IMG/VR virus record: IMGVR_UViG_3300045988_122711
DNA: 64,000 bases
Reading direction: 5' to 3' (one strand)
Origin: a virus
Position 1 is the first letter of the stretch; every line of letters begins with the position of its first letter. Shown piece by piece: positions 1 to 64,000 of this stretch. The notes beneath the pieces are model-generated. The model was not told the origin of the DNA. It made no database searches and saw nothing but the letters and a program-made list of their open reading frames with translations. The position numbers and the translations under genes were made by a program.

Positions 1-6
1 GAGTTT

Positions 7-1050
7 TTGAATAATGTAGCAGATTTCCTTAGCGGCATTCCAGAGTATGATGCTGTTGTGGAATCTATAGAGTCAGAATCAGATAATATTTTAAATAATG
101 AGAAAGAAGGAAGCACAGGAGGTGGTACAGCACAGGCTAATGAAGAAGGCGGTGCAGTACGCGCTGAGGAAGATGGCGATAAAAAGGGAGATGGAGAAGG
201 CAAAGGACAATCCAGAACAAATGTCGAAGTTGAAGGAAATGTCGAATTACCTGGATCTCAAGAAGGAAAAGTAGATAACTATAGAAAGAACGGAGATAAG
301 TTCTCTGATATTTCCGAAGTTACTTTATGGCTACTTAGAAGGGCTGCCGGCACAACTTCTATCCCGGAAGGAGAAGAGGTTTATGTAGAGGGAGATGAGG
401 TTAATAGTATTATGACCGATATGGAATCAAGGTACGGGATAGACACCATCAACCACTCACATACGACTAAGGCTATAAGGGATCTTGACGGCGTGTCAGG
501 TTATAAAGTAGAATACGGCTTAACCTTTTTGACATACGATCCTTTTATTAGAATATCCAATCCAAGGAAAGAATCTAAGGCCGCAAAAGACGAGCCTCGT
601 ATATCCGAAGAACCGCTTACTCACATATCAAGGGTGACAACCCCTTATTTCCTGTATGGTGGTGACGAAGCATATACATCTGTTCCGGCTAAGGTAGAAC
701 CTATACCGGAGAAGATAATGGGTCGTAATGGTATTAAATTTGGTATGAGTGTAGTCGAGCTAACCAAATTAGGGTACAAAAAAGCTGGTGGAAACTGGAT
801 ATATAAATTCTATATGAACTCAGGTGTGTATGATTTGTATAATATCAGTACCGGTGAAGCGTTTAGGGCAAAACCGGATCTTGGAGTTAAGATAAGTTCC
901 AGTGCATTCATCCGTTCTTTATCTCAATCTGGTAGAAAAATACAAAATATGATGAGTAACATGAGCCAGGAAGAGATAGATAGGAATAAGAATCTTGTAG
1001 AAGGTTCTGATAATTCGGATTCGATAAATGAGTTAAACAAGGAGTGTTGA
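7..1050 (+). CDS. hypothetical protein (probably 5'-truncated by window edge); G/E/K-rich low-complexity N-terminal part
   Basis: long ORF open to window start; stop at 1048-1050 immediately followed by next gene; no recognisable motif. Confidence 0.45.
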   Translation: MNNVADFLSGIPEYDAVVESIESESDNILNNEKEGSTGGGTAQANEEGGAVRAEEDGDKKGDGEGKGQSRTNVEVEGNVELPGSQEGKVDNYRKNGDKFSDISEVTLWLLRRAAGTTSIPEGEEVYVEGDEVNSIMTDMESRYGIDTINHSHTTKAIRDLDGVSGYKVEYGLTFLTYDPFIRISNPRKESKAAKDEPRISEEPLTHISRVTTPYFLYGGDEAYTSVPAKVEPIPEKIMGRNGIKFGMSVVELTKLGYKKAGGNWIYKFYMNSGVYDLYNISTGEAFRAKPDLGVKISSSAFIRSLSQSGRKIQNMMSNMSQEEIDRNKNLVEGSDNSDSINELNKEC

Positions 1051-1066
1051 GTATGAGAAGGAGATT
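1019..1066 (+). repeat. R2 direct repeat copy 1 (~48 bp; contains AAGGAG + ATGAGAAGGAGAT start)
   Basis: near-identical to 1636-1683 (2 mismatches); spans stop of gene 1 and start of gene 2. Confidence 0.8.
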
Positions 1067-1583
1067 TTTTAATGCTGCGGATAATTTCGTGGGAGGATGT
1101 TATAATAAGTTATCCAATGAAGATATAAAAAGGCTTGGAGGGAAAAGACCTTATGTATGTCAGTTTAATAAAATTCATATACATATAGGACCTGTATTAA
1201 AAGATCATGATTCTGATGTTAGTTACATAATGTTTAATAGTAATTGGAATTATGGTGGTTATGATTCTATGGTTTATAATCATAGCAATAATGGTATTTT
1301 TATATTAGGCGAAAATAAAATTGGTAATATAGAAAATCATATACAGGATCTAACATATTGGTACGAATATGATCCAAACATTAATGAAAATTATTGTTAT
1401 TATTATTATGAAGCTGATAATAGTGGAAATGCTATTAAGTTGAATGGTGAGTTTAGTGATGTTAGCACTGTTTTTAACATTCCCAGTTTGAAGGTTACCA
1501 CTCTTCGTGATGGCAGTTTGAGTTTTCCAGAGATTTATATAGAAGGAGTTTGGGATCCGTCATTGTATAAGTCGATTTTATAG
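1053..1583 (+). CDS. small N/Y-rich protein, MRRRF N-terminus (possible receptor-binding/tail accessory cassette protein)
   Basis: ATG at 1053 preceded by AAGGAG; track ORF uses GTG 1044; N/Y/G-rich composition; member of 4-gene MRRR[FY] family. Confidence 0.45.
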   Translation: MRRRFFNAADNFVGGCYNKLSNEDIKRLGGKRPYVCQFNKIHIHIGPVLKDHDSDVSYIMFNSNWNYGGYDSMVYNHSNNGIFILGENKIGNIENHIQDLTYWYEYDPNINENYCYYYYEADNSGNAIKLNGEFSDVSTVFNIPSLKVTTLRDGSLSFPEIYIEGVWDPSLYKSIL

Positions 1584-1584
1584 T

Positions 1585-1592
1585 TAATTTTG
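1585..1592 (+). promoter_or_regulatory. TAatTTTG Bacteroidetes-type -7 box
   Basis: exact TAnnTTTG match 16 nt upstream of R1 repeat. Confidence 0.35.
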
Positions 1593-1607
1593 AAAAAAGT
1601 TAATTAT

Positions 1608-1635
1608 TATGGGTGTCAAATGTCAGATAGAAAAA
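1608..1635 (+). repeat. R1 direct repeat copy 1 (28 bp, identical to 2288-2315)
   Basis: TATGGGTGTCAAATGTCAGATAGAAAAA identical at both sites; here opens only a 12-codon mini-ORF and abuts R2. Confidence 0.85.
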
Positions 1636-1683
1636 TTCGATAAATGAGTTAAATAAGGAGTGTTAAGTATGAGAAGGAGATAC
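1636..1683 (+). repeat. R2 direct repeat copy 2
   Basis: matches 1019-1066. Confidence 0.8.
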
Positions 1684-2247
1684 GAAGATGTTTCAAGTCT
1701 TGTTCAGTATCAGTTGAAGACCAATCAGCAGGGGAATATAGAGGTTTATGTTGATGACAGGTTTGTTGGAAACGTAAGTGAAGGAGTCTGTAATTGGAAG
1801 GATATTGAATACAAGAGTAAGGTTACTATATCTTTGAAAGGAGTCGAGGATAAGGCTAAAACTTCAAGTAAAAGAGTCGGTCCTTATTGTCACATTTATA
1901 GCATATTTGGAGGGAATGAATCTTATCATGCAGGTCCGGATAGTAATATAAAAAAGAGTCCGGTTACCACCTTTATAATGTATTGTTATAAAAATGGGGA
2001 TATTACAACTACCACTACTTATACTAAAAATTTATCTGGAACTCTTCAGATAGGTAAAACACAATTGACTATCAATTACAAACAAAGTAAAAGTCAGTCT
2101 TTCTCCGGTGGTTCTGGAGATTATGTAACATCCGTATCTGATTTCCCTTTTGTTACTGGTCCAGGAAATGATAGCGTTGAGTTCGAAGGAGAGGGAAGAT
2201 TGATAGTTGAGACAGAGGCTTCGCATTATGAAATAGAAGTTTCATAA
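1669..2247 (+). CDS. small Thr/Ser/Gly-rich beta-type protein, MRRRY N-terminus
   Basis: ATG 1669 within R2 repeat; track ORF uses GTG 1660; MRRR[FY] family. Confidence 0.45.
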   Translation: MRRRYEDVSSLVQYQLKTNQQGNIEVYVDDRFVGNVSEGVCNWKDIEYKSKVTISLKGVEDKAKTSSKRVGPYCHIYSIFGGNESYHAGPDSNIKKSPVTTFIMYCYKNGDITTTTTYTKNLSGTLQIGKTQLTINYKQSKSQSFSGGSGDYVTSVSDFPFVTGPGNDSVEFEGEGRLIVETEASHYEIEVS

Positions 2248-2262
2248 TTTCTATTTTTATAC

Positions 2263-2270
2263 TATCTTTG
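2263..2270 (+). promoter_or_regulatory. TAtcTTTG Bacteroidetes-type -7 box
   Basis: exact TAnnTTTG 18 nt upstream of ATG 2289. Confidence 0.4.
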
Positions 2271-2287
2271 TCTAAAATATTTATCAC

Positions 2288-2315
2288 TATGGGTGTCAAA
2301 TGTCAGATAGAAAAA
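2288..2315 (+). repeat. R1 direct repeat copy 2 (contains start codon of 2289 gene)
   Basis: identical to 1608-1635. Confidence 0.85.
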
Positions 2316-4547
2316 AAGGAAAATGAAATAAAACGGGTTAAGGCTCCTAACGGGGAGCCTTCCGTCCTTTACGAAAGTGCTTTAAAAGTATTAGGAAACA
2401 GCGAGCGGGCTCTTCAGGTATGGGCTAAGGCTTACACTCCTGGTTTTTTGTCGTATTACGGTCATTGGAATAACCCGGCTCCAGGGGAGATGTTTAACAC
2501 CGATCCCAATGACGAACCTCTTTTAGAAGATGTGCTGTCGTATATGAAGCGTCAGACTTATTTTGCTGATCCTTTAACGGCTCAGGATGTTAAGGATGTA
2601 AGGGATTTCCTTTTGTCTACTCATTATTTTTTCAATGCGTCTTCATTGTCTAATGCTATTCTCTTCGATTTTTATGTAGATGGCAGTTTGATACTGAATG
2701 AGCAGAAATTAAGGAGATCCGGTTTGTATGATGAAACAGAAATAAGTCGTATTTTATCCGATCCTTCTGTTTTAAACGAGGTTTCGACTTCCATGAGAAA
2801 GTTAATAGATTCTTCTATTAACGAACATGATAGGGAAAAGGATAATTATTTTATGTCTGTTGACTATCAGTATGGTCCTATTGTTTACAAGGAGGGAGTG
2901 TTTAACCAATTTGGTAAAAAAGTACCATATAATCCTTCTGAGCTTTATTGGGCTATGGGCAAAACAGTAGCCGGCATAAAAAACTTTTCTGAATTTTCAT
3001 CTGCTTTTGAATCGTTGAGAAATTCATATCCTGAACTGGTTGAGAAATTCGTTTCTGATAAAGAATTTGCCGAATCTATGTTTGATGAGTTCTCATCTAC
3101 GAATAAGATTCCGGTAATAAACATAGAAGGGGATGATGTGGTAGAAGGCAAGAGAAGATCCTTGTCTAAGCTACAAGATCTGTCTTATTACAATCCTGGC
3201 AAAATAGAGTTCCTAAGAGCTCGTATATCGGCTTATTTACATAGGGCTAATGCCGACACCGAATCCGATTTAAGAAGCATGATATGGGATATAGAAGAGG
3301 CTTGTACGTGGTTTGGCATAGATATAATAGGGACATCGGAAACTTATGATGGCACAGAAGAATCTTTGAATAAGATAGATAATTTGATGCTGGATCTTGA
3401 TATTTATGTGGCCAGGCATAATGATGTAAATTATGCTCCAACGCTGGCATCTTCTATAGATGATGTTCTTGGTGATAGCACAGATTATTATTCTGAATTA
3501 TTGCCGGAGTATATGGATAATTTGAATATCGTTTATTCTGAATCCGATATAGACCCAGTAGAGGCATTTGAGAAACATTCATTGCTTAAGGTAGGAGATA
3601 ATCTATATCAAAGGATCAGCAAAGATGATATTAACGAGATGTATCAAATATCAACAGTGTTAGCCAAGCACAACCTAACTCATTTTTCTACTAAAATATA
3701 TCCTGAATCTTGTTTTAAGAACGGCGTTTTGGATAAAGAGAAAGTACGGAACGTAGATAATAATACGCTCATGGATTCCATTAAAAAATACGTCAGATCG
3801 TTCATGGATTCTCAGAACACGGAGGACATGATAATGACCAGGATGGCGTTTGGACACCCGGCGGTACTTGACGTTCCTTACGTGGATGTGGATCGGGAGT
3901 ATAGTCGATACATGAACAAAAAACAAGATAGCGAAAACCCATTATCCTTATTCGATTTATACCAATCTTACCTTGACAACAAACTCCATAAAACAAAATT
4001 ATATGATAATGCCTATAAGTATCTTGACTTCAAACCTGGTCCATCTTTGGGCCTTATTTCTGATGATCCTGATATTTTGAAATCAATAGAATTATCTTTA
4101 TCTGGAAAAGACAGGTTGATGTTGTTTGATTATAGCATGACCAGTACCGACCCTTCTTTATCAGAATTGTTTTATTTGGAGAAGTATGACCCTTTGTATG
4201 CCGGGAATGATTTTGAACACTATTTTTACACCAGGCACCCGTATTTGTTAAAAGAAAAATCGGGCCCTAATATCGTAGAGCAAGATGGTGTTATAACAGC
4301 CGAAGGTATTTATGATAATTTTATAAGAGTAGGTAATAAGATATGGTCTAAAGTAAGCGAGAGTAGTTCCGGCTCTATCTACCAAAATCTGACAGGAACC
4401 GAATCAGAGGTAAAATACGATTCTACTCAGAAGGCTAAGACGGTAGAAACCGATTACGCTCCATACCAAAACAGATCTGGCTTGACGCAAGACATGACCG
4501 TAAGCAAGCCTGAATTGGATGATCTTAACAAATTAGAATGCAGGTAA
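2289..4547 (+). CDS. large hypothetical protein (752 aa), possibly virion/tail-associated
   Basis: long ORF; ATG 2289 just after promoter box (track start TTG 2268 lies inside promoter); no motif recognised. Confidence 0.5.
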   Translation: MGVKCQIEKKENEIKRVKAPNGEPSVLYESALKVLGNSERALQVWAKAYTPGFLSYYGHWNNPAPGEMFNTDPNDEPLLEDVLSYMKRQTYFADPLTAQDVKDVRDFLLSTHYFFNASSLSNAILFDFYVDGSLILNEQKLRRSGLYDETEISRILSDPSVLNEVSTSMRKLIDSSINEHDREKDNYFMSVDYQYGPIVYKEGVFNQFGKKVPYNPSELYWAMGKTVAGIKNFSEFSSAFESLRNSYPELVEKFVSDKEFAESMFDEFSSTNKIPVINIEGDDVVEGKRRSLSKLQDLSYYNPGKIEFLRARISAYLHRANADTESDLRSMIWDIEEACTWFGIDIIGTSETYDGTEESLNKIDNLMLDLDIYVARHNDVNYAPTLASSIDDVLGDSTDYYSELLPEYMDNLNIVYSESDIDPVEAFEKHSLLKVGDNLYQRISKDDINEMYQISTVLAKHNLTHFSTKIYPESCFKNGVLDKEKVRNVDNNTLMDSIKKYVRSFMDSQNTEDMIMTRMAFGHPAVLDVPYVDVDREYSRYMNKKQDSENPLSLFDLYQSYLDNKLHKTKLYDNAYKYLDFKPGPSLGLISDDPDILKSIELSLSGKDRLMLFDYSMTSTDPSLSELFYLEKYDPLYAGNDFEHYFYTRHPYLLKEKSGPNIVEQDGVITAEGIYDNFIRVGNKIWSKVSESSSGSIYQNLTGTESEVKYDSTQKAKTVETDYAPYQNRSGLTQDMTVSKPELDDLNKLECR

Positions 4548-4589
4548 TTTTTGTACATATATATAGTTTTTTCATAGTTATAATTTGGG

Positions 4590-4615
4590 AAGTGAGGCTT
4601 GTGAAAGTCTCACTT
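4590..4615 (+). other. subterminal hairpin (AAGTGAG...CTCACTT), candidate left-end structure of IS200/IS605-like element
   Basis: 7-bp stem hairpin in AT-rich non-coding stretch upstream of tnpB-like gene. Confidence 0.3.
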
Positions 4616-5071
4616 TTCTCATATATGTACGTATATCAATAACATACAAGAAAAGTTAGATTTTCATTGTTTATGAATTATTTTTATTAAGTTTGCAATA
4701 TTAGTTTCAGGAAGGGATTATGGAAATAAGGAAAAAGTAAGAACCGAACGTAACTAATAACAGTAGGAAATGAGAATCAGTACCATCAAACGTAACAACA
4801 GCATTCATCTTATGTATAAAAACATTATGAATGATTTAGGTCAATTAAGAACTGTAGTTTCAAAATCCTATATTTATAATCTGATACAAAATCAAACCGG
4901 ATTAAGTATCAGAACTATATCCCATGTCTTGAATCACACAAAAGAACAGGATACAGATTCTTTGTGAAAGGCATACATTTTCCTACATTTGTGTGTTCTT
5001 TAGTTTTTAGATAGTCAAACTATTTGTTTATTTTATCAATAATAATCATATTTGTTATATAAATAATTAAA

Positions 5072-6259
5072 ATGAAACTCGTTGAAAGATATATAGTTAA
5101 AGACAACCGGTTTGAGGATATTTGCCTCAAATCCGGTTTGTTGTATAATTATGTTCTTTACAACATTCGTCAAGGAATTTTTTCTGGTAACTATTTAAAG
5201 GAATTTGATTTATCAAACAAACTTTGCAAAGAAAACCAATTCGATTTCAGGAATTTACCTAATCATGTTTCACAGCAGGTAATTAAACAGGTATTTAAAA
5301 ACATAAAATCCTGGATGAGATTAAAGAAAGATTTTGAAAAGAATCCTTCGAAATACGGTAATCATCGTCCTCATCTTCCTTCGTATAAGAAGGGCAAAAA
5401 ACAAAACATGGTTGTTTTTACCAACTGTGATTGTAGGATAAAAGATGATAATCATATCCATTTTGTCAAAAACATAATCAAACCGATCAAAACAAATGTA
5501 AATAAAGATGAATTAAAACAAGTTAGAATAATACCTCAAGCTACCTGTTATGTAGTAGAGGTAGTTTATGAAAGAAAGGAAATTGATCTTGGTTTAGATA
5601 AAGACAATTTTCTTTCGATTGATTTAGGATTGAATAATTTATGTTCATGTATTAGTAATGTAGTTAATTCTTTCATTATAAACGGACGAGTTATGAAATC
5701 AGTAAATCAGTGGTACAATAAGAAGAAAGCTAAGTTGATGTCTTTCATTGGTAATAAGGGAACTTCAAATAGAATAAGAAAAATTACTTTGTTTAGAAAT
5801 TGTTGGATAGAAGACAAATTGCACAAAATCAGTAGATACATTGTAGACTTTTGTAAATCTAACAATATAGGAACAATCATCATCGGATTAAACAAAGAAT
5901 GGAAAAACAAGATAAATATTGGTAAACGAAATAATCAACATTTTGTTTCTATTCCTCATTCTAAGTTGATTGAAAAGATTGTTTACAAAGCAAAACTTTT
6001 AGGAATAGAGGTAATTACTCATGAGGAATCCTATACATCAAAGATTGATCATCTTGCTTTTGAACCTCTAAAGAAACAGGAATCCTACTTAGGTAGAAGG
6101 AAGAAACGTGGATTATTCCAAAGTTCTGTTGGAAAGATATTAAATGCTGACATAAACGGAGCTATCGGGATAGCAAGAAAAGTAATCGGTGATTCTTTTA
6201 TTGGAAAGATAATCGATAGTGGATTTGTGTTTAATCCAGTTAGAGTAAATATTTTGTGA
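5072..6259 (+). CDS. tnpB: TnpB-like (IS605 OrfB / Cas12-ancestor) RuvC-fold protein; Zn-finger absent and RuvC-II Glu apparently replaced
   Basis: P.YKKGKK..F motif; RuvC-I SIDLGL; HEESYTSK (TSK motif); RuvC-III NADINGAIGIARK; no CxxC pairs between RuvC-II/III; expected hhhEDLN is TIIIGLNKEW. Confidence 0.7.
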   Translation: MKLVERYIVKDNRFEDICLKSGLLYNYVLYNIRQGIFSGNYLKEFDLSNKLCKENQFDFRNLPNHVSQQVIKQVFKNIKSWMRLKKDFEKNPSKYGNHRPHLPSYKKGKKQNMVVFTNCDCRIKDDNHIHFVKNIIKPIKTNVNKDELKQVRIIPQATCYVVEVVYERKEIDLGLDKDNFLSIDLGLNNLCSCISNVVNSFIINGRVMKSVNQWYNKKKAKLMSFIGNKGTSNRIRKITLFRNCWIEDKLHKISRYIVDFCKSNNIGTIIIGLNKEWKNKINIGKRNNQHFVSIPHSKLIEKIVYKAKLLGIEVITHEESYTSKIDHLAFEPLKKQESYLGRRKKRGLFQSSVGKILNADINGAIGIARKVIGDSFIGKIIDSGFVFNPVRVNIL

Positions 6260-6546
6260 TACAAGGTTGAATCTAATAGATAAAATGAGTAATTTTAATA
6301 ACATTTAAGTTTTTCATGGTATTAGTTTAGATTAGTGTAGATCAGGGCTCGCAGTGATGCGGGCCCTGGTTTGATTTAAAAAGTATTAAAATATTTGCTA
6401 TTTAAAATCCTGTTCCTATCTTTGCTCCAGAAACAATGAACAACGAGATCCCACCTCTGGTTGTTTGATGTTGAAAGATATTTTTGGCTCATTAGGGTTT
6501 GTCATAGTGGGATCTGACATTCTCTTTTGGGCCTATTTTTTTTATC
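6260..6546 (+). ncRNA. putative omega-RNA/right-end region of TnpB-like gene (structured non-coding)
   Basis: 287-nt non-coding region immediately 3' of tnpB-like ORF with 10-bp stem hairpin 6343-6368 and second pairing GAGATCCCAC/GTGGGATC; position matches TnpB omega-RNA architecture. Confidence 0.35.
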
Positions 6547-7431
6547 ATGGATAAAGTTTCTGTTTTTGAAAGTTCGGATTTTGGAGAGCTTAGAATTATT
6601 GTAGATCCAAAAGGAGATGTTTGGTTTGTGGCGTCAGATGTGGCTAAATCTCTTGGATATATAAATGCTAAAGATGCGGTAAAAAGACATGTAGATGATG
6701 ATGATTCTATGCTTTTGCAAGTATCTGATAATCAATGGGGCGTAAAACGATCTATATTGAAAACCAGATATATAGATAGTATAAGAATAATTAATGAATC
6801 TGGTTTATATTCTCTTATATTATCTTCAAAATTAGAGTCTGCTAAGAGATTTAAGAAATGGGTAACATCTGAGGTTCTTCCTTCTATTCGTAAAACAGGA
6901 GAATATAAAACAAGTTCCGGTGGAAAGGGAATTTTGGTCCCTGACTTTTCTAATCCGGCAGATGCAGCAAGAGCCTGGGCTGATCAGTATGAAGCTGCTC
7001 AGAGAGCTATAGCCGAAAAGTCGCAGGCAGAGGCAGAGAAGCAACAAGCTTTGAAAACAATAGAAGAACACAAGCCCGATGTAGAATTTGCCGAGTCTTT
7101 TAGGAAAGTAGACCATAACAATATGTGGCTGATTCGTGATATTGCAAAGAAGTTAGAGCAAAATGGTGTTATTATTGCTGAAAAGAATCTTCGCTCATTC
7201 CTTGAAGAAGCTAAATTCATGTTTAGGAACGGTCTTGGCAAATGGGAGCTATATAGTAATGTTGTAGTTAAAGGGTATGGAGTGTATAGGTCTTATTTCA
7301 TAGACAAGTATTCTGGTGATAGAATCAATCAACAAACCATATACATGACAGGCTCCGGATATGAAGTGACCTTAAATGGTATAAAAGGAAAACTCAAAAA
7401 TGTGTTTCTAAAATATGGCAAGTTTGCTTAA
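6547..7431 (+). CDS. Bro-N domain / KilA-C (ANT-like) phage antirepressor family protein
   Basis: N-term FGELRIIVDPKGDVWFVASDVAKSLGY...A...H is classic Bro-N; C-terminal half resembles KilA-C/ANT. Confidence 0.75.
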   Translation: MDKVSVFESSDFGELRIIVDPKGDVWFVASDVAKSLGYINAKDAVKRHVDDDDSMLLQVSDNQWGVKRSILKTRYIDSIRIINESGLYSLILSSKLESAKRFKKWVTSEVLPSIRKTGEYKTSSGGKGILVPDFSNPADAARAWADQYEAAQRAIAEKSQAEAEKQQALKTIEEHKPDVEFAESFRKVDHNNMWLIRDIAKKLEQNGVIIAEKNLRSFLEEAKFMFRNGLGKWELYSNVVVKGYGVYRSYFIDKYSGDRINQQTIYMTGSGYEVTLNGIKGKLKNVFLKYGKFA

Positions 7432-7443
7432 GTTTATTTACAG

Positions 7444-7482
7444 GTGGTGTTTTGAAAGAATAAAAAACACTACCTTTTTTTT
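7444..7482 (+). terminator. rho-independent terminator
   Basis: GGTGGTGTTTT...AAAACACTACC stem followed by T8. Confidence 0.7.
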
Positions 7483-7608
7483 GTTTCTGTTTTTGCTGAA
7501 AATATTTCTCTTCTATAAGAAATAAACACACCTATATTCCACCTTATAATCATGAACTTTGTTACGTGCTTCATGCACGTATGTTTAACAATTAAATACT
7601 ATAAAATT

Positions 7609-8616
7609 ATGGGTGGTGATAAAATCGTCCTTTTAGATGGAGCCGGGGCTAACGGTGGTGGTGCAGCCACTAACGGTCTTCTTTCAATGATTCCCGGCAT
7701 GTTTGCTAATTTGATAGGTGGTAATAAAATGGATCCGAATCTGGTGGCGGCTTTGATGAACGGTCGTAACAACCAGGACGGTTTCGGTGGGGCTAACGGT
7801 TGGTGGCTCTGGATAATTGTTTTGTTCTGGCTGTGGGGTGGACGCGGCTTCGGTAACGGTTTTGGAAATGGCGGTGATTGTTGTGCCAATGGTTTGCCGG
7901 CTCAGTTGAATAACGATTACGGTCGTGAACTTTTGATGCAGGCAATTCAAGGTAATCGTAGCGCCATAGATCAGATTGCTTCTGCTTTGAACTGTTCTAC
8001 TACTCAACTTCAGAACGCTATCTGCAACGTACAGGGTGCTATTGATAAAGTAGCTGGTCAGGTAGGTATGACTTCTCAGGCTGTTATCAACGCAGTTCAA
8101 CAACAAGGTTGTGAAATAGGAAATCAAATCAGCTCTTGCTGCTGCAATCTGAGTTCGTTGATCAATCAAAGCACTTGCCAGACTCAGGGAATGATTACTC
8201 AGCAAGGTTTTGATAACCAGCTTCGCACGTTGGAACAAACCAATATCTTGCAGAACGGTCTCAACCAAGGTCTGGCTAACAATCGTGAGCAAGCTACAAG
8301 CCAATTCAATATCTTGTCTGCGAAACTTGACGCCCAAACCGTTATGATCAACGACAAATTCTGTCAGTTGGAAATGAGGGAGATGCAGAACACTATTGCT
8401 CAACTTCGTGAAGAAAAAGCGGCTTTGACAGCTTCGGCATTATCTCAGCAACAAACCCAGAATATCGTTGGTCAATTACGCCCGACGGCCGTCCCGGCCT
8501 ACCCCTCTTGTTCTCCTTACCAGGCTTATACTTGGGGACAGGTATTCGGAGGAGGTTGCTGCAATAACGGATGTGGATGTAACAACGGATGTTGCAATAA
8601 CAACGCTGCTGTCTGA
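7609..8616 (+). CDS. Gly-rich / Asn-Gln-rich / Cys-rich low-complexity protein with one TM-like segment and CCNNGCGCNNGCCNNN C-terminus
   Basis: ORF with ATG at 7609 (track TTG/ATG 7552 upstream); GGxGxG N-term, WWLWIIVLFWLW hydrophobic segment, C-terminal AACGGATGT-type codon repeats. Confidence 0.45.
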   Translation: MGGDKIVLLDGAGANGGGAATNGLLSMIPGMFANLIGGNKMDPNLVAALMNGRNNQDGFGGANGWWLWIIVLFWLWGGRGFGNGFGNGGDCCANGLPAQLNNDYGRELLMQAIQGNRSAIDQIASALNCSTTQLQNAICNVQGAIDKVAGQVGMTSQAVINAVQQQGCEIGNQISSCCCNLSSLINQSTCQTQGMITQQGFDNQLRTLEQTNILQNGLNQGLANNREQATSQFNILSAKLDAQTVMINDKFCQLEMREMQNTIAQLREEKAALTASALSQQQTQNIVGQLRPTAVPAYPSCSPYQAYTWGQVFGGGCCNNGCGCNNGCCNNNAAV

Positions 8617-8639
8617 TTTTATTAAGAGAGGAGGCTAAT

Positions 8640-9053
8640 ATGGCTTGTGTTTCTAAAATAGGATCGTTGTATGAGATGGTTACGAAGAATGTTATTGTCA
8701 GTACGACAAATACAGTCTTCGGTATTAACCCACGGGCTTGGATCGCCCTTCCGTGTGAGGGTCTTATCCTTCTTAAGATAAGGCAAGTAGTCCCCACAGC
8801 CGGAAGTGCTCTACCGGTACAGATTGCGGTCCCGGCAAACAGCACAGTTTCAACAGTAGGAGCCGACACCTGTTGCCCGGTTACGGGAGTGAATGTCGTG
8901 AACCCTATTAACGTAGCTGTCACGGGTGCTGCTATGGTAAATGGCACAGAACGCCTTCTGTACTTCAATAAAGTTCGTGGCGTGTTAAGATTAATGGATT
9001 GTTGTGTTCCGACAACAACAGCCCAGGCGTCTGAAGTTAAAGCAGGTAAATGA
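8640..9053 (+). CDS. hypothetical protein (137 aa, Val/Thr/Cys-containing)
   Basis: ORF 24 nt after previous stop, followed by strong terminator. Confidence 0.45.
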   Translation: MACVSKIGSLYEMVTKNVIVSTTNTVFGINPRAWIALPCEGLILLKIRQVVPTAGSALPVQIAVPANSTVSTVGADTCCPVTGVNVVNPINVAVTGAAMVNGTERLLYFNKVRGVLRLMDCCVPTTTAQASEVKAGK

Positions 9054-9061
9054 TTTCAGTA

Positions 9062-9091
9062 GGGTGATGAAGATCATCACCCTATTTTCAC
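9062..9091 (+). terminator. rho-independent terminator
   Basis: AGGGTGATGA/TCATCACCCT 10-bp stem, 3-nt loop, then ATTTTCA. Confidence 0.7.
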
Positions 9092-9103
9092 CTAACTAAT
9101 ATT

Positions 9104-9598
9104 TTGATCATGTTTTCAGATTTGAAGAAAGGGTTTCAGGTACATACCCTTGATACTAATACAGTACCTAAATACGAATTGGGAAAGGTAGTAGCCGTAT
9201 CCGAACCCAGGTATCTTCCTCCTCAGCCAGGTCAGTATCAGGCGATGCAGACCCGCGTGGTGGATCTGACGGTAGAGCTCACTGGCGAAACCAAGACCTA
9301 TACGGTCCCGGAATCCCAGAATGTGGCTAAGGCTATGGGCATAACATTATCTACCAGCATAGATCCGATTATGAACGAACTGAATGCTATAAAAAACACC
9401 AGTCAAGACATAATAAACAGCGTAGATGCCCATCGTGCCAAGATAGAGGCTTGTGAATCTATATTAGAAGACATCAATCCGGCATTCAAACAAACGAGAG
9501 AGCAGGATCGTAAAATAGCTGGTATAGAAAATAAGGTGAATGACCTTACTGATTCATTCGAAGATTTAAAGAAGTTAATTGTAGAACGTTTGAAATAA
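9104..9598 (+). CDS. hypothetical protein with C-terminal coiled coil
   Basis: ORF; C-terminal heptad-like region. Confidence 0.45.
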   Translation: MIMFSDLKKGFQVHTLDTNTVPKYELGKVVAVSEPRYLPPQPGQYQAMQTRVVDLTVELTGETKTYTVPESQNVAKAMGITLSTSIDPIMNELNAIKNTSQDIINSVDAHRAKIEACESILEDINPAFKQTREQDRKIAGIENKVNDLTDSFEDLKKLIVERLK

Positions 9599-9605
9599 GT
9601 ATAAT

Positions 9606-9974
9606 ATGATAGTATATGATTTAAATTCAGGACACAGAGAATATCCTGGATATGACGAGATAGAAGACAGACGAGGTGGAGGCAGAGGCAGAAGCCGGCG
9701 TTCTGATGGGACGTACATGGGGTACGGTGGTGGTATTTACGACCATTACGGTATGCATGAGAAGATGAAGGAAATGGAAGAACGCGAAAACGAGCTGGAA
9801 GAAAGGGAAAGAAGGCTTGAAGAGCGCGAACGTCGTCATGAAATGGAGGACCGGGAATACCGGAGGATGGGTTACGAATCCTACCCGACCGATTACTATG
9901 GAGACGACAGATACTACGGTGACGGACCTCAGATGCGTAGAGGTCGCGGACGTGGCAGAGGTCGTTCTTATTGA
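9606..9974 (+). CDS. RGG/RG-box and ER-repeat protein (RGGGRGRSRR ... EERERRLEERERRHE ... RRGRGRGRGRSY)
   Basis: ORF with striking Arg-Gly and Glu-Arg low-complexity; candidate nucleic-acid-binding/condensing protein. Confidence 0.45.
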   Translation: MIVYDLNSGHREYPGYDEIEDRRGGGRGRSRRSDGTYMGYGGGIYDHYGMHEKMKEMEERENELEERERRLEERERRHEMEDREYRRMGYESYPTDYYGDDRYYGDGPQMRRGRGRGRGRSY

Positions 9975-10067
9975 GGAGCAGACGCAGAGGATCCAGCTTA
10001 TCAGAAATATGTAGATACTTACGGCTACCATTTTTCTAATGCTCTCGCTGATGAGGCGGTAAAGAAG

Positions 10068-10361
10068 ATGGTCAACGTCGATGGATCCAAGAGGATCTGG
10101 AAGCAGCCGGAAATAAAAGATATTTTTGAAAAGTGCGGAGCGAAGAAGCCGGATAAAGCGACATGGGGCGATGTCCAATATGTCTTTGCAATGTACTATT
10201 CGGATGGTTTTCCGAAGGTCTTCAAATGTGAGAACGAGTTGGTGAAAGCTACGTTAATGTATTTGGATGATCCGGATGCTCCCGAAGGAGTAGCCTTTAT
10301 AAGATGGCTTGCCGTGCAAGATTACCTCGGCGAAAAAATAAACTGGAAGGATCTGACCTGA
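10068..10361 (+). CDS. hypothetical protein
   Basis: ORF. Confidence 0.35.
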   Translation: MVNVDGSKRIWKQPEIKDIFEKCGAKKPDKATWGDVQYVFAMYYSDGFPKVFKCENELVKATLMYLDDPDAPEGVAFIRWLAVQDYLGEKINWKDLT

Positions 10362-10832
10362 GATCCAGACCCAGGTCCTTCCGGTGGTGCGGGAGCCATA
10401 GTAAAAAATATGATTCCCGCATTCCCGTTTTTCCCGTTTGGAAAAAAAAGGAATAAAAATATTATACCGGTCGGCGGGCAATAGAATACCCGTGGCCGGT
10501 TTGTTTCACATAACTTTTTTTTTGGACATGAATATAGCACACGAATCTAAATCGAATAAAACCCCCTTGTATTTAATAGGAGAGTTGATTGGCGTACCGA
10601 ATACGGTTATGGACTCAGCATTGCATGAACTGAAAGATAGAATAGACAAAGACCCTAAATATAAAGATGTTAAAAATTGGCTCGAATCTTTACCCAAGAT
10701 CTGAACCTATTTTTCCCAATACCAGGCCCGATGCGATTTTAACGTATCGGGTTTTTATTTTAATTTATATTGTTTTATTTTAAATCTAATTAATTTATGA
10801 ATGTCGTACTTTTGTTGAAAAAGTATTTTTTT

Positions 10833-11060
10833 ATGGAAAATAAGGAAGATTACGTTGGTTACGAAGATCAAGAACTGTGTAACCGGTATTACAAAGAGGC
10901 TGAAGCCATGAGGCAAAAGCAGGACTGGTCTCGGCTTAGGGCTGCCCCTGCTCCGGCTAAGGGAACGCCATCGCCCGGCTGGGGTCAGCTTGGACGTGGA
11001 AATGAAGTTCGTGTCAAGTACGTTAGCATCAATTCAGGATTGGGAGGAGATAGGTTATGA
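10833..11060 (+). CDS. hypothetical protein
   Basis: ORF; ATGA overlap with next gene. Confidence 0.3.
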   Translation: MENKEDYVGYEDQELCNRYYKEAEAMRQKQDWSRLRAAPAPAKGTPSPGWGQLGRGNEVRVKYVSINSGLGGDRL

Positions 11061-11275
11061 CCGTAGAAGAATTAGCCAGTAAAAGATACGGTGGCGAATT
11101 TGTTTTCATGTTTGGTCATCTTGAAGGTAGAACAAGATTCGTTTTTGAATGCTTTGATCCCAGACCTGATCACGAAGGTAAAAACACTTACATGGTTTCC
11201 TATTTTGAAAAGGGACTTCATAGAAGAGATGTGGTAGATGTGCCGTGTTATATGAATGTTTTGCCAAAATCATGA
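11057..11275 (+). CDS. hypothetical protein
   Basis: ORF, start overlaps previous stop. Confidence 0.35.
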   Translation: MTVEELASKRYGGEFVFMFGHLEGRTRFVFECFDPRPDHEGKNTYMVSYFEKGLHRRDVVDVPCYMNVLPKS

Positions 11276-11475
11276 AAACACTACTTTTAAATGTACCTGT
11301 ATTTTCCGGTAAGATTATTTCTCCTATATGGATTAAGGCTGTAAGAGATTTTCAATCCAGACCGAAGGAAGAAAGAGACTCGTATTGTTCGGTTTGTGGA
11401 TGTACGGAAGGGTGTAACCTGTGCGATGATATAAGTAAATATAGGATTTATGAACAATTAAAATATTACAAATAA
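11245..11475 (+). CDS. hypothetical Cys-containing small protein
   Basis: ORF; CSVCGCTEGCNLC cluster. Confidence 0.3.
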   Translation: MLYECFAKIMKTLLLNVPVFSGKIISPIWIKAVRDFQSRPKEERDSYCSVCGCTEGCNLCDDISKYRIYEQLKYYK

Positions 11476-12248
11476 TGGAATTAAAAGATTTTAAAGATGT
11501 AATTAGAATGATGACAAAAGAAGAGTTCGAATCAACAATCAATGAAGATATTAAATTCGTTGAAAGATTCAAGTATTTTTTTAAACATGATGATGCTACG
11601 AGGATATTGGAACACATCGAGTCCGTGTTAAAAGCATCAGTGGACTACTACTATCCTAATCATTCTAAACCTGAAGCAGAACCAGGAGACATGGGAGAAG
11701 TTTCTGACGGATACCATACTTTCAATGAATTGTATCGGTACCGTATGTTGTATAATGCCGCCTTCTTTAATTTATTAGCCAGAAACGGACAGGTTGAAGT
11801 TTGCAAATCAAGGAGACACAGCGACGGAGAAAGATGCTTCGGTTCTGATGACTGGTTTATTGTGATGGCAATGTTACCCACTGGTCAGGTGTCTAATCAC
11901 TATGAAAGCAAATACTGGGATTTGTTTGATGTTCCAGAAAGAGAAACCGCTTTCGAATATGATGGCCATACACCAAATGAAGCCGCAGACAGACTTGAAC
12001 AGTATCTTTTTCGAAAGAAATCGGGTTTAACATTTGAAGAAGCTTTTAAATTTTTGAAAAATGGTAATAATATCAAAAGGCATGGGTGGAAAAATGAACA
12101 TCTTGATGCTTTTAGAAAAAGTGGTGTTAGCTCAATTCATGTGGAAAAGTCATTGATCATAATTATAAATGAAGAAACACGGAGGCTGACATCGTGGAAT
12201 CCAAGTATAGAAGATATATCGTCGAATGACTGGGAGGTTGTGAAATGA
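11475..12248 (+). CDS. hypothetical protein with DUF2829-like C-terminal domain
   Basis: C-term FEEAFKFLKNGNNIKRHGWKN...SWNPSIEDISSNDWEVV resembles phage DUF2829 (GW...DWE[IV]V) signature. Confidence 0.45.
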   Translation: MELKDFKDVIRMMTKEEFESTINEDIKFVERFKYFFKHDDATRILEHIESVLKASVDYYYPNHSKPEAEPGDMGEVSDGYHTFNELYRYRMLYNAAFFNLLARNGQVEVCKSRRHSDGERCFGSDDWFIVMAMLPTGQVSNHYESKYWDLFDVPERETAFEYDGHTPNEAADRLEQYLFRKKSGLTFEEAFKFLKNGNNIKRHGWKNEHLDAFRKSGVSSIHVEKSLIIIINEETRRLTSWNPSIEDISSNDWEVVK

Positions 12249-12520
12249 GTTTGTTTGTTTGTTCACGATGTGGCTGTATAGATAATACAGCCACATCGTG
12301 TTACTGGGCTCTTACAAGACCTTGTAAGAATCGTATTTACGATAAGTCGCTAAAGGGATATGAAGGTAAGCCTCTTTGTTCTGAATGTGCTGCTATTGAA
12401 TATGATAAGGAAGACCAACTGGTGGTGGTTCCTGGAACGTGGCACGGTAAGTTCAAGAAAGAATGGCCTACTGAAGAAGAAAAGAAGCATATTGGTAAAA
12501 ACGGTATTTTAAATTATTGA
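12245..12520 (+). CDS. zinc-ribbon protein
   Basis: CSRCGC...C...CSEC; ATGA overlap with previous gene. Confidence 0.45.
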   Translation: MSLFVCSRCGCIDNTATSCYWALTRPCKNRIYDKSLKGYEGKPLCSECAAIEYDKEDQLVVVPGTWHGKFKKEWPTEEEKKHIGKNGILNY

Positions 12521-12523
12521 TTT

Positions 12524-12829
12524 ATGTGTGATAAGGAAATCGTGATATGCGCGGCCATCTGGGTGCAGGACGGCAAGAAGCGTCCCCATCAGCCCACCAA
12601 TATACCATCCGGCGCCGTGTTCTGTGGATTGAGACATTGTTCTATCATTTCTCAGTTTGCAGCTTATGGTATTGCTCATAAAAACCGCAGTGTTCAAGGA
12701 TTTTTGACAAGCAAGAACCGGTTTTTAACAAGAGAGGATGCGTCTGAACTTGTTAAAAATAATAATCAGGAAATGGTAGTAGATAGGAGTGCCATTAGGG
12801 AACAATTGTATTCAGAAGATTTATATTAA
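12524..12829 (+). CDS. hypothetical protein
   Basis: ORF in operon array. Confidence 0.4.
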   Translation: MCDKEIVICAAIWVQDGKKRPHQPTNIPSGAVFCGLRHCSIISQFAAYGIAHKNRSVQGFLTSKNRFLTREDASELVKNNNQEMVVDRSAIREQLYSEDLY

Positions 12830-12850
12830 CAACTAAAAAAACAGAATAAT

Positions 12851-13201
12851 ATGGGATTTGTAATCAAAAAGTCAATCACTTATAATATGATGGACGGCAA
12901 TCAGTTAGAGTATGTATTTGACAACATTAATTTAGATCATATCACATTTAAAGGTAATGGTAAAGAATCTTTTTCATTTAACAGAGCCCTTGTTGAAAAT
13001 TTAATTGAGACATTTGATACTATGCAGGATATATACTCTGATAATTACGGGATTAAGGTTTATACCGGTAATTGCATAATTCAACTGAATGTAAATCCAA
13101 AGAACTTAAGTGAATCCTTTTTTGACGTATATGATAGAGATGGGATGAAATTGATATATAGTATACAAAATAGTATTTTGAAAGAAATGTTTATAATATG
13201 A
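12851..13201 (+). CDS. hypothetical protein
   Basis: ORF. Confidence 0.4.
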   Translation: MGFVIKKSITYNMMDGNQLEYVFDNINLDHITFKGNGKESFSFNRALVENLIETFDTMQDIYSDNYGIKVYTGNCIIQLNVNPKNLSESFFDVYDRDGMKLIYSIQNSILKEMFII

Positions 13202-13518
13202 TTACCAAGCAGGACATACAAGCAGCAGCATCGTATATTTTCCAAAGTAGTTTTGTCTCGGAGGACCAGGCAAGGAAAGCGATGGTAAGAGCTGGCAATA
13301 ACGCTACCAAGATCCTCATCAAGACCTTCAGAGGAAAGTTGTTCAAGAAAGCTTTTGGAAGAGCTCGTAGAGGAAAGGATATCAGTTCTTTTGAAAGACA
13401 GGAAAAAGAAAGTGGTTTCAATTTTCTTTACAATTCTAATAATGGTAGTATGCAAAGCGGTCATGTAAAAATAGATGAAATTGGACTATTTAAACAAATA
13501 ATAAAGTCGGGTACGTAA
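13198..13518 (+). CDS. hypothetical basic protein
   Basis: ORF, ATGA overlap. Confidence 0.4.
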   Translation: MITKQDIQAAASYIFQSSFVSEDQARKAMVRAGNNATKILIKTFRGKLFKKAFGRARRGKDISSFERQEKESGFNFLYNSNNGSMQSGHVKIDEIGLFKQIIKSGT

Positions 13519-13547
13519 GTTATCCGACTTTTTCATATATTTGTGGC

Positions 13548-13871
13548 ATGGCACGAGGTTATTATTGGATACCGCAGACAGATGAAACGTTAAATGGCAT
13601 AAGCTATTACGTGACTAAGGTAGTAGGAGATATCACGTTTGATACTAAACGAAAAAGAATAGTGTTTCAAACTACCAGGTATTTCCCAGTAGGATCCGTA
13701 TTCCATTTTACTCACAACTGCTTTAAATACGTCATAACCTGCCGGCTCCGTAAGCCGGGGCTGTGGTATGAGGCAAGGAGGGAAGACTGCGGACCTATTG
13801 GACCGGATGATGTGGAAAGGTTCGAATCTGGAAGGTTTATTCATAGAAATGGGTACAAATATAATGCATAA
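13548..13871 (+). CDS. hypothetical protein
   Basis: ORF. Confidence 0.4.
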   Translation: MARGYYWIPQTDETLNGISYYVTKVVGDITFDTKRKRIVFQTTRYFPVGSVFHFTHNCFKYVITCRLRKPGLWYEARREDCGPIGPDDVERFESGRFIHRNGYKYNA

Positions 13872-13910
13872 GCGTAACTTGACGATTTACGTCAGATTAT
13901 AATTTTTTTT

Positions 13911-13950
13911 CATATTATTTTTAAGCCATCAGACTGAGAAGTTAGATGGC
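13911..13950 (+). terminator. rho-independent terminator
   Basis: TTAAGCCATC...GATGGCTTAA perfect 10-bp stem then T6. Confidence 0.75.
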
Positions 13951-13981
13951 TTAATTTTTTATGATATGCTTGATTTTTAAC

Positions 13982-13989
13982 TACCTTTG
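13982..13989 (+). promoter_or_regulatory. TAccTTTG Bacteroidetes-type -7 box for giant gene
   Basis: exact TAnnTTTG 24 nt upstream of ATG 14013. Confidence 0.4.
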
Positions 13990-14012
13990 TCTTATAACAA
14001 AAATGTTTTACT

Positions 14013-17000
14013 ATGACATCAACGTGTATTATTAAAAGAGATAATAAAAAGAAAGTTGTTTCTGTCTCTACCAGATCAGGGGACAGGTCTATGTTGTTTG
14101 ATAAAATAGCATCTGTTCCTCTTATGGAGAACAGGGAGCGGGCTACTACTGTTTTTAAAACCGTATTTTCCAACAAGTTCTTAAAGGCTTTTGGCGACTG
14201 GAGAAAGAGAGTGCCTATCAACAAACAGGCTTATAATAAGGTAAAATCCAACATCGATCTTATCCCAGAAGCCTATAGAGAAAGGGTGCTGGATAAGGCT
14301 TCTAAGATGAGTAATCCTGTTCTTGTATCAAAATCAGATGCAACTTATGGGATTCAAGAATCAGGCTTCGGATTCTATAGCCAAGATCTGGGTGATAATA
14401 TTATGTTGGTGGATGCTATGATCCCATCAAGTATTTCCGTACCGGAAGAACCAGGAATAGACGCCGGGCAGTATTTACAAGATGCTATATTTTCGGACTT
14501 CACTCCCGTATCTGTGGTACAGGATAAGGGTGTTAATTATATGGTTATAAAAGACGGTCTTAAGATATTTAGCCCAGAAGAGCTACCAGAAACAGATTCT
14601 AATCCTGTGGGTGTAACGTATCAGACTGGAGAGCCTCGTTTGTTTTTCATGAACGATCGTAGTCAATTATTTGAAGATTACGGAGAAGCTCTTCGCTCTG
14701 GCGGGAATGATATCAGAATAGGGTTCTTATCAGGCACCGTTCAAGAATCTACCGTGGATGGCGTGGCAGACATTACTTACAAAGCTGGAAAGTATGTTCT
14801 TAATAATCCCAAATCTTTTATACCGGTCATGACCGCTTCTGCTTCTACTTCTTTATCAACAAAAGGTGGTATAATTAACTACCTTATAAAGAAAGGTCTT
14901 TTGTCCGGATCTAAGATATTCGATCCTGAAACAAGAAGCTATTATCTTACAGGAGAAGGTCATACAGGACAAATTAGACTTTTCAATTCAGCCTTATCAT
15001 ACACCGAGCTCCGTAATCATTTTGGTTCCGATGTTTCCATGAACGACCAAGGTATGATAACCATAAGCTCGTTGGATAACAGTAAGGTAACTATGAGACT
15101 CGCCACCGGAGGAACGGAAAGGATTAGTAGGGAACAGATAAAGAACGATCTTAAGTCAGGAAGATACAATGAATTGGACGCCAAGTACGATCATTTTGAT
15201 GCGCTTGTAGTTTCATTCATATTAGAAGATAACGATCTTTATGCTGATACTAAAGCTAAGATCGTATCAGATTATAGCAGGCAGGAACGTGACCAACGAA
15301 ATTCTATTGTCGAGATACTGAAAACGCTTGGCGTTAGTGTCATAGGTATGACCGACTATATAGAGAAGTACCAAACCAAATACGGGCACGAACCTTCTGC
15401 TAAGGCATTGGCGGATATTGCTAATAACGTAATAGCAGTTGGTGAAGATGCTACTTTATCTGATTTAGTAGAAGAAACAGCCCACTTTCTTGTAGAGGCA
15501 TACAGAGATCAGAATGCTGTTGAGGCTGTTCTGCAAGATGTAGAAGGTACGGAAGAGTGGAACCAGTATGCAGGTCAGTATTATAATACATACGGTAAAG
15601 CGTATGAAGGAGCTGAGCTTGATAATGCTGTTAGGAGAGAAATTCTTGGAAAGATCCTCGCCAGGGAGATGCAGGCCGGCACAGCACAGGCGCCGGTAGA
15701 GCCCACCTCCTTCCTGGGGCGCGTCCGGCAGCTTTTCTCTGGAATCGTAAGCTGGCTTAAATCAGCTTTATCAACCCAAAGACAAGATTTGAATAACGTT
15801 ATTAAAAACATTCGTGATCTTGCCATTACTGACATAGATAAAGGATTTGACACCTCTCTGTTAAAGGATAATGACTTTACATTATACTCCCTTTCTTCTA
15901 TGAACAAGAACAAGTTTCTTGAGTCTAAGATCAGATCACTAAGAAAAACATTAAGAGACTTACGTCAGATAAGCTCTGATAGGGCTGTAACTACGTCTAT
16001 GACCCTTGCTCAGCTTAAGACCATAGAAGATAAGATAAATAAGGTAGAGACCGAAATAGACAAGAATGAGATGGCGGCTGCCATGAACAGCATGATCTCC
16101 ACAGCCGAAGCTCAGGTCAGATACTTAAGTAATGTGGTGAACACCATCCTTCATGGTGATACCAAAGACGGTAAACTTCACTTCAATACCAATGATCGAA
16201 AGAACGTAGATATTATCAACAATCAGGTTCTTCCGATCATGAACGATCTTCGAGGATATATCCGTAATAGAAGTACCGAATTTGATGAACGTGAAAAGCA
16301 GGATTATACAAATAGGATCAATACCGTCATTGCCGACATCAATGGTATTCAGTCTGATATTAAATCAGTACAAGACCTTGATGAAAGTACGTTGCTTGAT
16401 AAGTTAATGAACGAACTTCATGTGCCGGCAGATAAGGTAAAGAGAGTAAAAGAATTTTTTGACAAGGTTCAACATGATGTTTCTTGGATAAGTAGGTGGT
16501 TTGGTATATTAGAGCATTCTTCCAGTCCGTTCAATAACGCTCTTGGAGCTATGATTGCCAAAGATAATTATAATGCGATGGTAAATGCCCAGCCCGCTAT
16601 ATCTGACTTCCTGGCATATACTAAAAAGCATGGTTTCAACAAATCCGAATTTGAAAAACTACTTCAGAAAGTAGATGGCAAAACTTCCAATTACCTTCGT
16701 AGTGCTCTTGATATGGCTAAATACGATCGTAATAAGAAGCTGGCACAGATGCGTGCGTTTGCAACTGCCATGAACATAGAAATATCAGAAGAAGAAATCA
16801 ATGATGTGGTTGACAATAATCGTAATTACGTATTTAAAAGAGAAGTAGTTGACAAGGACGGAAATACGGTTACTGAAAACGCTAAATTTAAGCCCTCATC
16901 TGACAGGGTTAATACTGATATTTTCACCATCGAGCAGGAAAAGATCTATACAGAACAGATGGAAAAGTGGGATGCTGAAAATTCAGAATTGGAATTTAGT

Positions 17001-20000
17001 GAAAGTTATGCCACAAGAATGGAATCCATATACAAAAAGGCTGAAGAAGAATTAGGGCATCCAGTTTCTCAAACAACTAAAGAATATCTTAATGCTCTTT
17101 CCCGGCAAAAACGAATACTGAGGCAGCCTTTTATTGATAGCGGTGGTAATTTTGATGAGGTTGATTACTATAAGAGTAGTAACTACGAAGAAGAAGGACT
17201 GCTTCGTAAACAACGTAAGGAAGCAGCTTCGGAATACATATATGTTGGTACCAGACGTGTTGAAAAAACCGGCGACCAACTTAAGATGGCTAAAGAAATA
17301 CAAGCCATAAATGAAGTTTGGAGAAAAGAATCAAATAATGTCACTAATGCCGTATCAGAATCATTTTTGGAAAGATTGAGAACGATTCAGCGTGAGTCTG
17401 GAGGAGAAGCTGCGCTGAAGACACTTATGTTGGGAGGTCACCTGTCATTTAATGATCGGTTTTGGAATGATGTAGAATCGGAACAGTCGGCACGTACCGA
17501 ATCAAATAACAAGGCTTCGTATCTCAAAATGGCGCATGATATCATTAGTTCTACAACAAGTGATAGAGATGCGACTGACGTGGATTCTATTGTGAAAGAT
17601 ATAGAAAAAAATAAGGCCATTATCAAGGAAATAATCGGAAACAACCGCGATGTGGCTGATATCGGAGAAATTAACGAAGCGACATTTACCTCATCCGAAA
17701 GAGATGCTTTTAGGGCCGCATCTGAAGCTATTGAAGCCGATTACGCTATTTTGATAGATTATGCTAAGATGGTGGGTCTTGAAGATATTGATAAGTACCT
17801 TACTAAAAGCAGTAAGGCTGAAAACGAAGTAAATCAGTCTTATTTAAATGCTCTTGCTGACTCCAAGGAAGTGGAATGGAAGTTCGTACAACGTCATACT
17901 ACGGCGAAGAAAGCAAAAAGGATTCAGGCTTTAAGGGATAAGCTGTTTAAGGCTGCTGATAACCGATATCTGTTTACCGTATCTGAAACCAACTACCTGT
18001 CAGAAAAGCTTGGTATAAGCAAAGAATTAGACGGTAGAGATTTCAGGAATGCTGTTAATGCTAAGATGGCCAGCTTATTTTTAAATAATACAAGAGAAGA
18101 GGGTATAGAAGCTGACATAAAAGCGGGCATAGAAGAAGCTAATGCTATTGTTAATGAATTTGCCAGGAGCCAGGTTTTTTCGTACTATAAACGCATGGCG
18201 CCTACCGGATATGCGGCTATGATCGACAAAATAGGTCGAGGTGAGATAGATGTGGCGCAGATGGTTAAGGACGTACAAAACGGTACATCCACCCAAGATT
18301 ATGGCATGGACATATCGTACCTGTCTTTCGATCCTGCAAGGGCATGGGTGGCTGAATCTGAAGCCGAAAATAGCGGCCGTAATCCTGATTATGTAAAAGA
18401 TCATGGGTATGGTCATCGCATGCCTAAGAAAAGCCTGTATCGTGACGAATCGTATTTCAATGACTTTGGTATCAAGTATGATGCTGACGGTAATGAAGTT
18501 GCTACTAAAAACGTAGAGCAGTGGAATATGATTCAAAAACTCAAGGAAATAAAAAGACAATCCCTTGATCTATACAAAGAGCAGAGCCCGAACCTGTATG
18601 CTATTCCACAGATATCAAAACAAGACATAGAACGTATGGAAGGATTGGGTATTAACTTCAAAAATACGGTTCGTAATTTTGTATCAGATCTGTGCCTGGA
18701 CAGAGTAGACGATTCTCTATACGGTAAAACCAGGCAAGGAGAAGTATATGATCCGGAAGATAGACTTAGGTCTATACCTAAATACTACATATATGAATTG
18801 GAGAACCAAGATGATGTATCTCACGATTTTGGCTACTCTTATTCTATGCTTATGATGCAGTCATCGTTATATAACGAAAAGCAGAAGTCTATAGAGCTTG
18901 CCCAAGGACTGGAGCAGATGTTACTGAATAAACAATTTGAAGGCGGTAAGAAGGCTGAAGCAACCCAAGCATATCAGATGTTCAGGGACTTCTTCAACGA
19001 TCATTATTATGGCATTAGGATGAACACCAAAAAACTTACGGTGAACATCGGAGGATATACGGTAGACCTTACAAGAATTATGATGGCTGTTGAAAGATTT
19101 ATGTCGGTCATGAACTTGGCACTGTCTCCGTTTGTGGCAGCTACCGGCGCCTTAACAGGTCATATCAACCTCATCATGGAATCTGCCGTAGGACAGTATA
19201 TAAGCAAAGACTCCCTTAAATACGCATCGGCTGAATTTTCACGCCTTGCTCCATCTTGTATAGCAGAAACCGGAGACATAGATAGGAAAAGCAAATTATA
19301 TGTCATAGGTGAGAGAATGGGGATATTCAATATCCGAAATCGTATGTATGGTGCCGGATACAATAGAGCGGCCAGGACCTTAATGCGTTCGCCTATGTAT
19401 GCTTTTATGGAAATCCTGAACTACCCTCTTGATCCGCAGGTTATGATTGCTACTATGGACAATGTTCGTTATTACAAAGGTCGGTTCTACACGTTCCAAG
19501 ATTTCAAGATGGAAAAAGAACGTAATAAAGAACAGAGTACCATAAAAAGAGAATGGAACGCATTAAAAGATCGTACTTTATGGAGTATGGTAGACGTCGT
19601 GGATGGGAAGGTGGTTGTAAAGCCCGGATCAGGTGTTACTGTTGAGGAAGTTGAAACCCAGATGGCTATAACCAGGAATCAAGTCCGTAGCTTGTCGCAG
19701 ATATGTAACGGATCTTTGAATGAAGAAAACCGAACTGCCGCATCGCGCAACTGGATAGCCAGGTTCATGACCGCCCACCGAGGATGGTTGGTGCTGGCGG
19801 CTCAACGTCTGTGGAAAAGACGTGGCTTCAATTTCCAGACAATGCAAGAAGAGGAAGGGTTGTCAATTACGTTAAAGAATATGATAGCCAAAACATTTAG
19901 CCTGGCTTCCGAGTCTGGTATGAAAAACATCATAGATGCCTGGAACGAAAATAAAGACAATATGAATGAGGTAGAAAAAACTAATCTCAAACGCCTCAGT

Positions 20001-20459
20001 GTCTATGCCGGCACGTTTCTTATCATGCAAGCCGTATCTATGCTTCTTGCCGGATGGCGTGATGATGATGAAAACGAAGAAAGTTGGCTTACTCAATTTG
20101 GATCCTATGTCGGATTCAGAACCATAAACGAAATAGCTTCACAGATGCCGTTTATTATGGAGCTTAACGTGGTAGATATCATTAACGATCCGTTTGTTAT
20201 GGGGCGAAAACTGAAGGATCTTACCGATCTTAGGAATTATTCACTTGATAAAGTAACATCCGGTACATACAAGGGAGAGTCTAAGTTATTTAGGCAACTC
20301 GCCAAACAGACGTTTATCAAACAATGGTATAACATCAAGACGCCGGAAGACGTAGCGCGCGCCTATAATTGGTGGCAGCAGACGAACAACAAGTCAATGA
20401 TGTTCTTCATCGGCGCTACTCCTGATTCGGAAGGAGACGATGATGTTAGCTACAAGTAG
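14013..20459 (+). CDS. giant 2148-aa protein: candidate tape-measure / ejection / internal virion protein
   Basis: single uninterrupted 6.4-kb ORF, long predicted coiled-coil stretches, C-terminal hydrophobic TM-like segments; no catalytic motif recognised. Confidence 0.6.
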   Translation: MTSTCIIKRDNKKKVVSVSTRSGDRSMLFDKIASVPLMENRERATTVFKTVFSNKFLKAFGDWRKRVPINKQAYNKVKSNIDLIPEAYRERVLDKASKMSNPVLVSKSDATYGIQESGFGFYSQDLGDNIMLVDAMIPSSISVPEEPGIDAGQYLQDAIFSDFTPVSVVQDKGVNYMVIKDGLKIFSPEELPETDSNPVGVTYQTGEPRLFFMNDRSQLFEDYGEALRSGGNDIRIGFLSGTVQESTVDGVADITYKAGKYVLNNPKSFIPVMTASASTSLSTKGGIINYLIKKGLLSGSKIFDPETRSYYLTGEGHTGQIRLFNSALSYTELRNHFGSDVSMNDQGMITISSLDNSKVTMRLATGGTERISREQIKNDLKSGRYNELDAKYDHFDALVVSFILEDNDLYADTKAKIVSDYSRQERDQRNSIVEILKTLGVSVIGMTDYIEKYQTKYGHEPSAKALADIANNVIAVGEDATLSDLVEETAHFLVEAYRDQNAVEAVLQDVEGTEEWNQYAGQYYNTYGKAYEGAELDNAVRREILGKILAREMQAGTAQAPVEPTSFLGRVRQLFSGIVSWLKSALSTQRQDLNNVIKNIRDLAITDIDKGFDTSLLKDNDFTLYSLSSMNKNKFLESKIRSLRKTLRDLRQISSDRAVTTSMTLAQLKTIEDKINKVETEIDKNEMAAAMNSMISTAEAQVRYLSNVVNTILHGDTKDGKLHFNTNDRKNVDIINNQVLPIMNDLRGYIRNRSTEFDEREKQDYTNRINTVIADINGIQSDIKSVQDLDESTLLDKLMNELHVPADKVKRVKEFFDKVQHDVSWISRWFGILEHSSSPFNNALGAMIAKDNYNAMVNAQPAISDFLAYTKKHGFNKSEFEKLLQKVDGKTSNYLRSALDMAKYDRNKKLAQMRAFATAMNIEISEEEINDVVDNNRNYVFKREVVDKDGNTVTENAKFKPSSDRVNTDIFTIEQEKIYTEQMEKWDAENSELEFSESYATRMESIYKKAEEELGHPVSQTTKEYLNALSRQKRILRQPFIDSGGNFDEVDYYKSSNYEEEGLLRKQRKEAASEYIYVGTRRVEKTGDQLKMAKEIQAINEVWRKESNNVTNAVSESFLERLRTIQRESGGEAALKTLMLGGHLSFNDRFWNDVESEQSARTESNNKASYLKMAHDIISSTTSDRDATDVDSIVKDIEKNKAIIKEIIGNNRDVADIGEINEATFTSSERDAFRAASEAIEADYAILIDYAKMVGLEDIDKYLTKSSKAENEVNQSYLNALADSKEVEWKFVQRHTTAKKAKRIQALRDKLFKAADNRYLFTVSETNYLSEKLGISKELDGRDFRNAVNAKMASLFLNNTREEGIEADIKAGIEEANAIVNEFARSQVFSYYKRMAPTGYAAMIDKIGRGEIDVAQMVKDVQNGTSTQDYGMDISYLSFDPARAWVAESEAENSGRNPDYVKDHGYGHRMPKKSLYRDESYFNDFGIKYDADGNEVATKNVEQWNMIQKLKEIKRQSLDLYKEQSPNLYAIPQISKQDIERMEGLGINFKNTVRNFVSDLCLDRVDDSLYGKTRQGEVYDPEDRLRSIPKYYIYELENQDDVSHDFGYSYSMLMMQSSLYNEKQKSIELAQGLEQMLLNKQFEGGKKAEATQAYQMFRDFFNDHYYGIRMNTKKLTVNIGGYTVDLTRIMMAVERFMSVMNLALSPFVAATGALTGHINLIMESAVGQYISKDSLKYASAEFSRLAPSCIAETGDIDRKSKLYVIGERMGIFNIRNRMYGAGYNRAARTLMRSPMYAFMEILNYPLDPQVMIATMDNVRYYKGRFYTFQDFKMEKERNKEQSTIKREWNALKDRTLWSMVDVVDGKVVVKPGSGVTVEEVETQMAITRNQVRSLSQICNGSLNEENRTAASRNWIARFMTAHRGWLVLAAQRLWKRRGFNFQTMQEEEGLSITLKNMIAKTFSLASESGMKNIIDAWNENKDNMNEVEKTNLKRLSVYAGTFLIMQAVSMLLAGWRDDDENEESWLTQFGSYVGFRTINEIASQMPFIMELNVVDIINDPFVMGRKLKDLTDLRNYSLDKVTSGTYKGESKLFRQLAKQTFIKQWYNIKTPEDVARAYNWWQQTNNKSMMFFIGATPDSEGDDDVSYK

Positions 20460-20672
20460 ACGAAGAATATCGGACTTGCATTGTTTTTGTATGATTCCAA
20501 TATGTTATATTAGCATCGTCAAAGAGTAGATTGTACGTTTTTTGTTCTTACTTGAAAGATTATGTAGGTTAATTTTTTTCTGAAATTGTTTTCTTACCGG
20601 TTCTTAGTCAGAGATGATAGGGAACCGGTTTCTTTTATGTTGTCAATTATTGCTATCTTGCAAACAAAAATC

Positions 20673-21290
20673 ATGAGACGAAGATTTCAAATAGGGATGG
20701 GGGTAAATCCCTCGCTTATAATCAATAAAGGCATATACATCCAACATGTAGATGGAGGATTATATACGAAAGAAAATTGGTCTAATAAAGGATATTCCAA
20801 TGATCTATGCAATGGAATAGCTCTTGTAGATAAAGTGTGTTTTGTTATAGCCACCGAATATATTGGCACATTTCGTTGGGGTAAGGATGGAGAAATAGAC
20901 AATATATTTGCACAAAATAGTTCTTATATGGAGACCGTTAAAAAGGATTATTGGGGGCGTGAAAATCAGAATGCGTATCTTGAATATGATACCAGTAATG
21001 AAAATTACGCTTTTAATAAAGCTAATAGCTATTTATTTAAAAATGGTCAAAATGGATATGTAGGTGGCGCCGGAGAGTTTTTTTTGATATCATTGTATGC
21101 GAATGAAATAAACGAATGCCTTTTAATGGTAGGAGGTACGATAATGAGTAATAGAATGTGGACATCCACTCAATCTACACAATTTACCTATTCGTGGTAT
21201 TATGATATAAACATCCAAGGAGATCATTTGAGTACAAGTACAAGGAGTAATCCACGTTATGTCCGTCCTTTTACTGAATTAATTTTATGA
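20673..21290 (+). CDS. MRRRF-start N/Y/W-rich protein (possible carbohydrate-binding/tail accessory)
   Basis: ATGAGACGAAGATTT start homologous to starts at 1053/1669/21295; track ORF begins at upstream TTG 20586. Confidence 0.45.
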   Translation: MRRRFQIGMGVNPSLIINKGIYIQHVDGGLYTKENWSNKGYSNDLCNGIALVDKVCFVIATEYIGTFRWGKDGEIDNIFAQNSSYMETVKKDYWGRENQNAYLEYDTSNENYAFNKANSYLFKNGQNGYVGGAGEFFLISLYANEINECLLMVGGTIMSNRMWTSTQSTQFTYSWYYDINIQGDHLSTSTRSNPRYVRPFTELIL

Positions 21291-21294
21291 AATT

Positions 21295-22032
21295 ATGAGA
21301 AGAAGATATCAAAATAATGCTAAACTATATGAGTATAAGATAGTTAGTAACTGTATAGGGGGGGGGTGTTATGTAAACAATGAACTTATCGGAACTGTCC
21401 CTGATGGTGGTGAGCTTATATACCAATCTTCTAAAAAACGGTTGGATACTGTGTATATTCGAGGAGGTGTTCCAATAGAAGATAGGCAAGAGATCGATAG
21501 TCAGGTTGATACGACAGAGGAATTGCTTGAACAGGATTCGGTGGTTCTTGCTATTGCTTTAACAACCTCTCCTTATTATGGATTTAGAGTAAGTGTGATA
21601 GCACCTGATGAGTTTACGCTAAGAACAACCAATAGGATTAATAGAACCTTTTTAATAACAAGCTTTACTCCACCTGCTGCTATATACGGTGTAAACTTTA
21701 GTGATCCTATTGTCCTTAATTATGATAGTTACCAATATGAGATGCCAGATCTTGTAATTGATGGACCTCATGATAGAATAGTTAGGGCAGATCCTAATTT
21801 TACTTGGGCTATAAGATGTACAGATGCCGACTTTACACCTTTGCCATATCCAGAATCATGGTCTGGCCAAGGTTTAAATTCTATGTTCTTATCAGAAATG
21901 AAACGTCTTACTCCTGGTGATCATCATGTATCATATACAGCTTATATTAATTTGGACTTGATAGATGATGGCGGAAGTAAAGTTCATACTGAATATCTGA
22001 TATTAAAAAAAACACTTAATTTTACGATATGA
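21295..22032 (+). CDS. MRRRY-start hypothetical protein (245 aa)
   Basis: ATGAGAAGAAGATAT start; last gene of plus block. Confidence 0.5.
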   Translation: MRRRYQNNAKLYEYKIVSNCIGGGCYVNNELIGTVPDGGELIYQSSKKRLDTVYIRGGVPIEDRQEIDSQVDTTEELLEQDSVVLAIALTTSPYYGFRVSVIAPDEFTLRTTNRINRTFLITSFTPPAAIYGVNFSDPIVLNYDSYQYEMPDLVIDGPHDRIVRADPNFTWAIRCTDADFTPLPYPESWSGQGLNSMFLSEMKRLTPGDHHVSYTAYINLDLIDDGGSKVHTEYLILKKTLNFTI

Positions 22033-22033
22033 C

Positions 22034-22078
22034 AACAATCCCCAACCGTACGCCTATTGTATGGTTGGGGATTGTTGT
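22034..22078. terminator. bidirectional terminator between convergent blocks
   Basis: CAACAATCCCCAACC / GGTTGGGGATTGTTG perfect 15-bp stem, 15-nt loop. Confidence 0.7.
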
Positions 22079-22121
22079 AGTTACCATCTTTTCTTGTATA
22101 AGCAGAACATGAAATAAGTTT

Positions 22122-22610
22122 CTAAGCATTAACTTCATGACCTCCCCTATCCGTGAAAACTAAACCAATACCTTCTATAATATATCCTACTACAGGGGCT
22201 TTGTCAAATTCCTCCTTCGTAGCCCAAGTAGCATTATCAGGCATCAGATCCTTAAATGCGTCCGAAACATCACCTTGGCACCAGCAGTTATTTGATACAA
22301 CAATGCCTTTCCCTTCGATATTGATATACATCTTTCTTCCACCGCATCCAAGGCTGTTCCATCCGCTCGGTACGTTTTTCACCATAGGCTTAAGCACCCA
22401 GCTTTCACCGTCTATCCTAACCCATCCAGGATCGTCTTTGTGCTTGTCGTACATATTTTGCCAAAAAGAGCATTCGTAGCACCATCCCCTGTCTTCCATG
22501 ACCGTTCTTATCTCACACCTTTCAAATCCATCTGCATCCATCGTGTGCGGAGAATGAGGCTGGTGAGGGGTGCCACATTTTGGACATACGAGTTTCAAAT
22601 TATTTTTCAT
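22122..22610 (-). CDS. hypothetical Cys-rich/zinc-ribbon protein
   Basis: CPKCG...C; first gene of leftward block. Confidence 0.45.
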   Translation of the reverse strand: MKNNLKLVCPKCGTPHQPHSPHTMDADGFERCEIRTVMEDRGWCYECSFWQNMYDKHKDDPGWVRIDGESWVLKPMVKNVPSGWNSLGCGGRKMYINIEGKGIVVSNNCWCQGDVSDAFKDLMPDNATWATKEEFDKAPVVGYIIEGIGLVFTDRGGHEVNA

Positions 22611-22611
22611 A

Positions 22612-22848
22612 TTATTTCACTTTTACGATTTTAATAGAATCTCCTATATTGTATTCCCCTTGGTATCCAACGAATTTTATAAGCCTATTATTATAAAATA
22701 TTGAAATTCTTTCGTCTTCACCATAATACATTATACATCCATCTTCTAAAGGACGTAAATCATATATAACCCATCCGTTATTAACCTGACTATCATCATG
22801 CGAACATGATGATAACACAAGTGCCATCAATAAAACAAAATACCTCAT
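22612..22848 (-). CDS. small lipoprotein
   Basis: MRYFVLLMALVLSSC lipobox-type signal peptide. Confidence 0.5.
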   Translation of the reverse strand: MRYFVLLMALVLSSCSHDDSQVNNGWVIYDLRPLEDGCIMYYGEDERISIFYNNRLIKFVGYQGEYNIGDSIKIVKVK

Positions 22849-22855
22849 GTTATTT

Positions 22856-23047
22856 TCAACATAAAAATTTATAACCTGGTTTTACTGCCTCTGCTTCTTC
22901 TCTCGTATCAAACATTAATGTAGTAGTTGATTCTGTACCTTCACAAATGTAAGATACTTCCACCCACCACCTAAAAATCCCAGAGCCATAATCATCATAG
23001 TACGGCTCAGAAAGAACTTCTTCTACATACCCATCCAAATAATTCAT
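22856..23047 (-). CDS. hypothetical protein
   Basis: ORF in co-directional array. Confidence 0.35.
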   Translation of the reverse strand: MNYLDGYVEEVLSEPYYDDYGSGIFRWWVEVSYICEGTESTTTLMFDTREEAEAVKPGYKFLC

Positions 23048-23766
23048 GATCGCTCCTCCTTATTTTTAGATTCTGATTCTTCGAGTATGCTAATTACCTT
23101 ATCGACAATATCCGAATCAGACATTTTCTCAATAAAAACATCCATTGCCTTAGTTATGTTATTGGCTTCTTTTTCTTCAAGAGCTATTTCTCCACCGGTA
23201 ATAGCATCAGACAATGATGTAGATAAGTGTCTTATCTTATCAATGCTCATAAACGTAAATGGATTACCACCTTGACCTCCACCCATTTCTTTCATGATCT
23301 GATATCCACCTGAGATAAGTCTGCCTGATGTCGTAGCCAAGGAGGATACGATTAGGGACAGTACCGCCGCTTCCGTCCGCTCCTCGGACACACCCCTCGA
23401 CCACACGGCTGCCCTTATAGCGCCGGCCAGGTCGTCTATGTATGGCATGAGGCAATCTTCCATCGCTTGTGTTATATCAGCTATAACCTCACTACGCTCT
23501 TTATTTATGTAGTAGATAGAAGCATTGTACCTCTTTATCTCTTTGTCCATATCATTCAAAAATCGTTTGACATTATGTTTGTACATAGGACCACCCTTAA
23601 TCACTTCCTTCAGCTTAAGAATGTAATTATAAGCCTGGTCGTTTACGAACAACGTCATGGTTTCAACCGTCGAATGAAGCGTGTTGAGGCTGTTAAGAAT
23701 CTTATCGAAATTGTTTATCAAATAAGCTTTTCTGGCTTTTGCTGCATAGTTAATCATCGTATTCAA
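23044..23766 (-). CDS. hypothetical protein
   Basis: ORF, overlapping start/stop with neighbours. Confidence 0.45.
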   Translation of the reverse strand: MNTMINYAAKARKAYLINNFDKILNSLNTLHSTVETMTLFVNDQAYNYILKLKEVIKGGPMYKHNVKRFLNDMDKEIKRYNASIYYINKERSEVIADITQAMEDCLMPYIDDLAGAIRAAVWSRGVSEERTEAAVLSLIVSSLATTSGRLISGGYQIMKEMGGGQGGNPFTFMSIDKIRHLSTSLSDAITGGEIALEEKEANNITKAMDVFIEKMSDSDIVDKVISILEESESKNKEERS

Positions 23767-24292
23767 ATTTTAGATTTTCAAGTTCATGTATTTGTAACTT
23801 AAGAGACTTAATTAAATCCGTTCTCTGTTCCTCTGCATGTTTTAAAGCCTCTTCCTTGCTTTCAAAAGCACAATCCCCTATCTGATAAGGGGTGTAACGA
23901 CCAGGAGTGTCGGCTAATAAAAGACCACCACAATCTTCTATTCTGGCTTTTACCTTTCTTATTTTCCCATCTTTTAGACACATGTCCGTAACCCATACGA
24001 ATTTACCATATAATTTATCATACTCTTCTAATCTCTCTTCTTGCAATTCATACCATTTAGGCTTAGGAAATCTTAATGTGAATTTAACCTCAGTATCTTT
24101 TTCTAAGACATTAATATCGTATGCTTCCGGCCACAGCTCTTTTATGCTGTCTTCGTCTTCGGCATACGCTACAAGTATGAATGAATCATCGGATTCACCA
24201 CTACACCAATATGGATATTTTATAGGCCATTTGACTGGACGGTAGTCGTTATCGCAGTCGGATTTTTTAATGTAAAATCTTGTTCTAATCAT
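23750..24292 (-). CDS. hypothetical protein
   Basis: ORF. Confidence 0.45.
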   Translation of the reverse strand: MIRTRFYIKKSDCDNDYRPVKWPIKYPYWCSGESDDSFILVAYAEDEDSIKELWPEAYDINVLEKDTEVKFTLRFPKPKWYELQEERLEEYDKLYGKFVWVTDMCLKDGKIRKVKARIEDCGGLLLADTPGRYTPYQIGDCAFESKEEALKHAEEQRTDLIKSLKLQIHELENLKFEYDD

Positions 24293-25419
24293 GATTCTTT
24301 TATTCTTTTAAGTATATGTTCAATCACTTTAATAGTCCACCCGTTTCCCAACATCTTGTACTGTTGGGTTTCGCTGCATTCCCATTTATACCAATCTGGT
24401 ACAGTCTGTAACCTGGAGCACTCTGTAGGGGTTAATCTTCTTATTCTGAAATCGCCATGTAATGTTCTCTGTATGATAAAATTGTTTCTATCATATGAAT
24501 TACAAGATAATGTTGGAGCCTTATCTTCATGAAATCCACCTTTGTTAAATCCTCTTGGTATTTGTAAAATAAGATTATCTTTCTGAACTGTTTTAAGACC
24601 AGATTCTCTACATGTAGGTTTTTCTGGATTCCTACCTCTCATTGCTACACAAATAAGATCGTACATGTATTTACCCTTTACGGTAACAGTATTGGATTTT
24701 TCATCTTTTGTTTTAATATTAGCTCCATAATAATTCCCCTTGTCGTGATTTCTTTTCAAGTGAAAAGCTAAATTGTTTAAAACTTTTTCAGATAAGTAAT
24801 ATTTTTCATCTACTTCATATTCAGATATATCACTTATGGTCAAACCCTCGTCTTTAGGCTGAGGGATAATGCCGCCTTGAATATTAGTCCAATAAATACG
24901 TTTCCTGGTTTGAGCGGAAACAAGCGCTGAATTAATATGATTGCCTTTACACCCTATAGCATTATCAAATACCGGCTCCCATTTCTTTCCCATCTTAACG
25001 TTCTCAAGAAGAAACAACACATCGGGATTAGTTTTTCTTACATCATTCAAAATACGGATAAACTCCCAGAATAAGTAAGACTGACCGGAAAACTCAAATC
25101 CTTGTTTTTTTTTTAATTCAAGATACTCATTAAGTGATTTGATTTCTATTCCTTCTACGGTAGACAACCCTTTTCTTTTTCCAGAAAAGGACATATCTGT
25201 ACATGGGCTGCCGGCTAAAATAAGATCTATGTGTCCAAGATCTTCTACATTCAAATCCCTTACATCTCCTACTTGTATAGTATTAGGGAAATTTAATTGC
25301 GTTTGTTTAATAGCAAACTTATCTATTTCTGATGCATAATATACTTCAGGTGTAATCCCTATTTCTTTTAACGCTATTTGACCACATGACATTCCGTCAA
25401 ATAAACTTAACACTCTCAT
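24289..25419 (-). CDS. DNA (cytosine-5)-methyltransferase
   Basis: motif I LFDGMSCG, motif IV GSPCTDMSFSG (PCT variant of PCQ), ENV, QTRKR, GN; start taken at MRVLSLFDG (ATG 25419) rather than upstream 25494. Confidence 0.85.
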   Translation of the reverse strand: MRVLSLFDGMSCGQIALKEIGITPEVYYASEIDKFAIKQTQLNFPNTIQVGDVRDLNVEDLGHIDLILAGSPCTDMSFSGKRKGLSTVEGIEIKSLNEYLELKKKQGFEFSGQSYLFWEFIRILNDVRKTNPDVLFLLENVKMGKKWEPVFDNAIGCKGNHINSALVSAQTRKRIYWTNIQGGIIPQPKDEGLTISDISEYEVDEKYYLSEKVLNNLAFHLKRNHDKGNYYGANIKTKDEKSNTVTVKGKYMYDLICVAMRGRNPEKPTCRESGLKTVQKDNLILQIPRGFNKGGFHEDKAPTLSCNSYDRNNFIIQRTLHGDFRIRRLTPTECSRLQTVPDWYKWECSETQQYKMLGNGWTIKVIEHILKRIKES

Positions 25420-25423
25420 GGCA

Positions 25424-25732
25424 TTATACACATTTTTCAATTTTAATTGATTTTGATGATAGATACATATTCCATGTTCTTCTGCCTCTGTCACCTTTTT
25501 CGTTTTGTTTTTGGATTGTCAAGTACAGATCTCCGTCTTCACATACTTCAACTTTTTTCAAGAAGCCTATCATTTCATCTCCTGTTTCGTGTAAAATACG
25601 GATCTTATCTCCTTCTTTTAATCCATAATTGGAATCAAAATATTCTTTTTTGATTCTATCAATATTGTCTTTATGGTTTTTTATAGCATAAAGCTCTTTT
25701 CTTAATAAATAATTTAGTTGTTCTATTGTCAT
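25424..25732 (-). CDS. hypothetical protein
   Basis: ORF. Confidence 0.4.
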   Translation of the reverse strand: MTIEQLNYLLRKELYAIKNHKDNIDRIKKEYFDSNYGLKEGDKIRILHETGDEMIGFLKKVEVCEDGDLYLTIQKQNEKGDRGRRTWNMYLSSKSIKIEKCV

Positions 25733-26286
25733 TTCTTTTCCTCCTTATTTATTGGTATTAATCCTTTCCCGTGCTTGTCATACCACAGCATAGCTATGCA
25801 GTTCCATGCACATTGTGCAAGATGAAAACATCCTGTATCTGAGTCTATTCTTTCCCCTTTCATGTATTCCATTAGGTGTCTGGCAGCCGCAGCACGATAC
25901 CGTTCAAACCCGTTGTCAAGGTTCTGCCATTTATTGGGTCCGTACTTCTTTGCACCAGCATGATAGACTTTTACAATGTCCTCAATCTCTTCCATTGGAA
26001 GTAAATCCCATCGTAGTTTATCGTCAATGATGTCATTTTTCACCGATTTGTTTTCTCTGGATACTTTGACAGGAATAATACCCATAATGTCCGTTCCTAC
26101 GATAAACGTCTCTCCATTGCAACAAACCTCAGCATATTCATCATCTACCTCTATGTCTGATACTGCCTCCACTATAGCTCCTCTGGCTATTTCTAATTCG
26201 GAACTGATTACATCACTTTCCAACATGCGAAAAATAGATCCTTTTGGATAAAGGATGTTTTTAGTATTATTGTCCATCTTTTCCAT
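25729..26286 (-). CDS. dATP/dGTP diphosphohydrolase-N-domain-like protein (phage nucleotide metabolism)
   Basis: RWDLLP...KYGPNKW...RHL...HLAQCAWN resembles phage dGTP_diPhyd_N family. Confidence 0.4.
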   Translation of the reverse strand: MEKMDNNTKNILYPKGSIFRMLESDVISSELEIARGAIVEAVSDIEVDDEYAEVCCNGETFIVGTDIMGIIPVKVSRENKSVKNDIIDDKLRWDLLPMEEIEDIVKVYHAGAKKYGPNKWQNLDNGFERYRAAAARHLMEYMKGERIDSDTGCFHLAQCAWNCIAMLWYDKHGKGLIPINKEEKK

Positions 26287-26330
26287 TGTTTTATCGTTGT
26301 TTTAATTATTTGATATAATAATATAGTCCA

Positions 26331-26672
26331 TCATTTTTCTTTTGCAAAGCGGTCAAATTCTTCTCCGCTCATGACAATGCGGTTAATGATAATTATGCCG
26401 TTATTGCTATAACTATCATTTTTAACTCCCATGTCATCAAGCTCCTTCTTTAAATCTTCAAATGTAGGGCCTTTCTTGTCTTTAAAAAATAAAGTAGCAT
26501 GCACAACCCTTCCGTTGTTTTGTTTTATTCTTACGGTATAGACATACCCTTTTTCATCTTCATCCTTTTTGTTAATACCATCAAGGATGCTATTTATCAT
26601 ATCCTTGTCCTTACGTGATAGGTTGGATATGGCTATTCTTCCCTTTAATCTAAATATTTCATTTTCGTTCAT
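26331..26672 (-). CDS. hypothetical protein
   Basis: ORF. Confidence 0.4.
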   Translation of the reverse strand: MNENEIFRLKGRIAISNLSRKDKDMINSILDGINKKDEDEKGYVYTVRIKQNNGRVVHATLFFKDKKGPTFEDLKKELDDMGVKNDSYSNNGIIIINRIVMSGEEFDRFAKEK

Positions 26673-26956
26673 GACTTTCTGTTTTTATTGTTTTCAAAAT
26701 ATTGTCTTACGGCTTCTATGGCTTTATCATCATCAAAAGCTTCTTCAAACTCCGTGTAGAACCTATCTCGCTCCATGCAGAATGTGTTTTTTCCTTCCGG
26801 TATAGGACGGAACACAACCACCCTCTCTTCGGCGTGGTTGGTTCCTATTATATTGTTATCCAATATAATGGAATACCTTCTTGAACTTTTGTTGATAACA
26901 ACATCATGTTGAAGACCATACAATTTAAGTATTTCCCTTAATTCATTTGTTTCCAT
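26669..26956 (-). CDS. hypothetical protein
   Basis: ORF. Confidence 0.4.
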   Translation of the reverse strand: METNELREILKLYGLQHDVVINKSSRRYSIILDNNIIGTNHAEERVVVFRPIPEGKNTFCMERDRFYTEFEEAFDDDKAIEAVRQYFENNKNRKS

Positions 26957-27313
26957 TTATATTATTCCTACTAAATTTACTTTTATAGAACCATTTATGG
27001 TTTTAATGCTCCCATCTATGGTTGAAATCACATCATCTAAATCATTTATAATACCTTCCATGTCATCAACCACCTCCTCCATATCAGTTACAGCCTGATC
27101 TGATTCCCAATATCTTTCTGAGTCTTGTAACGATTCTGGTATATTATCTCTCGCCTCAGTCTCTTCGTCTAAAATCATATCAACATCATCTTTGGCTGAA
27201 TTTATGTTGTGCTTCAACTCCGACAACTTTGATTTGATGTATTCAAAATCTGTTTTATACTTATTTACGTTGTTAATAACATCTGATATTTTTTTTCTTC
27301 TCTTGTTGTTCAT
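26957..27313 (-). CDS. hypothetical acidic coiled-coil protein
   Basis: ORF. Confidence 0.4.
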   Translation of the reverse strand: MNNKRRKKISDVINNVNKYKTDFEYIKSKLSELKHNINSAKDDVDMILDEETEARDNIPESLQDSERYWESDQAVTDMEEVVDDMEGIINDLDDVISTIDGSIKTINGSIKVNLVGII

Positions 27314-28731
27314 GCTTTTATCCTATTATAATATTCGATAATCTTTTCTTTTCTGTCTCCTGGTTTTACTGCCATATTCTCAGCCAAGAACCTAAAATAC
27401 GACACCGGTATGTCCTTGAATCTAATTCCTTCATATTTTCCAAACCACATTATTATACTGTCAAGATCGTCTTCTCTCCTACCATCTCCATTCACAGATT
27501 TAAGCGAGGCTGCCCGACGAAGGATCTCGTCTTTGGTAATAATATCACCCATCCTTATATTAGACAGAAGTTGATTGCCGGCAAACATACACCAGCCCTT
27601 AGAAGGGAATTGCTCGATTGTCAGGTCTTCTATCCGACCGAAACGCCTCATGTTGTCGCAGCAATCAACTATCAGCGCCTCTTTCTTGTCAGGATGGATG
27701 CGGACACATCGACCGAGCACTTGGTAATATACTGAATATGAGAAAGTTGGACGTCCAAACATCACACAATCAAGTTCAGGAAAGTCAAATCCGGTAGCAA
27801 GCGTTGAATAATTAAAAACCACCTTCAACTTACCTTCTTTGAAATCGGATATGATTTGTTCTCTTTTCTTTTTGGTTGTTAGCGATGTCACGACACCGGT
27901 TATAGCTCCCATCTTGGCATTCATGAACTCTGATATTCTATTACATGATTCGATAGAATCCATGCAAACCAAAATGGCTTTACGTTCGTTCATAAGTTGA
28001 AGAAGGCGCTTGTAGATAGAGTTGTTTAAGCCGTTTCGTACAATACTTTCTTTAATAGATTCGTTGGTGTATTCAGCCCCGGTGCTGTTTAACATCAGAG
28101 CTGATTCATCAAACGACCATCGTTCGTACTTAAGTGGACACCAAAACCCTTGAGAAGTTAGTTCTTGTATTTGAGTCACATGAACTATTTTCTTGAAGAA
28201 GTTATGCTCGTCTTTCGTCAGCATATTGAGCTTGCTATAGTTTCCTTCCAGCATGGAACTGTAGGTTCGGAGGCGGCAGGGAGTGGCGGTGAAGCCCAGC
28301 ACCTTCGCCTCTGGGAACCCGTTCATAAACTCCATAAATTCAGAACCTTCTTCAGGAGAATATCCTGAATGACATTCGTCTATCAATAAGGTATCTATCC
28401 CTATATCTTTCAACCTTGCTACGTCTTTCTTTATGCTTTTAAGTGTAGCATAAGTCATAGCCGACAGCTCCTTTATACCACATGAAGCAGAATATATAGT
28501 AGGTTTAGAACCGAATGATACGGCCTTTGCATAATTCTGCTCCAGAATCTCTTTTGAGGGCTGTAATACTAATGTCGGTCTATTTATTTCATGTGCTATC
28601 TTGGATATCAGAAGGCTCTTTCCACATCCGCATGGGGCTACGATTATGCCAGGCTTCTTAGATCTTCCTGTAAGAAACTTAAGCCCGGCATCTACTGCTT
28701 CTTTTTGGTAAGGTCTAAGTTCAAAGCCCAT
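27310..28731 (-). CDS. SF2 DEAD/DEAH-box (ResIII-like) DNA helicase
   Basis: Walker A APCGCGKS, DECH box, TATP motif III. Confidence 0.75.
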   Translation of the reverse strand: MGFELRPYQKEAVDAGLKFLTGRSKKPGIIVAPCGCGKSLLISKIAHEINRPTLVLQPSKEILEQNYAKAVSFGSKPTIYSASCGIKELSAMTYATLKSIKKDVARLKDIGIDTLLIDECHSGYSPEEGSEFMEFMNGFPEAKVLGFTATPCRLRTYSSMLEGNYSKLNMLTKDEHNFFKKIVHVTQIQELTSQGFWCPLKYERWSFDESALMLNSTGAEYTNESIKESIVRNGLNNSIYKRLLQLMNERKAILVCMDSIESCNRISEFMNAKMGAITGVVTSLTTKKKREQIISDFKEGKLKVVFNYSTLATGFDFPELDCVMFGRPTFSYSVYYQVLGRCVRIHPDKKEALIVDCCDNMRRFGRIEDLTIEQFPSKGWCMFAGNQLLSNIRMGDIITKDEILRRAASLKSVNGDGRREDDLDSIIMWFGKYEGIRFKDIPVSYFRFLAENMAVKPGDRKEKIIEYYNRIKA

Positions 28732-29107
28732 CGCAATCTATTATATTATTTTTTGAAAGTTCTATTATCGCCTCTTTCAACATCTCCCTTGCTTTATTCT
28801 CATTATCTTCAAACAGGCATACACTGCATGTAGCACCTTTGGAGGGGTAGTCTCTGTAGGCTTCTGCTCTTTCTACAACGTACTCACAACAATAGTCGTG
28901 ACTCATGTCTTTTGCTATACTTATAAAATGATCTTCTCCATCCATCAACACGCAATATTCAGCATCGTTTTCGCATGCAATAACACCTTTGTTTTTTAAA
29001 ATGGATAGCACTTTATTTCCAAAAAGTCCAATATAGACCCATATATCTTTCCCTGCATTTTTGTAAAAAATATCCATTCCTTCTTTGATTGTGACTTTCT
29101 TTTCCAT
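28721..29107 (-). CDS. hypothetical Cys-containing protein
   Basis: ORF. Confidence 0.4.
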   Translation of the reverse strand: MEKKVTIKEGMDIFYKNAGKDIWVYIGLFGNKVLSILKNKGVIACENDAEYCVLMDGEDHFISIAKDMSHDYCCEYVVERAEAYRDYPSKGATCSVCLFEDNENKAREMLKEAIIELSKNNIIDCDGL

Positions 29108-29113
29108 AATCCC

Positions 29114-29464
29114 TTATTTTATATCAGTAATTAAAACATATATTTTAGCAATATCTTCAAGACTCACAGAAGAACGTATATATAGTTTTTCTTCGTACTC
29201 ATATAGAGCGTACCCTTCTTTTATGTCTAATATCTTAATCACATGCTTGCCTCTTTCAAATGGATCCTCAAAGTAGCTCTTATGTTCGTATCTTTGACCT
29301 ACTTTGATTTTGTCAGTTTTCTTCTTCATCTTATAACGCTCTACTGCTCTACCTGTTTTTATGAAAGCTGTCGTGAGTAAGTATAATAAAACTAAATACA
29401 AAAGGATCGCTACTCCACATATTAGATCTTCTTTCATTACACTCCTTTTAAATAGTTGAACCAT
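29114..29464 (-). CDS. hypothetical protein with N-terminal TM helix
   Basis: ORF. Confidence 0.4.
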   Translation of the reverse strand: MVQLFKRSVMKEDLICGVAILLYLVLLYLLTTAFIKTGRAVERYKMKKKTDKIKVGQRYEHKSYFEDPFERGKHVIKILDIKEGYALYEYEEKLYIRSSVSLEDIAKIYVLITDIK

Positions 29465-29603
29465 ATATCCTCCAGCTTCTCCTGAAGCTCAAACGCTTTC
29501 TTGAAATTCCCGCATCTTACAGCAACGTCTCTCATGTATTCTACGTTTATAACTTTCGGATCTTGCCGGTATTTCGTTCTTAACTTTTGAACATCCTCGT
29601 ATT
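29457..29603 (-). CDS. small hypothetical protein (48 aa)
   Basis: ATG-initiated ORF filling gap, 8-nt overlap with next gene; below track threshold. Confidence 0.25.
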
Positions 29604-30623
29604 TCATCGTTTTATCTTTTTAGACGGATCCCAATCTGAAGAGAAAGGGCATTCGTTTTTGTTATGTAATCCAAAGTCACAATAATAACACAGCGCCGAC
29701 GGGCAGGGTAGCTTGTTTTGCGAAACAGGCTGGCTTAGGGTGGCGCGCCGCTTGCTATACCTGGCTTCTTCTGCTCCCTGGATGTACGCTTGAAATGTTT
29801 TTACACTATTATCTTCAAAATCATACATTTTAGACAAAGTGTCATTTAGCATTTCTATAGATTTTGTTTTACGCTCTTCATCTATCTTAACCTTTTGGTA
29901 CTGCCTGGTTCTGGTAAAGAAATAGATGTTCATATCTGGCAGAACTCCACCATATTTTCTATAGATGTAAAATGAATATATAGGATGCTGTAAATTCGTT
30001 TCCAACTTCTTAGAATCAAAAATCTTATTCCCTGATTTCCAATCTATGACATAATGGTGAACTACGTTCTTGCTCTTTATAGCCAGATGAAGGTCTACCG
30101 ATCCTACTATGTACACATGAGTATGAATTACTCCATTTATATCAACAGGCTTAGGAAGACGGTACGGCAGCACAAAATCTTCTTCGACTCCAACTATAGC
30201 GCCGTGTCTGATAAGTTTCTCACAGGGATTAAGATCACTATCAGCTATCATAAACCTATTCCCGTCTTTTTTAAACAGATCCACAATCCAAGCAAGAAGC
30301 TCCCCAGATTGTTTCATGGCTATCATCATATTTTCCGGTGATAGCCAAGGTATGTCTTCTTGGTAAGCATAGTAACTTATTGCTTCTCCAAGGTCTTTAC
30401 CAGAAGGCTGTCTTCCGTTCTTAAAGAAGTATTCCAGTGTCTTATGGATAACCGTACCATAAGATGTAGCTTCTTGTTTTTCTGTAGACCTTTTGCCCTC
30501 TACGTAAGTTTTATACCATTTCATTGGACAGGTAAGAAACGTATCTATCTGGGAATAAGATATGGCAAGACGTTTCACACCATTAAACTCCTTATATAGC
30601 AAATGCGTTTCCGGGACCATCAT
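29604..30623 (-). CDS. PD-(D/E)XK nuclease, Cas4/RecB-like with Fe-S cysteine cluster
   Basis: N-term Cys (TCPMKWY), VIDWKSG + Q..IY motif III, C-terminal C...CYYC...C cluster. Confidence 0.65.
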   Translation of the reverse strand: MMVPETHLLYKEFNGVKRLAISYSQIDTFLTCPMKWYKTYVEGKRSTEKQEATSYGTVIHKTLEYFFKNGRQPSGKDLGEAISYYAYQEDIPWLSPENMMIAMKQSGELLAWIVDLFKKDGNRFMIADSDLNPCEKLIRHGAIVGVEEDFVLPYRLPKPVDINGVIHTHVYIVGSVDLHLAIKSKNVVHHYVIDWKSGNKIFDSKKLETNLQHPIYSFYIYRKYGGVLPDMNIYFFTRTRQYQKVKIDEERKTKSIEMLNDTLSKMYDFEDNSVKTFQAYIQGAEEARYSKRRATLSQPVSQNKLPCPSALCYYCDFGLHNKNECPFSSDWDPSKKIKR

Positions 30624-30979
30624 AAGTCATTGTCTTTAAATCCTTCTGGGTAATATACGACATACTTCTTACCGTCTTCTGGTGTCATGGCAAACTGCAT
30701 GTAGTTATTACGATTACGATGCTTGCCATCCAATCCTCGTTTCCAATACAGGATACCGTCTATATCCACATAAGATCGGCCGCGGTCGGCTCTAACCACG
30801 TCCGTGTGTAGCAGATACCCGTCGGAAGACACAATCCACACTTTATCCCCTTTGCTTAAATAAGATATTCTTTTTCTTACAACAACCCTTTTCTTATTAT
30901 CCAATACAAATTCCTCGTCAGTCATACTCTTCATCCTCCTCTTCTTCTGTTTCAAAATCAATTCCATAATACTGATCAT
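30620..30979 (-). CDS. hypothetical protein
   Basis: ORF. Confidence 0.4.
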   Translation of the reverse strand: MISIMELILKQKKRRMKSMTDEEFVLDNKKRVVVRKRISYLSKGDKVWIVSSDGYLLHTDVVRADRGRSYVDIDGILYWKRGLDGKHRNRNNYMQFAMTPEDGKKYVVYYPEGFKDNDL

Positions 30980-31104
30980 AATGCTTGGTCAGTTCTTCTG
31001 GTTCTAAATCTTGTCCAAAATCCATGTTAAAAATATCGTAATTAGTAAAGCACTTAAAATCACTGTCCCTGCCGGCAGGAAATCTATGAATGCTGCTTTT
31101 GCTT

Positions 31105-31126
31105 CTTCAATTAGGCCCAAGTGTAA
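31105..31126. other. GGCCCAA...TTGGGCC hairpin just 3' of flotillin stop (T-run is on plus strand)
   Basis: 7-bp stem seen directly. Confidence 0.4.
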
Positions 31127-31142
31127 CCTTGGGCCATTGTAT

Positions 31143-32843
31143 TTATTTTTTGTCATCTCCTTTTAACTTCTTTAAAGTATCTGCAATCGGAAGCTGATCA
31201 ATGACTCCCAATGCCGGAGCGACGGTCTTGACAACATTGTTAAGGAAATTACCGGTACTGTTCTGACCGCCGTCAAATACCGTGATATTTCCGAGGTTAA
31301 TGTGCTCAAATGCCTTAACCTGTTCTCCGGCAATTTCTTTCCACTGATTAACCATCTTGTACTGGATGGCGATCTGAGGATTGGATTCTGCTGCTTCCAC
31401 CATAGCCTTAAATCCGTCGGCTTCTGCCATCAACGATTTTTTCTTACCTTCGGCTTCTGCCTCCAGCTTCATCTGAATAGCTTTTGCCTCCGCCTCAGCT
31501 TTTGCCAAATGTGCTGCTGCTTCTGCCTCAGCCCGGCGTTTGATCTTCTCTGCCTCAGCATCAGCTTGCAAGATAGCCTCTTCCTTCTGGGTTTCAGCCG
31601 GCACAATCTTTTCAGCCTTAAGCGCAGCCTGAACTTTCTTAGCCTTAGCTTCTTCCACTTCTTTGTCGGCAAGCTCTTTTGCTGTTTTTACAGCCGCTTC
31701 CGATTTAACTTTTTCTTCTCCGGCCTTCTTCTCTGATTGAGCTTTGATGATCTGTAGTTCTGATACTGATACAGCAACCTCCTTCTGGGCATTGTTGTAT
31801 CCTATAGACGCATTTTTCTCAGCCTCAGCCTTCTTAATCTGAGCTTCAGAGTCTTGTATTGCTATAGCTGCTTCCTTGTCAGCTTCAGCCTTATTCTTTC
31901 CGACTTCTTCCATTCTTTCAGCCTCGGCTTTATTTACTTCAAGTTCTGCCTTAGATCTTACGATCGCCGATTCCTTGTCGGTTAAAGTTTTTGCGATAAC
32001 CGCAGCCCTGTCTCTATCTGCTTGAGCTACACCGATCTGTTTCTCTTTATCGGTTAAAGCTAAAGCTATTTCTTTTTCTTTCTTCGTTTCAGCTACTATT
32101 GTCTCCTTTTCTTTTTCAGTACAAGCAATTTGAATCTCTTGTTCTTTTTTGGTATTAGCCACAGCCGTTTCTTTTTCCTTCTGCTGTACAGCAATTTTAA
32201 TAGCACCCAGCTTCTCCTGTTCTTCGATATTAGCCTGTGCCTCGTTCAGAGCCCTACTTTCAGCTTCCTTACCAAGGTTCATAATATAACCGGCTTCGTC
32301 TCTGATGTCACTGATGTTGATGTTCAGGAGGTAAAGACCTAACTTGTTAAGCTCGTTATCAATGTTCTTTCTCGCCTTATCCAAAAACTCATCCCTGTCA
32401 GAATTAAGTTTTTCGATTGTCATTTCAGCAATAATCAAACGCATCTGACCGTAAACGATGTCCGTAATAAGATTTTCAGTAGATTCGGTATTCATCCCCA
32501 AAAGTCTTTCTGCCGCATTTTGCATGATTTCGGGATTTGTACTGATAGCTACTGTAATGGTCGTAGGTACATCTACTCTAATATTCTGAGATGACAAAGC
32601 ACCGGTAAGCTTGCAATCTATTTGCATAGGCTCCATTGACAAAACATCATAGCTTTGAATAATAGGCAAGACAAATGCCGCTCCACCATGATATAATTTT
32701 GCCGACTTCTTTTCCCCACCTGTCTTACCGTAAACGACCAAGACCTGATTAGGCTTACATCTACGATACCTTGATAAGACTCCGATGATTGTCAAAATAA
32801 TCACTACAGCTAAGATAGCTGACACGTACATGATTGTTGTCAT
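31143..32843 (-). CDS. flotillin-like SPFH/band-7 protein (YqiK-type): TM anchor, SPFH domain, long EA-rich coiled coil
   Basis: N-terminal TM, SPFH-like core, KAEAE/AEAEA repeat region typical of flotillins. Confidence 0.75.
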   Translation of the reverse strand: MTTIMYVSAILAVVIILTIIGVLSRYRRCKPNQVLVVYGKTGGEKKSAKLYHGGAAFVLPIIQSYDVLSMEPMQIDCKLTGALSSQNIRVDVPTTITVAISTNPEIMQNAAERLLGMNTESTENLITDIVYGQMRLIIAEMTIEKLNSDRDEFLDKARKNIDNELNKLGLYLLNINISDIRDEAGYIMNLGKEAESRALNEAQANIEEQEKLGAIKIAVQQKEKETAVANTKKEQEIQIACTEKEKETIVAETKKEKEIALALTDKEKQIGVAQADRDRAAVIAKTLTDKESAIVRSKAELEVNKAEAERMEEVGKNKAEADKEAAIAIQDSEAQIKKAEAEKNASIGYNNAQKEVAVSVSELQIIKAQSEKKAGEEKVKSEAAVKTAKELADKEVEEAKAKKVQAALKAEKIVPAETQKEEAILQADAEAEKIKRRAEAEAAAHLAKAEAEAKAIQMKLEAEAEGKKKSLMAEADGFKAMVEAAESNPQIAIQYKMVNQWKEIAGEQVKAFEHINLGNITVFDGGQNSTGNFLNNVVKTVAPALGVIDQLPIADTLKKLKGDDKK

Positions 32844-32874
32844 AACTTTTAAAATTTAATTGTTGATAAAAAAA

Positions 32875-33369
32875 TTAGATACTTAATTCTCCTTCTTCAT
32901 ATTTTATATTCGCCTTGTCGCCGTTTTTGTAGGTTTTTCCAGACAAGCATCTTACTCTCATTTGCTCTTGTCTTCCATTTTTAGAAATATTTACCATATA
33001 ATGATTCTTCCCTGATCTAAATACTATCTCCACTTCTCTTCCGTTTAAATCTTCCGGACATTCGTACACCATTTCTTGCTTTAACTTAAGAAGTAACTTA
33101 TATACGTAAAACAAAACGATAAAGAAAAACGACCCTATCACAACCCCTACTAAATGGGAACCCGAAAAGTAAGTAGTCCAGCTATATCCAAGAATGAAAT
33201 GTGTTATGCCCTTGAATGATATGATGTCCGACAAAGACATGCTTAAATCAGAAGCACTGTCAATGTCAATATCCGTATCCAGATCAGATCCTAATATCGA
33301 CAACAAAAACTGTATAACAAAAGCAAATGACGCTATTAAAGCCATGCATAAAATTATATCACTTCCCAT
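32875..33369 (-). CDS. NfeD-like membrane protein (TM helices + C-terminal OB-fold), partner of SPFH protein
   Basis: polytopic N-term; C-term G.EV.IV...G...MRVRC...GDKA.I..EGEL pattern; adjacent to flotillin as in bacterial nfeD-SPFH operons. Confidence 0.5.
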   Translation of the reverse strand: MGSDIILCMALIASFAFVIQFLLSILGSDLDTDIDIDSASDLSMSLSDIISFKGITHFILGYSWTTYFSGSHLVGVVIGSFFFIVLFYVYKLLLKLKQEMVYECPEDLNGREVEIVFRSGKNHYMVNISKNGRQEQMRVRCLSGKTYKNGDKANIKYEEGELSI

Positions 33370-33610
33370 ATCCTTCTGTTATTGTTTTGTAAACAAGATC
33401 AGTCATATCTTTGATGGTCTCCATATCATAATCAATAATAACAATATTGAATTTTTGTTCCACCATCATTTCAAGTTCAATTTGATCAAGAGAATCTAAT
33501 CCAAGTTCTTTAAACGTCACATCTTCTTCATGAACTATATCCATTTCTGAATTAAGAAACTGAGTAATAATTATATCCTCTATAATCTTTCTGATTTCTA
33601 CTTTTTCCAT
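33359..33610 (-). CDS. acyl carrier protein
   Basis: ELGLDSLDQIELEMMVEQKF phosphopantetheine-attachment (DSL) motif, 83 aa acidic. Confidence 0.75.
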   Translation of the reverse strand: MEKVEIRKIIEDIIITQFLNSEMDIVHEEDVTFKELGLDSLDQIELEMMVEQKFNIVIIDYDMETIKDMTDLVYKTITEGYGK

Positions 33611-34311
33611 TGCTTTCTAATTTTGTTAAATAAATACGTTTTTATGTTTTTCAATCTCTCTTTGTCTGTTTCAGAACTTCCGGTAAACAAATAATCCGGA
33701 TTGCCTTTAGCCGGCGGCGTAGGCAATTTAGATACGGCAAACAACCAATCCATTTCCTTATTCTTCTTAGACTCCAAATAAGGCTCGGTAGCGATCTTGA
33801 ATTTTTCAGCTATTAAGTCGAAGAGCTTTGAGTTTTTAAGGTTCATATGGACTGAAAAAGCCTGAGAAGGCGGTTTCCATATAAAGTTACATAAGCTCAT
33901 TGTATAATCTCCTGACTCTGCTATATAAGATTCCGTTACCTGAAGTATGACCTCTTTCTTGAATGAGGTGTTACCCATAAACCAACACAACCTGGATTCC
34001 GCTTCTTTTCTGCTGACACCTATGTCTTTTGAATACGATTCGTACATTCCTATCATAATCTTCAACGTTTCCAGAACCTCGTCTGTCATTTCCGGTGTCT
34101 CTATATAATTTACAAAAGACGTTCCTTTGTTGGTTAATCTCATCACGCCTGATTTTAATTTCTCAACCAGGCCAAGCTCTATATACCTCCCAGCATCTTC
34201 TTCCGGCATGGCTTCGATCATAACCGTATCCTTCTGTCTTATGGCAAGAAGATTAGCAAGATCATTAGGGGTCATGTCTGATGCTGCAAGTTGTCTGAAA
34301 TTGATGTACAT
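33598..34311 (-). CDS. hypothetical protein
   Basis: ORF overlapping ACP start. Confidence 0.45.
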   Translation of the reverse strand: MYINFRQLAASDMTPNDLANLLAIRQKDTVMIEAMPEEDAGRYIELGLVEKLKSGVMRLTNKGTSFVNYIETPEMTDEVLETLKIMIGMYESYSKDIGVSRKEAESRLCWFMGNTSFKKEVILQVTESYIAESGDYTMSLCNFIWKPPSQAFSVHMNLKNSKLFDLIAEKFKIATEPYLESKKNKEMDWLFAVSKLPTPPAKGNPDYLFTGSSETDKERLKNIKTYLFNKIRKQWKK

Positions 34312-34313
34312 TT

Positions 34314-34511
34314 TTAATCAGCTTTAATAAAAATAACATTCTTGTTATTTTGTCTATCAACATGTCCACATGGACCAACAATTATGTCTGTACATGAACA
34401 AGAATCGTAATCTTCGAATATACACCTATCGCATGTATCACCTTCCACACATTTTAATCTTACAAGTCCGGCATCAAATACTTCTCCTACTTTAAATTCC
34501 TTCTTTTCCAT
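34314..34511 (-). CDS. small Cys-rich protein
   Basis: ORF; C..C...C.C pattern. Confidence 0.3.
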   Translation of the reverse strand: MEKKEFKVGEVFDAGLVRLKCVEGDTCDRCIFEDYDSCSCTDIIVGPCGHVDRQNNKNVIFIKAD

Positions 34512-34526
34512 ATTCCCTCCTTGTTT

Positions 34527-35129
34527 TTAACTGTTGTACCCTTCTTTAATAATCGAATTTCTACCGGTAGATACCGACTGGCGAAGATCGTCATGTACAG
34601 AATCTACCGTAGAATACTTGTTTCTGGTTGTAAAAATCACTTCCAACATTTCCTTGTAATCACCTAAAGCTACTTCGTATCTCGGATCTACTTTGGCTTT
34701 TCTTTCAGCCTCGGCATTACTTTTAGCCAGTTCTCGATCAAGAAGATCTTCTTTGATTCGGTCAGCAATCATATCAAGTTCTTTTTTAATAACTTCTCCT
34801 GCTGCCCGAAGTTGACCTTCTACGTCACCAAGCTGGTCTTGGACGGTTCCTATTTCTTTCTTTAGACGATCGTATTCGTTAATCATACCCATATCACCAG
34901 CATAGCCAGAAAAGTCCTTGATTATTCTGGTTCCTTCTTTAAGGAGCTCAATAACTCGTCTTTTACGTTCTCTGCTTATTAAAGACGGAAGACGATAATT
35001 CATATCCGCCACCGCCTTATCATGTATGGAGTTGATTAAAAACATCTCTCTTTCATCCCCTGCAAACTCAGTAAGAACCAAAAGGAACTTACTTATCAGG
35101 TATTCGTTTTCTTCTACTGTTAGTCTCAT
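34527..35129 (-). CDS. hypothetical coiled-coil protein
   Basis: ORF. Confidence 0.4.
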   Translation of the reverse strand: MRLTVEENEYLISKFLLVLTEFAGDEREMFLINSIHDKAVADMNYRLPSLISRERKRRVIELLKEGTRIIKDFSGYAGDMGMINEYDRLKKEIGTVQDQLGDVEGQLRAAGEVIKKELDMIADRIKEDLLDRELAKSNAEAERKAKVDPRYEVALGDYKEMLEVIFTTRNKYSTVDSVHDDLRQSVSTGRNSIIKEGYNS

Positions 35130-35143
35130 GGTTCTTATTTTTT

Positions 35144-36271
35144 TTAATACAATGACTGTTCTTCTTTTGTCTCTTGTTCCTGATTGTCCGTAACGTCTTC
35201 CACAGTATAGAGCTTAGGCGGCGTCGGCGGCTGGTTGGGGTTCACGAACTTCGTCCCGCCCTCCCCGTACATCCATCCATGTCCCGGCAGTATCTCTGGG
35301 TGGATTGTATTAGTAAGCTCTTCCATACTAACTTGCCTTACCTTCAGTATATGATGAAACACAAGTCCGGCTGTCCTGAATGATGTTTTGTTTTCAGTTT
35401 TAAACCTATCAAGAGTCTGATACCAATCTTTCCCAAATATCATATACTTATCCAGCCCGTACCGACGAGGATTATGCAAACCTATCATTAACGTACATAA
35501 CTGACCCAGTGTATCAGATTGGTAAAAATCAGAAAGACGCGGAGGCTGCTCTTGTGGACTTTTTATCCTTCCTTCTATCTCTCTGTTGAATTGGGATATG
35601 ATGAGGAAAAATATGTTTTTATATACTAATTTAGCCTCATTCATAACCGCCACCAAATCATCTATAGCCGACTTAGGATCTAATCCCATTCTTTTTATCA
35701 AAGCAATATGATCGACTTTAAATATTATAAGACGTTTGTCTTTATGTTTGGTAGCTATATGATACACAGCCGCCTCAAACTCTTTTACCGTACACGGAGC
35801 ATCGATGTATATTATATTATTCCTGATTTCACCTTGAAGGATTTCAAACATCCTCATCTCTTCTACTGTATTAGAATCTTGCCTTCTTAATATTTCAGGA
35901 GCTCGCTTTTTCATATCCTGGCTCATTCTGCGAAGAAGAAGATCTTGAGGATTCATTTCGAACTCGCAATTAACAAGAAAATAATCTTCTGCTTGCGGGT
36001 TGATCATCGGATTCATCACATTTTCCAATATCTTTTGGGCCACATACGATTTACCTACAGATGGCCGGGCTCCTATGGCAATAGCGTGCTGAGGAAAAAT
36101 ACCTCCAAGCAAAGCCTCATCAATATAATCGTATCCGGTTTTAGCGGGGATAAGCTCTCCCCGCCTGTATTTCAAGATATTCTCATACGCCTCTTCCATA
36201 ACCTGTTTAGAGGTTTTGAATATCCTTCTTATATCTATTTTATTTTTCAGATCCTCTTGCATTTTTGTCAC
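35144..36271 (-). CDS. DnaB-C-terminal-like / RecA-fold replicative helicase-type ATPase
   Basis: TGYDYIDEALLGG...AIGARPSVGKS Walker A in DnaB-like context. Confidence 0.6.
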   Translation of the reverse strand: MTKMQEDLKNKIDIRRIFKTSKQVMEEAYENILKYRRGELIPAKTGYDYIDEALLGGIFPQHAIAIGARPSVGKSYVAQKILENVMNPMINPQAEDYFLVNCEFEMNPQDLLLRRMSQDMKKRAPEILRRQDSNTVEEMRMFEILQGEIRNNIIYIDAPCTVKEFEAAVYHIATKHKDKRLIIFKVDHIALIKRMGLDPKSAIDDLVAVMNEAKLVYKNIFFLIISQFNREIEGRIKSPQEQPPRLSDFYQSDTLGQLCTLMIGLHNPRRYGLDKYMIFGKDWYQTLDRFKTENKTSFRTAGLVFHHILKVRQVSMEELTNTIHPEILPGHGWMYGEGGTKFVNPNQPPTPPKLYTVEDVTDNQEQETKEEQSLY

Positions 36272-36518
36272 CTTTCGTATCCGATTTGGATCCCCTATTA
36301 GCTTTTACTGATTTATACCTAAGACCGTTCTTGGTATGAGAACAATCCTTTCCTTTTCTCCAGCCCTTACCCTTCTTCTTGTCCGTTTCGTAGTTTTTAC
36401 GACCAAGCTCTCGGCGTTTGGCTTTCTGTTCCGGTCTGGCATTTATCTCCTTGTCCTTTTTAGCCTTTTTCTTCCTGGCTTCGGGATGAGTCCTGTAGTA
36501 CTCTGTTGATCTGCCCAT
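36240..36518 (-). CDS. small highly basic Lys-rich protein
   Basis: ORF. Confidence 0.35.
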   Translation of the reverse strand: MGRSTEYYRTHPEARKKKAKKDKEINARPEQKAKRRELGRKNYETDKKKGKGWRKGKDCSHTKNGLRYKSVKANRGSKSDTKGDKNARGSEK

Positions 36519-36569
36519 ATGCTTATATTTTTTTGATTAATAATAGCACAAAGATAGGCAATTCGCGCC

Positions 36570-37136
36570 CTATTTCAACCTGCCGTAGCTCATATCAGGA
36601 TCACACCAGACATATCCGTCTTTCTCATCATGAAGATACTCAGGACATCCTCTACATGCGCTACTGCCTGACACTATTTGATTGTTTTTATTAGGGCACT
36701 TATCTCCAGGTTTATGCCATTCTATTCTCGAACCTGATCGTTCTTTGTTTACATGACAGAACTGAAAGATTTTTCCCATCGTCTTCTCGCCGAACATACC
36801 TATATGTGTGTATTCTTCCGGTATAGAGAGAAATTCAGATAAATCTTTATACATCCTTTTCCGTTCCTCCGGCGTAGACCATAGTCTGTCAAGTTCGGCA
36901 TGGACTCTTATCTTAAGAGATCTCAGTGATGGCCCCGCAAGCCGGCCTTTAGCTTTTCCCTTATTCGGCCCTGATTCATGAACACCGACATAAGCGTTGC
37001 ATGGTTTGCACATCATAACCATCCCTAAGCCTTTTCTGCTATATATTTTATCGGCATTTACCAGCTCAGTTTCTCTTCCGCAATAAGGACAAATTTCGCC
37101 TCTTAAAACCCGTTGTTGGCGCTCATTAAGTTCCAT
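36570..37136 (-). CDS. zinc-ribbon protein
   Basis: CPYCG...CKPC, C-terminal CRGCPEY. Confidence 0.4.
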   Translation of the reverse strand: MELNERQQRVLRGEICPYCGRETELVNADKIYSRKGLGMVMMCKPCNAYVGVHESGPNKGKAKGRLAGPSLRSLKIRVHAELDRLWSTPEERKRMYKDLSEFLSIPEEYTHIGMFGEKTMGKIFQFCHVNKERSGSRIEWHKPGDKCPNKNNQIVSGSSACRGCPEYLHDEKDGYVWCDPDMSYGRLK

Positions 37137-37378
37137 ACCCTATTCTTTTGTTTTTCTTTAAACTTTTCATACAAACTGCTTTCAGTTTCCATTTCTGAGA
37201 TCTCTACCTCTACGTCCTCTCTTTTGAAAATTACTTTCTTGGCTGTCGGATACGCGCATTTAGAGATACGAATAGCATTACGAATAGCGTAAACAAAATA
37301 CGTTTCTGGTGACGATTCGATCACCACTACCTCGTTTAAAGTGTTTTTGTAATTTTCCATATTATCTGCTTGCTTCAA
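37103..37378 (-). CDS. hypothetical protein
   Basis: ORF. Confidence 0.35.
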   Translation of the reverse strand: MKQADNMENYKNTLNEVVVIESSPETYFVYAIRNAIRISKCAYPTAKKVIFKREDVEVEISEMETESSLYEKFKEKQKNRVWNLMSANNGF

Positions 37379-37715
37379 TTATATAACCTGGATTATCTTC
37401 ACACGCCTCTTTATATTCGATAAGAAACTTAAGAAATGAATCATAAGACCCCCATCCGTTTTCCGGCTCGTATCTCAAAAGACTTTTTCTCTTAGAGATC
37501 ATAACACATATACCTTTTGTAAGTACATTCTTCATCTCATTGGTATATATTTCTTTATACAATTCTTCTGGTCTCCAAACATAATCGTACAGCGTTTCTT
37601 TATTTTTTGATACGAATATTCTTTGTGCCATCTTGTTCATGTTGTGGGTGATGTTTGCAACCCATTCACGATCCTCTTCTTTCTTCTTGTTCTTAATATA
37701 AACATCCAGGCTCAT
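37362..37715 (-). CDS. hypothetical protein
   Basis: ORF. Confidence 0.4.
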   Translation of the reverse strand: MSLDVYIKNKKKEEDREWVANITHNMNKMAQRIFVSKNKETLYDYVWRPEELYKEIYTNEMKNVLTKGICVMISKRKSLLRYEPENGWGSYDSFLKFLIEYKEACEDNPGYIIEASR

Positions 37716-38706
37716 GATATTTCTCTTTTACCTTGTTATTAATTATCAAATCTGCCACATCATCTCCGTCTCCTACATTTTCAACATTTTGAAGATAGTC
37801 TGATACTTTTATCCTTGACTTCATCATCATCCCATCTATCTTTTTACTCCATGTCTCAAATGCTTGTCCTTTGTCCGGAAAAGCTACAGTCTTTCTATCT
37901 TTTAAAACATCTATCACTTCCGGCCTTAGATTCTGCAACCCACCGGTAGCCACAAATAACTCATCTGGTTTATTCACAGCGCATATAATAGCCGTCTTTT
38001 CTGATTCCACTAAATTAACCACCTTATCCGGATACTGGCTTAGAAGATGTTCTCCAAACAGGCATTGTCTAAACAAGAAGTCTCTTGCATGCAACGAGTG
38101 ATAAAACATGACATGAGGTCGCTCATTGTCACCGTCTTTTTCCTTCACTCTTTTTACATCAATCTCATTCCCCTGGCTGTCGGTCTTTATACAAAAGTCC
38201 ATGATCTTGCCGGTTCTGCATACAAAATCTTTGTCTATCTGCCAGAATATACAACACCCTTTCCATCCCCATAAGTCCATTGTTCCGACATGATACCTCC
38301 TGAATACATCAGATACCCTTTCTTTTCCCCATAGAGACGATAAAAATCTAAATACGGTGTTTCTGTCGTCTGGAACCACAGTCCTCTCAAACTCGCTAAA
38401 AGGTATGTAATTTACAACGTCAGGATTTACAGGAGGACGATAAGCTCTTATACACTTGTTTCCCGAAATCCAAAGATCTTTGTCGCCCACATCCTTGCCG
38501 GTAGGCCGTTTATCATAACCGCAAGTCCGTTCATGATCGCATCTTCCGAACTCGTTTCCAACAACCTGACCGGTCGCCACATCAATATAAGGAGTAAGGC
38601 ACCGGCTTTTTCCGCAAGCCGGGCAGGTCAGCTTTAGTCGGCTCCTGCCAGGCCTGCGGTCAAGTTGAAACCGGGGTACGTTTTCGTATCTTCTAAAATC
38701 AAGCAT
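37693..38706 (-). CDS. primase-like protein (N-terminal Zn-ribbon + TOPRIM-like region)
   Basis: TCPACGKSRC...C.H..CGY zinc-binding element; E...VATGG...VAFPDKG Toprim-like acidic motif. Confidence 0.45.
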   Translation of the reverse strand: MLDFRRYENVPRFQLDRRPGRSRLKLTCPACGKSRCLTPYIDVATGQVVGNEFGRCDHERTCGYDKRPTGKDVGDKDLWISGNKCIRAYRPPVNPDVVNYIPFSEFERTVVPDDRNTVFRFLSSLWGKERVSDVFRRYHVGTMDLWGWKGCCIFWQIDKDFVCRTGKIMDFCIKTDSQGNEIDVKRVKEKDGDNERPHVMFYHSLHARDFLFRQCLFGEHLLSQYPDKVVNLVESEKTAIICAVNKPDELFVATGGLQNLRPEVIDVLKDRKTVAFPDKGQAFETWSKKIDGMMMKSRIKVSDYLQNVENVGDGDDVADLIINNKVKEKYHEPGCLY

Positions 38707-38715
38707 AATGCTTAT

Positions 38716-40044
38716 TTATATTACAAATCTTTTAGACATTTCCTCAGCAATATCATATACAACAATATGATCCTCTTCATTGTATGGCTTATTGATATTC
38801 AGCACTCCTTTTCTTACCTTAAACCTCTTATCTTTTCTGATATGATTCAACATACCTTGTTGGAATACACAGTCTGCCTTCTCCATAGCAGCATTTTTAT
38901 CAGACCATTCTTTTAGCGTATAACCTTTACTGTTCGTGCTTTTTGGAGAAAAATTCATAATACGTGCATCAATTCCGTACCAGTTTTTAACCATTCTCCT
39001 TTCAGCCTCCAATTGAAAAGCATGTTCATTTCGTATGTCACCCGATTTAAAATCTAAGATAACAATCTCTTCTTTCTCCACTTCTCTCACTTCCTTCTTC
39101 GGATCGCCTTTTTTGAACTGCCCCGTAGCCCTTTGATACACGGCTCCAAAATAACCTTCTTCTTTGTATTTGAATGTCATTTTAACCATCGCATCTATCG
39201 GCGTAGCTACCAAATAATCTTCTAATGACAATATTCTTTCAATCATCATCGGCTTAACCTTATACTCCGAACAAAATTTAGCAAACTTCATAACTCTGAC
39301 AATCATATCGTCAAGATCATCTATGCTACCAAAGAATTTGTCAAGATTCTTTTTCGATATCTTAAGCTTGCCTTCTTGCACTGTCTTAACTATAAAACTT
39401 CGATTTAAGACCATATCTCTACCCGTCAAGTACAATCCGTATAGGTAGTGCATGATCGTTCCTTTATCTGCATCATATTCTGATACTTCTTCCGGATTGC
39501 GACCAATCATCCTCATCTCCTGTCTCCATTCTTGAAGAGCCGTCTTGTCATCTACGAATCCGTCTCTAATCATGGTTGTTACCGAGGCGTATATCTTGGC
39601 TGTCCCATCGTCCATCTTTCTTACATAAAAACGATTACCGTCTAATGTCAATCTTACGAATTTGGGAGTCTCGATCTTCTTTAACTCATCACAGATATAA
39701 AACGGCTCTAACGTTTCCTGATTTTCTGTAAACGGATTCGAATCTTCTTCTCCAGGGTTAGGAGCGGCTTCCTCCGCCGGAGCTTCCGGTTCCTCTCCCT
39801 GGACCGGCTCTGGCTCAGGCGCCGGCTCTTCAACTACTGGAACCTGTCCGCCTCTTTCTGCTATGTCTCTGTTCTTTATTAAAGACATAACCTCCTTCTT
39901 CAACTGCTCTGGTGTTTGGTTAGGATCTGATACTGACATCACAACGTCGTTCATTCTAAACAACGTATTTCCTTCTCCTTCCACCATAGGTACAAACCCT
40001 AAATCTATTAATATTTTAATCTTTTCTTCTATCATACCTATCAA
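38716..40044 (-). CDS. putative PD-(D/E)XK-family exonuclease with Pro/Glu-rich linker
   Basis: ILDFKSG...QLEAERR motif like RecB-type motif III; PEPEP acidic linker. Confidence 0.4.
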   Translation of the reverse strand: MIGMIEEKIKILIDLGFVPMVEGEGNTLFRMNDVVMSVSDPNQTPEQLKKEVMSLIKNRDIAERGGQVPVVEEPAPEPEPVQGEEPEAPAEEAAPNPGEEDSNPFTENQETLEPFYICDELKKIETPKFVRLTLDGNRFYVRKMDDGTAKIYASVTTMIRDGFVDDKTALQEWRQEMRMIGRNPEEVSEYDADKGTIMHYLYGLYLTGRDMVLNRSFIVKTVQEGKLKISKKNLDKFFGSIDDLDDMIVRVMKFAKFCSEYKVKPMMIERILSLEDYLVATPIDAMVKMTFKYKEEGYFGAVYQRATGQFKKGDPKKEVREVEKEEIVILDFKSGDIRNEHAFQLEAERRMVKNWYGIDARIMNFSPKSTNSKGYTLKEWSDKNAAMEKADCVFQQGMLNHIRKDKRFKVRKGVLNINKPYNEEDHIVVYDIAEEMSKRFVI

Positions 40045-40534
40045 TTATTTCAATAATCAACCTACCTCTTTCCTTGATCATTCCTCTGCTTTCCATATCC
40101 AGTACCTTCTTTACCGCATACTTCCACACAAAAGGAAATTCTGTTTCAAGTTTATCAAATTCCATCCGGTCAAGATACATGTCGAATACCGTATGCTCCG
40201 ATTCATGAAGGAAAACTATATTATCCCTGCAAGTAGCAACCGACTTATATATCCTTTTCGGAAGTATGTGACAGACGTTACATACTGTAGGAAAATGAAT
40301 AGCCTTACCGGTCATAGACATCCGACTATTATTTAACTCTTCCAGCATAAGACGAAAAAACCCGGATAAATCCGGGTTCTCTAACTTTTTCTTCTTGCTG
40401 CTGTTTTTAATGGATGTAATTCTGTCTTTTTTCTTCGGAGTCAACTCTTTACTCCTGCAAGCCTGGCATAAGCCATGACTTCTTATCATCACTTTTCGTC
40501 CGCATCTTTCGCAGACGTACAATTTCTTTTCCAC
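40016..40534 (-). CDS. zinc-ribbon protein, possibly NinG/HNH-like
   Basis: CERCG...CQAC then basic stretch then CNVCH...H. Confidence 0.3.
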   Translation of the reverse strand: MEKKLYVCERCGRKVMIRSHGLCQACRSKELTPKKKDRITSIKNSSKKKKLENPDLSGFFRLMLEELNNSRMSMTGKAIHFPTVCNVCHILPKRIYKSVATCRDNIVFLHESEHTVFDMYLDRMEFDKLETEFPFVWKYAVKKVLDMESRGMIKERGRLIIEIIDRYDRRKD

Positions 40535-40719
40535 TCTCTATATTTCAATACAAGTGATATAATTGAAAAGGATACTGCCGTTAAAGATAACGTATATGGT
40601 AAGTTCATTAACCATCTCGGTACTTCTTCGGTCTTAATCACTATCAGCAAAGTAGCACCTGCTACTACCAATAATACAATTGCCGTCGCAAGTGCTACAC
40701 GGGAAACAACATCACTCAT
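40489..40719 (-). CDS. small two-TM membrane protein
   Basis: ORF with two hydrophobic helices; overlaps neighbours by 8 and 45 nt. Confidence 0.3.
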   Translation of the reverse strand: MSDVVSRVALATAIVLLVVAGATLLIVIKTEEVPRWLMNLPYTLSLTAVSFSIISLVLKYREWKRNCTSAKDADEK

Positions 40720-41182
40720 CAGTTTTCTTTTCTCCCAATTTTTCTACACCTTTTTGCAGATCGTATTTAAACACTTCAATGATCTTTGTTTCAGCAATAG
40801 ACTCGCAATTCCAGTCTCCCAACGTACCCTGCATACCTTTAGTCAACACAGCTTCGGCGTCTTTAGGATTGCCGGCTTGGACATACATATAGCATGGCGT
40901 TTTCTTTTCTTTACCTTTCTTTTCATTCAGTGTAATGTAATTCACCTTGCACTTATACCAGTACTCAGCTTCTCCGTTGAAAAAGATTTCTGACACTTTA
41001 ATAGGGTTAATTTTTACAACCTCGAAAGAATTGTACAAATCCTTAAAGATCTCCAACGATCTTGATTCTGCCTCTGTATAAGACAAGGCATCCACCAAAT
41101 ACTTTTCAGTTACTTTCTTTTTTTTGCCGTTCTCGATATTATCAATCTCGGCTTTTACCGTAATTTCAAACCAGCGATTCAT
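40712..41182 (-). CDS. hypothetical protein
   Basis: ORF. Confidence 0.4.
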   Translation of the reverse strand: MNRWFEITVKAEIDNIENGKKKKVTEKYLVDALSYTEAESRSLEIFKDLYNSFEVVKINPIKVSEIFFNGEAEYWYKCKVNYITLNEKKGKEKKTPCYMYVQAGNPKDAEAVLTKGMQGTLGDWNCESIAETKIIEVFKYDLQKGVEKLGEKKTDE

Positions 41183-41193
41183 TGTATTAATAT

Positions 41194-41469
41194 TTAATTA
41201 GTTGATTTCTTTCCTTTCTCTATACTGTTTTTAAATCTTTCAGAACACCACTGCAAAACATCCATCATCATCATCTCATTATTAGATAAGATGCCTTTTA
41301 TAATTAACGCCAATTGATGCTGTGACATTCTTAGGCTCATATCAAATCTTCTTTCCTCTTCATTTACTATCGTGGCTACGAAATACTTACACCCCTCTAA
41401 GTGCGTCAGGGCTTCAATCATAGCTTCTTTTATCTCTTTTTCTTCCATTTTGTTTGTTTTTTTGGACAA
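41194..41469 (-). CDS. hypothetical protein
   Basis: ORF. Confidence 0.35.
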   Translation of the reverse strand: MSKKTNKMEEKEIKEAMIEALTHLEGCKYFVATIVNEEERRFDMSLRMSQHQLALIIKGILSNNEMMMMDVLQWCSERFKNSIEKGKKSTN

Positions 41470-41524
41470 AGATATGTCTTTTGATAATAAAAAAGATTCA
41501 AAATGATTTAATTTAGCTTAATTA

Positions 41525-42190
41525 CTACTCTTTTGATTCGTCCGGCATAGGCATGTCAAACTTTTTCCTGATAAACGATTCTGTTTCTTCATTGAATGGA
41601 TAGGCCTCCTTAATAAAATTCATAGCTACCTCCATATCACCGTCTGCTATATCTTTATACCTTTCAAAGATACCAACCAGGTCATTGTTATATGAACGCT
41701 CTTGTTTTATGTTGTACACGTATTTCAACACCCTGTCTTTAATTTCATTGGCATTTTTCAAAGTGTTATTGAAGGAATTTATACTTTCCAATTCTGGATC
41801 TTGGTTTTCCTTGTTTACCTTATCAAACTCTTCTTTGCTATACCCCGCTTCCCCTTTAATAGCCGGGCAAACACTTTCTTTTATGATCCAAAACTGTTCA
41901 TACGATCCTGTCAGAAACCTTGATTCTATTTTAAATGCATTATATTTAACAAGCAAATTAGCCACCTCAGTTGCACCTTCTATGGTTCTAAAACCGATGC
42001 CGACATCTTTTAACATAAATACTGGAACTCCCGTTCTTGGATACACGACTTCTTTTTCGTTCTTTATATTCCAATTTTTAGCTTCAATTGGAATACCCTT
42101 ACCAACAAGCTCTTTGTCTATATACAGACTTATCTCTTCGTCTGTCAATGCCACAATCTCATCTCTGCTTAAATCAAAAACTGTTTTCAT
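41525..42190 (-). CDS. hypothetical protein
   Basis: ORF. Confidence 0.45.
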   Translation of the reverse strand: MKTVFDLSRDEIVALTDEEISLYIDKELVGKGIPIEAKNWNIKNEKEVVYPRTGVPVFMLKDVGIGFRTIEGATEVANLLVKYNAFKIESRFLTGSYEQFWIIKESVCPAIKGEAGYSKEEFDKVNKENQDPELESINSFNNTLKNANEIKDRVLKYVYNIKQERSYNNDLVGIFERYKDIADGDMEVAMNFIKEAYPFNEETESFIRKKFDMPMPDESKE

Positions 42191-42390
42191 TTCTTTTTAT
42201 TTATTAAATTAAACAATCTACCTCTTTGTTCAGGCTCCGTATATTCCACCCATATATCGGCTGCCACATTTCTAAGAAATTCCATAAAGTCTTGATGATC
42301 CCTGTATTCAACAGAATCAACTTTTCTCACAAAACTTAGAATTTCCTTTAACATCTTATTGTTTTCTTCAAGAAGTTCTCTGTCGGTCAT
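42187..42390 (-). CDS. hypothetical protein
   Basis: ORF. Confidence 0.3.
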   Translation of the reverse strand: MTDRELLEENNKMLKEILSFVRKVDSVEYRDHQDFMEFLRNVAADIWVEYTEPEQRGRLFNLINKKK

Positions 42391-42411
42391 GATCTCGTGA
42401 AAATATATTAT

Positions 42412-42747
42412 TCAACATGTAATAGGCAGTAAATTTTCGATGTAGGCCCATCTTACGATATGGAAAATTCTAACAGCTATTTTCCAATTAGAGTTATTTG
42501 GCCCACAGACAATAGGAGTTCCATCTTGTTTAATAGCAATCAACATTCCACTGTGTTGTGGTGTTTCGCTTGCATCATGCCACGCGCTGCTGATGCTCCA
42601 TTCTGCACCTGCCATGAAGTCTTCATAGCAATTATCCTTGCGTAAAACATAATCGTCTGCATCCACTTCTTTGAGAACGTTTCGCCGAAAATGTGTTTTA
42701 CCTATGGTATAATCTTTTGCTGCTTTTTCAATATCTTCTCGTTTCAT
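42412..42747 (-). CDS. hypothetical protein
   Basis: ORF. Confidence 0.4.
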   Translation of the reverse strand: MKREDIEKAAKDYTIGKTHFRRNVLKEVDADDYVLRKDNCYEDFMAGAEWSISSAWHDASETPQHSGMLIAIKQDGTPIVCGPNNSNWKIAVRIFHIVRWAYIENLLPITC

Positions 42748-42764
42748 TTCTTTTTAGTTATTCG

Positions 42765-43025
42765 TTAAATACAATTTGTTCGATATGTGTATTCATCAAT
42801 CATATCATTACCGATAATCTCAGGTAGCTCAAAAAATCTTGTAACCGGACAAACATGTGCTTCAATCTCCACACAAAGACCGTCACCCGGTATATAGGCA
42901 CAACCTACGTTATTATTCCAGTTTATATGCTTTTGGGCTGCTTTAGCTACTTTATCGCAAGCTGATAAGTATTCAGTATATTTACTGTTAGCTCTTTTTA
43001 TTTTCCTGAATAGTATATCGTTCAT
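42765..43025 (-). CDS. hypothetical protein
   Basis: ORF. Confidence 0.35.
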   Translation of the reverse strand: MNDILFRKIKRANSKYTEYLSACDKVAKAAQKHINWNNNVGCAYIPGDGLCVEIEAHVCPVTRFFELPEIIGNDMIDEYTYRTNCI

Positions 43026-43214
43026 TTCTTTTTATATTATTACCAATCTCCGCCATCATTCGGTATTCCATCAATGATGGTTATACTATTTTCAATGTTA
43101 CTGCCTCCATATTGCGTAAATTCCGGTGTGGGATTATAGTTTGTATCTCCATGCATCATTACATGTAATGTTCCGCTTGCTGAATAATACTGCCATAATC
43201 AGATCTTTTTAAAA

Positions 43215-43466
43215 TCAATTCGAATAAATATAATACATTCCTGCTTCATATACCTTATGTACATCAGGGTCATTCTTGTCTTCCGGTTCCAATTCACTCT
43301 CTTCACAAGTATAATCCCATTCAGAGTTGTAGTACATATTCTCATTTGTTTTCTCCAAGGAGCAATCTTTCATCAAATTCAGATATTCTCCCCAAACTGC
43401 AACTTCCTGCTGTTGCTCTTCTTCTGTCATAAGAGATATTTTGTCTTTCAATTCTTTCCAAGTCAT
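43215..43466 (-). CDS. hypothetical acidic protein
   Basis: ORF. Confidence 0.35.
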   Translation of the reverse strand: MTWKELKDKISLMTEEEQQQEVAVWGEYLNLMKDCSLEKTNENMYYNSEWDYTCEESELEPEDKNDPDVHKVYEAGMYYIYSN

Positions 43467-43495
43467 AGCTTGATTTATAAAAGGTGATTACTAAT

Positions 43496-43879
43496 TTATT
43501 CCACATCAAAAAGTTGATCCAATACCAATAATTCTGCATTCATATCTTCATCTTTTTGGAAACGAACCTTTATGTTTCCGAACTTAGATGTTTTAAATAA
43601 GATGTAAGGATTCATATCTTCGGCAGTCACCGGCTTATACTCCTTAACTTCCGACATCTTGAGATACCAGTCACCTATTTTCACAAATTTGGAGAAGACA
43701 GAACACAAATGCGCTTTCACGGACAGTATTTCCCTTTTATCTTTAAAGGGTATAATTTCCTCCTTCCCTCTTATCCTGATTGATAGGAAAGGACGAATGT
43801 TGTCTGTTTCATTTTGGAATCTGAAGCCTGTTATGGCTTGCTTTGGGATTCTTCTCCCCATTAATACAAAATAGCTCAT
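43496..43879 (-). CDS. hypothetical protein (downstream partner of ABC ATPase)
   Basis: ORF. Confidence 0.4.
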   Translation of the reverse strand: MSYFVLMGRRIPKQAITGFRFQNETDNIRPFLSIRIRGKEEIIPFKDKREILSVKAHLCSVFSKFVKIGDWYLKMSEVKEYKPVTAEDMNPYILFKTSKFGNIKVRFQKDEDMNAELLVLDQLFDVE

Positions 43880-43891
43880 TGTTGAAAATAT

Positions 43892-44689
43892 TTAATTAGA
43901 CATAAATATACAAGTTTTACTAAGATATCCTTCTGTCATCTCTATGAAATTCACACAATCTAATTTGCTTAACTTGTAAATCAATGCCGGATTGTGTACT
44001 ATGGCTATAATTTGTGTTTGTGGTTTATGGAATGACAATACATTATAAATTTGCATTATGTTATCAATATCAAGATTCCTGTCTGGCTCATCCATGAGAA
44101 CCGTGTATTCAAAACTGCTTTTTGTTAATGCTATGCGGTTTCTTTTATAATACTTCAACAGGTTATCAATTCTTTTAATCCAAAACGCATTTGATTTTTT
44201 CTTGTATTCTACAAGATCTTGTATTGGAAACGTACAATCCTTCTGACTGAACATTAAATTGAAAAGCGATTCCAATGATAACACCACTTTCTCTCCATAA
44301 GATTTTCGAATATTATTCACATACAAATCTAAATTGCTGATGTTTTTCAATATACTATCTCGATTCATCTCCGCCGATGGCAATAAACGGAATACTTTCC
44401 CTGCATAATCGGATGATATGTCAATCCCATCAAAAACCTTATCATCGTCATCAAATATAGGTGGAAAATCCAGTGCCTCGGTCGGCATTTCAGAGCACAT
44501 GGATTTCTCGCATAACGCATACATTGATATGATGTTAAGCAAGGTTGATTTTCCGCTACCGTTTTTACCTATAATTACATTCACTCCTGGCTTGAAAATA
44601 AATTCTCTGCCATTTTCAAACGCTTCTATGTCAGAAGCATATTCAAAAGGAGTTTTTGTATTGTCTTTTATTTTTACTTTATATATCAT
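43892..44689 (-). CDS. minimal ABC-type (RecF/OLD-N-terminal-like) ATPase, 265 aa
   Basis: Walker A GKNGSGKST, signature-like KSYGEK, Walker B VLMDEPDRNLD, H-loop IVHN. Confidence 0.6.
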   Translation of the reverse strand: MIYKVKIKDNTKTPFEYASDIEAFENGREFIFKPGVNVIIGKNGSGKSTLLNIISMYALCEKSMCSEMPTEALDFPPIFDDDDKVFDGIDISSDYAGKVFRLLPSAEMNRDSILKNISNLDLYVNNIRKSYGEKVVLSLESLFNLMFSQKDCTFPIQDLVEYKKKSNAFWIKRIDNLLKYYKRNRIALTKSSFEYTVLMDEPDRNLDIDNIMQIYNVLSFHKPQTQIIAIVHNPALIYKLSKLDCVNFIEMTEGYLSKTCIFMSN

Positions 44690-44889
44690 TTTATACTGGC
44701 TATGTTATAAAACATACGGATGTTATTTAATTTCATATTTTTCTTCTCTAACTTTGTTTTACTCAATCGAATCATATAGTCCCTTGTTTCGGACAAGACG
44801 GTTGGGTAAAAGAGGTCTTTGATATAAGGTTTTACCCTAAAAAAATATTCGTTGGGTAAGTAAAATCAAAAACGTTTTGTTTAGTAAAA

Positions 44890-44906
44890 GAATCCGGTGA
44901 TCTCAC
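44890..44906 (+). promoter_or_regulatory. plus-oriented partial copy of conserved CCGG-GATCTCAC motif in 340-bp intergenic gap
   Basis: GAATCCGGTGATCTCAC matches 3' half of motif family at 60440/61293. Confidence 0.25.
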
Positions 44907-45030
44907 TTTCGAGCAACCGGTAGAGGGTATTGGTGATACCCAGTATGAAGTTTCATACAAATGTATATTGTTTTACGCTTTTTTGCGTAAAGTGGTGTAT
45001 AATCACCTTGATGTTATCATTGTAATCCTT

Positions 45031-45885
45031 TTAAAAATCAATTACCGCCCGAACCATGTCTCCGATGTGCTTGTTGCCAGTGCCCGTGAGGCCACTGGAG
45101 AAGACCACGTACCACGCGACGGCCTGGCTGCTCTCAGTACTGGACCAATACCACGTCGAGGAGAGGGGAGATGCCGAAACATAAGCGAATGCTTTGTTTA
45201 GTTCGTTCATATAATGGGCCATTAAATTTAATTGACCAAGAGATGGTATATACTCGCCATCTTCCAGCAGATTTCTCAATTTTGGATTTCTGGCTACAAG
45301 GCGTTCCGTATTGCCGCGTCCGTCAATGTCAAACAGCGCATCACATTCACGTTCGTAATATGTCCCACTTCCGGATTCTTCACGGCTATCATCGTCAAGC
45401 AATTGTACGATATCATGCTCCGTCAGTGAGATTGCAAATGACATGTATCTGTGCTTCAACCCGATGTATCGTACACAATCTTTGGAGTTATCGCCGGTAA
45501 ACGGCTCTGCATGTCCGTCTTCGTAGATTATATACAGTCCGTCAGTTGACTCTTTCTTATCCTCTTCGGATGGTACTCTGTTTTCACATGTACATTTCTC
45601 ACTTTTGGATCTTACGATTATATTCAATTCATTTAATACATGATTCCTGATGACATTCTCGCACGCTCTTCTTACAAAATCATGATCTCTTTGTTTGAGT
45701 TCATCATTCACCATGCATCTGATCCAGTTTTCTATCTGGTTGTCACCTCCATATGTATTAACCATGTACCGTTTTACGTGTTTCTCTAATAACAGCTCTA
45801 TGTTTTTGATTATATCTTCTTTGGTAAGGTGAAGTTCATTTAATATATAGTTCCTTACTGCCTTGTATTCTTTACTTGTGCTCAT
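45031..45885 (-). CDS. hypothetical protein
   Basis: ORF. Confidence 0.45.
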   Translation of the reverse strand: MSTSKEYKAVRNYILNELHLTKEDIIKNIELLLEKHVKRYMVNTYGGDNQIENWIRCMVNDELKQRDHDFVRRACENVIRNHVLNELNIIVRSKSEKCTCENRVPSEEDKKESTDGLYIIYEDGHAEPFTGDNSKDCVRYIGLKHRYMSFAISLTEHDIVQLLDDDSREESGSGTYYERECDALFDIDGRGNTERLVARNPKLRNLLEDGEYIPSLGQLNLMAHYMNELNKAFAYVSASPLSSTWYWSSTESSQAVAWYVVFSSGLTGTGNKHIGDMVRAVIDF

Positions 45886-45896
45886 AATATACCGAT

Positions 45897-46364
45897 TTAA
45901 TATTGTGAATCATATTTTCTTTCTCTCCCGCTGTCTTCCCCTATCGGATTGTCCCATCCATATTTTACAGCCGTAGCTTTAAATAGAGGGAGTCCATAAA
46001 ATGCATAATCATCCTCACCCCAGCCTTCAAGACCTTCTTCCAGAATGTAGTTCCACATCATCACACATTCAAACATCAAACTGGCTGATATTCCTCTCTG
46101 ATTTAATGCCTTTTCAAAACCGAATCTTACGTCTTCTTCAAGCTGTTTCAAAACATTCTCCCTGGTAAATTCAACTACAGTACTGTTCCACCTTTCTTCG
46201 TTATTGTATTCTTCGTTCGGCTCCATACCGAAATCCTTTATCATGTTATATGGGATAAATTTAGCCAGTCTGTTAAAATCTCTACCGTCTAAACATTTTG
46301 ATGTTAATTCTTTAAGTTGTTCTAATGTTTTCATAAGCAATTTTGTTTTATAGGTTAATCCCAT
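45897..46364 (-). CDS. hypothetical protein
   Basis: ORF. Confidence 0.4.
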   Translation of the reverse strand: MGLTYKTKLLMKTLEQLKELTSKCLDGRDFNRLAKFIPYNMIKDFGMEPNEEYNNEERWNSTVVEFTRENVLKQLEEDVRFGFEKALNQRGISASLMFECVMMWNYILEEGLEGWGEDDYAFYGLPLFKATAVKYGWDNPIGEDSGRERKYDSQY

Positions 46365-47017
46365 CCTCCAGTAGTGTACAAAGATACATCTTCCTCCTCT
46401 ACGTTTACACCTTTAAGAGCCTGTAGAAGTTTTTTCTTTGTCTCCCGGCACATATTGTAACCATATCCTTTATACCGATATGAGCGTTCCCATGTGCTTA
46501 CTGGAAAAGGAATATTTTCATCAATGACCAGCCTCTTCATATGAAGATGTTCAAAGAATTTCTCATGGTAGAGTAGTTTGTACTCGTATGCTACTATACT
46601 TGCAGATGAGAATGGAAAATAATCATCTTCCTCTTCTTCGTATTTAGGCTCCTTGTAGTAAGCCATTTTTGCCACAGTAAAGTCGAAGCTCCTGAGAATC
46701 TCTTCAGGCTTTCCGAACTCTGACTCTATGAACTCTATCCATACCCTTTCTCCCTCTTTATGGAACGCACATACCTTCTCATTCCTGTACTTAAATTTCC
46801 ATCCTTCTTTCTGATGTTTTTCATCATTGAACAAATCAACAGCTTCCTGAAAATCGTCTTCGCTTTCAAAGAAAATATCAATATCTTTTACTTTTTCTCC
46901 GGAAAGGATATTCTTAAAACATCCACCAGCTATGAACCCCTTGTGACCTTCCATATATTTGTCAAGCCATCTTATTTGCCAGAAATTATCTGGAGTATCT
47001 ATTATAAAATTGTTCAT
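46355..47017 (-). CDS. nucleotidyltransferase-fold (Pol-beta-like minimal NTase) protein
   Basis: GFIAGGCFKNILSGEKVKDIDIFF = hG[GS]-x12-DhD signature. Confidence 0.45.
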   Translation of the reverse strand: MNNFIIDTPDNFWQIRWLDKYMEGHKGFIAGGCFKNILSGEKVKDIDIFFESEDDFQEAVDLFNDEKHQKEGWKFKYRNEKVCAFHKEGERVWIEFIESEFGKPEEILRSFDFTVAKMAYYKEPKYEEEEDDYFPFSSASIVAYEYKLLYHEKFFEHLHMKRLVIDENIPFPVSTWERSYRYKGYGYNMCRETKKKLLQALKGVNVEEEDVSLYTTGGWD

Positions 47018-47035
47018 ATTGTTTGTATTTTACTG

Positions 47036-47290
47036 TCACCAAGCGAGATAAAAATTCCGCTTTACTATAACACAGTGGGTATAGTTATCCAGATCAACCC
47101 CATTTTCTTTGAATGTATCCAGAACCCTCTTTTCCACATATTTCAATTTTACTATTATTCCCTTCCTAAACTCTTCTATTAACTTCCCGTTACATTCAAT
47201 AGGCCCAATAAAACAGTACCTATTTGAAGAACTGTCACATATGCAATATGTATCACACCCAAACATATTGCTTAAAATATCCTCGTTCAT
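47036..47290 (-). CDS. hypothetical protein
   Basis: ORF. Confidence 0.35.
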   Translation of the reverse strand: MNEDILSNMFGCDTYCICDSSSNRYCFIGPIECNGKLIEEFRKGIIVKLKYVEKRVLDTFKENGVDLDNYTHCVIVKRNFYLAW

Positions 47291-47324
47291 AATTTCTCTA
47301 TTGTTTTAATAATGATACTCTTTA

Positions 47325-47624
47325 TTATATTTCTTCTTCACACCATTCATCCTCCCCTATCAATTGTTTATAATATTCGCTATGCTCTATCGCCAAAACA
47401 TCTTGAGACAAATATTCTTGTAGCTCCAATTTGCGCATTGGAGCAAGGCAATCCAGATGCTTAGTGTCCATTTCTTGCCTATCTTCATCTACCCACACCA
47501 ACGTGTCGTATCCATAACATTCTGGACATTGGTCAGCTCCACGTGGAAGAAGCATTTGTGCTCCACATTGAGTACATCTCACCCAGTCTCCATGCTGCAC
47601 CCCTTTGTATGTTCTTGTTTTCAT
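47325..47624 (-). CDS. zinc-ribbon protein
   Basis: CTQCG...CPEC. Confidence 0.4.
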   Translation of the reverse strand: MKTRTYKGVQHGDWVRCTQCGAQMLLPRGADQCPECYGYDTLVWVDEDRQEMDTKHLDCLAPMRKLELQEYLSQDVLAIEHSEYYKQLIGEDEWCEEEI

Positions 47625-47626
47625 AT

Positions 47627-47821
47627 TTATTGTTTATCATTTATAACATTTACTTCTTCGCTCCACAAATGTCTCTTATATATCGGAGTGATGCCGATCA
47701 GAATACCACTATCTTCGCCCCAATACTGAAGTGTTTTAGGCTCAATTTTATGATGCAATTCTTGTATTCCTCCTTTGTTTTTGTCATAAGGAGAAAAATC
47801 AGATAACTTTACCGTTTTCAT
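47627..47821 (-). CDS. hypothetical protein
   Basis: ORF. Confidence 0.3.
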   Translation of the reverse strand: MKTVKLSDFSPYDKNKGGIQELHHKIEPKTLQYWGEDSGILIGITPIYKRHLWSEEVNVINDKQ

Positions 47822-48552
47822 TTTTCTGGATTTTCAGCAGTTCCTAAAAGATATTCATTGCCCTCAAAAGGAATGCAATAAACATACACTGTTCCATTCA
47901 AGCATTCATATTTAGTCTCCCCATCCTGATCGTCTGTAATTGTTCTTATGAATAAACTGGCCTCCCAATTATCGTCCTCATAATATTTTGCTAACACTTT
48001 GTCAAACGGCTTAAACTTATATTTCGGCCTTTCTTCAATTCCGAAGAAGCGTTTTAGATATTCTTTTGCTTTAGGATTTTTGCTTTTCTTTAACGCTTTA
48101 ATCATCCTCTGTTTTTCCGAATCTGTTGCAAGTCTATAGCGTTCTATTTCGTTATTACATGCAGAAAAATTATCCGATATATTAAGACCTACTCCCGCTG
48201 CAAGACTCGCATAAAAAGATGTTAAATATTTCCCATGTATATTTAAAATAAAAATAAAACTTCCATCTTCGTTGCTTAACACCTCTCCATCTTTAAATGT
48301 AATATATTCTGGAACTTCAAGAAGGAGGCGATTTTCGCTGCTAAGTGCTTTTCCTGTAGCAGAAAACCAATCCGCTGATACAGTAATCGAATGAATTACA
48401 ACCAATAACGGACAACTTGACGAATTGTCTTCATATACTATTTCTGCTCTATTTCGTCCTTTCTCTGTCACAATCCGACCTACTATTCCCCCTATGTTTA
48501 TTCTTTTCGCCGTTTCTAAATCAAACGGAATTGTTGCTGTTCTCTGTTCCAT
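47818..48552 (-). CDS. hypothetical protein, tandem paralog A
   Basis: shares N-term PFDL.TA.KI..G.I.G and C-term YECL.G..Y..CIP..GNE.LLGT with 48557-49300. Confidence 0.5.
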   Translation of the reverse strand: MEQRTATIPFDLETAKRINIGGIVGRIVTEKGRNRAEIVYEDNSSSCPLLVVIHSITVSADWFSATGKALSSENRLLLEVPEYITFKDGEVLSNEDGSFIFILNIHGKYLTSFYASLAAGVGLNISDNFSACNNEIERYRLATDSEKQRMIKALKKSKNPKAKEYLKRFFGIEERPKYKFKPFDKVLAKYYEDDNWEASLFIRTITDDQDGETKYECLNGTVYVYCIPFEGNEYLLGTAENPEK

Positions 48553-48556
48553 GATC

Positions 48557-49300
48557 TTATTTGCTTTTATTAGTTCCTAAAAGATGCTCATTTCCTTGGT
48601 ATGGGATACACTCTTTGTATCTCAAACCTCCCAAGCATTCATATTTATATTCTTCTTCTCTTACTCTGGCAAATAAGTGTAGATTCCAATTTCCCAAATT
48701 GCTCGCTCTCACCAAGACTTGATCGAATGGCTTAAAATCGCATTTCTTTTGTTCGTCAAGTAAATATTCGTACTTACTTAGATATTGTTTTATTATTCCT
48801 GCTTTTTTAAGGTTTTCTGTATTAGCAATTCTTTCAGCAAAAGATTTTTTCTCTTCCTCTGTGGCTAATCTAACATACTTGGATTTATCCTCACTACACA
48901 CACTTGTCCATATTGGAACTTCTTCAGATATAATCTCGCCATATGCCGATATGCCATATATGCATCCCATATCTCCTTCTCTATTAATAATACCATTATA
49001 TATAAATGGGTTCCCAAGCGTGCTTATTAATATATCTCCTTTCTTGAAATACGCTCCAGCCTCTACCCTCAATTCCAGAGTGGCGTCAGCAAAAGTACAA
49101 CCTTCTGTGTTAGCATATATAGCGCTTATTCCATATCCATCTTTTTTTACAAAAAGCAAATTATAAGGACTTGCACAGTTTTTCGACTCATATACAAATT
49201 CTATTTCAATATCATTAATTAATACCGAACCTTCTATTTCTCCGCTTTTAATTTTTCTCGCCGTATTTAAATCAAACGGAACAACAATTGGATTTCCCAT
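48557..49300 (-). CDS. hypothetical protein, tandem paralog B
   Basis: paralog of 47818-48552. Confidence 0.5.
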   Translation of the reverse strand: MGNPIVVPFDLNTARKIKSGEIEGSVLINDIEIEFVYESKNCASPYNLLFVKKDGYGISAIYANTEGCTFADATLELRVEAGAYFKKGDILISTLGNPFIYNGIINREGDMGCIYGISAYGEIISEEVPIWTSVCSEDKSKYVRLATEEEKKSFAERIANTENLKKAGIIKQYLSKYEYLLDEQKKCDFKPFDQVLVRASNLGNWNLHLFARVREEEYKYECLGGLRYKECIPYQGNEHLLGTNKSK

Positions 49301-49340
49301 ATCTTTTCGTTTTTAATTGTTATAAAATAAGATGGGTTAC

Positions 49341-50405
49341 TTAAACCCATCCCAGTTGTTTTGCTATTCTCTCCATTTCGTTATATTCTATCCTATGACA
49401 TCCAGCGGTTAGCAAATCGTTTTCGTACCGATTTAGACTCCACTGGTTACCGGTGACGTCCTCCACCAGACCGTGCCGAAACTCGGCGCCCCGGTGCATT
49501 GCCGACACAGCCCGCCACAGTTTTTTGGCTTCTGCTATTCCAATCTTTATCTGTTTACTTGTCTCAATAATATTTCCTTTTATACGGATCCAGGCGTTAG
49601 GTTTTTCATCAGGAATATAGAAAGGTGTATTCAAGAAATTGATTTCTCCTGACTTCCACTCTTCCAGTTTTTCATCAAAATCCTTGTAACGGGCTTCTTC
49701 TTCCTTTCTTAATCTCTCTAATTTTATTCTTTCTCTTTCTTCCTCACCCTTTCTCCATCTTTCAGATCTTTCTGAATACTTAATCCATGTACCTTCCCCG
49801 CAAACTTCATCTACAATCACATTAACGGTTCCAAGGACTTCCAGTGCTTGATGATTCAACAAGATCTGGAAAACACGTTTCAATTCACGGACATGCTCAC
49901 GTTTAATCTTATCTGATTTATATGATAATTCATGGTTAGTTCCAAGCCATTCGTTTGCGCTCTTTTTAAGAAGACGTTGGGGAGTTTCCATATCAAAGAA
50001 CTCAATATAATCCATAATATTTTTAAAATTCCCCCAAACATCCCGATAAGACAATTCGGTTCTGGCTTTCTTGTATTTTTCAATAGCATCTTTAATGGAT
50101 TCCAACATATTGGTAACAAAGAGCATGTTACCGATACAATATGATATATTACATTCAACATAGAACACCTTTGAGCCAGTTGGTATTGCTTCACGAACAT
50201 AATATTGATGCTTGCTTGTAGTAGAAGAATAGTATGTATCATTAATCAAATACGCCTTTTCTCCACGCTTGTTCCGTACGATTCTTCCGATTTCAAAATG
50301 TCTTCCATAGGAGTAAATACTTTCACCTTCAAAATAGAAGTTACTACCATTCGCTGATTCTTCTTGTTCATGAGCCCACAAGTGAGCGACCATTAAATTG
50401 TTCAT
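49341..50405 (-). CDS. hypothetical protein (354 aa)
   Basis: ORF; ER-rich coiled-coil centre. Confidence 0.5.
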   Translation of the reverse strand: MNNLMVAHLWAHEQEESANGSNFYFEGESIYSYGRHFEIGRIVRNKRGEKAYLINDTYYSSTTSKHQYYVREAIPTGSKVFYVECNISYCIGNMLFVTNMLESIKDAIEKYKKARTELSYRDVWGNFKNIMDYIEFFDMETPQRLLKKSANEWLGTNHELSYKSDKIKREHVRELKRVFQILLNHQALEVLGTVNVIVDEVCGEGTWIKYSERSERWRKGEEERERIKLERLRKEEEARYKDFDEKLEEWKSGEINFLNTPFYIPDEKPNAWIRIKGNIIETSKQIKIGIAEAKKLWRAVSAMHRGAEFRHGLVEDVTGNQWSLNRYENDLLTAGCHRIEYNEMERIAKQLGWV

Positions 50406-50417
50406 ATAAATATCTTT

Positions 50418-50708
50418 TTAATTGTTCAACTTACCTTTATCATATGACATTCTTTTTTCGTATTTTTCAATACGTTCGGTTATCATATCGCAGAAAATTT
50501 GCCCCTCTTTTTCGGAACCTCTGAAGTAACCAATCATCTTCAGGATATTCCCGTTAAACTCATGGACAAACTTATTGTAATAATGTTCTCCCATAACTTT
50601 CCCGTATTTTTCTATGAACAAATCCTTGTCCAACGATTCATCTTTAAAACAACGGTTGTAATCCCATATTACGACACGAAGTAACGTTTCAAAATCCAAC
50701 CTTTCCAT
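50418..50708 (-). CDS. hypothetical protein
   Basis: ORF. Confidence 0.35.
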   Translation of the reverse strand: MERLDFETLLRVVIWDYNRCFKDESLDKDLFIEKYGKVMGEHYYNKFVHEFNGNILKMIGYFRGSEKEGQIFCDMITERIEKYEKRMSYDKGKLNN

Positions 50709-50716
50709 ATCCTGTA

Positions 50717-51613
50717 TTATTTAAGTTCAAACTTGATGCCTTCCGGCAACTGAGAGCGGTCTACGTTATTCACAAAATCATCAAACTCTTCCTGTGTGAT
50801 TTTTCCTCCATAATCGTTCCAGTTGAAAAATAAAGTGTTCGTGTGAGGATAATATATAACATTATTAATTGGCAATCCATAATCAAACACACAGAGTATT
50901 ATCTTCTTTTCTGCTTCTGCTTGTCTGATTTTTTTATCGTATCGCTCACAAATTTCAGCACGTTTTGCCGCCATCTTTGCTTTATGGGCTTCCACTCTGC
51001 GTTTCTCTATATTTTCTGAGGAATAATGCCCGGCTTTAATACGCTCTTCAATAAGAGATCGTTCCTCGTCCGTTAGTGTTAAAACAAATCTTTCTTCTTC
51101 CGGCTTATATGGATTAACCCACTTCTTTCCACACAATTTTTCAAGTTCCGCAATAAGCTCTTCTGATTCTCTTTTCCATCTATCCACAATCCCAAGATTG
51201 AAAAGCTGATACTTGAAATACAACTCATCCTCAGAGGCTTTATATAATTCTGCGCATTCTTGTTCTGATATACGCAAATACTCCATTGCTACAGACATGC
51301 CACTTCTTCTAACGTGATATATGTCATTTTCCACCGGATACATAGGAGCACCATAATGGTTACAAAGATGCAACGATATGAATTTTGCCAATTCCGGAAA
51401 ATGTTTTGCAACTTCATCGTGACAGCAGCCTCCCATATACTCCTTGTATTGTCCACGTTGATTTTTCCATCTAACATCGGCTGTTACTCTCCAGTCACAC
51501 ATATTGTTATGACAATCATCATCTAAAGATACTGTGACTGTTATTCTGTATTCTTCTTTGTTTTCTGTAAAGAATTTTGTACTTAAATAAGTTAGTTTGT
51601 TTGCAGTTTCCAT
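50717..51613 (-). CDS. hypothetical Cys/His-rich protein
   Basis: ORF. Confidence 0.45.
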   Translation of the reverse strand: METANKLTYLSTKFFTENKEEYRITVTVSLDDDCHNNMCDWRVTADVRWKNQRGQYKEYMGGCCHDEVAKHFPELAKFISLHLCNHYGAPMYPVENDIYHVRRSGMSVAMEYLRISEQECAELYKASEDELYFKYQLFNLGIVDRWKRESEELIAELEKLCGKKWVNPYKPEEERFVLTLTDEERSLIEERIKAGHYSSENIEKRRVEAHKAKMAAKRAEICERYDKKIRQAEAEKKIILCVFDYGLPINNVIYYPHTNTLFFNWNDYGGKITQEEFDDFVNNVDRSQLPEGIKFELK

Positions 51614-51624
51614 ATTATTTTAGT

Positions 51625-51879
51625 TTAATCATTACACTTATGAAAAATAAAATCTGCACACTCTCCGGGAAGTGTTCCTGCGTCATTACAACGGTAAAAC
51701 CCTTGTGTTTCCAAATCTACATCTACCGGATAACCTTCTGCTTTTTTCAAAAAAGCATCTATTTCCTGTATTTCTTCTTCAGACAGTCCTGAATAATCAC
51801 CGTTTATCAGAGCGCAAGCCCAATAAATCGGAAGCCTGTATCTTATTATTTCTATCATACCACCTTCGTTTATACGCAT
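51625..51879 (-). CDS. hypothetical protein
   Basis: ORF. Confidence 0.35.
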   Translation of the reverse strand: MRINEGGMIEIIRYRLPIYWACALINGDYSGLSEEEIQEIDAFLKKAEGYPVDVDLETQGFYRCNDAGTLPGECADFIFHKCND

Positions 51880-52175
51880 TCTATTATATCCACATCATCA
51901 ATTTGAGCAACCTGTACACCTTCGTCGTTTTCTATGATATATACATTAACTGCAAAAGGCGAACAGAAACCATTTTTTGATTCTCCTCCAGTGATGGGAT
52001 TATTATCCTCATCTAACCCACCCCATACCTCAAAATGATATTTTCCGAAATCAAAATAAGAGAACCAGACATTATTGTCTTCATGTATTTCAATCTCTTT
52101 TTTATCTATTTTGTAATTATGTTTACACCCACCATATTTAAATGATATGGTTATATATTTATCAAATTCTTTCAT
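51870..52175 (-). CDS. hypothetical protein
   Basis: ORF. Confidence 0.35.
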   Translation of the reverse strand: MKEFDKYITISFKYGGCKHNYKIDKKEIEIHEDNNVWFSYFDFGKYHFEVWGGLDEDNNPITGGESKNGFCSPFAVNVYIIENDEGVQVAQIDDVDIIECV

Positions 52176-52176
52176 T

Positions 52177-52569
52177 TTATATCTTCATTAGTCTGCAATT
52201 TGCATCTTCAAATACCGGAATCATCCCTTGTTCTCTAAAATAAGCAGTGGCCACTTTAAAAGCATACAGCGGATTTACTTTCTGGATTTCCCGCTGTGAT
52301 TTGTAGAAAGATAACGGTTGACATACATAGAAGTTTTCATTGCCAAGACTCCCAAAAAGCCAATCCATACTACCTTCATCACAATTAGTGCCACCCAGTA
52401 TTATTAAATCACATCCGGTCTTTCTGGTTCCAAGAATAAATATCTTATTCTTGTTTTTCGGTTGCATAAATATCTCCTTGTCGATTTTAAACCAGTCACT
52501 CTGGCAACTCTCCACATCCCGACGAACGATTTCGTCAATTTCACGGGCATATTCTTCTTGTGTTTTCAT
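52177..52569 (-). CDS. hypothetical protein
   Basis: ORF. Confidence 0.4.
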   Translation of the reverse strand: MKTQEEYAREIDEIVRRDVESCQSDWFKIDKEIFMQPKNKNKIFILGTRKTGCDLIILGGTNCDEGSMDWLFGSLGNENFYVCQPLSFYKSQREIQKVNPLYAFKVATAYFREQGMIPVFEDANCRLMKI

Positions 52570-52606
52570 AAGATATGTTATTAAAAATGATAACTAAATA
52601 TGTTTC

Positions 52607-53020
52607 TTAAAAGAAACTCCAACAAAATGTTACGATAAATTCTCCCATTCCGTATTCAGCAAGTTGCTTAAACGATTCTATCCCATTGCAGTAACAAAAA
52701 ACATCATCATTGTCATCATCGTTGATGTTCAATGATAGTTTCATTGTCTTTCTTTGTTCATCTCCTGTCTCTTTCCGTACAATCTGACATTCTACGTATT
52801 CAGGCTCCTTCCCTGTTCTTTCTACAAATTCATGAAACCTTAAATCAATTTCATGTTTGACTTCTTCAATGTTGGATATTATCACCTCGTTTTCACAATT
52901 CGAGCAAATAGCATGCATAAAAGATCCATCAAAATAATCTATTATTTTTCCGGTATTCGGATTTACTATGGCTTCACAAGCAACATTTGTTCCACCACAT
53001 CTTGTACATATATATCCCAT
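52607..53020 (-). CDS. zinc-ribbon protein
   Basis: CTRCGG...C ... CSNC. Confidence 0.4.
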   Translation of the reverse strand: MGYICTRCGGTNVACEAIVNPNTGKIIDYFDGSFMHAICSNCENEVIISNIEEVKHEIDLRFHEFVERTGKEPEYVECQIVRKETGDEQRKTMKLSLNINDDDNDDVFCYCNGIESFKQLAEYGMGEFIVTFCWSFF

Positions 53021-53163
53021 AATTATCTGTTTTTAAAATGTTCAACAATTTCATCTACTGTAGCCTTACGCCACGCAAAGCAGGCCCCGTCTCCCCTGAA
53101 CCGGAGCTCTTCGCACTTTCCCACCTGTCTCCTGTGGCGTCCGTCACTATCAGCCATTATAAC

Positions 53164-53973
53164 CTATTCTTCTAAATCATTCTCTATCATAACTTCCTTT
53201 ATCAATTCATCTGTCTCCTCGTAACATCCCCAGCAAGAATCAACCTCTTCCCATTCTTCACAATCTTCATCCTCTCTTGATTCGTCTTTGTATTTCTTGG
53301 TAAATGCTACCTTCTTTTCAAGAACGTACCCTTTTACATCTCCCCACATCCACATACCTATGGACTTTACTTCATTATCTATAATTTTGGCACAATCTTC
53401 TTTCCAGTCTCCTTCCTTATCGCAGACTTCATTATCATATTTTTCTTTTGTAACGTATGCTATCCCTTTTATATAATCACCTTGACTATAACCCCTTGTT
53501 GACCACTCTATAGCCACCACATCTTTTCCATATTTGGATATGATATCTAACAAATCTTCGTCATCCAGATCCTCTATTAATTCCCCTCTGCAATCAAAGT
53601 CCGTCAAATCACTTGGAAAAAACTCTTGACCTATATATGGACTTGTCTTATGCTTCAACTCCCATACATTGCTACCTCTGTTGTATGTGAATGAGATCCC
53701 ATTCGCTTCCCCTTTCTTTAAATATTTTACAATGTCTTTCTGTTCTATATGCTTCATTACAATAGCATCAATAACATCTCTAAGATTATGCTTGTTATCG
53801 TAGAAGAAAGTTTTCCAATTGCATTCATCATGCAATCGATGCATATCAGAGTATTCAAAAAAGAATGACCCAAACAAACCCCAATTAGTTATAGGGCATT
53901 CTGAATCATGGCAATAATACACTTTAATGCGATAATCGCCTACTTCTTTTGTTGTAATAAGATCGTCTTCCAT
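53164..53973 (-). CDS. hypothetical protein
   Basis: ORF. Confidence 0.45.
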   Translation of the reverse strand: MEDDLITTKEVGDYRIKVYYCHDSECPITNWGLFGSFFFEYSDMHRLHDECNWKTFFYDNKHNLRDVIDAIVMKHIEQKDIVKYLKKGEANGISFTYNRGSNVWELKHKTSPYIGQEFFPSDLTDFDCRGELIEDLDDEDLLDIISKYGKDVVAIEWSTRGYSQGDYIKGIAYVTKEKYDNEVCDKEGDWKEDCAKIIDNEVKSIGMWMWGDVKGYVLEKKVAFTKKYKDESREDEDCEEWEEVDSCWGCYEETDELIKEVMIENDLEE

Positions 53974-53984
53974 GTCTTTATATT

Positions 53985-54437
53985 TTAAATAGTTCTTAAT
54001 TTTTCTTCGATAAATTCATCTATTACATCATAGTATGAGCCATCAAAATCCCCATATTTCTCTGTAAACTCTTTAGCCCACTCTTGAATGATGGCAAATG
54101 CCTCTTCCCTGCTACATTCTTTTAATCCCATTAGATCATCCACGGCTATCACCGACATCTCTTGCAGATTTCGTAAATAATTCAAATCTATGCTATATGG
54201 TAGCTTGCCTACTTCTATACATACATAATGACCTTGTTTAAAGGCATCCTGCAAGTCTTCAAGACTCTCTATCAATGACTCAGACTCATCATCTATTCTT
54301 ATCTTGTATAACTCAAAATCTTCATTTTCTGCCGACACCCATATCTTATAGGCTTTTTCGTTGGACAATCTTTTCCAAACAAATCCGTCACTGAATACAA
54401 TTAGGCTACCTGTTACTATCGTATTTTTCATAACCAC
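53985..54437 (-). CDS. hypothetical protein
   Basis: ORF. Confidence 0.4.
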   Translation of the reverse strand: MVMKNTIVTGSLIVFSDGFVWKRLSNEKAYKIWVSAENEDFELYKIRIDDESESLIESLEDLQDAFKQGHYVCIEVGKLPYSIDLNYLRNLQEMSVIAVDDLMGLKECSREEAFAIIQEWAKEFTEKYGDFDGSYYDVIDEFIEEKLRTI

Positions 54438-54439
54438 TT

Positions 54440-54754
54440 TTAATCTGTTATTCTGTAATAATAATCAAGTTCTTCTCCCTTAAAGTTGTTCATGGCATAC
54501 TCGTCAGCTTCTCGCCACAACCGGTCATACAATGCAGCCAGTTCGCGATCACCTTCATAATGCTGCCAGATTTTATGATTCAATACAAGCGTTAATTCCG
54601 TGAAAAACTTATAATCATCTTTCCATTCATTAAACGCACGTCTGTAGGTATCCTTGACACCTGCTATACCATACTTGTCGGCTATGCTGAAATCTTCCCA
54701 AAAGGTAGTCATTAGGTTATAGCCCACTTCTTTCATAAATTCTTTGAATGTCAT
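54440..54754 (-). CDS. hypothetical protein
   Basis: ORF. Confidence 0.4.
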   Translation of the reverse strand: MTFKEFMKEVGYNLMTTFWEDFSIADKYGIAGVKDTYRRAFNEWKDDYKFFTELTLVLNHKIWQHYEGDRELAALYDRLWREADEYAMNNFKGEELDYYYRITD

Positions 54755-54785
54755 AAGCTATTATTTTAGGTATATAATTACCTCA

Positions 54786-55076
54786 TTAAATTTTTGAATT
54801 GTCATATAATTCCCCTGAATATGGACTGTATATTGTTCCGGCTTCCACCGCTCCAGGTTCTACCGCCATCAGTCCTACACCTACTTCATAATACAGTTCA
54901 AGATCTATTGGCTCCATCGCCATCCTCTCAGCTTCTTTCTTGCTAAGACCTGAAAGCATTAAACATTTCACCTTATTTGCGTACGCAATAGGATACTCTT
55001 CTGGAGTTAATCTTATTAAGACTACTTCTGCTTCTTCTGCGCTGTTAAGTTTTAATTCGTTTCCCATTTTATGCAT
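54786..55076 (-). CDS. hypothetical protein
   Basis: ORF. Confidence 0.4.
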   Translation of the reverse strand: MHKMGNELKLNSAEEAEVVLIRLTPEEYPIAYANKVKCLMLSGLSKKEAERMAMEPIDLELYYEVGVGLMAVEPGAVEAGTIYSPYSGELYDNSKI

Positions 55077-55159
55077 TGTTTTCGCTGTTCACTATCTGAC
55101 TAATGTACGGTCCTGGTCACGAACAGCCAGGCCGACCTCATGGCAGGGCAGGCGTCGCC

Positions 55160-55348
55160 TTACCCTGGCTGTTCTACCCACTCCCTGTACCCTACATTAA
55201 AACCAATAGGATCATACCTTTTGATCATAGTGCCATAATTCTCTCTACCGCAATACCTGTTCTTTCCTCCAATAACCCATGCTTCATCGTCTCTATCTGG
55301 AGATATGGAGTTAAGAAACTTCTCATAATCTTTTCTACTCTTTCCCAT
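55160..55348 (-). CDS. hypothetical protein
   Basis: ORF; 3' end overlaps GC-rich inverted repeat. Confidence 0.3.
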   Translation of the reverse strand: MGKSRKDYEKFLNSISPDRDDEAWVIGGKNRYCGRENYGTMIKRYDPIGFNVGYREWVEQPG

Positions 55349-55703
55349 CTTTGTCTTGATTTAAACAATAGTTAATAAAATAAGCAACCTGTTCATTTTC
55401 CCCTGTATTATCATAATCACCTAAAGTCATATCATCATAATCCAGCAGAACTATACGAAAATCGTTTTTTTTGACATACACTTCCGTTAAATACATAGGA
55501 ATCCCAGCAATTTCTATTATCACCGGAAACTGATCATCGAAGTCAAACGCATCATTAGTTTCTTTAAACTCTTTAAATTCTTTGAATTTTAGCTTTATAC
55601 TTCCACCGTTCTCCACTAATGCCTCTTTGATGTACTTTAATCTTTTTGCATTCAGATCAACCTCTGCTTTTTCTATTTCTTTGTACAATTCATTCAGATC
55701 CAT
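55335..55703 (-). CDS. hypothetical protein
   Basis: ORF. Confidence 0.4.
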   Translation of the reverse strand: MDLNELYKEIEKAEVDLNAKRLKYIKEALVENGGSIKLKFKEFKEFKETNDAFDFDDQFPVIIEIAGIPMYLTEVYVKKNDFRIVLLDYDDMTLGDYDNTGENEQVAYFINYCLNQDKDGKE

Positions 55704-56205
55704 ATTCCACTATATTTATGTTGTCAAATTTTTCTTTTATAACATCCAAGGCGCCACACTCGTTTGTTACCATAGCATACTTTCCTGGCTTCATTCTCCA
55801 CAGATTAAAATATCTTGTCACATTTATAATGTTGTTAAATAATGATATTTCGTATCTTGTGTTCCCATTTTCACCATGTCCCGCTTTTTTAAAATAACAT
55901 AGGGTCGGCTTGTATTTGAAATAATTAAAAAGCCTATACCATCCCTTCCCGTTACATGTTTCACGATTCCATATTCCAGTAAGCTTCCTATATCCCCTTA
56001 CTGGTATTTTCTCTATTTCTTTTGGTACAATCTTGACATACTCTCCTTCTCCGATTGGTATAGTCATATTGCCTGCCTTTTCCGTGCAAAAGTATTCTAT
56101 TTCAGATGCCATGCCTTTATATACATAGAACCGGTATAGGTTCCCGTCAGGGTCTACCCGATCCATGTAATATAATATCACTTTGTCTACTTTTATCTTT
56201 TTCAT
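55690..56205 (-). CDS. hypothetical protein
   Basis: ORF. Confidence 0.4.
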   Translation of the reverse strand: MKKIKVDKVILYYMDRVDPDGNLYRFYVYKGMASEIEYFCTEKAGNMTIPIGEGEYVKIVPKEIEKIPVRGYRKLTGIWNRETCNGKGWYRLFNYFKYKPTLCYFKKAGHGENGNTRYEISLFNNIINVTRYFNLWRMKPGKYAMVTNECGALDVIKEKFDNINIVEYGSE

Positions 56206-56453
56206 TCCTTTATTCTCCTTATCTTTAAATCGTTATTCCCACAGTATTCCTTCAGCCAACTATCCGTTAGATAACGATTAACTCTATCGTATTTCTTTTT
56301 CGGGCCCTTGCTCCAGAATTTCCATTCTTTTGTGATATTGTACCCATATTTATCAAACCAATAGATATAATACACTACGTTACCGTATAAATCCACTCTT
56401 TTTCTTTCCTGTATGACTACCTCGTAAGGCATCTTCTTGTCTCTTTTCTCCAT
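56202..56453 (-). CDS. hypothetical protein
   Basis: ORF. Confidence 0.35.
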   Translation of the reverse strand: MEKRDKKMPYEVVIQERKRVDLYGNVVYYIYWFDKYGYNITKEWKFWSKGPKKKYDRVNRYLTDSWLKEYCGNNDLKIRRIKE

Positions 56454-56473
56454 CTTTGTCCTCCTTTCTTGAA

Positions 56474-56510
56474 TAAAAAAAACGGCACCTATCTTCGCAG
56501 ACCAGTGCCG
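56474..56510 (-). terminator. rho-independent terminator (minus strand); loop carries GTCTGCGAAGAT
   Basis: CGGCAC...GTGCCG stem followed on minus strand by T8. Confidence 0.65.
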
Positions 56511-56531
56511 GTAACTAACTTACATGGAAAA

Positions 56532-56942
56532 CTACTTAACCTCAACTAATTCTACAGAGTTGTAGAATTTAGTGAAGCTACCAACAAATTCTCTTATATT
56601 TTTATATTCTTCTGGTCGTTTTCTGTTACCGTCTTTTATGTAATTCACCCACAGTCTATCCTCTATGTTCTTAATCGCATTTTCTATAGTAAATTCGTCG
56701 CTGACACACATTAAACACGAAGATCCGGTTTTCTTATGTGGTTTATACACCCTTGAAAAAGACCACATTTTTATCCTGTCGTATATATATCCGTTGTTTG
56801 GATAAACGAATCCTATCCGGCTGTCACCTTCTTTGGCATAAAATACACCTGGCTCCTTCCCGCCCTTTCTATATACTACGAATCCTTTTTCTTTTAGGAT
56901 CTTAACCACTTTATTTAATTTATTTTCTACGTTCATTTTCAT
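56532..56942 (-). CDS. hypothetical protein
   Basis: ORF. Confidence 0.4.
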   Translation of the reverse strand: MKMNVENKLNKVVKILKEKGFVVYRKGGKEPGVFYAKEGDSRIGFVYPNNGYIYDRIKMWSFSRVYKPHKKTGSSCLMCVSDEFTIENAIKNIEDRLWVNYIKDGNRKRPEEYKNIREFVGSFTKFYNSVELVEVK

Positions 56943-57393
56943 GCAAAAATTTAAAAACGACCTTCATTACATTTCCAAAGTTCTCCACCTTAACCCACTC
57001 GTGAGCTACTGCTCTAAGTACGGATGTTTCGTATGTCGGAATATCGTCTTCTTCAACCACCTTACAAGAAGCCAGAACTCCTTCAGTCGGCTTTAGTCCG
57101 AGGTCATGCAGCTCGCAGAGACCGCCCGGCTGGCGGAATGCGCACCACCCGTCTTTCTCTGTTGGCTGGATCATCGCTATTGGTTTTTCTTTCACTGCAA
57201 GATACCCTACCATCCACATTGTTTCTTTTAACCTGTCAGCGTATCCGGCATCTATGATAGCCTCTATGTCTTTTGGCGTACCAATACAAGGAACTTTACA
57301 CATGTTTTTACATTTATCACATGTACAAGGTTGCTCCCATCTGTTATGATCTATGCCTACCAACTTCTTTATCCGTTCTACTTCTTCTTTCAT
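56920..57393 (-). CDS. hypothetical Cys-rich protein
   Basis: CTCDKCKNMCKVPC cluster. Confidence 0.4.
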   Translation of the reverse strand: MKEEVERIKKLVGIDHNRWEQPCTCDKCKNMCKVPCIGTPKDIEAIIDAGYADRLKETMWMVGYLAVKEKPIAMIQPTEKDGWCAFRQPGGLCELHDLGLKPTEGVLASCKVVEEDDIPTYETSVLRAVAHEWVKVENFGNVMKVVFKFLHENERRK

Positions 57394-57394
57394 A

Positions 57395-57679
57395 TTATAC
57401 TATCTCTGTTAGTTTTTCATAATACAACTTCATTTCCGGTGAAGCATATTCCATGAATGCTTCGAATAAGTAGGGTACCTCTATTATCATATTCACATTA
57501 CAACCTTCTGCCTGTGAAAGAGATTCAAGATCATTGCTGTATGAACACGTTACATGAGCTCCTACATTAAACACATGTAAATCTAATCTTACATATTCCA
57601 TACATAAATCTAACGCTTTAAACAAGTTTTCTACCTCAATCTCCTGAAATAGGTCTATAAACATCCTTAAATCCATCAT
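57395..57679 (-). CDS. hypothetical protein
   Basis: ORF. Confidence 0.35.
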   Translation of the reverse strand: MMDLRMFIDLFQEIEVENLFKALDLCMEYVRLDLHVFNVGAHVTCSYSNDLESLSQAEGCNVNMIIEVPYLFEAFMEYASPEMKLYYEKLTEIV

Positions 57680-58059
57680 TTTACTACCCTTTCTATGTGT
57701 TTAATTAATACTACCGCCATTCCATTGCCGGTTTTTATCGCACATTCCGATCCTTTTATCCATTCTACACATCCTACATACTTTTCTGTAGAATGAAAAC
57801 CTGGATTGTATTTTCCAGATGTACTGAACTCTACCGTATTCCCCACCTTCAGATCATCAAAAGCAATAGACCATGTGGTCCAAATTCTATCATGTCTCCC
57901 AGGCTGAATAGCTCCGATTACGCCTTTTTTACGACCGTTTTTTATCGCCCTTAGTATTATCTTTCTATCACCTTCGATAAGGCTGCAAAAGCGCCCGTAA
58001 AAGGTCAAATCAACCTGTTTTCCTCCTATTTCTTCTCTTATTTTTGTTATTCTGTTCAT
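57676..58059 (-). CDS. hypothetical protein
   Basis: ORF. Confidence 0.4.
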   Translation of the reverse strand: MNRITKIREEIGGKQVDLTFYGRFCSLIEGDRKIILRAIKNGRKKGVIGAIQPGRHDRIWTTWSIAFDDLKVGNTVEFSTSGKYNPGFHSTEKYVGCVEWIKGSECAIKTGNGMAVVLIKHIERVVK

Positions 58060-58303
58060 TTTCTGATTTTGTTTTATTTTTTTCCTTGTTTTTTCTATCT
58101 TCTATAGAAGATGATAATAACATTATCTTTTCTATGTTACTTTTTGACTGTAAAAAAGAATCGCATTTCATTACTACTACCACCTTCTTAAGTTCCCCAT
58201 TATCGTATAGCGATACACGCATCATGTTTTGCACCTCGTCCACTATCAGACCTGGAGTAGTCTTAGCCATTTTGCGTAGCTTATTATACTCCGGTCTTTC
58301 CAT
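58010..58303 (-). CDS. hypothetical basic-tailed protein
   Basis: ORF. Confidence 0.3.
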   Translation of the reverse strand: MERPEYNKLRKMAKTTPGLIVDEVQNMMRVSLYDNGELKKVVVVMKCDSFLQSKSNIEKIMLLSSSIEDRKNKEKNKTKSENEQNNKNKRRNRRKTG

Positions 58304-58568
58304 TTCCTCTGTTTATTACTCTATAGTATTTATCCTTATCCCCTTCTTTCAACTTCTCCAGATAGAAAATTCCATCATGTAAATGAGACAAACAAAACCT
58401 GTATCCGTATTTCTGTACTCTTCTTACATGATCCCGCAGTCTTATCTCTTCACTTTTGTCTTGTACTTTGATTTTAATACTGTCTCCTTCTTTGATTGTG
58501 TATAAAATAGTTTGAATCTCTTCTTTTTTCATCTTATAAAATATTTTAACGGCAGCACCTATACTCAC
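58284..58568 (-). CDS. hypothetical protein
   Basis: ORF. Confidence 0.35.
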   Translation of the reverse strand: MSIGAAVKIFYKMKKEEIQTILYTIKEGDSIKIKVQDKSEEIRLRDHVRRVQKYGYRFCLSHLHDGIFYLEKLKEGDKDKYYRVINRGNGKTGV

Positions 58569-58595
58569 GCACCACTACTGCCTTATGTTTAACAA

Positions 58596-59405
58596 TTAAA
58601 TACTTAACTCTTCAATGGTCAAGCCTTTTTCTTTTGCCCACTTTAGCATCGCGCATAATTCTGTTTCTGACTTATATTTCGGATCACGCCACGCCCATCC
58701 GAATTTATCCAGGACATGATGATATAATTCGTCGGCCTTTGCCGTGTAAATGTCTTTGAATAAATGCTCCGAACCTTCCGGTATAAGCATCTCTGTTGTT
58801 GCAAAATCGGAATACGATAAACATCCGTAAGCATATTCTGTTATTTCACTCCATGCTTCTCCGGCTTTAAATCCAAATTCTTTTACAAAAGCCAAAGTTA
58901 GATACATATTTAATAATATTGTTACATCATATCCGGAATCCGACTTTCTTTCTATTATTTCCTTTTCAAATTCCTTTAAATCTTCAGGTCCTAAAAAGAT
59001 GTATCCTGATACCGACCGGTAATTAGTCTCCGCATACTTCTTGCATTTATCATCATTGACAATCTTACTAATGTTAGATAACATCTTTTGCCTCCATTCA
59101 TCACAAAACTCTACCTCTACGTTCATCCAATCAGTACCATAATTATATTCTTTCGGATATCCGACCGATGTTACCTTTATACTATTCACGCCATATCCGT
59201 AAAGGCGTTCACTTACCTCATTCGCCCATTCCTGTACAAAAGGAATAAACTTATTGTAATAAGAATCAAAATCAAAATCCGATTCCTCCTCATATTCTGG
59301 CATCTCTTCATAATCCTGTTCAAAGAAATGACGAGGATCTGCTATTGTTTCGTAGAAACTTACGTTAATGAAACAAAACTCGTTGGTTGTCGTTTTTAAT
59401 ATCAT
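58596..59405 (-). CDS. hypothetical protein
   Basis: ORF. Confidence 0.45.
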   Translation of the reverse strand: MILKTTTNEFCFINVSFYETIADPRHFFEQDYEEMPEYEEESDFDFDSYYNKFIPFVQEWANEVSERLYGYGVNSIKVTSVGYPKEYNYGTDWMNVEVEFCDEWRQKMLSNISKIVNDDKCKKYAETNYRSVSGYIFLGPEDLKEFEKEIIERKSDSGYDVTILLNMYLTLAFVKEFGFKAGEAWSEITEYAYGCLSYSDFATTEMLIPEGSEHLFKDIYTAKADELYHHVLDKFGWAWRDPKYKSETELCAMLKWAKEKGLTIEELSI

Positions 59406-59656
59406 AACTTTTTGTATTTACGTACATTTTTCTTGCCATAGAATCTACACATGGCACGAATCTGACTATAAAATACTTTTGTCCTCCTGGCCTCAAAGTA
59501 TTTAAACATTTCTTCATTCTTTGTTTCCCAAACGTAATCCGTTTGGGAACTCATGCGATCTTTCTCCTTGCGTGAATAATGGTAATATGATACCACAACA
59601 CGTTTCATACCATTCTTTACAGGTACGATATTTACGTCTATACTATTCTCTGTCAT
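59402..59656 (-). CDS. hypothetical protein
   Basis: ORF. Confidence 0.35.
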   Translation of the reverse strand: MTENSIDVNIVPVKNGMKRVVVSYYHYSRKEKDRMSSQTDYVWETKNEEMFKYFEARRTKVFYSQIRAMCRFYGKKNVRKYKKL

Positions 59657-59679
59657 ATTATTATTGTTTTATGCATTAT

Positions 59680-59718
59680 ACAAATACAAAGAGCGCATAC
59701 CTTCACAGGCCGGCGCTC
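59680..59718 (-). terminator. probable rho-independent terminator (minus strand)
   Basis: GAGCGC...GCGCTC stem followed by U-rich tract on minus strand. Confidence 0.45.
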
Positions 59719-59775
59719 CTTTCAATAAAAATGAAAAAACTAATATTACATAAACATATTGTTTTCTACTCTTTA

Positions 59776-60009
59776 TTACAATACTTTTGTTCCGCAATTA
59801 TTATATCTTCCGTACTCTTTTTTCGTATCATTCAAGATTTCAAAAACCATCTTCTTGTGATCTTCGTTTGGTAACCTATCCTTAACAGCCGATATTACGC
59901 CCGCTATAGACGTAAAGCCTGAATCTGTTATTGAACACAGCAACACGCCTCTGTCGGCTCCGGTGCTTATTGCTGACGCCTTTATAATATCATTCTTGTA
60001 TATTCTCAT
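59776..60009 (-). CDS. hypothetical protein
   Basis: ORF. Confidence 0.35.
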   Translation of the reverse strand: MRIYKNDIIKASAISTGADRGVLLCSITDSGFTSIAGVISAVKDRLPNEDHKKMVFEILNDTKKEYGRYNNCGTKVL

Positions 60010-60187
60010 AATCTTTTGTTTTATTATCTACAAACTTATCTATATCGTCTCTTATTCTTTTTAGCACTCCGGCTATAATTTCCGGCATCTCTCCTTCGGT
60101 ACGGTTCAGAGTTTCTATCACCCCATCAATCCTACCAATTTGACGCCATAAGAAATTGGCGTCTTTCGCATTAAATTCCCCCATCAT
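59990..60187 (-). CDS. hypothetical protein
   Basis: ORF. Confidence 0.3.
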   Translation of the reverse strand: MMGEFNAKDANFLWRQIGRIDGVIETLNRTEGEMPEIIAGVLKRIRDDIDKFVDNKTKDYENIQE

Positions 60188-60419
60188 GTCTTATTTTACA
60201 GTAAACAACTTGCTTTTTTAAGCACCAGTCTTGCGATTCTGAGAGTGAACACCGTTCGGAGTTGTTAAAAAATATACAATCTTTGCAGAACATAAGAGGA
60301 TCTTCGTCGTCACCAACTACTTTGACATCATACTCTATGCCATACAATTTTAATCTAAATACATCTCCTGCTTCTTTAGAAGATAAATCCATGTCTGGAC
60401 TGAATGTTATTACTTCCAT
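60171..60419 (-). CDS. hypothetical protein
   Basis: ORF; conserved upstream motif. Confidence 0.4.
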   Translation of the reverse strand: MEVITFSPDMDLSSKEAGDVFRLKLYGIEYDVKVVGDDEDPLMFCKDCIFFNNSERCSLSESQDWCLKKQVVYCKIRHDGGI

Positions 60420-60439
60420 ATGATTATGATTTATTGTTT

Positions 60440-60469
60440 GTGAGATTCCTGGAATCGAACCAGAACCGA
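60440..60469 (-). promoter_or_regulatory. conserved promoter-like element copy A (TCGGTTCTGGTTCGATTCCAGGAATCTCAC), tRNA T-arm-like
   Basis: 29 nt upstream of ATG 60419; family of >=3 copies. Confidence 0.45.
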
Positions 60470-60512
60470 CACATACATACCGGCACGCCGCGCCATCCCT
60501 CTATGATACAGA

Positions 60513-60528
60513 AATAGGCATGCCTATT
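60513..60528. promoter_or_regulatory. perfect 16-bp palindrome AATAGGCATGCCTATT (operator-like)
   Basis: seen directly; intergenic, ~95 nt upstream of gene 60419. Confidence 0.4.
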
Positions 60529-60592
60529 CTCACGAACCGACATGCCAAAACCCAAAACTTAATTTGATGAATAAAATAGATTAACAAAAATA

Positions 60593-60907
60593 CTATTCTA
60601 ATTCTTTTATAATGTCTTTTACGATATTTAGCCTCACCTCCTTCGTTTCTGGACTAATACTGCCAAACCATCCATATATCCTCCATTCTTCTTCTGGTTC
60701 TGTAGCCATACTTTTCTTTTCCTCCAATTCCGGGAAATATATTCTCACCATTTCGTCTGAACGAAACTCATAAATATTTTTATGTTTTTTGAAATACATA
60801 AACACTACATTTCTTAACGCAACACATATGTATTCCCCATCCTCTTGCCAATCAATCATCTCATATACCTTTTTCCAAATGAATAATCGCTCTTCTTTTG
60901 TAAACAT
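60593..60907 (-). CDS. hypothetical protein
   Basis: ORF. Confidence 0.4.
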   Translation of the reverse strand: MFTKEERLFIWKKVYEMIDWQEDGEYICVALRNVVFMYFKKHKNIYEFRSDEMVRIYFPELEEKKSMATEPEEEWRIYGWFGSISPETKEVRLNIVKDIIKELE

Positions 60908-60915
60908 ATCTTTCT

Positions 60916-61263
60916 TTATTTTTGTGGTATTATTTGACTGTACGCAGACTTTTCCATGTACACAACACTATGTTCCTGTCCAGGTATTTTCTTTGCTGCT
61001 TCTTTCTTTATCGCACAATATCTCCCTGTACGATACGGATTCTTTTGATCTGATCCATCCTCGACTTCGATAATAAAACAACCTCCGTCATCTATTATCT
61101 TTTTGCAATTGTCACATACTCCGCCCGTGCATATATGATGCGGCGCCTGCCCTTTGATGTTATTCCCTAATAAAGCAATCCCCATCTCTTCGCCACATAT
61201 CATGCAGACTTCTATAGACGGATTCAATCCGTGTTCTGGATGTAATGTAATACCATCTTTCAT
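60916..61263 (-). CDS. hypothetical Cys-rich protein
   Basis: ORF; AGGAGG 8 nt upstream; conserved upstream motif. Confidence 0.45.
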   Translation of the reverse strand: MKDGITLHPEHGLNPSIEVCMICGEEMGIALLGNNIKGQAPHHICTGGVCDNCKKIIDDGGCFIIEVEDGSDQKNPYRTGRYCAIKKEAAKKIPGQEHSVVYMEKSAYSQIIPQK

Positions 61264-61292
61264 TTTCTTTCCTCCTTTGTTTTTAATGTTGT

Positions 61293-61320
61293 GTGAGATC
61301 GCCGGAATCGAACCGACCTA
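61293..61320 (-). promoter_or_regulatory. conserved promoter-like element copy B (GTAGGTCGGTTCGATTCCGGCGATCTCACAC)
   Basis: 40 nt upstream of ATG 61263, preceded by hairpin with GTCTGCGAAGAT loop. Confidence 0.45.
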
Positions 61321-61407
61321 CCGCACCATGAATCCCATAAAGCAAGTGCTCCGATCTTCGCAGACGGGAGCACTCTGTCTAAAGCATAAGAAAATTAATG
61401 AAGAAAT

Positions 61408-61488
61408 TTTTCTCACTTACGCCATAGCATCTAAAATAGCTATCAGCACTATTTCTATGACAAACATAATAGAAAATATCTTAAATGC
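61408..61488 (-). CDS. 26-aa hydrophobic peptide (speculative)
   Basis: ATG ORF MKKAFKIFSIMFVIEIVLIAILDAMA between gene 61494 and hairpin. Confidence 0.2.
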
Positions 61489-61493
61489 CTTTT

Positions 61494-61817
61494 TCATATC
61501 GCTATCTCCTTCTTCTTTATGTTTATAGTTCTTCTATACAGGATCTCTCCGGTCGTAATATCCTGTGCACTTACACTAATACGAACACAGTCCTTTAACC
61601 AACTCGGTCTGTATTTAAGCAATTCTTTAGCACTCGTTCTTAATATCATCTCTTTGGCATCTGATACCGGCATAGACCTGTTGCTTATTAGCCTACTACT
61701 TTCCGAACCTGTAGAAGATACCCAATTTATCCAAATATAATGTATTGTCCTTTCCATCTTTTTTCTTTTTACGTTCCACAATAAACTGTCCTGGCTCTGC
61801 TCCGACCTACGTTCCAC
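61494..61817 (-). CDS. hypothetical protein
   Basis: ORF; weaker copy of upstream motif (GTAGGTCGGAGCAGAGCCAGG) 45 nt 5' of ATG. Confidence 0.35.
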   Translation of the reverse strand: MERRSEQSQDSLLWNVKRKKMERTIHYIWINWVSSTGSESSRLISNRSMPVSDAKEMILRTSAKELLKYRPSWLKDCVRISVSAQDITTGEILYRRTINIKKKEIAI

Positions 61818-61888
61818 CTACAACCGCAGGCCTTAGCCCAAGGCGCCGCCTACTCCCCCTCTATGGCAGCCTGTTCGTACCTACAACA

Positions 61889-62110
61889 TCAGTCTCCATC
61901 TATACAACTATTGCTATGTGATAACAAACATTTATTCTTATAACAATCATCAAAAATACACCTATCACAACTGTAATCCTTAACTTCTACACAGTTAACT
62001 ACCTTAGCATATACTATACCATCACTACCTTCTATTCCTTTCACCCCAAAAATAGAACCTTCTACCTCCTTACTCAAATCTAAGTCAGGCGCAAAGTCAT
62101 ATACGTTCAT
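61889..62110 (-). CDS. hypothetical Cys-rich protein
   Basis: ORF. Confidence 0.35.
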   Translation of the reverse strand: MNVYDFAPDLDLSKEVEGSIFGVKGIEGSDGIVYAKVVNCVEVKDYSCDRCIFDDCYKNKCLLSHSNSCIDGD

Positions 62111-62181
62111 GTTGTTTATGTTTTAATTGTTATACATTCCGATTGAAAAAAATACTCACATAATACAGTCCTTAACCCTTA

Positions 62182-62390
62182 CCTACAGAATACTGTTTTA
62201 AAAACGCTGTAAGTCTTAATTTTGTTGGAAAATTCTACATTATGCTGTTTTAAAGCACTGCAATCCTTAATTTTGTTTGAAGAACCTACAGAATGCTGTT
62301 TTAAAACGCTGATCTGTTGAATTTTGCGGGAAGAACCTACAGAATGCTGTTTTAAAACGCTGATCTGTTGAATTTTGCGGGAAGAGAGTG
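62182..62390. repeat. four tandem ~51-bp direct repeats (two perfect, two diverged): CCTACAGAATGCTGTTTTAAAACGCTGATCTGTTGAATTTTGCGGGAAGAA
   Basis: period 51 seen directly; units at ~62182, 62234, 62285, 62336. Confidence 0.85.
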
Positions 62391-62569
62391 CCCTCCCTCT
62401 CCCCCTCTCCAACCCCGTCTAATCCTCTGTCTTTCCGCATAGAACCTGCGCTCTCGGTCTCACTACAGGCATACGGAGAGCGCTACAAGCTTATACTCTG
62501 GCATGAAGTATGGGGTATTTAGAGATAATATCATTCCATAGAGAGAATAGAGAGCCTTCAGCCCACGCC

Positions 62570-62755
62570 CTACCGCCTGCTCCTCCTATCAAGATAGATA
62601 TTTAAGCCTATAATCAAAGCCAATAAAGAAAAGCAAAAGACCATTACAATATTATACTGATCCGGTCCGTACTCCAACATAGAGCGAATACCAACCGACA
62701 GAAAATACAAGTCAGCTACTAATAAAAACCACCACATAAAATAAAAAAAATACAA
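62570..62755 (-). CDS. small two-TM membrane protein (speculative)
   Basis: hydrophobic ORF in otherwise non-coding region. Confidence 0.25.
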   Translation of the reverse strand: MYFFYFMWWFLLVADLYFLSVGIRSMLEYGPDQYNIVMVFCFSLLALIIGLNIYLDRRSRR

Positions 62756-63108
62756 TAAGTATGTCCGAAAATACGGGGATTATAAAACCTAACTAATTGA
62801 TAATCAAGCATACATAATTTTTAAGAAAAATACAATAAGCCTAATTTTCAATCTATAGAGACGAAAAAGGCGGAATCCGGAACCCTATTTTTGGCCAGAA
62901 AACCGCATAAAGTTTCGTTTTAGACCAATTTTAACGACATGATATAGACAAAATACCGGCATTATATCCAAACTATCCTATTTTAGTTTCGTTTTAGACC
63001 AATATAGCTTACATCCGCCGTTCACTCTCAGAATATCCTACCCGTAAATAGAAAGAGTAGGATACAAAAATAGGGCTGCTCCGATATTCGAAACAACCCT
63101 ACTCCTGT

Positions 63109-63315
63109 TTAAATACTGTTTATGTTTTCCTTCACGTAAGTTCGTGATGTATGGACTTTACGTTTGCATTTGTCCTTTCCCGTATCGGCATGATACGCTT
63201 CTTTGAGATCACGATACAACATAAATTCCCGATACGCTCTTTTCCGCTTTTCTTTAGCTTCTTTCCTGGACAGACCGCGGACGTCTACCATATAAGATTT
63301 AAATTTCCTTTCCAT
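63109..63315 (-). CDS. small basic protein (possible DNA-binding regulator)
   Basis: ORF, Lys/Arg-rich. Confidence 0.35.
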   Translation of the reverse strand: MERKFKSYMVDVRGLSRKEAKEKRKRAYREFMLYRDLKEAYHADTGKDKCKRKVHTSRTYVKENINSI

Positions 63316-63340
63316 TTTCTTTATGCTTTAATTATGATTA

Positions 63341-63510
63341 ACTCCAGCGGTTAAGAGCTTCGATATAGAAACCCTCCGCCTCTTTATACTCATTTTCACT
63401 GAGTGTTTCCACCGTCTCGATATAGTTACGCAATGTTATTTTTACGCAGATGTTTTTAGATTTATTGAACGCTTCAGTTAAAGCGTTGATCATTTCTTTC
63501 TTTTCCATGT
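63341..63510 (-). CDS. small hypothetical protein (56 aa)
   Basis: ATG ORF MEKKEMINALTEAF...; conserved motif 34 nt upstream. Confidence 0.3.
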
Positions 63511-63532
63511 TATTATATTGTTTATAATTTAG

Positions 63533-63560
63533 AGGTTGCTCCGGAATCGAACCGAACGCG
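63533..63560 (-). promoter_or_regulatory. conserved promoter-like element copy C (CGCGTTCGGTTCGATTCCGGAGCAACCTC)
   Basis: 34 nt upstream of ATG 63510. Confidence 0.4.
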
Positions 63561-64000
63561 CATTCCTATCCTGTACGAATTTTATGCTACAACCAACAGC
63601 CCGTAATTAGTACGTAGTTCTTGTGTACAGGCCCGTACTATGTTGTTATTATATTTTCCGTCTGCTACACAACTTAGCCACAAATAAAGGCGATTGTGTC
63701 CTTGCGTTTTGATACGGCACGTACCTACATGGTAGGCTACATGCTTGTACCCTGTAATTTAATCTACAGCCTTGTTCTATTTTTCGTGTAAGCAAGTAAG
63801 ACACGTTTCGATCTGGAGATAAACCTCGTACAACGGCATGTTTTCCAAACTGTAATCACATACCTAACATAAACTATACCTATTCGGATAGTCCATGCAG
63901 TAATACCAGCCCTTTAATTGCCAACGGCAAGGGCAACGGTATATCTATCTCCAATATGTAAAATAACTCTCTATTTTGTCAGCTTCAGTCTAAAGCATAC

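Follow-up and report, generated by a model that had tools for sequence, protein, structure and literature searches.

What might four tandem 51-bp repeats, placed near the right-hand end of a phage sequence, be for? The question is posed by the window, by which we mean the whole stretch of viral DNA that was analysed (64,000 nucleotides; IMG/VR record IMGVR_UViG_3300045988_122711). The original prediction, made from the letters of this DNA, likened the repeats to iterons and considered them typical of phage replication origins or packaging regions. Both proposals are weighed below, together with readings in which the repeats have no sequence-specific function, encode a protein or an RNA, partition a plasmid-like form, or control transcription.

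Setting of the array in the phage genome

The window is 90% identical to csAssE-Sib (OR575929; 151,256 bp, human gut), its only phage match in GenBank. csAssE-Sib is an epsilon crAss-like phage (PMC11054128), and the window, judged by its sequence, comes from an epsilon crAss-like phage as well. Its structural genes, at 1–21 kb, are on the plus strand; from ~22 kb to the end all genes are on the minus strand, and this block includes a DnaB-like helicase, a second helicase, an exonuclease and a methyltransferase. The csAssE-Sib genome has a plus-strand block at 17.4–110.8 kb and a minus-strand block that runs from 110.9 kb, across the record ends, to 17.4 kb; the array is within the latter, at ~150.46–150.62 kb. 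Base 1 of the csAssE-Sib record was set from a PhageTerm terminus (p = 1.5e-22; PMC11054128). With both record ends aligned, this terminus falls at 63026|63027 of the window, 636 bp to the right of the array, and this position is probably a physical genome end. The features around the array are the following.

61889..62110, minus strand: first gene downstream of the array, for a 73-aa Cys-rich protein (86 aa in most relatives)
62111..62180, minus strand: leader, from the array to the start codon of the first gene (from the sequence and relatives)
62181..62390, no strand: tandem array of four ~51-bp units (from Tandem Repeats Finder (TRF), a repeat search and the same locus in relatives)
62391..62415, no strand: C-rich polypyrimidine tract CCCTCCCTCTCCCCCTCTCCAACCC, the fixed right border of the array (from the sequence)
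62570..62737, minus strand: 55-aa two-TM ORF (MWWFLLVADLYF...), between the terminus and the array; a CDS in the csAssE-Sib annotation
63109-63315 and 63338-63508, minus strand: two small genes, annotated in csAssE-Sib

Run on the window, TRF recovered the array at 62181–62385 as 4.0 copies with a period of 51, 79% matches and a score of 234, by far the strongest tandem repeat of the 64 kb. Its consensus, ACCTACAGAATGCTGTTTTAAAACGCTGATCTGTTGAATTTTGCGGGAAGA, is that of the original prediction shifted by one base, and the coordinates and consensus given there are correct. A repeat search placed the unit starts at ~62181, 62233, 62284 and 62335 (spacings of 52, 51 and 51). The description of two identical and two diverged copies holds too: units 3 and 4 differ in the final base only, and units 1 and 2 are diverged, with a 1-nt insertion in unit 1. 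When the 18-nt core TGCTGTTTTAAAACGCTG was searched with up to 3 mismatches, the window gave three matches against an expectation of 0.01, and all of them lie within the array.

To the left, 72 nt separate the array from the gene of the 73-aa Cys-rich protein, the array being on the upstream side of this gene. The gene heads a run of ~45 small minus-strand genes, unassigned in function, that leads to the replisome genes. The Cys-rich protein has no Pfam match, and its AF2 model (mean pLDDT of 59) is too poor for a fold search; no Pfam domain was found in any of the ten small proteins that flank the array. The intervening leader resembles a decayed unit and holds a poly(A/T) run of variable length.

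To the right, the original prediction saw a 1.9-kb, mostly non-coding end. This is overstated. The stretches 62111–62569 and 62738–63108 are truly non-coding, but the region also holds the 55-aa ORF and the two small genes. The 55-aa ORF is intact in most relatives, where its variable sites number 17, 12 and 31 at codon positions 1, 2 and 3, respectively; the substitution pattern across this predicted ORF (62570–62737) is coding. The statement that the repeats lie next to AT-rich DNA is true only loosely, since the adjoining flank has 51–54% GC and the AT-rich minimum (25–27% GC, at 62700–62850, partly coding) is 300–450 bp off.

Anatomy and turnover of the repeat units

In scans of IMG/VR, more than 170 related contigs (~80–155 kb) proved to have the core motif and the neighbouring gene, and nearly all carry the array at the corresponding locus. 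Conservation in close relatives, on which the original prediction had staked itself, is therefore borne out. A scan with block B saw arrays only in the same gut phage group, and a protein search with the neighbouring Cys-rich protein listed only relatives at 75–96% identity. A scan of bacterial genomes was set aside; its pattern was over-degenerate, and single chance matches were all that appeared among the matches listed.

Comparison of copy number in these related phages reveals a rapid turnover. The 80 loci that include both flanks carry 59 distinct arrays, in which A blocks (that is, full units) number 2–9 and B blocks 2–17; none of these loci has lost the array, the minimum being two units. 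The array of csAssE-Sib, for example, has three units, namely units 1 and 2 of the window and a single copy of the unit that is duplicated in the window. The changes are of two types. First, whole units are duplicated. Second, only a sub-unit of 17–22 bp is amplified, such as TTGAATTTTGTTGGTAGGGAG, which occurs seven times, and one contig reaches 17 B blocks in all. Reiteration of a 21–22-bp B sub-unit is seen in some relatives only, and the window has none.

The turnover has a direction. Divergence between adjacent units is greatest at the gene-proximal end (mean identity 0.61; 0 of 59 pairs identical), and likeness is greatest at the opposite end (mean identity 0.76; six pairs identical). 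Junctions of B–B duplications are concentrated in the last fifth of the array, beside the C-rich tract (37 of 72), with none in the first fifth. Taken together, the polarity of identity and of the junctions suggests that new copies arise beside the C-rich tract at 62391–62415 and decay toward the gene. All relatives have this tract, at varying lengths; its minus strand is G-rich and carries a G4-type motif. The 720 bp to the right of the array are conserved like the neighbouring genes and have essentially no indels. At the other end, some relatives have a degenerate unit in place of the leader, and this unit comes within ~35 nt of the ATG.

The logo of the 87 distinct units collected from relatives, aaaccTACAtaATgCTGTTTTAAAaCgCTgatctgtTgAATTTTGTtGGaAgaaac, resolves the unit into three conserved segments, CTACAnAAT, CTGTTTTAAAnCnCT and TnAATTTTGTnGGAA, the second of which includes a 10-bp AT palindrome, GTTTTAAAAC. 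The corresponding elements in the window are listed here.

62195..62205, no strand: block A core of unit 1, GTTTTAAAAAC, the palindrome plus one extra A (from the sequence and the unit logo)
62247-62256, 62298-62307 and 62349-62358: 10-bp palindromes GTTTTAAA(A/G)C of units 2–4 (from the sequence)
62217..62224, plus strand: block B of unit 1, TAATTTTG, an exact match to the sigma-A -7 box TAnnTTTG
62268-62275, plus strand: block B of unit 2, TAATTTTG
62319-62326 and 62370-62377, plus strand: block B of units 3 and 4, GAATTTTG, a 7/8 match to TAnnTTTG

Within block A, positions G0, T2–T4 and A6–A7 are invariant and C9 is kept in 84 of the 87 units; the inner palindrome is retained in 84–87 of them. 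Block B, a box of the form (T/G)AATTTTGTnGGAA, has AATTTTG invariant in all 87. Spacing is fixed as well: of 179 A-to-B distances 162 measure 22 bp, and of 123 distances from a B block to the following A block 99 measure 29 bp. By comparison, the 7-bp spacer between segments 2 and 3 is variable, defining at least four subfamilies of units, and the unit ends are also free. That invariant positions sit beside freely varying ones in old, diverged units indicates a putative sequence-specific recognition rather than recent duplication alone. A hairpin or cruciform formed by the unit was considered and rejected, as the outer inverted repeat is not maintained and pairs in only 33–66 of the 87 units.

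A PWM scan of the complete 151-kb csAssE-Sib genome found the unit, and each of its blocks, in the array only, and in the 64-kb window the motif is likewise confined to the array. Because unit and blocks are absent elsewhere in both, the array would act as a single-locus cis element; for the same reason, a dispersed promoter or operator was rejected.

Could the array nevertheless be a near-neutral, slippage-prone VNTR, maintained by recombination or by replication stalling at the polypurine/polypyrimidine tract, with its conservation reflecting recent ancestry and homogenisation? The extreme turnover of copy number and composition (59 variants at 80 loci), the origin of new duplications at one end beside the C-rich tract with decay toward the gene, and the commonness of partial-unit amplifications are all what this account would predict. 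It does not readily explain, however, why old diverged units keep three segments and their spacing while the spacer has split into at least four subfamilies, why the array is never lost from relatives with both flanks and never falls below two units, or why the surrounding 720 bp are highly conserved without indels, which shows the locus to be otherwise constrained. We therefore consider pure neutrality very unlikely.

The repeats do not encode a protein. In 36 of the 59 array variants all six reading frames are closed, in the rest the open frame differs from one to another, and 39 of 127 unit spacings among the variants are not multiples of 3. The 77-aa ORF at 62179–62412 is thus the artefact that the original prediction took it to be. 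CRISPR is excluded as well, again in agreement with that prediction: the units run head-to-tail, with no unique spacers between them. Nor is the array a structured RNA. No Rfam family was matched at the gathering or E<=5 thresholds (a chance match to FsrA scored 17 bits against a cutoff of 80), the conserved 185-nt flank folds no better than shuffled sequences on either strand (z = -0.37 and +0.31), and a hairpin at 62448–62483 is broken, without compensation, in about half of the relatives. In sum, the array is a conserved, non-coding element found at one place in the genome; its units are under internal constraint, and it evolves fast and with polarity.

Replication, packaging and partition

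In the first proposal of the original prediction, the units, or the 21-bp B sub-units, would be origin iterons at which a phage initiator melts nearby DNA and loads the phage DnaB-like helicase. The array resembles the iterons of theta origins (lambda ori, P1 oriR, R6K/pPS10-type) in several ways: tandem direct repeats, a conserved core, uniqueness in the genome, variable copy number, and a helical phase in which the 21–22-bp sub-repeat, in those relatives that reiterate it, amounts to two helical turns, as in classical iterons. However, the unit here is 51 bp and tripartite, as opposed to iterons of 17–22 bp, and the array lacks an adjacent initiator gene, a DUE, DnaA boxes and a skew inflection. 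An AT-rich stretch (25–27% GC) does lie 300–450 bp from the array, and a polypurine/polypyrimidine tract abuts it, but the adjoining flank itself is GC-rich and is not a DUE. No DnaA box (TTATCCACA, up to 1 mismatch) was found across 61736–63673, which covers ~450 bp on the gene side and ~1.3 kb on the terminus side.

The gene content of the phage can be read in both directions. It codes for a helicase, a primase-like protein, an SSB and a beta clamp and for no polymerase (PMC11054128); epsilon crAss-like phages, having no DNA polymerase of their own, must recruit the host replisome. Yet no initiator-like gene adjoins the array, and the replisome genes (DnaB-like helicase, primase-like protein and others) are more than 22 kb away. 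Cumulative GC skew, calculated for csAssE-Sib, has its minimum at 17,716 and its maximum at 110,658 and makes no turn at the array (~150.5 kb). These extremes are 18 and 40 kb from the array and coincide with the divergent and convergent gene junctions; skew follows gene orientation exactly in this genome, so that it is weak evidence on the origin and no disproof. Direct repeats are the only one of the defining features of an iteron origin that the array displays. With the skew extremes elsewhere, no DnaA boxes, no initiator or Par-like protein nearby and the replisome genes distant, the origin proposal did not hold up well, and we regard it as rather unlikely. Origins do coincide with promoters in several phages, including T7, T4 and lactococcal c2.

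The second proposal, packaging, fared somewhat differently, in that a packaging-related signal was located in the neighbourhood: 636 bp separate the array from the PhageTerm terminus of csAssE-Sib. On the far side of this terminus, at 2.07 kb, is another VNTR, unrelated to the array and with a 31-bp period (csAssE-Sib 2066–2176), so that two arrays bracket the terminus region. The array also occurs at no other place in the genome. The array might then be an accessory element in packaging or terminus processing, either as a platform for the small terminase or another factor, or as one of two arrays that flank a terminal repeat. A comparable arrangement is that of T7, whose terminal repeat is flanked by the short-repeat arrays SRL and SRR, with 7-bp units. 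Two unrelated arrays likewise bracket the terminus region here, at -636 bp and +2,066 bp, but their units are longer (51 and 31 bp versus 7 bp). Cultured crAss-like phages can have kilobase-sized direct terminal repeats (DTRs); among them, crAss001 has short DTRs, DAC15 an exact DTR of 1,842 bp, and crAss002 is packaged by a pac headful mechanism.

Against a packaging role for the array itself, 636 bp is far for a TerS recognition site, and TerS/TerL are encoded at 20.1–23.2 kb of csAssE-Sib, which puts them at a distance of ~20 kb from its terminus. Nothing similar to the array was found near the ends of DAC15 and crAss001, and no IMG/VR contig end among those examined coincides with the terminus. 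Moreover, there is a pair of repeats that fits better.

62911-62929 and 62985-63003, no strand: two identical 19-bp direct repeats AGTTTCGTTTTAGACCAAT (from a repeat search)

These repeats end 23 bp before the terminus-equivalent position 63026|63027 and span 23–115 bp from the cut. Under an approximate wedge model, the 105 bp that contain them score as the most curved DNA in the final 9 kb (z = -5.9), and no curvature is predicted for the array. They are the better candidate for a packaging site. The original prediction is thus upheld in part: the repeats are iteron-like and a packaging-related signal lies in their vicinity, but a part of the array itself in packaging is, in our judgement, improbable.

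Contig ends were also considered as physical termini and rejected; two clusters of ends in IMG/VR coincide with the two tandem arrays and represent assembly breaks. Array units occur at both ends of some contigs (L034/L063 and L042/L058), and these ends too are breaks at tandem repeats rather than physical ends.

Tandem repeats of about this size also serve as centromeres, as in F sopC, with its 12 repeats of 43 bp. A partition site would suit a plasmid-like (pseudolysogenic) form of the phage, a lifestyle proposed for the prototypic crAssphage (PMC10983915) and suggested for epsilon phages (PMC11054128). As in sopC and other repeat centromeres, the array consists of tandem units in the 43–51-bp range with a short palindrome in each, and it is unique in the genome. 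But unlike F, the phage has no detectable ParA/ParB genes: a Pfam scan that took in candidate ATPases and DNA-binding proteins gave no ParA/ParB-type protein, the two ATPase candidates proved to be a coiled-coil protein and an SMC/RecF-like ATPase, and no par operon adjoins the array. A centromere-like role is, in our view, highly improbable.

A possible promoter- or operator-like bank at the head of the early-type genes

The reading that we favour, tentatively and with somewhat less than even confidence, is that the array is a reiterated protein-binding bank, promoter- or operator-like, that controls entry into the early operon. Several observations support it. Across 87 distinct units three segments are near-invariant with fixed spacing, and the spacer and unit ends are free. 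The array persists in nearly every relative despite its turnover, and its motif is confined to this one locus. It is also directly upstream of the first gene in a long co-directional run of small genes. Since it lies between the genome end and the first early-type genes, it is where control of an early operon would be expected. Indeed, early operons are found at the genome end in crAss001 and phi14:2, and DAC15 has a similar layout, with its DTR followed by small minus-strand genes.

Under this reading, the array would be a lineage-specific, cis-acting element in which a composite module, recognised by a polymerase or by a protein that binds DNA sequence-specifically, is reiterated, and its site would be a sub-terminal control region heading the early-gene block. 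With periods of 51 bp (units) and 21–22 bp (sub-units), one site after another would face roughly the same side of the helix. The units might be occupied by the host RNA polymerase holoenzyme, by a dimeric regulator or by both. Leftward transcription that begins at the genome end would arrive at the ~45 small early-type genes only by way of the array, so that occupancy of the units could set the amount and timing of operon expression, whether by occlusion, by a roadblock or by divergent or antisense firing. Copy number, altered by slippage at the C-tract end, would then tune the strength of control and make the array an evolvable tuning knob. That a protein binds, what that protein would be and how it would affect early transcription is what we infer from these patterns.

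The host side of the argument comes from promoter sequence. The Bacteroidetes sigma-A factor recognises a -7 consensus of TAnnTTTG, with a -33 element that is weak or absent and dispensable (PMC7366714). Block B equals TAnnTTTG in 34 of the 87 units and matches it at 7 of 8 positions in the remainder; in the window it reads TAATTTTG or GAATTTTG, with AATTTTG invariant. The phage uses the same box at its own genes, where TAnnTTTG occurs in sense, 15–40 nt upstream of many start codons. In relatives with the second type of leader, no -7 box lies between the array and the ATG, and leftward transcription would therefore start in the array or pass through it.

Several observations weigh against the favoured reading. 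First, the -7-like boxes belong to the plus strand and run antisense to all of the local genes, and downstream of them this strand has no plausible ORF, no Rfam match and a fold no better than shuffled (z = -0.37). Second, a search for TTTG-N18-22-TANNTTTG gave no site in the array; where a -33 TTTG would be expected, 19–21 bp upstream of the -7 box, the sequence reads GCTG. In these respects (no -33 TTTG, antisense orientation, no downstream product) the array departs from Bacteroidetes sigma-A promoters. Third, the genome has ~164 TAnnTTTG sites, so a match inside an AT-rich conserved motif could be coincidence. Fourth, the motif is strictly single-locus, which is more typical of ori, pac or par, as phage operators and promoters are often multi-locus. 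Finally, no candidate binding protein emerged, the flanking proteins being without domains and the AF2 model of the Cys-rich neighbour being poor.

Clustered early promoters are familiar from other phages, for example A1–A3 of T7, ~500–750 bp from the left end, and P1–P3 of N4. Like these, the array is sub-terminal, 636–845 bp from the terminus, and precedes the first early-type genes; in contrast to them, its sole recognisable element, the -7 box, faces away, and its units are true sequence repeats. The highly expressed, early, non-coding intergenic regions of phi14:2 are similar, in that they too are extended and conserved non-coding stretches close to where the early region begins, but no repeat array is reported there, and no signal of RNA structure is seen here.

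Two variants assign the array to other machinery at the same border. It could be an entry or promoter platform for an injected virion RNA polymerase, or a transcription-primed origin with an R-loop at the array border, formed as leftward transcription passes through the G-rich tract. Opening would, in either variant, take place at the GTTTTAAAAC palindromes, which melt easily, and the strength of early expression or of initiation would be set by copy number. We hold this pair of variants to be quite unlikely.

The array is previously undescribed; the published account of csAssE-Sib makes no mention of it (PMC11054128). For epsilon crAss-like phages no cis-acting site, be it an origin, an early promoter or a packaging signal, has been experimentally defined, and no motif is known for the early promoters that the crAss virion RNA polymerase uses. 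The array provides a conserved, unique and delimited element between a mapped terminus and early-type genes, and is directly testable. There are practical consequences too. Short-read assemblies break at the array and at the second VNTR ~3 kb away, which can mimic terminal repeats in completeness calls. At the same time, the rapid turnover of copy number makes the array a natural strain marker for these abundant gut phages.

Repeats and hairpin at the terminus

The junction 63026/63027, which aligns with the PhageTerm-set terminus of the sister phage csAssE-Sib, has a repeat pair on one side and a hairpin on the other:

62911-62929 and 62985-63003: two identical copies of a 19-bp direct repeat, AGTTTCGTTTTAGACCAAT, 74 bp apart
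about 63035-63063: hairpin with an 8-bp stem, TATCCTAC...GTAGGATA, immediately past the junction

The AGTTTCGTTTTAGACCAAT pair ends 23 bp short of the junction, and an approximate model places it in the 105 bp with the strongest curvature anywhere in the window's last 9 kb. For a pac/cos site, one of the roles that the original prediction had offered for the 51-bp array, or for a DTR boundary, these terminus-side repeats and the hairpin are a better candidate than that array.

Farther past the terminus, a minus-strand sequence at about 63536-63600 (GGTTGCTCCGGAATCGAACCG...) resembles the T-arm and acceptor 3' half of a tRNA, with a possible 5' acceptor partner ~60 nt upstream. A normal tRNA would need more length than this, neither ARAGORN nor Rfam gave a match, and the corresponding region is spanned by a CDS in the csAssE-Sib annotation.

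Array borders and neighbouring genes

Two features lie between the terminus and the 51-bp array:

62391-62415: polypyrimidine C-tract; the minus strand is G-rich with a G-quadruplex-type motif
62570-62737, minus strand: conserved 55-aa ORF, MWWFLLVADLYFLSVGIRSMLEYGPDQYNIVMVFCFSLLALIIGLNIYLDRRSRR, with two hydrophobic helices

The right border of the array is fixed at the C-tract, whose length differs between relatives and beside which duplications of the array repeats newly arise; the tract may be prone to fork stalling or R-loops. On the other side, the first downstream gene has in its leader an A/T homopolymer run (62145-62152) of 7 to 11 nt across relatives, and in some relatives the entire leader is swapped for a degenerate repeat unit. 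The flank beyond the C-tract is conserved except at 62447-62467, where linked sites (62447 T/C, 62448 G/A, 62452 T/C, 62456 G/C and 62467 A/C) define two haplotypes, both of intermediate frequency (about 19-38 of 65 sequences). This pattern suggests recombination between lineages.

Substitutions in the 55-aa ORF follow a coding-type pattern, and it would be the first gene past the terminus on the inward-reading strand. The Cys-rich gene downstream of the array (61889-62110, minus strand) encodes 73 aa in the window, as opposed to 86 aa in most relatives, whose protein has in addition a conserved WxCRYEQAAIEGE at its C terminus; the gene has a paralogue with 40% identity at 60171-60419. A plus-strand TnpB/IS605-family transposase-like ORF (phrog_506) sits inside the structural block at 5072-6259; in csAssE-Sib, other parts of the genome contain several copies of TnpB as well as a complete DGR.

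A second array and contig ends

The terminus region is bracketed by two arrays, the 51-bp array and an unrelated one ~1.1 kb outside the window:

csAssE-Sib 2066-2176: tandem array of TCTCTCTCATCACATAAACATTTTCTCACA, 31-bp period, 3.6 copies

In csAssE-Sib it comes after ~490 bp of AT-rich non-coding DNA in which GAAAACGCGTTTC repeats occur, and it sits where IMG/VR contig ends form a second cluster. Units of the 51-bp array were found on both ends of near-full-length IMG/VR contigs, as the paired loci L034/L063 and L042/L058 (150,298 and 139,243 bp). Automated completeness calls could mis-score such an end overlap of tandem-repeat units as a direct terminal repeat.
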